In this document: positions 1 to 25,368 of the stretch, piece by piece
How positions within the stretch are numbered: position 1 is the stretch's first letter
Layout: each line of letters opens with the position of its first letter
From: Promethearchaeota archaeon
GTDB lineage: Archaea > Asgardarchaeota > Lokiarchaeia > Sigyniarchaeales > SOKP01
Assembly (NCBI GenBank): GCA_011364925.1
Contig: RDOA01000029.1
Span: 1 to 25,368, forward strand
Length of the DNA: 25,368 nt
Reading direction: 5' to 3'
Program-made: the position numbers and the translations under genes
The notes under the pieces: model-generated
What the model was told of the DNA's origin: nothing
The model's database searches: none
What the model saw: only the letters and a program-made list of their open reading frames with translations

Positions 1-1061
1 AACACTTCAAAATTATGATTCACCCAACGAGAATACCCTTGATTACCGTATAATTCCATATATTCTGGTTCAGAGAACAATCTCTTAATATAACCCTTTG
101 ATGTAACTCTATATTTTTTATCTATAGCTTTAACAACCTCTCTTATTGAACCTTTTTCTATAGACAACTCTTTTAAATACTCTGCAAATTCAATGGAATA
201 ATTTAAATATTTAAATTCAAAAGATTCTTCTATTTCAGTATTTATTAAGGATTTGTTTATTTCTAGTTTTAGGCTCTTGCAGAAATCTTTTAAGAATCTT
301 AAGTTTTGAACAGAAAATTTGAATTCTTCAGTTGGATACTTCAGTTGATGTTCTTTAATTAATTTATTAAACATTGTAGGATTTTTAAGCAAAATTATTA
401 GTATTCCTATAAATTCTCTTCGATTTTCGTCTTTCCATTTTTCTGGAATGACTATTTTAAGGAAATTCTTAACCTCTTCTTTTTGTAGTATTAATGTGGA
501 ATAGGATCTCGTAACTTTTCCAGTTTTCTTATTTTTCCGATAGTATGGACCATAAAAATTAGAAACAATACCAATTTTATCACATAGCTTACAAAATCCT
601 TCTACTAAATTTATGGAACTGTTTGAAAAGGATAAATATATACTCTTTCTTGATTTATTCAAATAAATAGAACCATCAGTGTCAAATAAACCTTTCAAGC
701 ATCTAATGCTAATTTCCTCTGAGGAAAAAATGCAAATCGGCACTCCAACTTGATTCTTGACCTTGTTTCCCGATTTAAGCCCTAGTTTTAATAATTGTCT
801 AACAATTTCTTCTCCATAAACAATTAGTGCTACTCCTTTAGCATCATCCTTAGCTGAGGGTTTATCTCTTTCCCAGTGTTCAGCAGGTTGTTTGTTAAAA
901 ATCTTAATAATAAGGTCTATAACATAAATCAGGTAAATTTCTTCGTCTACACCATTTAGAGTTACTGAAAATAAATAACGGTGTTTAACTTTATCATAAA
1001 AAATACCACCATCCCCTAATAGGATACCTATTAATTCTGATAAATCTCCCGATAGAATCAT
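1..1061 (-). CDS. Free-standing two-motif LAGLIDADG endonuclease-domain protein with a long C-terminal extension (partial, runs off the window start)
   Basis: Hand translation from the ATG at 1061 (in-frame TGA just upstream) is open for 353 codons to the window edge. It starts MILSGDLSELIGILLGDGGIF (motif 1) and has VGVPICIFSSEEISIRCLKGLFDTDGSIY (motif 2). It is absent from the ORF track, probably because no stop codon lies in the window. Confidence 0.88.
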   Translation of the reverse strand, partial: MILSGDLSELIGILLGDGGIFYDKVKHRYLFSVTLNGVDEEIYLIYVIDLIIKIFNKQPAEHWERDKPSAKDDAKGVALIVYGEEIVRQLLKLGLKSGNKVKNQVGVPICIFSSEEISIRCLKGLFDTDGSIYLNKSRKSIYLSFSNSSINLVEGFCKLCDKIGIVSNFYGPYYRKNKKTGKVTRSYSTLILQKEEVKNFLKIVIPEKWKDENRREFIGILIILLKNPTMFNKLIKEHQLKYPTEEFKFSVQNLRFLKDFCKSLKLEINKSLINTEIEESFEFKYLNYSIEFAEYLKELSIEKGSIREVVKAIDKKYRVTSKGYIKRLFSEPEYMELYGNQGYSRWVNHNFEV

Positions 1062-1175
1062 TAGAATTCTATTTAGACTGGATCAAATCTATTGATATTT
1101 TAAAATATATTCAAGATTGTCTATTAAAATAGAACTATAAATGAGTTAGACTTCTAAATTTAGCTAAATTGAAAT

Positions 1176-1185
1176 AAAAAAAAAA
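1176..1185 (-). terminator. Oligo-T tract, probable archaeal terminator of the thiolase operon
   Basis: A10 run on + (T10 on -) about 12 nt downstream of the thiolase stop codon. Confidence 0.55.
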
Positions 1186-1196
1186 GAAGAAATATT

Positions 1197-2384
1197 TTAT
1201 TCTCGTAGTCCTAATATGGTCGTCGAGCAAACGCTAAACGCACCACCAAGGTTATGGGCTAACCCAATCTTTGCATCGGGAACTTGCCTTCCTTCAGCAC
1301 GTCCTTGTACTTGCTTAGTTATCTCTGTTAACATTCTGCAACCTGTACTTCCAATCGGATGTCCAAAACTTTTTAAACCTCCTGATGGATTAACGGCTGT
1401 TTCTCCATCCCAATTGAATGTACCGTTCTTGAGTTCCTCAGCAGCTTGTCCTCTATCACAGAATTGTAAATCTTGGCAATTTATTAATTCTGTAATAGTG
1501 AAACAATCATGTACCTCCGCAGCATCAATTTCTTTTCTTGGATTGGTGATTCCCGCTTCTTTATAGGCGTATTCTGCGGCTTTAATTGTTGAAGGAAACG
1601 CAGTAAAATCCGCACCTGGACCATTGGCTGGGACATACCAAGGAAAATTGGTACGAGCTGAGATCGCGTTAGCTTTCACCATCACATAATCGTTCGCGTG
1701 AGCGTAAGATTCTGCGAGTTCTGGTCTTGTAAGAATCAGAGCAGCAGCACCATCCGACATTGCACAACAGTCGAATCGACCAAGGGGATCAGCAATCATG
1801 GGTGCCTTCATTGCCTGTTCGATTGTAATTCGGCTTCTAAAGTGAGCTTTAGGATGTTCAGCTCCGTTATCGTGGTTTTTAACCGCAACACGAGCAAGAT
1901 CTTCCTTAGTCCAGCCAAATTCATGGAAACATCTCGTAGCTGCCATTGAAAACATTGCAGGTGCGGAAGGCGTTGGGTATAATGGATGTCCAAATTGTCT
2001 AAATCCTGGTAAACCACTCCCACCCTCGTCCATCAGTTTCTCGACTCCACATGCGAGGACAATGTCATATGCTCCCGAAGCAATAGCAAAAGAAGCGTTG
2101 CGGAACGCGTCCATGCCCGAAGCACAATAATTTTCCACACGAGTAGCAGGTTTACCGTCCAATTTTAGCATATCTTCAACCATAGCCCCTGAAAGACCTG
2201 TAAAGTAGTAGAAAATGCCAATCCAACTTGCATCGATTTCATCCTTGGTTATGCCTGCGTCTTTTATAGCGCTTTGGAACGCTTCGAAAAGCAGATCGTG
2301 TTGAGATTTATCCCATCGCTCCCCATATTTCGTCATATCGCAGCCAATAATGGCTACTTTATCCTTAATACCGTGTCTTACCAT
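1197..2384 (-). CDS. Acetyl-CoA C-acyltransferase, SCP-x/PhlC-type thiolase
   Basis: Catalytic Cys in RVENYCASG, plus GVEK, DGAAA, EVHDCFT, NPSGGLKSFGHPIG and C-terminal HNLGG. SD AGGAGG upstream. Confidence 0.93.
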   Translation of the reverse strand: MVRHGIKDKVAIIGCDMTKYGERWDKSQHDLLFEAFQSAIKDAGITKDEIDASWIGIFYYFTGLSGAMVEDMLKLDGKPATRVENYCASGMDAFRNASFAIASGAYDIVLACGVEKLMDEGGSGLPGFRQFGHPLYPTPSAPAMFSMAATRCFHEFGWTKEDLARVAVKNHDNGAEHPKAHFRSRITIEQAMKAPMIADPLGRFDCCAMSDGAAALILTRPELAESYAHANDYVMVKANAISARTNFPWYVPANGPGADFTAFPSTIKAAEYAYKEAGITNPRKEIDAAEVHDCFTITELINCQDLQFCDRGQAAEELKNGTFNWDGETAVNPSGGLKSFGHPIGSTGCRMLTEITKQVQGRAEGRQVPDAKIGLAHNLGGAFSVCSTTILGLRE

Positions 2385-2393
2385 TTTTTATTA

Positions 2394-2400
2394 ACCTCCT
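2394..2400 (-). promoter_or_regulatory. Shine-Dalgarno for the thiolase
   Basis: AGGAGGT on the - strand about 10 nt before the ATG, directly after the upstream gene's stop codon. Confidence 0.7.
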
Positions 2401-3846
2401 TTATGGTCTCCCCCTCACGGGTCGACATTTCCAATAATAATTTTTAAATTCACCACCTTCATGGTATTTCCTGAAGGTTAGCTCGACTTTCATCCCAATC
2501 TCTACATTTTTTTCTGGGTTTTCGATTTCAGTCATGTCAACTAGCACTCTACCGCCACCCTCTAGATCTATCACGCATCGAGGGACCGGCGTATTGAGAT
2601 ATGCTCCCCCAACTAAGTGATCGAGTGTAAAAGTAAAGAGTTCTCCTTTGTATGCGAGTTTCACGTCTTCGAATTGATCATCAGCCCTACAGACAGAACA
2701 AGAACGCGAGAGTTTAGGATATTGCACCGAGCCGCAATTCTTACACTTTATTCCGTACCATTGGTACACTGAAGGAGTGTCGCGCCAGATTAACACAGCT
2801 GAGCTTTTGCGCGTGTATCTATCCTTATCTAATAACTCCTTAAACTCAATAAATTTATTGTAATTTTTCAAGAGGGTCATTGATTTTTGGTGGCCTAGAA
2901 ATCCCATCCTCCCTTTACCAATAGCTTTAACGCCATCTTTATCTCGAACCTGCATTAGAATTGCGTCTGCACCGTCTCCAAAACCAGCCATGATAATCTT
3001 AGCTTCAGGTTTAGGTCTTCGCAAACTGGCAATGAGAAGCATGAAGGGCATTGGTGTTCCCGTGTCACCTACTTGGAAGAATAAGCTATCTTGGGCGACT
3101 CCCTGGCCAAATTTCATCATCTTAGAGATTCTACTGTGCGCTCTGGGGTTATTGTAATAGTAGGCAGCAATATCAATGTCCTCGGAGGGATTTAGCTTAT
3201 TTCGTTTTAAGACTTCAGACATTGCTTTTGTAACGCTTTGTACGTAAAACATTCCGTCTGTTTTAACTTCAAAAGTCCTAACAAATTCGTCCTTGTCAGC
3301 TCTTTTCCAAGGTCCGGTTACATTTGCAGAGACAGAGTAATAATCATCAATCGAAATTGGGATATTTTCTTCATCCGCAACGAGTAACGCTGCGGCACCG
3401 TCTGCAAACCCGAATTCCCACATAGTCGATGGCTCTGGTTTTCTCGTATCGGCAGCAACTACCAAGATACTATTAACATCTTTATTAGATTTAATCGTGT
3501 CGACAGCTCTAGCTAATGCAGTTGTACCTGCTTTAGTAGAGTCCGTGAAATCAGCTGTAACAATGTCATCTCTCATATCGAGTACCGTAGCGATTAACGA
3601 CGCTGAGTCTTTTTCGGTATACACTTGCGTTGTCGATGCAAAGAAGACTCCATCGACAGTTTTAGGGTCAATTCCCGATAAACAATCAAGTCCTGCTTCT
3701 ACGGACATGGTCAAGCTATCCTCATCTTCCATTGCTACTGCTTTAGTCCCAGGAACTAAGGGGAAATCCCACGCTTTAGAGATATCTTCTCTGGGAAGCA
3801 TGTATTTAGGTAGATAAGCACCATAACTTTTAATACCAACCGGCAT
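2401..3846 (-). CDS. HMG-CoA synthase/KAS-III-like domain (catalytic residues missing) fused to a C-terminal DUF35 Zn-ribbon/OB-fold acyl-CoA-binding domain
   Basis: The N-terminus (MPVGIKSYGAYLP, DEDSLTMSVEA, DGAAA) is HMGCS-like. The C-terminus (CKNCGSVQYP...CSVC, GELFTFT, IGMKVELTFRK, YYWKCRP) is DUF35. SD GAGGT upstream. Confidence 0.88.
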   Translation of the reverse strand: MPVGIKSYGAYLPKYMLPREDISKAWDFPLVPGTKAVAMEDEDSLTMSVEAGLDCLSGIDPKTVDGVFFASTTQVYTEKDSASLIATVLDMRDDIVTADFTDSTKAGTTALARAVDTIKSNKDVNSILVVAADTRKPEPSTMWEFGFADGAAALLVADEENIPISIDDYYSVSANVTGPWKRADKDEFVRTFEVKTDGMFYVQSVTKAMSEVLKRNKLNPSEDIDIAAYYYNNPRAHSRISKMMKFGQGVAQDSLFFQVGDTGTPMPFMLLIASLRRPKPEAKIIMAGFGDGADAILMQVRDKDGVKAIGKGRMGFLGHQKSMTLLKNYNKFIEFKELLDKDRYTRKSSAVLIWRDTPSVYQWYGIKCKNCGSVQYPKLSRSCSVCRADDQFEDVKLAYKGELFTFTLDHLVGGAYLNTPVPRCVIDLEGGGRVLVDMTEIENPEKNVEIGMKVELTFRKYHEGGEFKNYYWKCRPVRGRP

Positions 3847-4122
3847 TTTTATTTTTTACCTCAAGTCTTGTATATTTTTGTTGTTTAGAAATAAGTAATT
3901 AGTTATATGATTCTCAATTTTTGAGATTAAATATATTTTGGTTTTTAACAACCAGCCATCTTCGATAATCAGAATCAAATTTTTTTACGAGAGTGATTAT
4001 TATTAGATTAAATTAGATCATACCACAACCTTAATATATATGAGTCTATATATAGATACTAAACAAATGTTAGCGGGATATAATGCTAAAATATCCTAGT
4101 ATATCAAGAGCGAGAGATAATT

Positions 4123-4791
4123 ATGAGAGTTAGGTCTAATAAAATCCTATTTATAATTTTAACTGTTAGTTCGATTTTAGGTTTGATCGCATTATTTCCT
4201 TTGCTTAATAATCTCGATGATCTATTTAACTTTAATGGAGAAGTAAAGCAAACTGTTGAAGGAGATGTAGATGCTGAGGTTGCTTTTAAGATCAATTTTG
4301 AAGGAGGATTTTGGATGAAGATCGAAGGAATACACATTACTATGAAGGTTAAATACATATATAATGAAAGCGTAGAATCTATAGATATTAATTCGCTTCA
4401 TTTTGATGTTTATCATAATTCCGGAAAAATAACATCATTTACTTCGGGTGGATATGTAAATTTCCAGCTTTATCACAGCGTTGATCTAAGATATAGAGAT
4501 AATATTACTTTTATAGGAAATATTAATTTAAACTATACTATAGCTAGTATTGAGTTTAACGAGGTTCTACATTTTAATATGGTCTACACTCATAATATTG
4601 GAGATCCAGAAGCTCAAGGTTATTTATTTACAAGGGTTCTCTTACATATCCTATATTACGCAAGCTTCGTACTAGTACCGCTTATTTTGTATTTTATTAT
4701 TCATCCAGATTTTGGTACACTAGAGAAAAAAGAAGAAGAAAAAGTAGGAGATTACTATGATTTTCTTAAGAAAGAACGCGAAAAGGATTAA
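4123..4791 (+). CDS. Hypothetical membrane protein (N- and C-terminal TM helices around a beta-rich domain)
   Basis: Hydrophobic ILFIILTVSSILGLIALFPLL and LLHILYYASFVLVPLILYFII, with a charged tail. The ORF fills the gap between neighbours. Confidence 0.75.
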   Translation: MRVRSNKILFIILTVSSILGLIALFPLLNNLDDLFNFNGEVKQTVEGDVDAEVAFKINFEGGFWMKIEGIHITMKVKYIYNESVESIDINSLHFDVYHNSGKITSFTSGGYVNFQLYHSVDLRYRDNITFIGNINLNYTIASIEFNEVLHFNMVYTHNIGDPEAQGYLFTRVLLHILYYASFVLVPLILYFIIHPDFGTLEKKEEEKVGDYYDFLKKEREKD

Positions 4792-4816
4792 AATGAAGTT
4801 TTAAAAAATTAAAGTT

Positions 4817-5302
4817 TTATTCTGCATCAAATTTTTTTTCTAACACGGTAATGATCGGTTTGAATCCAACCTTTCCAAAAATATCTATTAATTTTTGTTC
4901 ACCGATGTAAGCCATATTTATTCTAACTGCTTCGCAACCCCAAGATTTCAATATTTGTATGGCTCTATCTGCGAGAATTTTACCTACACCTTTACCGATA
5001 AATTCTTTTTCAGTCGCCCAGTTATTTAGATAACCGATGTATTGTCCTAAGTTGGTTTTTACTGCTTCAAGCATTCCCATAGAAACCACTTGCCCAGTTT
5101 TTTTGAGCTCTGCGATTAACGTTATTCTCTTCAAGTTAGGCTTAAATTGCCTTAATCCTGAAGTTTCTCTCCATTTTGATTCTACAAATCCTATATTATA
5201 TTGTTCTTGGAGTTCTCTTAGTATTTTTAAAGTAGCTTTATAGTCTGAAGTTCTGTAATTTCTAATTATAATTTCTTCTTCTTTTAACAATTCTTCTGCC
5301 AT
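4817..5302 (-). CDS. GNAT family N-acetyltransferase
   Basis: IIIRNYRTSD start and acetyl-CoA motif A EFIGKGVGKIL; C-terminal IFGKVGF. Confidence 0.82.
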   Translation of the reverse strand: MAEELLKEEEIIIRNYRTSDYKATLKILRELQEQYNIGFVESKWRETSGLRQFKPNLKRITLIAELKKTGQVVSMGMLEAVKTNLGQYIGYLNNWATEKEFIGKGVGKILADRAIQILKSWGCEAVRINMAYIGEQKLIDIFGKVGFKPIITVLEKKFDAE

Positions 5303-5322
5303 TTATCACGCACCATCCATTA

Positions 5323-6354
5323 TTATGTTTTTTCAAGAAGTTTTAAATCAATTCTTTTTGATAATAATTTTTCGTTTGATACTTCATCAATAATAAAGAA
5401 AAGATAATCGTCAACATATGGAATAATTGGGGAGATGAACACCAATTCTTCTTGCGCTTCCCAGGAATCAATTGTTTCAATCATTACTTCTTTCTCAAAA
5501 TACTCTTTAAGGTGATTAATTTTTACAATTGTCCCTTTTATTGCGTGAAGCGAATTATTTTGGACTAAAATCTCTAGTTCTTGGCTATCTTCAATGATAT
5601 TAATTTTAAGGATAATAAACGGTTTTTTGTCTACGAAATTGACTTCTCCTTGTATATTTGGATCAAACAATTGAATGTTTGAAAAGGTACCGTTATATTC
5701 TTTACCATCTAAGTGAGATACATCGATCCCTTTAAACGCCAAATAAGCAATGGCTTTTTGCATTCTTATTGAAGTAGCGTCAGAATTTTTAATTACATCT
5801 GAGAAAAACTTGTTAGTGGTCACTTCGATCTCTGTTCTGAGTTCTTTCTTAAAGGAGTCACCCTTTTCTATACGCGTTTTCACTGTAGGAGATTTAATAA
5901 CCTCTTCTTTTAAAATCTCAGAATCGATAATTTCAAATAACTTACTTTCGTACTTGTCGCGGATGTTTTGAGTTAATAATCTAATCAGTCCGTCCCCAAA
6001 TAGCTCAATATTGTCGGGGAGCGATAATATCACTACAATCGTTTCGGGAGTTTCTACTTCGAGTCCAGCTCTTCTTTTTTCCCGTTTTGAACGTGTTAAA
6101 AATTTCTTACCAAAAAAGGTATATCCTTTAAATTCTAAATCTATGTGGTCTAATGCGTCAGATTCGTCTAAACTTAAGAACCAAATGGGATGATACTTAA
6201 TCGGACGCATAAATGTTTTATTATTTCTATAATTATCATCTGGGTAAATCAATAAAGGCATGTGGCCTTGAGCTTCGTCAAAATACATCACATAAACGAT
6301 AGCTAGGTCTTCGAAAGGATTTTTTTTTGAAGTTGAATCAAATAATTCAGCCAA
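5323..6354 (-). CDS. Hypothetical protein with N-terminal longin/uDENN-like domain and C-terminal Ig-like beta-sandwich
   Basis: IVYVMYFDEAQGHMPLLIYP resembles the first beta-hairpin of uDENN/longin domains. C-terminal LEILVQNNS...VKI...IDSWEAQEELVF has an Ig/CARDB-like pattern. TTG start. Confidence 0.6.
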   Translation of the reverse strand: MAELFDSTSKKNPFEDLAIVYVMYFDEAQGHMPLLIYPDDNYRNNKTFMRPIKYHPIWFLSLDESDALDHIDLEFKGYTFFGKKFLTRSKREKRRAGLEVETPETIVVILSLPDNIELFGDGLIRLLTQNIRDKYESKLFEIIDSEILKEEVIKSPTVKTRIEKGDSFKKELRTEIEVTTNKFFSDVIKNSDATSIRMQKAIAYLAFKGIDVSHLDGKEYNGTFSNIQLFDPNIQGEVNFVDKKPFIILKINIIEDSQELEILVQNNSLHAIKGTIVKINHLKEYFEKEVMIETIDSWEAQEELVFISPIIPYVDDYLFFIIDEVSNEKLLSKRIDLKLLEKT

Positions 6355-6472
6355 GAACTTACCCTTTTATTCGGTATTTTTGGTATATACAATAAGAAAA
6401 AAGAATTCTTATTCTAAAAGTTTAATTAAAAATTATATATTATGAATTATAACATTTTTGAAGTGAGCATTT

Positions 6473-7564
6473 ATGAAAATAACTGACATTAAGACATATG
6501 TGTTAAAAATGGATTTTAAAGTTAAGATTGGAAGCATGCCAAGACTACAGGCTAGCGGTCTTTATACCAATCTTAAAACAGATGAGGGGATTGATGGTTG
6601 GGCTTTAACCCATTGGAATTTAAGCAACATGGCTCAGAAACAGTTTATCGACGAAGCTCTAAAACGATTAGTTTTAAATAAGGATCCGTTTATGGTTGAG
6701 GAAATATTCCACGAGATATATCAAAACACAAATAGTATTATGTTTGGGATACCTCAAGCTACTTCTGCGATAGAAATAGCGTGTTGGGATATTATAGGAA
6801 AAGTTACTAAGCAACCGATATATAAATTGCTTGGTGGCAGAAAAAGAGAAGTAAATTGCTATGCTTCCATCCTACGAGCGTATAAACCACAACCAGCAGT
6901 AAAGACCGTTGAAAACGCTTTGAATCCAGAATTGGGAGGTTTTAAAGCGGTAAAATTACGAATCGGAATGGGAGTTAACGAAGATGAGGCTGTTTTGAAG
7001 GAAGTGAGAGACACATTTCCCGACATAGATATCATGGTAGATGCCAATTCAGCATATCACACGGTAAACGACGCATTCAAAGTTGCAAAAATTTGTGATA
7101 AATACGATGTTACTTGGTTAGAGGAACCGATTCCTACAGATAACCTTAATGGTCTAGCGAAATTAAGAGCAAAATCTCCGGTTCAGATTGCGGGAGGTGA
7201 AAATGATATGGGAATATTTCGGTTCGAAGACATTCTTTCCAGAGAAAGCTTTGATGTTATTCAACCAGATGCTACGCGCGTAGGAGGCTTTTTACAATCA
7301 AAGAAGATCGACGCTATGGCTGAAGTGAAAGGTGTTCAATGCATACCCCATATATTTGGATTTGGACATATTTTAGCAACAGCTTTACATATTATCATGT
7401 CAACACGATGTGAATGGTGCGAGTTTCCCTTTTTCCCTGAAGAGTTTCAAATGCTTGAAGAACCAATAAGAGCAAAAAAAGGGAAAGTTCAAGCGTTGGA
7501 AAAGCCAGGATTAGGAGTAGAGATCAACAAAGAAATGTTTGAAAAAAATGTTTTAAAAATTTAA
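6473..7564 (+). CDS. Mandelate racemase/muconate-lactonizing enzyme family protein (enolase superfamily), probably an acid-sugar dehydratase or cycloisomerase
   Basis: MKITDI, AIEIACWDIIGK...PIYKLLGG, metal ligands MVDAN/WLEEP/GGEN, VIQPD, IPH, and KPGLG. Catalytic strand reads KLR. Confidence 0.92.
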   Translation: MKITDIKTYVLKMDFKVKIGSMPRLQASGLYTNLKTDEGIDGWALTHWNLSNMAQKQFIDEALKRLVLNKDPFMVEEIFHEIYQNTNSIMFGIPQATSAIEIACWDIIGKVTKQPIYKLLGGRKREVNCYASILRAYKPQPAVKTVENALNPELGGFKAVKLRIGMGVNEDEAVLKEVRDTFPDIDIMVDANSAYHTVNDAFKVAKICDKYDVTWLEEPIPTDNLNGLAKLRAKSPVQIAGGENDMGIFRFEDILSRESFDVIQPDATRVGGFLQSKKIDAMAEVKGVQCIPHIFGFGHILATALHIIMSTRCEWCEFPFFPEEFQMLEEPIRAKKGKVQALEKPGLGVEINKEMFEKNVLKI

Positions 7565-7698
7565 ATATAGAATTTCAAATTTTATTATTTTTAAATCTCT
7601 TTTTGAAAAATTCAAAATTAAAAGGTTCATCTATATTTTTTAGTAGAGAATATAACTAAGATTTTATTATATAATTAAAAGAATAATTAAGTGAGAAT

Positions 7699-8844
7699 AT
7701 GAGACCTATCACAGGAGAGAAATTCGAATCGATTTTAAAATTTTTAGAAGAAAAGAAAATCGATGTTTTGATGATAGCTGATTACGAGAACAGTAGAAAT
7801 GTGAATATGCAATATCTTTCTGGTCATCCAACCGATGCAACAGTGCTAATTAACTCAAGTGGAGAAACGATCTTAATGCCATGGGACATTTCATTAGCTG
7901 AAAAGTATTCTGAAGTTGACGAAATTATAAACGCAGCAAATTTTAGTTACAATCCATTTTTGGCATTAAAGGATTTATATGAAAATCGATGGAAGAAATC
8001 GTCATATACGGTGGGAATCCATTCAATAACTCCTTATGGCTTTACTGTAAAATTAAAAGCGCTTATTCCAAGTATATCGTATTTTGGTAATTCTATAGAA
8101 GTAGACAATTTTTTACAAGAATTACGTGCGACGAAGAGCGATTTTGAGATTAAAAAGTTAATACAAGCTGCAGAAATTGGTAATAACACGATTACCGACA
8201 TAAAAGATTTTTGTTTGAATACGCCCGATGACACAGAGAAAGACTTATCGTTCATAATACGAAAGCAAATGGCTAAGTACGGAGCGGATGACGTCTCGTT
8301 TGAGCCGCTTGTCGCCAATTCTGCCCGCGCACACGAAATACATCAATATCCGTATGCGAGCGATCAAAAATTTTGTTTACCGGGATTAGCTTTAATTGAT
8401 TTTGGAGCTAAGTATCAGGGATATTGTAGCGACATTACTGTTTCAATTAGTTTTGGGGATTTATCGGACGATCAAATTAAAATGCGTGAAGTTACGCTCA
8501 AAGCCTATGAGGCTGCAATTGAAATGATTGATATAGGCGTACCATTATGGAAAGTTCACGATACGGCAGAACAAGTACTTAAAGATGGAGGATTTCAAAT
8601 GCCCTATTCTCTAGGTCATGGATTGGGATTGAGCGTTCACGATTCCCCTATAATCTCCCGCAAACCAACAGATGAATACACAAAAAAGTTTTGGAAGGAA
8701 GAAACATTTCAAGACGGAATGGTTTTTACCATAGAACCGGGAACTATTAAGCCGGGATTGGGAGGACAACGCATCGAAAACGATGTCGCAATTCAAAATG
8801 GAAAAGTTGAAATTATTACTAAATCAGAACTTTTATCATTTTAA
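7699..8844 (+). CDS. M24B Xaa-Pro aminopeptidase/prolidase
   Basis: Metal ligands in IDFGAKYQGYCSDIT, GHGLGLSVHD, FTIEPG and RIEND; creatinase-like N-domain. Confidence 0.92.
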   Translation: MRPITGEKFESILKFLEEKKIDVLMIADYENSRNVNMQYLSGHPTDATVLINSSGETILMPWDISLAEKYSEVDEIINAANFSYNPFLALKDLYENRWKKSSYTVGIHSITPYGFTVKLKALIPSISYFGNSIEVDNFLQELRATKSDFEIKKLIQAAEIGNNTITDIKDFCLNTPDDTEKDLSFIIRKQMAKYGADDVSFEPLVANSARAHEIHQYPYASDQKFCLPGLALIDFGAKYQGYCSDITVSISFGDLSDDQIKMREVTLKAYEAAIEMIDIGVPLWKVHDTAEQVLKDGGFQMPYSLGHGLGLSVHDSPIISRKPTDEYTKKFWKEETFQDGMVFTIEPGTIKPGLGGQRIENDVAIQNGKVEIITKSELLSF

Positions 8845-9669
8845 TTAGTTGACTTGTGACTTTTTAGCATAAAGCATAAATACGCCCATCGACCCAAATC
8901 GACTGTCTTTTTCTTTTTTCACATTAAACCCTTTATCCTCTAACATTTTACCTAATTTATTTAAAAGATTTTCTCCCCCTTCAATGTGTTCGTGAACTTC
9001 CATAGAAATCTGTTGGATTTTGTCCCAATCAGACTCATTAATTCCTGAAAGTACTTGGAATTCGTAATTCTCGGCATCTATTTTCATTAAATTTATGGTC
9101 TTTAGATTGTTTTCTTGAATTATATCTGAAATCGCTCGCAATTTACATGGTATTAGTTCCGATTTATACATTCGTTTTAATCCCATCTTAATGAAACTCT
9201 TTCGCAGAAATTTTGGTACATATTTTGCCCCCGGAATAAAACCAACAACCATTTCTTTATAATTACGAAGAAACTGATTCACTTTCAAATCCCAATCGAA
9301 TTCAATTATAGCGGAATCAGCGCTTACTTTAGGATAATAATGAATCTTGGTAATCCCCTCTTTTTCAGCTAATCCAACATTATAATTTTTGACTTCAGCA
9401 GGTAAATTTTTCAAATTTTCCTCCAAAGCATCAAAAGTTATAGGAACCGGTTCAAACGTAAAAATCCGTAAATTTTTCGCTTGTGTTGCCATAAAGCGAG
9501 AAAATAATCCAATATTTGCCCCTACATCAAAAACAACATCGTTATCTGCTACATGAATTCCATAACGAAGATAATCGTTTTCTATATAGATTTCGTCATA
9601 TATGTCTAGAGCAGTCAATTTATCTACATAAGTAATAATTTCTCCATTTGGTAAAGTAAGCGTTTTCAT
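8845..9669 (-). CDS. FkbM family SAM-dependent methyltransferase (paralog A)
   Basis: VVFDVGANIGLF, FEP, LMKIDAE and IQQISMEVH motifs. Confidence 0.92.
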   Translation of the reverse strand: MKTLTLPNGEIITYVDKLTALDIYDEIYIENDYLRYGIHVADNDVVFDVGANIGLFSRFMATQAKNLRIFTFEPVPITFDALEENLKNLPAEVKNYNVGLAEKEGITKIHYYPKVSADSAIIEFDWDLKVNQFLRNYKEMVVGFIPGAKYVPKFLRKSFIKMGLKRMYKSELIPCKLRAISDIIQENNLKTINLMKIDAENYEFQVLSGINESDWDKIQQISMEVHEHIEGGENLLNKLGKMLEDKGFNVKKEKDSRFGSMGVFMLYAKKSQVN

Positions 9670-9763
9670 ATTTTAGACCATTTTATGAATTCTAAAAATG
9701 TAATAAGTAATAATTTGGTTTAGGAAATTAACAATAGAATATATACATTAATAAAAGGATAAT

Positions 9764-9775
9764 AAAAAAAAAAAA
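9764..9775 (-). terminator. Oligo-T tract downstream of the membrane hydrolase
   Basis: A12 run on + (T12 on -) about 10 nt after the stop codon at 9786. Confidence 0.55.
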
Positions 9776-9785
9776 TAAGTTAAAT

Positions 9786-12053
9786 TTATAGAGCAGCACC
9801 AATTAAGGTCCCAACTGTCAAGAACCATACACAAACGATTGCACCGAAAAATGATCCAAGATAGATTTTTCCTGTCTTTCTAAAGAAGAATATCATGATA
9901 AAGTAAAGTAGCCCAAATAAGGGGATCGCTGACATCAATTGAAGATACATTATTGGAGCATTAGGATATCCTTCAAATGGGTAATTTGAAACCATCACTC
10001 CGAGATATTGAACCAAAAATACAACTAGAAGTCCAGCTAGGGTCGCAAACATAAGTTTAATCCACCAGATAAAGTAGGTTTTAAAGGAAGATCCCGCTTC
10101 TTCTTGCCGAAGTTGTCCAAATAATAATATCCCTCCATTTACAAGGAAAAATGGGAGAAACATTGGGAGATAGATCAAGAATAAGACAAACCTCTCCAGA
10201 GTAAACAGTTTTGCGAATGCCCAGAAAATGCGAAATTCTATCAAGAATCCTCCCTGAAAAATACTCACCAATAAATACATCCAGCCAAAGAGAACACCTG
10301 CAAGCAAAACAGTCTTTCCAAATATTCCCCAGTGTCTTTTTTTCTTCAAGTTTGTTAGGAGCAATACCCCTACAAACAAAACAGCAAAAGCTGGAATATA
10401 TAACCAATATGCCCACCAAAGAAATCCCAGAATATGCATCGTCATCCAATCAAAAAATGCCCCTACAAGTAAAAATAATACTCCTAGTGTTTTCCAAAGC
10501 TTTTTTTCCTTAAGTTTTGTAAAGAGCATTACTATACCAAGGATTACTAATATACTCCCAATAATTAGCCAAAGTCCCCACCAAGGAATAAGTAACCAAT
10601 CGCCCCAGCCAGCAAAATAATTATCAAATGCACTGAAGATTTGAGACACGATAGGGAAAACAAGAACTATTAATCCCAGAAAAAATATTAGTTTTCCCCA
10701 ATTGTATTTCTTACCCTGCATATAATCCATATTTACTTCTTCACTACCGTAAGAAACTCCGAGATCGTAAGGAGTAATGCTACCTCTTTCTTTCTTATTG
10801 AACAAATGATACCATAAGCCTATGAAGAAAATCGCTATCGCTGCTGTCATCAAGAAAAATCCTAACCAGTTATTAATCATTCCCATAGATAAAATTGGCG
10901 TGTTAGTAGAAAAGTCCCAAGCATTACCTGCATTCGTAAACAGAATGAAAACCACTGCAGCAATACCAGTATTTATGGACGCAAAAACCCACCAATTTAA
11001 CTTTTTCTTTGTGACTACTCGTTCAGGCATTGGTTGCTTTACTTTTTCGAAATATTTAGTGGATAATAATATTTGGGCAAGGAACATTACTGATATAAGA
11101 CTAATAAACAAAGCAGCACCGCTAAAGATTTCCGTGTATAGATAAGTTTGACCTAAAGTGCCAACAGTTTCCAAAGCTTGAGCTTCACTTTCTCCCTTTA
11201 AAGCTTGCAACATCCAAGCAACAGCTTCTTGATTGACACCCATATCCATAGTCTGACCGGGATGAGTGGTACCTCTAACATAATGTTCTCGATAAGCATT
11301 ACCGGTTGAGAAATCACCATATGTATGATCTACTTCAGCTGGTGTACCAGGCGCTAAACCTGCATTCATTCCTGCAACGATTAATCCTTGCTCGTAAATT
11401 TGACTCACCGTCATACCTGATGTGATGTTGTTGGGTCCGACTAAAGTCATGTCAACAGTGTACCATTCTTCGTATTCTGACCAAATGTGTAGCACATTTT
11501 TATGTACGAAAAAGTTTTGTAGTGATGGTGGAAAAGTTTCAAAAATAGAAGCGTTAGGGGCGTAAACATCTGCTGGTAAACCGTATAGTGGAAAATAAAA
11601 AGCAGATATATAGCCCATTGAATGACCAATTACTCCCATTCCTCCGTCCACGAAAGCTTGTCTTGCAAGCCAAACATAAGCTGTACTGGCACCAAGAATT
11701 TGAGTTGAGAAAGCCGCATCCAATGCTCCCTCAGAATCGCCATGACCTATTTGATCGATTGCCAAAACTACAAATCCAGCTCGTGCTAGTTCTAAAGAAG
11801 TTCCTCGTTGGACATCCTTATCGTTATTGTATCCATGTATGGCAAGAATTCCTGGGGCAGGATGAGCATTATCTACGCCAACTGGTCGATATAATTTCCC
11901 CACCATTTTCGTTCCGTCTGTATGTGTAATTGCTACTTCCTGAACATCAATAGTTCCAAAATTGGTTTGAAATCCATAAGCCATTAGTCCAGAGAAAACA
12001 ACTAGCACTATCGAAATGAGAAAATAAAGTTTAATTTTCTTATCTTTTTCCAT
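9786..12053 (-). CDS. Membrane-anchored alpha/beta hydrolase fused to a large polytopic C-terminal membrane domain
   Basis: N-terminal TM, IHG oxyanion strand, DQIGHGDS, nucleophile elbow GHSMG, candidate acid and His in SEYEE and TTHP, then about 10 or more hydrophobic segments. Confidence 0.85.
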   Translation of the reverse strand: MEKDKKIKLYFLISIVLVVFSGLMAYGFQTNFGTIDVQEVAITHTDGTKMVGKLYRPVGVDNAHPAPGILAIHGYNNDKDVQRGTSLELARAGFVVLAIDQIGHGDSEGALDAAFSTQILGASTAYVWLARQAFVDGGMGVIGHSMGYISAFYFPLYGLPADVYAPNASIFETFPPSLQNFFVHKNVLHIWSEYEEWYTVDMTLVGPNNITSGMTVSQIYEQGLIVAGMNAGLAPGTPAEVDHTYGDFSTGNAYREHYVRGTTHPGQTMDMGVNQEAVAWMLQALKGESEAQALETVGTLGQTYLYTEIFSGAALFISLISVMFLAQILLSTKYFEKVKQPMPERVVTKKKLNWWVFASINTGIAAVVFILFTNAGNAWDFSTNTPILSMGMINNWLGFFLMTAAIAIFFIGLWYHLFNKKERGSITPYDLGVSYGSEEVNMDYMQGKKYNWGKLIFFLGLIVLVFPIVSQIFSAFDNYFAGWGDWLLIPWWGLWLIIGSILVILGIVMLFTKLKEKKLWKTLGVLFLLVGAFFDWMTMHILGFLWWAYWLYIPAFAVLFVGVLLLTNLKKKRHWGIFGKTVLLAGVLFGWMYLLVSIFQGGFLIEFRIFWAFAKLFTLERFVLFLIYLPMFLPFFLVNGGILLFGQLRQEEAGSSFKTYFIWWIKLMFATLAGLLVVFLVQYLGVMVSNYPFEGYPNAPIMYLQLMSAIPLFGLLYFIMIFFFRKTGKIYLGSFFGAIVCVWFLTVGTLIGAAL

Positions 12054-12114
12054 AATTGTACACTTTTTTTTAGATTAGATTTAATTCTAAATCAATTGTA
12101 ATTAATCAATTCTG

Positions 12115-12145
12115 GTTATAAAGATTTAGCTTGAATATTCAAGCT
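12115..12145 (-). promoter_or_regulatory. TATA box (TTTATAAC, 12115-12122) with a perfect 18-bp palindrome AGCTTGAATATTCAAGCT (12128-12145) immediately upstream
   Basis: The palindrome was verified by reverse complement. It abuts the BRE/TATA position of the hydrolase gene. Confidence 0.65.
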
Positions 12146-12183
12146 TTTTTATTAGTGCTTAATTTTTTGACCCCTAATCTCAT

Positions 12184-12825
12184 CTACTGACATATCGCGC
12201 GAAATACTTTTCTTTCAATTTTACGCAAATGTTCATATAACGCACTTTTTGTAATATTAAAGTGTTCAGCTAAATCATCAGAACTAGCCTTACGAGGAAT
12301 CTCATAATATCCCCTCTCTACAGCATAATAAATAATTGATTTTTGCTTTTCCGTTAATAACATGGATAAGTTATTCAAATCAGGCTGAATGGAAGTAATA
12401 TTAAGAATATTTAACTGATCACCATAAATCTTTTTATATCGCTCTATTAACGAATCAACGTAAATAACAGCTGTTAAATAAGTGACTGTCATATATTTTT
12501 CATCCGTTATTACAGGTGGGTAAATCATTAAGTCTGTATTATTAAAAAAACGATGTAATTCCTCGTCCCACTGACATTTTACTAAACAGATATACTCATT
12601 TTTATTTTTGTTTTCAGATAATACTTCAAGAGATAGATTACATAATTTTTCTAAATCTTTTGGATTAGATTTGTTGGATTTGAAAACAAATTTTTGGGTA
12701 TATATCGCATAATCTTCATTAAAACGATATATTTGAAGTATCTCACATTTATTAATTAATTTAAAGAGTGTTTTGTATCTTGAAGGAGTTGGAAACTTTA
12801 AGGTGATTTTTTTATAGTTCTTCAT
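12184..12825 (-). CDS. HTH_10 (bacterio-opsin activator-type) transcriptional regulator
   Basis: C-terminal LTEKQKSIIYYAVERGYYEIPRKASSDDLAEHFNITKSALYEHLRKIERK is the classic HTH_10 signature. Confidence 0.92.
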   Translation of the reverse strand: MKNYKKITLKFPTPSRYKTLFKLINKCEILQIYRFNEDYAIYTQKFVFKSNKSNPKDLEKLCNLSLEVLSENKNKNEYICLVKCQWDEELHRFFNNTDLMIYPPVITDEKYMTVTYLTAVIYVDSLIERYKKIYGDQLNILNITSIQPDLNNLSMLLTEKQKSIIYYAVERGYYEIPRKASSDDLAEHFNITKSALYEHLRKIERKVFRAICQ

Positions 12826-12849
12826 GTATCATAAGTAAATATGTTTGGG

Positions 12850-12857
12850 CATATAAA
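12850..12857 (-). promoter_or_regulatory. TATA box of the HTH_10 gene (probably leaderless)
   Basis: TTTATATG on the - strand about 25 nt upstream of the ATG; no SD. Confidence 0.5.
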
Positions 12858-12952
12858 GGTGTTTCCTTAGAACATAAATTTGATGATTGTTGGTTCAAAA
12901 TCCTTGACGAATTATAATTATTTACTCCACTAAGTTTTTTAATTTTTATGAG

Positions 12953-13783
12953 TTATGGTCGTTTAGCATAAAGCATGTAAACACCTATTTTGAGAGAGTA
13001 CCTATTATCTGAACCTCTTTTAACAGAATATCCTTTACTTTCCAACATTTCAGATAAATTATTTAGAAGATTTTCTCCTCCTACAATATGTTCGTGAACT
13101 TCCATAGAAATCTGTTGGATCTTATCCCAATCAGAGTGATTTAACCCTTTAAGTACTTGAGTTTCATAGTTCTCAGCGTCAATTTTCATTAAATTAATGG
13201 TTTCAAGATTATTTTCCTTGATTATGTCTGAAACTGTTCGTAATTCGCACGGTATCAACTTTTCTTTATATAACCGCTTCAATCCCACTTTTATAAAGCT
13301 TCTTCGGAGGAATTTTGGTATAACCTTTACATATGGATAAGCCTTAGCAACAGTCTCCTTGAAATATTGATGGTAGTTGTTAACTTTTAAGTCCCAATCG
13401 AATTTAATAATAGCAGAATCAGCACTTACTCTCGGGAAATAATGGATTGTAGCAATCTCCTCTTTTTCGGCTAACCCAATGTTATAATTTTTAATTATGG
13501 CTGGTGAGTTCTTAAGGTTCTCTTGTAGTACATCAAATATCATTGGTACGGGTTCAAAAGTATAAATATGTAAATTCGTTGCCTTCGTTGCTATATAACG
13601 AGAAAATAATCCTATGTTCGCACCAATATCAAAGACAACATCGTTATCATTTAGTGTAAGCCCGTGGCGAAAATATTCATTTTCAATATATACTTCATTG
13701 TAAACATCAAGCGCTGTTAGTTTGTCTATGTAAGAGATAATTTCTCCATTCGGTAGGGTAAGCTGTTTCATCTTTTTCTTCAT
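12953..13783 (-). CDS. FkbM family SAM-dependent methyltransferase (paralog B)
   Basis: VVFDIGANIGLF, FEP, LMKIDAE and IQQISMEVH motifs; colinear with 8845-9669. Confidence 0.92.
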   Translation of the reverse strand: MKKKMKQLTLPNGEIISYIDKLTALDVYNEVYIENEYFRHGLTLNDNDVVFDIGANIGLFSRYIATKATNLHIYTFEPVPMIFDVLQENLKNSPAIIKNYNIGLAEKEEIATIHYFPRVSADSAIIKFDWDLKVNNYHQYFKETVAKAYPYVKVIPKFLRRSFIKVGLKRLYKEKLIPCELRTVSDIIKENNLETINLMKIDAENYETQVLKGLNHSDWDKIQQISMEVHEHIVGGENLLNNLSEMLESKGYSVKRGSDNRYSLKIGVYMLYAKRP

Positions 13784-13895
13784 AATTGCATAATGAAAAT
13801 GAATTTGATTAATAAATTTATAATAATGAACATAGTAAATCTTTTCTGTAAATTCAATTGATAAATTTTAAATTCTCTTTCTACCTATAGCTTTT

Positions 13896-14705
13896 ATGTC
13901 TAGTTCAGAAGTCTGGTATGAAGTAATAGAACATAAAGATTATTTATATGTTATAAGAGAAAGGATCGATGAGATCGAACCTCGGTTTCATACCGCTTAT
14001 GTAAATATTTATTTACTATTAGGTAGTGAAAAAGCTCTATTAATTGATACTGGTTGCGGCCTTTTTCCTCTGAAGCCAATTATCGATAAGATAATAGGAC
14101 AAAGGGAGCTTTTAGTGTTTAATACTCATTGTCACTTTGATCATAGAGGCGCAAATGATGAATTTCCAGAAGTTTATATCCATGAGAGTGAGAAAAGTAT
14201 GATTTCTGTACCTGAAGACATTTCTTGGTTAAAAGATTCTTCAAAGGAGATAGTAGAAAAATATAAAAAAAAAGATTTTAAACTTAAACCTTCCGCAATT
14301 ATAAAATCCTTAAAAGAAGGAGATGAATTAGATTTGGGTGGAATAAAGGTTAAAATTATTCATACTCCCGGTCATTCAGTTGGTTCAATCTCACTATTTA
14401 CTGATAAAGGAGAACTATTTACAGGAGATCTTGCCCATTATGGAGCAATGTATCTTCCAAAAAAATCAGAATTACATGTAATCTTAGAAAGTCTTTCAAA
14501 ATTATTAACATTATTTGAGAACTTTAAGTCGAAAAAGATTTATCCCGCACACGAAGATTATGCTGTGGGAAAAGAATTAATATCTTCTCTGCATAAAGGA
14601 ATATCCAATCTCGATCTTATCTGGCATACAAAAATAAAGGATGAGTTCTTAGAAGCTTGGATATTGGATGACAAAAATTTTAGATATGTAGTCTCGATTA
14701 AGTAA
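13896..14705 (+). CDS. Metallo-beta-lactamase-fold hydrolase
   Basis: LIDTG, NTHCHFDH, HTPGH, FTGD and YPAH motifs. Confidence 0.92.
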   Translation: MSSSEVWYEVIEHKDYLYVIRERIDEIEPRFHTAYVNIYLLLGSEKALLIDTGCGLFPLKPIIDKIIGQRELLVFNTHCHFDHRGANDEFPEVYIHESEKSMISVPEDISWLKDSSKEIVEKYKKKDFKLKPSAIIKSLKEGDELDLGGIKVKIIHTPGHSVGSISLFTDKGELFTGDLAHYGAMYLPKKSELHVILESLSKLLTLFENFKSKKIYPAHEDYAVGKELISSLHKGISNLDLIWHTKIKDEFLEAWILDDKNFRYVVSIK

Positions 14706-17284
14706 TGATGCAAAAAGTAGATAAAATAGTTTTATCGCAAAATTGGACTTTAATTCATAAAGAGAAGGGGCTGAGATTATCTACAGAAGTTCCTGGTTCA
14801 GTGTACGAATCATTAATTGAAAATAACATCATTGAGGACCCATTTTTTGGATTAAATGAACATAAGATGGGTTGGATATATGAATCGGATTGGGAATACC
14901 ACCTACTCTTTGATCTTGATAAGGCATTTTTAGAACATAAAAATATAAGTTTACGCTTTAATGGAATTGATACTTTTTCTGAAATATGGTTAAACGAAGA
15001 GTTCTTAGGCTCTACTGACAATATGTTTGTATATTATGAGTTTGAGGTGAGCTCAAAACTTAACCAAAAAGAAAATGTTCTAAAGATCGTAATTAAAAGC
15101 CCTACAAAAGTAGCAGAAGAGGAAATAAAGAAACATAAGGTTAAGTTAAATACAGGATCAGATTATCTTCCTGGAGTGCCTTATTTAAGAAAAGCTCAAT
15201 ATTCTTTTGGCTGGGATTGGGGCCCAAAATTACCAGATATTGCGATTTGGAAACCAATAGAGCTTATTGGACATGATGGAATGAGAATCAATTCTGTTCT
15301 TATTGATCAAATTTTTAAATATAATATGGAACCTACTGAAATAGAAAATCCTCAAGATATAACAAACATCGGGGTAATGGCTGTTGATTTATCCATAAAA
15401 ATTCAGTTATCTGGAGTCGATGATGTAAGTAAATATCAAATTCAGATTGAATTGACGGCTCCTGATGATACAGTACTTTCTCAAAGACATGATTTCGATT
15501 CATTAATTAATTTCCATATTGAATATCCATATCTTTGGTGGACACATGATCTAGGAACTCCTAATTTATACGATCTAAAAGTTTCTCTATTAAATGAAGG
15601 AATTGTAGAAGAATTCAAGCAAAAAATTGGAATGAGGGATCTTAGATTAATTCAAAATGAAGATCAGTGGGGAAAGTCATTTTATTTTATATTAAACGGC
15701 GTACCATTGTTTGCTAAAGGTGCAAATTGGATTCCAATAGATAGTTTTATACCTCGTGGCAAAAAGAAGGGATTATATCAATCAAATTTGAAAAATGCTA
15801 AGGAAGCAAACATGAACATGATTAGAGTGTGGGGTGGCGGGATATACGAAACTGATCTATTCTATGACCTATGCGATTTTCTCGGGCTATTGGTTTGGCA
15901 GGATTTTCCTTATGCTTGTGCTATTTATCCTTATCATGAAGAATTTTTCAAGAATATCCAACTTGAGTCAAAACAAAATGTAATTAGACTCAGAAACCAT
16001 CCTAGCCTTGCTCTTTGGTGTGGCAATAATGAAATCGAATGGTTATGGCTTTGGGAACTTAAAATTTCTGAAATTGAAGAAGAAAGTGTAATCAAAAAGT
16101 ATATGGACGGATATATAAAATTGTTTGAGGAAATCATTCCAAGATTACTTGAAATTTACGATCCAAATCATTTTTATTGGCCTAGTTCCCCTTCAAATGG
16201 ATTTCCAGGTCAGGATTTAGGATCCACAGATTCGAATTCAGCTGATAAAGGAGACTCACATTTCTGGGAGGTTTGGCATTCTAATAAACCATTTAAGGCG
16301 TATAAGAAATTTCATTCAAGGTTTATGTCTGAATTTGGTTTTGAGTCGTTTCCATCTATGAAAACAATCGAAGAATTCTGCCCGAGTGAACAATATATCA
16401 TTTTTTCGCCAATAATGGAAAACCATCAGAAAAACTCAGCTGGAAACAAAAAAATTTTGGATTATATGAAAAAAAGATTCTCGATACCTGAAGCGTTCGA
16501 AAATCAAGTAATTTTATCTCAATTAACCCAGGCTGAAGCGATCGAGTATGGTGTTGAACATTGGAGACGCAATCGTAATCAACACCATTGTATGGGCTCC
16601 CTCTACTGGCAATTAAATGATTGCTGGCCCGTCGCTAGTTGGTCATCACTAGATTATTCTAACCGCTGGAAGGCACTTCATTATTTTGCGAAGAGATTTT
16701 ATCAACCACTCTTCGCAAGTGTAAATGAAAGTAAAAAAGACGCTGAGTTATGGGTAACTAATGATTATAAGATTCAAAGAAATGTAAGATTAGAATGGAA
16801 AATCTTAGATTATCGTTCTAGCTTATTAAAAAGTGGAGAGAAACAATTAATAATTAATCCTTGCACATCACTTTTAGTAGATAAAATAGATTATGAGGAT
16901 ATTGTAAAGAGGAGTGAGCAGATTATTTTGATTAATCTATTTGATACTGAACATGGGGATTTAATATATCAAAATTTTCGATTACTCGATGCTCCGAAAA
17001 GATTCCCACTAAAGAATCCATCTCTTACATGGGAATGCCATAAGTCTGCTGATTTTGAATATGAAATTGAGATATCGAGTAAGGAATTGGCATTATATGT
17101 GTTTATAGATTCAGATAAATTTGATCTTATTGCTAGTGATAATTTTTTCGTTTTAGAGCCCAATAATTCAAAGACTATCGTTCTCAAAGAATTAAATTTT
17201 GTATATTCCTCTGAACCGTATCCTTTAGTCAACAAAACTGATTTTATTGTGAAATCACTATATGATTTGATCGAATTTTCATAA
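14705..17284 (+). CDS. GH2 beta-mannosidase
   Basis: RKAQYSFGWDWGP, KGANWIP, RVWGGG, WQDF, WCGNNE (acid/base), SEFG (nucleophile) and WQLNDCWP. TAATG overlap with the MBL gene. Confidence 0.92.
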   Translation: MMQKVDKIVLSQNWTLIHKEKGLRLSTEVPGSVYESLIENNIIEDPFFGLNEHKMGWIYESDWEYHLLFDLDKAFLEHKNISLRFNGIDTFSEIWLNEEFLGSTDNMFVYYEFEVSSKLNQKENVLKIVIKSPTKVAEEEIKKHKVKLNTGSDYLPGVPYLRKAQYSFGWDWGPKLPDIAIWKPIELIGHDGMRINSVLIDQIFKYNMEPTEIENPQDITNIGVMAVDLSIKIQLSGVDDVSKYQIQIELTAPDDTVLSQRHDFDSLINFHIEYPYLWWTHDLGTPNLYDLKVSLLNEGIVEEFKQKIGMRDLRLIQNEDQWGKSFYFILNGVPLFAKGANWIPIDSFIPRGKKKGLYQSNLKNAKEANMNMIRVWGGGIYETDLFYDLCDFLGLLVWQDFPYACAIYPYHEEFFKNIQLESKQNVIRLRNHPSLALWCGNNEIEWLWLWELKISEIEEESVIKKYMDGYIKLFEEIIPRLLEIYDPNHFYWPSSPSNGFPGQDLGSTDSNSADKGDSHFWEVWHSNKPFKAYKKFHSRFMSEFGFESFPSMKTIEEFCPSEQYIIFSPIMENHQKNSAGNKKILDYMKKRFSIPEAFENQVILSQLTQAEAIEYGVEHWRRNRNQHHCMGSLYWQLNDCWPVASWSSLDYSNRWKALHYFAKRFYQPLFASVNESKKDAELWVTNDYKIQRNVRLEWKILDYRSSLLKSGEKQLIINPCTSLLVDKIDYEDIVKRSEQIILINLFDTEHGDLIYQNFRLLDAPKRFPLKNPSLTWECHKSADFEYEIEISSKELALYVFIDSDKFDLIASDNFFVLEPNNSKTIVLKELNFVYSSEPYPLVNKTDFIVKSLYDLIEFS

Positions 17285-17344
17285 ATTATTTACATCTTAT
17301 TTTATTTTTCTACATAATTTCAATTGGATATTAGGGATTTTTCT

Positions 17345-18649
17345 ATGACCAAAAAGCAAAAAGTAGTATTAATAGGTGCGAGTTCGCTACAATTTGGCTT
17401 GGGTACAGCAGGGAGCATCATAAACAGCGAGATTTTGCAGGGCTCAACAATTAGTCTGCACGATATCGATTCGACTAATTTAGAATTAGTTACCCAAGCC
17501 TGTAAAGGAGCTATTGAAAAAGGAAACTTCGATATTGAACTTGAATCGACAACAGAAAGAAAACAAGCGTTAAAAAACGCAACTTTTATTATTAATTCCA
17601 TAGAAATACCCCCCAGATTTGAATTGTGGAATTTGGATTATGAAACACCTCGTAAGTATGGAAACAAGCAAGTCTATGGCGAGAATGGCGGACCTGGTGG
17701 ATTATTTCACTCTTTAAGAGTGATTCCTCCTATTCTTAAAATATGTGATGATATTCAAAAGATATGTCCCAGTGCGTTCCTCATTAATTTTTCAAATCCG
17801 ATGAGTAGAATTTGTTTAGCTATCAAGCGTAAGTACCCTGAGTTAAAGTTCGTTGGCTTATGTCACGAACTTCTTGGGTTTCAACATCATTATAGAAAAA
17901 TCTTGAATACTCCTCTTACTAATTTGGATATAGTCGCTGGTGGACTTAACCATTTTGGAGTTGTGTTATCAATCAAATATATTGACTCTGGTAAAGATGC
18001 ATACCCTGATCTCAGAGCTAAAGCTCCAGCTTACCTCAGTGAACTTAAAGGTTATGAAAGTGATGTTGATTTAGTGAAATACATACTTGAAAAGTTTGGA
18101 TACATTCCATACACGCTCGACTCCCACTATGGTGAATACATAGGTTGGGCACACGATAAGGCCAATTTAGAAGGTATAAGACTGTTTTATAACGGATATA
18201 AATCGATAACATTAAAAACGGGCGATAGATTAGTAAAGAGGATAAAAAGAGGAAGTGGAGCAAGTTTAGTAAAACCAGATAATGAAAGGGCAATTCCTAT
18301 CATTGAAGGGATTATTACTGATTCAGGACATCAAGAAGCTTCAGTCAATTTACCAAATGATGGAGTCATAACTAACATTCTTCAAGATTTAGTAGTGGAG
18401 TGTCCAGCGATTGTTAATAAACATGGGTTGGAAGCCGTAAAACTTGGAGATTATCCAAAAGGATTAGCAGCTTTATTGCGTAATCAAGCTTCAGTCCAAG
18501 ATTTAGTAGTAGATGCAATTCTTAAAAAATCTAAAGAACTTGCATTTCAAGCGTTACTTTTAGACCCAACGATTGACAACGCCACTAAAGCCGAGGAGAT
18601 GTTCGAAGAAATGATAAAAATAAATCAAAATTATATTGATTTAAATTAA
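17345..18649 (+). CDS. GH4 NAD+/Mn2+-dependent glycosidase, probably alpha-glucosidase subgroup (CHE motif)
   Basis: Rossmann strand VVLIGASS, GENGGPGG, NFSNPM, GLCHEL, GLNHF and VVECP. The ATG at 17345 is preferred over the TTG at 17324. Confidence 0.88.
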   Translation: MTKKQKVVLIGASSLQFGLGTAGSIINSEILQGSTISLHDIDSTNLELVTQACKGAIEKGNFDIELESTTERKQALKNATFIINSIEIPPRFELWNLDYETPRKYGNKQVYGENGGPGGLFHSLRVIPPILKICDDIQKICPSAFLINFSNPMSRICLAIKRKYPELKFVGLCHELLGFQHHYRKILNTPLTNLDIVAGGLNHFGVVLSIKYIDSGKDAYPDLRAKAPAYLSELKGYESDVDLVKYILEKFGYIPYTLDSHYGEYIGWAHDKANLEGIRLFYNGYKSITLKTGDRLVKRIKRGSGASLVKPDNERAIPIIEGIITDSGHQEASVNLPNDGVITNILQDLVVECPAIVNKHGLEAVKLGDYPKGLAALLRNQASVQDLVVDAILKKSKELAFQALLLDPTIDNATKAEEMFEEMIKINQNYIDLN

Positions 18650-18658
18650 AATCTCCTT

Positions 18659-20629
18659 TTACTTTTTTCGAATTAATTCTTCTTCTAACAGATGAATTAT
18701 TAAGGTTTGTATCGTTCTGGGTTGAATTATCCTTCCGTATTCCAACGAGAGAAAAGCTGATATTGTTAAAATATTGTATCCTTTCCCTATTAGATTAAAC
18801 AACTCGTTTATAGGACCTAAAAATTCATACTTCAAATCGGATGTAAATTTTTCGAAATCCTCATTTTTAACCAGCAACATAGCATCTCTTGCATATAACG
18901 GTCCAGGGTAATTATGTTCATATATAGTATTGAACATTTGCTCTTTTTGTTTTAAGTCCGTTTCATTGAAATCAGATTTCTCATCCCATCGTAGATTCTG
19001 AGAGTTGATATATTCTTTCATTTCATTTTTCGCTGATTCAATAAGGTGAAGAGTCTCTGTAGAATTATCAATCAATTCAATTCTATCAAATAACTCTGAT
19101 TCATATTGAAAAGAGCAGCTTATTACGTATCTTCCTAGCAAATAAGATTCTATCCTTAAATCTGTTTTCTCTTCATTCTCAGAAGATGAAACAAATAAAG
19201 ATAATTCTTCGAGAAGTTTAACCATGTTACCGATTCTGTTGAATAATCCCTGATGGATTACAGGCCAGAATTCCTTGATGAGAGATATATCAAAGGTTGA
19301 AAACACATATGATATGCTTAATGCAATCGCGATCACTCTCTTTAATTCTGTAGAATCACAATATTCTACAGTATCCACATTGGAATGCCAGTTAGGATCG
19401 TTATGGCCAAACATGAGCGCGGGAATTCCAAAATAGGAATCTATAAAGAGAAAATGATCGCTACCTCCGTCATAGCTTCGTAGACGGTAAGACATTGGAT
19501 TTTTCGTTCCGTTGATAGCTATACCTTTAGGATGGTCAGCAACATTTTTTACAAACAGAGATGTTAGGTCGTTCAGGATTGAAGGTGTGGACCGAGGAGC
19601 AAGGTTAACTTCAAATGGTTGTCCTAATTTTGAAGGATGTTCTCCAATCATATCTAAGTTTATACAAGCTAATGTTTTTCTAATTCGTTTTTCGTGGAGT
19701 TTCATCCATGGAATAGTACCATTGAATTCTGGAACCCATACGAATCTCAACGTTCGCTTCGGATTCTTAATTAGTTTATGGTTAATCAAATATTTGAAAG
19801 ATCTGGCTAATTCAAGTAAACCAGCCGCTCCACTTGCGTTATCATTTGCACTTGGGAGGGGATGGCACAAATGAGAAATGATAACTATCTCTTGTTCAGG
19901 AAATTCCGTTCCTTTTATAGAACTGGATAACACTTCAAAACTGCCTTCCATGAATTCTGCATTTATACTAGCACGCATCTTCACAGGTCCCTTTTTAAGC
20001 AATTCTTTTAGATGCATCGCTTGATTATATGATATGCTGAAACCAAATTTTGCAGTATTCATTCTTTCTTTTGTGGTGAAAAAGCCATTGTATGTTACTC
20101 GATCTAGATTATTCCTTGCTCTCTTTAAATCGGGATAATAGATTACACCTATAGCTTTACTTTCTTCAACAAGGGGACGATTGAAAGACAAGAGTCCTGA
20201 CATCAATATAATTTTTCCTTCGATATCGTTCTCATCATAATCCTCCCTTTTATCTCCGACACCAATATCTACAAGTTCTACAGTTACATCACATGGTATT
20301 GAGTGAGTAATTATTGAAACAGGTATATCATTGAAATCACATAATTTAGTTTTCTCTGGCTCTATAATCCACAATTCTCCAGTTTTGATCTCCCATTGAT
20401 ATGCCGCGGGATATCCCCAAATTGTTGTCGTTCCATCGGCGGGAGATTTAAAATGTTCAATATCATCGAAACCTAAACTCTGTAATTCTTCTTTAATGGT
20501 CTCAAGACTGTCATGGTACCCATTTGATGCTTGAATTCGGTTATATTGGGAGATTTTAGCCACCCAATCCCATGCTCTTTGTCCATTTACTACATCTAGT
20601 ATGTTATCAAGAAATATTTCAATATTCAC
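18659..20629 (-). CDS. M28 family metallopeptidase with PA domain (DUF4910-like)
   Basis: SHLCHPLPSANDNASG, WVPE, INLDMIG, GSDH and WHSNVDT motifs; GTG start. Confidence 0.85.
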   Translation of the reverse strand: MNIEIFLDNILDVVNGQRAWDWVAKISQYNRIQASNGYHDSLETIKEELQSLGFDDIEHFKSPADGTTTIWGYPAAYQWEIKTGELWIIEPEKTKLCDFNDIPVSIITHSIPCDVTVELVDIGVGDKREDYDENDIEGKIILMSGLLSFNRPLVEESKAIGVIYYPDLKRARNNLDRVTYNGFFTTKERMNTAKFGFSISYNQAMHLKELLKKGPVKMRASINAEFMEGSFEVLSSSIKGTEFPEQEIVIISHLCHPLPSANDNASGAAGLLELARSFKYLINHKLIKNPKRTLRFVWVPEFNGTIPWMKLHEKRIRKTLACINLDMIGEHPSKLGQPFEVNLAPRSTPSILNDLTSLFVKNVADHPKGIAINGTKNPMSYRLRSYDGGSDHFLFIDSYFGIPALMFGHNDPNWHSNVDTVEYCDSTELKRVIAIALSISYVFSTFDISLIKEFWPVIHQGLFNRIGNMVKLLEELSLFVSSSENEEKTDLRIESYLLGRYVISCSFQYESELFDRIELIDNSTETLHLIESAKNEMKEYINSQNLRWDEKSDFNETDLKQKEQMFNTIYEHNYPGPLYARDAMLLVKNEDFEKFTSDLKYEFLGPINELFNLIGKGYNILTISAFLSLEYGRIIQPRTIQTLIIHLLEEELIRKK

Positions 20630-20719
20630 GATGAAATAATCACTTTTAGATGATTTAAAATATATTTAATACCAATAATGTCTTCTTTCAAATAAATTTG
20701 ATACTAAATTAACTTACTA

Positions 20720-20725
20720 GAGGAG
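20720..20725 (+). promoter_or_regulatory. Shine-Dalgarno for the sulfofructose transaldolase
   Basis: GAGGAG 6 nt before the ATG at 20732. Confidence 0.7.
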
Positions 20726-20731
20726 TAAACC

Positions 20732-21400
20732 ATGAAATATTTCCTTGACAGTGCAAAATTAGACGAAATTAAATACGCGTTAAATAATTGGGGAATTGAT
20801 GGAGTAACATCAAATCCTAAACACATAAAGAGTTCTGGCAAATCTTTTTATAGCGTGATAAAAGAATTTGCCGAAGAGTTCAAAGATCTAGACTTCCCTA
20901 TATCAGTAGAGATAAACCCTCACATATTTGACTCAAAAGAGATGGTTTCAGCAGCAAAAGAGATCGCAAAAATTTCTCCAAATTTTGTAGTTAAAATCCC
21001 TTGTACAGAACAAGGACTGATTGCAGCTAAAGAACTCGAAAATAACGGGATAAAAGTTAATGTCACCCTAGTTTTTACAACGTCTCAAGCCCTACAGGTT
21101 GGAAGGATTGGAGCTACGTATTGTTCACTGTTTATTGGGTGGCAGGAAGGCTCAGGTGTAGATTGTGAAGTCTTAATCTCGGATATCATGCAGATTTATA
21201 GAAATTACGATTTCACTACCAAAGTAATAATTGCTGCTGTACGAAATGCTAAACAAATCGTTGATGCCGCTCGTTTTGGAGCGGATATTGTTACAGCCGG
21301 ATTCCAGGCATACAAAGATAGCTTTGAACATCCTTTTACGGATAAAGGACTTAAAATTTTTCAAGACGCTTGGGATGATACGGAATTAGGAACTTTATAA
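20732..21400 (+). CDS. sqvA: 6-deoxy-6-sulfofructose transaldolase (SqvA/SftT-type; small transaldolase family)
   Basis: MKYFLDSA...WGIDGVTSNPKH, FPISVEINPH, Schiff-base K88 (VVKIPCTE), NVTLVF. Trp137 (FIGW) replaces the Arg of canonical SPFVGR, and Arg171 is kept. It closely follows the Bacillus SqvA sequence as I recall it, and sits next to the isomerase and SQase. Confidence 0.87.
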   Translation: MKYFLDSAKLDEIKYALNNWGIDGVTSNPKHIKSSGKSFYSVIKEFAEEFKDLDFPISVEINPHIFDSKEMVSAAKEIAKISPNFVVKIPCTEQGLIAAKELENNGIKVNVTLVFTTSQALQVGRIGATYCSLFIGWQEGSGVDCEVLISDIMQIYRNYDFTTKVIIAAVRNAKQIVDAARFGADIVTAGFQAYKDSFEHPFTDKGLKIFQDAWDDTELGTL

Positions 21401-21422
21401 TAATCTGTAATGAGGGATTAAA

Positions 21423-22739
21423 TTGAAACAAGAAATACGCGTCGGTCTTGTATGTTTAGCTCGGAAAACTTTTGATTATCAAGCAGCTGAGGAGATTTAC
21501 CGTAAAATCAAAAATGATCTAAATAAATTTGAATATATCCAATGGGAAATTGTAGAGAGCTTGGTTTTTGAGATTGAAGAGGCTCAAAAAGCAGCTCACC
21601 TATTATCTTCCCGAGAAGTCGATGCGTTGGTATGTATAAGTGGTACTTTTGCATTAGGGCATTTAATTTTAGAATTAAATAAGATTGTTAAAAAACCTAT
21701 CTTATTATGGGGTTTGGAAGAGTTACCTTATGACGGCGGAAAAATTCGGTTAAATTCTGTGTGTGGTATTAACTTAAATACGAGCAATTTGTACAAAGCT
21801 GGAGTTCGAAATTATCATGTTGTCATTGGCGACCAAATCGATGAGGATTGGTTGAGCGCAATCCGTATTATCAAAGCCTTTTTTACTAATCGTATTGGGA
21901 TTATTGGATATAGGGCTAAAGGTTTCTTCAATTTAGATGTCGATGAGCTGGACTTGTATAAACAATTAGGTGTTCTCGTTGATCATTTTGAGTTAGATGA
22001 TGTTTACAGTTACGAGGTTAATAAGGGCGAATTAAGGAAAAGAGTAGAGCATATCAAATCAATCTTTGATGTATCTAAAGTAACTGAACAACAACTTGCT
22101 AAAGTTGCAGAATTAGTGGTAAAATTTGAAGGTTTTATCAATGATAATCAATTAAGTGCTCTTGCTGTGAGATGTTGGCCGGAGTTTGCGGAGGATTTTG
22201 GTATTTCTCCTTGTGCCGCGATGTCAATTTTACAATCAGAGGGTAAAATTCTATCATGTGAGGGTGATATTTTAGGAGCATTATCTATGTTGGCCCATAA
22301 AGCTATAGGTGGTGAATCACCATTCATTGCTGATTTCTCACAAGTTGATCTTAAAGAAAATTTTGGACTTCTATGGCACTGTGGTGTAGCAGCTTGTAAT
22401 TTATGGGATGAGAAATGTAATAGGTCTTTAGATAATTATTTTGCCGGAGGAAAAGGAGTTACAGCTGATTTCGTAATGAAGTCTGGAGAGATTTCAATGG
22501 CTAGGATTGATTACGCCCCCGAAGAATATAGAGTCTTCTTACAAAAAGCACAAGGTATACCTATGAATAAAGACCTAAAGGGAACCTATGTTAAAGTAAC
22601 GTTTGAGGAAGATGTAAGGGTTGTACTAGATAAAATTATCCAAAATGGCATAGCTCATCATATTTCTGTAGTTTATGGTGACTTTATTAAACCATTAGAG
22701 ATTTTTGCTAAATTGCAAGGTTGGAAGATTATCAATTAA
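21423..22739 (+). CDS. sqvD: Sulfoquinovose isomerase (SqvD/SftI-type; L-fucose/L-arabinose isomerase family)
   Basis: RKTFD, GGKIRLNSVCG, RCWPEF, CEGD, WHCG and HH motifs, as recalled for SftI/SqvD. TTG start with GAGGGA SD. Confidence 0.82.
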   Translation: MKQEIRVGLVCLARKTFDYQAAEEIYRKIKNDLNKFEYIQWEIVESLVFEIEEAQKAAHLLSSREVDALVCISGTFALGHLILELNKIVKKPILLWGLEELPYDGGKIRLNSVCGINLNTSNLYKAGVRNYHVVIGDQIDEDWLSAIRIIKAFFTNRIGIIGYRAKGFFNLDVDELDLYKQLGVLVDHFELDDVYSYEVNKGELRKRVEHIKSIFDVSKVTEQQLAKVAELVVKFEGFINDNQLSALAVRCWPEFAEDFGISPCAAMSILQSEGKILSCEGDILGALSMLAHKAIGGESPFIADFSQVDLKENFGLLWHCGVAACNLWDEKCNRSLDNYFAGGKGVTADFVMKSGEISMARIDYAPEEYRVFLQKAQGIPMNKDLKGTYVKVTFEEDVRVVLDKIIQNGIAHHISVVYGDFIKPLEIFAKLQGWKIIN

Positions 22740-22752
22740 CGATCTATGAGTA

Positions 22753-24741
22753 TTGATTGTGTCAAGATTAAAGTTTAATAAACTCGCAGATGGGTTTACA
22801 ATATATTTTAAAGATTATCTTTTCCTAAAGCACAGTCCAAATGATCCATGTTTTAAAATCGGCAAGGCAGAAGCTAAGTACAAAATGCATCATGGACACT
22901 TTAAAATTAGGGAAAAAATAAAGACTCAGATTCCTTTGCTGAGATTTAAGCTTTTAGATTCTAGTGATGTTCATTTAGAACTGGAATTTAAAAATTCTGA
23001 AGTACAAGTTCTTAAGGTCTTTATTCAAGCAGAAAATGATATTTTGAGGCTAAGATTTAGTTGTTCTGATCCCGAATTTAATAGATTTTGGATGAGGATT
23101 CAAGCTACCACCGATGAGGCTATATTCGGACTTGGAGAACAATTTTCAGAGGTCAATTTTAGGGGCAAGGAAGTTCCACTTTGGGTTGAAGAACAAGGAG
23201 TTGGACGAGGAGACCCTCCTATAACTGGAGATTGGTACACCACTTATCATCCACAACCCACTTTTGTGTCATCACAGAACTATTTCTGCCACTGTAATAG
23301 TACTAGTTACGCTAAATTCGATTTTACGAATGAAAAGTTTCATGAACTGTATATTTGGAGCGTACCTGGAGAAATTGTGCTCGGTAAATTTGAATATACT
23401 CTTGAGACTGTCAGCAATCTGTCAAAGTTGTTAGGAATCCAACCTAAATTACCGGATTGGGTTTATAATGGAGTTTGGCTGGGAATTCAAGGTGGAAACG
23501 AGATTGTTGAGGAGAAAATTAGAAAGTGTCTCGAAAAGAAAATAAAAATTGCTGCGGTGTGGTGTCAAGATTGGCAGGGAATTCACATGCAAGGTACTCA
23601 GAAAAGATTGATTTGGAACTGGGAATATGACTCAAATCTTTATCCAGATTTACCAAATTACATAAAAAGCTTAAACGATAGGGGTATAAAGTATCTTGGT
23701 TATAACAACTCTATGCTTGCACTGGGGGTAGAACAATACCAATACGCCCTTGAAAACGGTTTAACTGTAAAAAATCTGGATGGAAATCAGTACAAAATAA
23801 TCACTGATAGTGGAGAAAAGTCTTTGCTTGATCTCAGCAATCCAGAAACTATAACATGGTTCAAAGAGATTATTAAAGAAAATATGATAAATATTGGGAT
23901 GTCTGGATGGATGGCAGATTATGGAGAGTATCTCCCAATAGATTGTGTTTTACATTCTGGAGAAAGTCCAGAGATGTTTCACAATAAATTCCCTGTAATA
24001 TTTGCCAAAGCGAATTACGAGGCCGTAAAAGAAGTTGATAAGCTAGAAGAGATCGTCTTCTTTACAAGAGCAGGTTATTCGCATATATCAAAGTACACAA
24101 CAGCAGTATGGGCCGGCGATCAACTTGTAGACTGGAGTTTGGGTGACGGATTGGGAACTGTAATTCCTGCTGGCATATCAATTGGTATCTGCGGCATAGG
24201 ATACTATCATTTTGATATTGGTGGATTTCATAGCCTTGAAAATTACTTTCGCACTAAAGAGTTGTTTATGCGTTGGACAGAAGCTGCGGTTTTCACAATG
24301 ATTATGCGGACTCATGAAAGCGTTAAACCGTACGATAATTTGCAATTTGATTACGATGATGAAACGCTAGAGCATTTTGCTAAAATGGTAGACTTACACG
24401 TTCGGCTTAAACCCTATTTTCAATACATCTCGGAAGAATATCAAAAAACAGGCATAAGCCCCTTTAGAGGATGCTTTTTACATTATGAAAACGATCCTGA
24501 GCTTTACAATTTGAAATATCAATACATGTTAGGACCTGATTTAGTTATCGCCCCTGTAATTGCCCCTAATAAAGATTTATGGAAAGTTTATCTCCCGAAA
24601 GACGATTGGATACATTTGTGGAGTAATACTGAATACAATGGCGGTTGGATATCTGTTAGAGCACCATTAGGTAGGCCTCCCGTATTTTTTAGAAAAGATT
24701 CAAAGTTTAAGGATTTATTCAAAAGTTTAATTGAAATTTAA
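22753..24741 (+). CDS. yihQ: GH31 sulfoquinovosidase (YihQ-type)
   Basis: GEQFS...PLWVEEQGVGR, PQPTFVS, LGIQGG, WCQDWQG...KRLIWNW, nucleophile WMADYGE, acid/base WAGDQ, DIGG and MRTHE. Start is TTG at 22753 or GTG at 22759. Confidence 0.87.
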   Translation: MIVSRLKFNKLADGFTIYFKDYLFLKHSPNDPCFKIGKAEAKYKMHHGHFKIREKIKTQIPLLRFKLLDSSDVHLELEFKNSEVQVLKVFIQAENDILRLRFSCSDPEFNRFWMRIQATTDEAIFGLGEQFSEVNFRGKEVPLWVEEQGVGRGDPPITGDWYTTYHPQPTFVSSQNYFCHCNSTSYAKFDFTNEKFHELYIWSVPGEIVLGKFEYTLETVSNLSKLLGIQPKLPDWVYNGVWLGIQGGNEIVEEKIRKCLEKKIKIAAVWCQDWQGIHMQGTQKRLIWNWEYDSNLYPDLPNYIKSLNDRGIKYLGYNNSMLALGVEQYQYALENGLTVKNLDGNQYKIITDSGEKSLLDLSNPETITWFKEIIKENMINIGMSGWMADYGEYLPIDCVLHSGESPEMFHNKFPVIFAKANYEAVKEVDKLEEIVFFTRAGYSHISKYTTAVWAGDQLVDWSLGDGLGTVIPAGISIGICGIGYYHFDIGGFHSLENYFRTKELFMRWTEAAVFTMIMRTHESVKPYDNLQFDYDDETLEHFAKMVDLHVRLKPYFQYISEEYQKTGISPFRGCFLHYENDPELYNLKYQYMLGPDLVIAPVIAPNKDLWKVYLPKDDWIHLWSNTEYNGGWISVRAPLGRPPVFFRKDSKFKDLFKSLIEI

Positions 24742-24757
24742 CGAGTGTAGTGTTGAA

Positions 24758-24991
24758 ATGAAACCCCCAATATGTTGTATTTGTTATAAAAGATTAGATA
24801 ATCTCGACAAGGGTGGTCTTATCTATTTTAAAAAAAGACTTTCAGATAAAAAATGGGACAAACGAATGGAAGAAAATGGAATGGTAGGGCACCCTCCATA
24901 TGCAGAATGGTTCTGCGAAGATCACTATGCCAAAGCTAAAGAGTTGAAGCATTTAACTATCGTTGAAGCTATGAACTTAATAAAGGCTTAA
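24758..24991 (+). CDS. Small putative Zn-binding protein (CxxC...CxxH), 77 aa
   Basis: MKPPICCIC...GHPPYAEWFCEDH. The ATG at 24758 avoids overlap with the SQase gene. Confidence 0.7.
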   Translation: MKPPICCICYKRLDNLDKGGLIYFKKRLSDKKWDKRMEENGMVGHPPYAEWFCEDHYAKAKELKHLTIVEAMNLIKA

Positions 24992-25368
24992 CTCTAAGAT
25001 AATATCAACTGGTTCATTATCAAGAGTTGCTTGGGCAGATCTTGGGCTCCCTCCTCCTTTACCTCCAAATTTTTGAAGCAAGTCAGTGATGATATCGTTT
25101 GCTTTAAAGACTTCGTTATTAGAGAGGATTTGTATTTTATTATTGCCGGATTTCATAATTAAAAGATAATTTGGAGGAAAACTCTTAAAAACTTTAGCTA
25201 ACAATTTATAATCTACTTCAAAGTCTACCACGCCAATTTTTATGCCTTTAAGAGTAGTAGATGGAGAGATAGCAATCAACTCCAAGGCTTTTGCCATTAA
25301 TTTCTCATTTTCTTCTCGAAGTTTGAATACTTGAGTCTTCAGTGTATTATAAAGTATTGCTACAGATA
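24977..25368 (-). CDS. C-terminal part of an alanyl-tRNA editing (AlaX)/AlaRS-type protein with DHHA1 domain (5' end outside the window)
   Basis: FGGKGGGSPRSAQ is a DHHA1 motif. The frame stays open upstream of the ORF-track ATG to the window edge (SVAILYNTLKTQVFKLREENEKL, coiled-coil-like). Confidence 0.78.
   Translation of the reverse strand, partial: SVAILYNTLKTQVFKLREENEKLMAKALELIAISPSTTLKGIKIGVVDFEVDYKLLAKVFKSFPPNYLLIMKSGNNKIQILSNNEVFKANDIITDLLQKFGGKGGGSPRSAQATLDNEPVDIILELSLY

Follow-up and report, generated by a model that had tools for sequence, protein, structure and literature searches.

Can a Loki-type archaeon split sulfoquinovose (SQ), a sulfur sugar abundant in the membranes of plants and algae? 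Three adjacent genes in the window, the whole 25,368-nucleotide stretch of DNA analysed here, raise this question, and very probably they enable their host to do so. In our reading the trio is, with good confidence, the core of the sulfo-transaldolase (sulfo-TAL/SFT) pathway. The chemistry of this core is already known, and the route has so far been shown in bacteria alone. A 2026 review describes archaeal sulfoglycolysis as characterised in no case, and our literature search found no paper on the subject.

The three genes are intact ORFs on the + strand. They encode a sulfofructose (SF)-type, SqvA/SftT-like transaldolase (20732..21400, 222 aa), an AraA/FucI-fold aldose-ketose isomerase and putative SQ isomerase (21423..22739, 438 aa), and a YihQ-type GH31, predicted to be a sulfoquinovosidase (SQase; 22753..24741, 662 aa). 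The ORF coordinates agree with the tight, co-oriented spacing given in the preliminary description, the intergenic gaps being 22 and 13 nt. Between the transaldolase gene and an M28 peptidase gene that diverges from it lies an AT-rich intergenic stretch (20630..20731, unstranded), which presumably contains the promoter. This stretch is visibly similar to its counterparts in the two nearest loci, L005 and L006; a sigma-70 promoter scan gave a result at chance level. GC3 of the trio (0.26-0.31) is inside the genome range, which is consistent with long residence of the genes in the lineage.

The contig had been described as probably Asgard, and it was placed in the Lokiarchaeia (Promethearchaeia). 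The source genome has an archaeal 16S, and Ca. Lokiarchaeum ossiferum (G016) falls in its order. The genes on either side of the trio have matches in Promethearchaeia loci at 61-84% with conserved gene order, in synteny with Promethearchaeia MAGs, and the trio is 79-86% identical to its counterparts in close relatives. Bacterial contamination of the bin could be argued from the likeness of the proteins to bacterial ones and from a bin contamination of 4.2% in this 100% complete assembly. Its probability is negligible against the archaeal flanks and the presence of the genes in 30 genomes of the class, and the reading is already refuted, because the genes sit on the closed 6,035,313-bp chromosome of L. 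ossiferum. The cluster was found on none of the plasmids searched. A 'Bathyarchaeota' locus (L023) was rejected as evidence from a second archaeal phylum; its gene content is that of G160, which is placed in the order of the source genome.

Top PDB matches of the transaldolase were BmSF-TAL entries 8bc3, 8bc4 and 8bc2 (E ~1e-88), followed by a canonical TAL at 2.5e-45. Both these E-values and the tree place it nearest SqvA/SftT, away from canonical TAL/FSA as had been proposed; SH-aLRT support for the SF clade versus canonical Lokiarchaeia TALs was 100. It is 70% identical to a homologue in a Caloramator SQ cluster. Residues at the active site are the Schiff-base K88, E60 and F134, with K30, W137 and R171 at the anion site. 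The Schiff-base lysine, the acid-base glutamate and the tryptophan replacing a phosphate-binding arginine are thus all present, with roles assigned after the SqvA pocket. The replacement of GR by GW noted earlier corresponds to FIGW (W137) here versus FIGR in canonical Lokiarchaeia transaldolases, and W137 together with K/R30 sets the SF-type clade apart from canonical TALs. In the characterised SF transaldolase the Schiff-base residue is Lys89 (PMC12890257). K30 in place of R30 was considered as an archaeal novelty and dismissed, the same lysine being common in bacteria (75 of 116 clade members). By analogy, the enzyme would convert SF and glyceraldehyde-3-phosphate (GAP) to sulfolactaldehyde (SLA) plus fructose-6-phosphate (F6P).

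The isomerase shows the AraA/FucI fold with a conserved Glu/Asp/His set (invariant residues E280, D282, D304, H319 and H413), and its AF2 model (pLDDT 96) superposes on L-arabinose isomerases with TM 0.86-0.88. Its sole NCBIfam match is NF048012 SftI, a Bacillus-type equivalog model with a curated cut-off of 700 bits, against which it scores 242 bits. Because of this score it is filed as a putative SftI-like protein, outside equivalog membership. Bacterial SQ-cluster isomerases likewise fall under the cut-off (577, 387 and 215 bits), and identity to the Tepidibacillus protein nearest the model is just 26%. All the motifs listed previously (RKTFD/RLNS/RCWP/WHCG) occur, at residues 14, 109, 250 and 318, but RKTFD alone is clade-specific and the rest are family-wide. 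The protein was distinct from fucose isomerase, in line with the first reading, grouping with sulfo-TAL-cluster proteins in a clade (SH-aLRT 100) that contains bacterial SQ-cluster proteins. Its nearest bacterial relatives (57, 53, 49, 44 and 38% identity) come from clusters with an SF-type transaldolase and a GH31. Within the clade, loci L089, L091, L092 and L099 have a transaldolase and a GH31, L073 has a transaldolase and, where its contig ends, part of a GH31, and L074 has a GH31 only.

The GH31 scored 793 bits with NCBIfam PRK10426 (cut-off 553). Its top PDB matches were 8r56 and the YihQ-type 5aed, 6pnr and 5ohy (E 1e-156 to 1e-196), the next GH31 following at 1e-40. The YihQ-type assignment made at the outset is borne out by this score and by grouping away from generic GH31 enzymes. 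The catalytic pair D389/D456 is present, and Q246, Q272, R285, W288 and H521 are retained. Characterised SQases carry a Q/E-RWY sulfonate-recognition motif (PMC12780224); of this, Q272, R285 and W288 are kept and the Tyr position is F492, a residue on which the preliminary description was silent. F492, in the place of Y508 of E. coli YihQ, and an N-terminal loop shorter by 11 residues are common to this SQase subclade.

These two changes could mean that the module is sulfosugar-related but has shifted away from plant or algal sulfolipid, its substrate being a different SQ glycoside (archaeal N-glycan fragments, for instance) or else a sugar of a related kind, sulfonated or acidic. GH2, GH4, sulfatase and GPH transporter genes around the locus, and the SQ carried in N-glycans of some archaea (PMC11284389, PMC7491151), point in the same direction. 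A shift is nevertheless unlikely: the enzyme keeps R285, W288, H521 and both glutamines, bacterial SQ clusters (L094, L096) also have Tyr-to-Phe and Arg-to-Gln variants, and another aglycone would feed the same pathway regardless. We infer SQDG as the natural source of SQ.

By PDB, NCBIfam and tree comparison all three proteins fall with sulfo-TAL enzymes, so that the pathway core proposed initially is upheld, and SQase, isomerase and SF transaldolase are clustered as expected of a sulfo-TAL locus. What the analysis shows is the identity of the genes, their key residues, how they are linked and how they co-occur. Points that count against the reading are the low SftI score of the isomerase, F492 in the SQase, the failure to find SftR, DUF4867 or a linked transporter in the source genome, and class genomes that have isomerase and SQase but not this transaldolase. 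By analogy with bacterial orthologues, the cytoplasmic GH31 would cleave an SQ glycoside, for instance SQ-glycerol, and so free SQ, the isomerase would turn SQ into SF, and the transaldolase would pass a C3 unit to GAP, giving F6P for fermentation and SLA.

Co-occurrence was surveyed in 161 Lokiarchaeia genomes. The SF-type transaldolase was present in 35. The isomerase accompanied it in 33 of these and the SQase in 31; the full trio occurred in 30, L. ossiferum included, which argues for a non-chance association. Outside Lokiarchaeia, genome G641 carries the trio on a single contig. Isomerase and SQase without the SF-type transaldolase were found in 9 genomes. One could instead suppose that the pathway is decaying in the lineage, SLA handling being lost and the transaldolase and isomerase repurposed for sugar-phosphate metabolism. 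A PF00923 search of the source genome found no second gene besides this transaldolase, a canonical TAL accompanies it in just 7 of the 35 genomes, in Bacillus, SftT and SftI also act on S7P and F6P as side reactions (PMC7491151), and 13 three-gene genomes have neither SftR nor the linked oxidoreductase group described below. This reading is improbable, somewhat more so than a shifted substrate. No transketolase was found in the 100%-complete source assembly, so a pentose-phosphate role is unlikely; the trio is intact, at 79-86% identity to the relatives' genes, with sulfonate-type residues kept; and G729 is the single case seen of an SF-type transaldolase without a detected SQase.

The sulfo-TAL core leaves SLA to be dealt with. 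No SLA reductase (SftR/YihU) or dehydrogenase (SftD/SlaB) was identifiable in the source genome, and the present locus is therefore classed as a pathway core, not a complete pathway; L. ossiferum, by comparison, has an SftR-type reductase. The source genome was also searched for an SftR orthologue (best match 31%, generic motif), DUF4867 and a linked transporter, and none was found. It contains 16 AOR-family proteins and two ALDHs, both unlinked and 34% and 26% identical to a cluster-linked ALDH. The likeliest fate of SLA in this organism would be conversion by one of these as an unlinked broad-specificity enzyme, with export of sulfolactate. Since the SLA-converting enzyme and a linked exporter were not identified there, the suggested cross-feeding of sulfonate respirers is unsupported for the source genome.

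Several candidates for these steps were rejected. A beta-hydroxyacid dehydrogenase on contig C112 showed ~31% identity and a generic motif as SftR. A split UxaA pair (C112:96785-98258), tried as the sulfolactate sulfo-lyase SuyAB, was 36.5% identical to an SQ-cluster SuyB-like protein; its nearest plasmid relatives have sugar-acid-type surroundings, and 83 of 161 genomes carry the pair irrespective of SQ genes. Glycyl radical enzymes were considered as HpsG/HpfG: six of eight were scanned, none reached the cut-off, and one was HypD. An AEC-family transporter is weak evidence, because 73 of 161 genomes have it and in the source genome it is unlinked.

Relatives differ in this step. All nine SftR-type reductases of the class are in SF-TAL genomes, adjoining or near the transaldolase; in L. 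ossiferum the reductase (UYP45183) follows the transaldolase (UYP45182), and the isomerase and SQase there are UYP45188 and UYP46230. In such basal relatives DHPS would be the expected product. Ten SQ-cluster genomes, all without SftR, share one aldehyde:ferredoxin oxidoreductase (AOR) group, often with a LarA-like gene; the source genome is without the linked group. This group is a candidate for the archaeal SLA-oxidising step in relatives. A tentative extension is that Lokiarchaeia ferment SQ by an archaeal sulfo-TAL variant, in which the tungsten/molybdopterin AOR would oxidise SLA and yield reduced ferredoxin, and a nickel-pincer LarA-family enzyme might racemise sulfolactate. Relatives would have a dedicated module and the source genome an unlinked AOR paralogue, and sulfite-respiring partners, for instance the Desulfovibrio in Loki cultures, would live on the C3 sulfonate set free.

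Ca. L. ossiferum is a cultured Asgard archaeon; it has been described as probably fermenting peptides and is kept in culture together with Desulfovibrio (PMC9834061). As this cultured relative carries the same genes, SQ splitting becomes testable in Asgard archaea. SQ is proposed as a defined, selective substrate for it, and sulfonate-based archaeon-bacterium syntrophy becomes directly testable in the culture with Desulfovibrio.

A bacterial origin of the trio by horizontal acquisition, as first suggested, is likely: in the larger TAL tree, like all trees here a quick SH-aLRT tree, Asgard sequences are nested in Bacillota. Statistical support for the direction was not obtained, however: a smaller tree left the root open, and AU tests were uninformative (p 0.58 and 0.52).

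Compared with E. coli YihQ and other GH31_13 SQases, the archaeal GH31 has 42% identity and conserves 7 of 8 checked active-site residues, differing in Phe at Y508 and in the 11-residue shortening of its N-terminal loop. The bacterial reference system for sulfo-TAL is that of Priestia (Bacillus) megaterium DSM 1804 and P. aryabhattai SOS1 (SqvA/SftT, SqvD/SftI, SftG, SftD). Shared with it are the transaldolase orthologue (E 1e-88 to 8bc3, with the same Trp and C-terminal Arg), a YihQ-type GH31, a FucI/AraA-family isomerase and the clustering of the genes. The archaeal system differs in its host, in Lys30 for Arg30, in an isomerase of another subclade (242/700 bits), and in an operon without SLA dehydrogenase, DUF4867, TauE, regulator or symporter. 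Among anaerobic Bacillota SFT clusters (Agathobacter rectalis, Clostridium symbiosum type), the closest seen was the uncharacterised Caloramator cluster L099, with 70, 57 and 43% identity to the source-genome proteins. Unlike these clusters, the source genome is without SftR, in several relatives an AEC-family transporter takes the place of TauE in the cluster, and in ten the AOR group takes that of SftR. The Caloramator order TAL-SftR-isomerase-DUF4867-GH31 corresponds to the TAL-SftR-isomerase-GH31 of the archaeal relatives L010 and L012.

Three intact ORFs on the + strand encode an SF-type transaldolase (20732-21400), an AraA/FucI-fold isomerase (21423-22739) and a YihQ-type GH31 (22753-24741). 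They are separated by 22 nt and then 13 nt, in agreement with the tight co-oriented arrangement of the preliminary description. Identity, residues, linkage and co-occurrence of the genes are shown by the analysis. The transaldolase gene is preceded by a divergent M28 peptidase gene, and the GH31 gene is followed by an 86-aa ORF and an AlaX-like gene of convergent orientation. The window covers bases 1-25368 of contig C37. The source assembly (3.92 Mb, rated 100% complete and 4.2% contaminated) contains an archaeal 16S gene and belongs to the same order as Ca. Lokiarchaeum ossiferum B-35 (G016; closed, 6,035,313 bp); the genes flanking the operon are 61-84% identical to those of Promethearchaeia MAG loci, with gene order kept. 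Thus, the contig is from Lokiarchaeia and not a bacterial contaminant, and the Asgard host proposed earlier is confirmed.

The GH31 scored 793 with the YihQ model (cut-off 553), and YihQ-type enzymes lead its PDB matches by >110 orders of magnitude over other GH31s. Seven of the eight active-site residues checked agree with E. coli YihQ, Y508 being replaced by F492. The Q/E-RWY motif has been described as the set that recognises the sulfonate (PMC12780224; 10.64898/2026.02.11.705467). Since Phe at the Y508 site and an 11-residue loop deletion run through the entire subclade, F492 is not a sequencing error. In a YihQ-like GH31 of Ca. Harpocratesius repetitus (L042:8448-10514), the acid-base Asp and the sulfonate residues appear replaced, and this protein is probably not an SQase.

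For the transaldolase, B. megaterium SF transaldolase structures were the top PDB matches (E about 1e-88), followed by canonical small transaldolases (1e-45). K88, corresponding to Lys89 in SqvA (PMC12890257), is present along with E60, F134, K30, W137 and R171. All 18 canonical Lokiarchaeia transaldolases examined carry T/S30 and R137. K30 in place of Arg is not special, as 75/116 bacterial members of the SF-transaldolase clade have it. From the SqvA structure, K30, W137 and R171 presumably bind the sulfonate. A rival housekeeping role is strengthened by this being the sole transaldolase found in the source genome, but weakened in that no transketolase was found in that genome, rated 100% complete. 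Elsewhere (L101-L116), the canonical Lokiarchaeia transaldolase lies beside genes resembling heptose-synthesis enzymes and transketolase (N-terminal motifs only).

The assignment is least firm for the isomerase. A sequence search of the PDB gave no match; its predicted model (pLDDT 96) resembles L-arabinose/L-fucose isomerases at TM 0.78-0.88 with 12-17% identity. The single NCBIfam match was SftI at 242 bits, below the cut-off of 700, so the protein falls outside this equivalog; bacterial isomerases of SQ clusters likewise fall below it (577, 387, 215). It belongs to a clade supported at SH-aLRT 100, in which the bacterial proteins, from Caloramator (57%) and Brevinema (44%) as well as from other loci, metagenomic or unnamed, are located in SQ-type clusters. 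RKTFD, among the motifs listed earlier, is clade-specific, while the others do not mark the clade.

The operon is in all likelihood the core of sulfo-TAL, as first described. All three activities are assigned by analogy with the reconstituted Bacillus pathway (PMC7491151). In the most likely scheme, the GH31 would release SQ from its glycosides, the isomerase would convert SQ to SF, and the transaldolase would transfer the C3 unit from SF to GAP, giving F6P and SLA. F6P would enter fermentation, and SLA would be removed by an unlinked enzyme and then exported, the terminal step being a guess.

Among 161 class genomes, which are related and hence not independent counts, the transaldolase occurs in 35, the isomerase in 45 and the GH31 in 49. 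The isomerase accompanies the SF transaldolase in 33/35 genomes, and all three genes are present in 30/35. Outside the class, the SF transaldolase was found in two genomes of a 246-genome phylum sample: G641, with all three genes on one contig, and G729, where an SQase was not found. Nine genomes have isomerase and SQase without SF transaldolase (L032-L037, L040; G064, G080, G090, G056, G112, G148, G042 among them), and the loci read showed no other cleaving enzyme in its place. In L. ossiferum B-35, the transaldolase, an SftR-type reductase (automatic GenBank label: 3-sulfolactaldehyde reductase), an AEC transporter and the isomerase lie within about 7 kb (L030:7182-14347). Its SQase (L031:7445-9517), in which Gln replaces Arg301 and Phe replaces Tyr508, lies at a distance of 1.2 Mb. 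Close homologues of the transaldolase, the reductase and the SQase are also present in a second strain.

Enolase-superfamily, M24, MBL-fold, GH2 and GH4 genes (window:6473-8844 and 13896-18649) are also found near SQ genes in relatives (L005, L006, L010, L012, L040), which suggests a wider glycan-use region. A 343-aa protein (window:5323-6354), with no match in Pfam or NCBIfam, is conserved close to the SQ genes of L010 and L012. Two similar methyltransferase paralogues (window:8845-9669, scoring as FkbM family, and 12953-13783) lie on either side of genes for a membrane alpha/beta hydrolase and an HTH_10 regulator. A NagB-like gene and an amidohydrolase recur by SQ genes in many relatives (L010, L012, L018, L025, L034, L035, L037, L046, L047, L049), and a NagB-like gene follows the transaldolase in the Planctomycetes locus L027; no NagB-like gene was found in the source genome. 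Up to six GPH symporter genes, candidate SQ importers, are arrayed directly upstream of the transaldolase in L008, L011 and L025; the nearest to the operon in the source genome is at C37:32823-34268. In Brevinema-type SQ clusters, an M24 peptidase-fold gene lies between GH31 and transaldolase (L089:7015-8082, L091:11332-12390).

SLA has to be removed, and three situations are seen in the class. An SftR-type reductase (43-55% identity to bacterial cluster reductases) occurs in nine genomes, in each of them with the transaldolase adjoining or near. One AOR group (66-73% identity) is common to ten genomes of five genera, a minimum since 8 candidates were scored per genome and some copies may be missed; these have isomerase and SQase in 10/10, transaldolase in 9/10 and SftR in 0/10. 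In G051, G153 and G151, the AOR lies between transaldolase and isomerase, accompanied by a 4Fe-4S subunit and, in many cases, by a LarA group-22 gene. This module is inside the SQ cluster at L046:8409-10719 (G051) and, followed by the LarA gene, at L082:7969-11566 (G153) and L164:1956-5605 (G151). It is a candidate for ferredoxin-dependent SLA oxidation. Thirteen three-gene genomes, the source included, have neither SftR nor the linked AOR group. In the source genome, the operon is linked neither to any of the 16 AOR-family proteins encoded there (37.5% at best to the linked group) nor to the two ALDHs, the four TauE proteins or the many GPH symporters; candidates for sulfonate cleavage checked in this genome found no support. 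In a bacterial metagenomic locus (L092:1089-11250), sulfo-TAL genes occur together with a SuyAB-like pair, a LarA-family gene and an ALDH, possibly allowing complete SQ mineralisation within one organism.

Patchy distribution and the nesting of Asgard proteins among bacterial ones in the isomerase tree favour acquisition from anaerobic bacteria with Caloramator-like gene order. The earlier proposal of horizontal acquisition is upheld to this extent; transaldolase trees leave the root position unfixed, and the Asgard SQases are sister to bacterial ones. Any transfer would be old, as GC3 of the three genes is at genome level.

A literature search, with most subscription journals outside its coverage, turned up no account of sulfoglycolysis in archaea, and a review from 2026 lists none as characterised. 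Sulfo-TAL in Asgard archaea is testable in culture with L. ossiferum. The operon very probably represents the core of a known bacterial pathway in a new domain of life.
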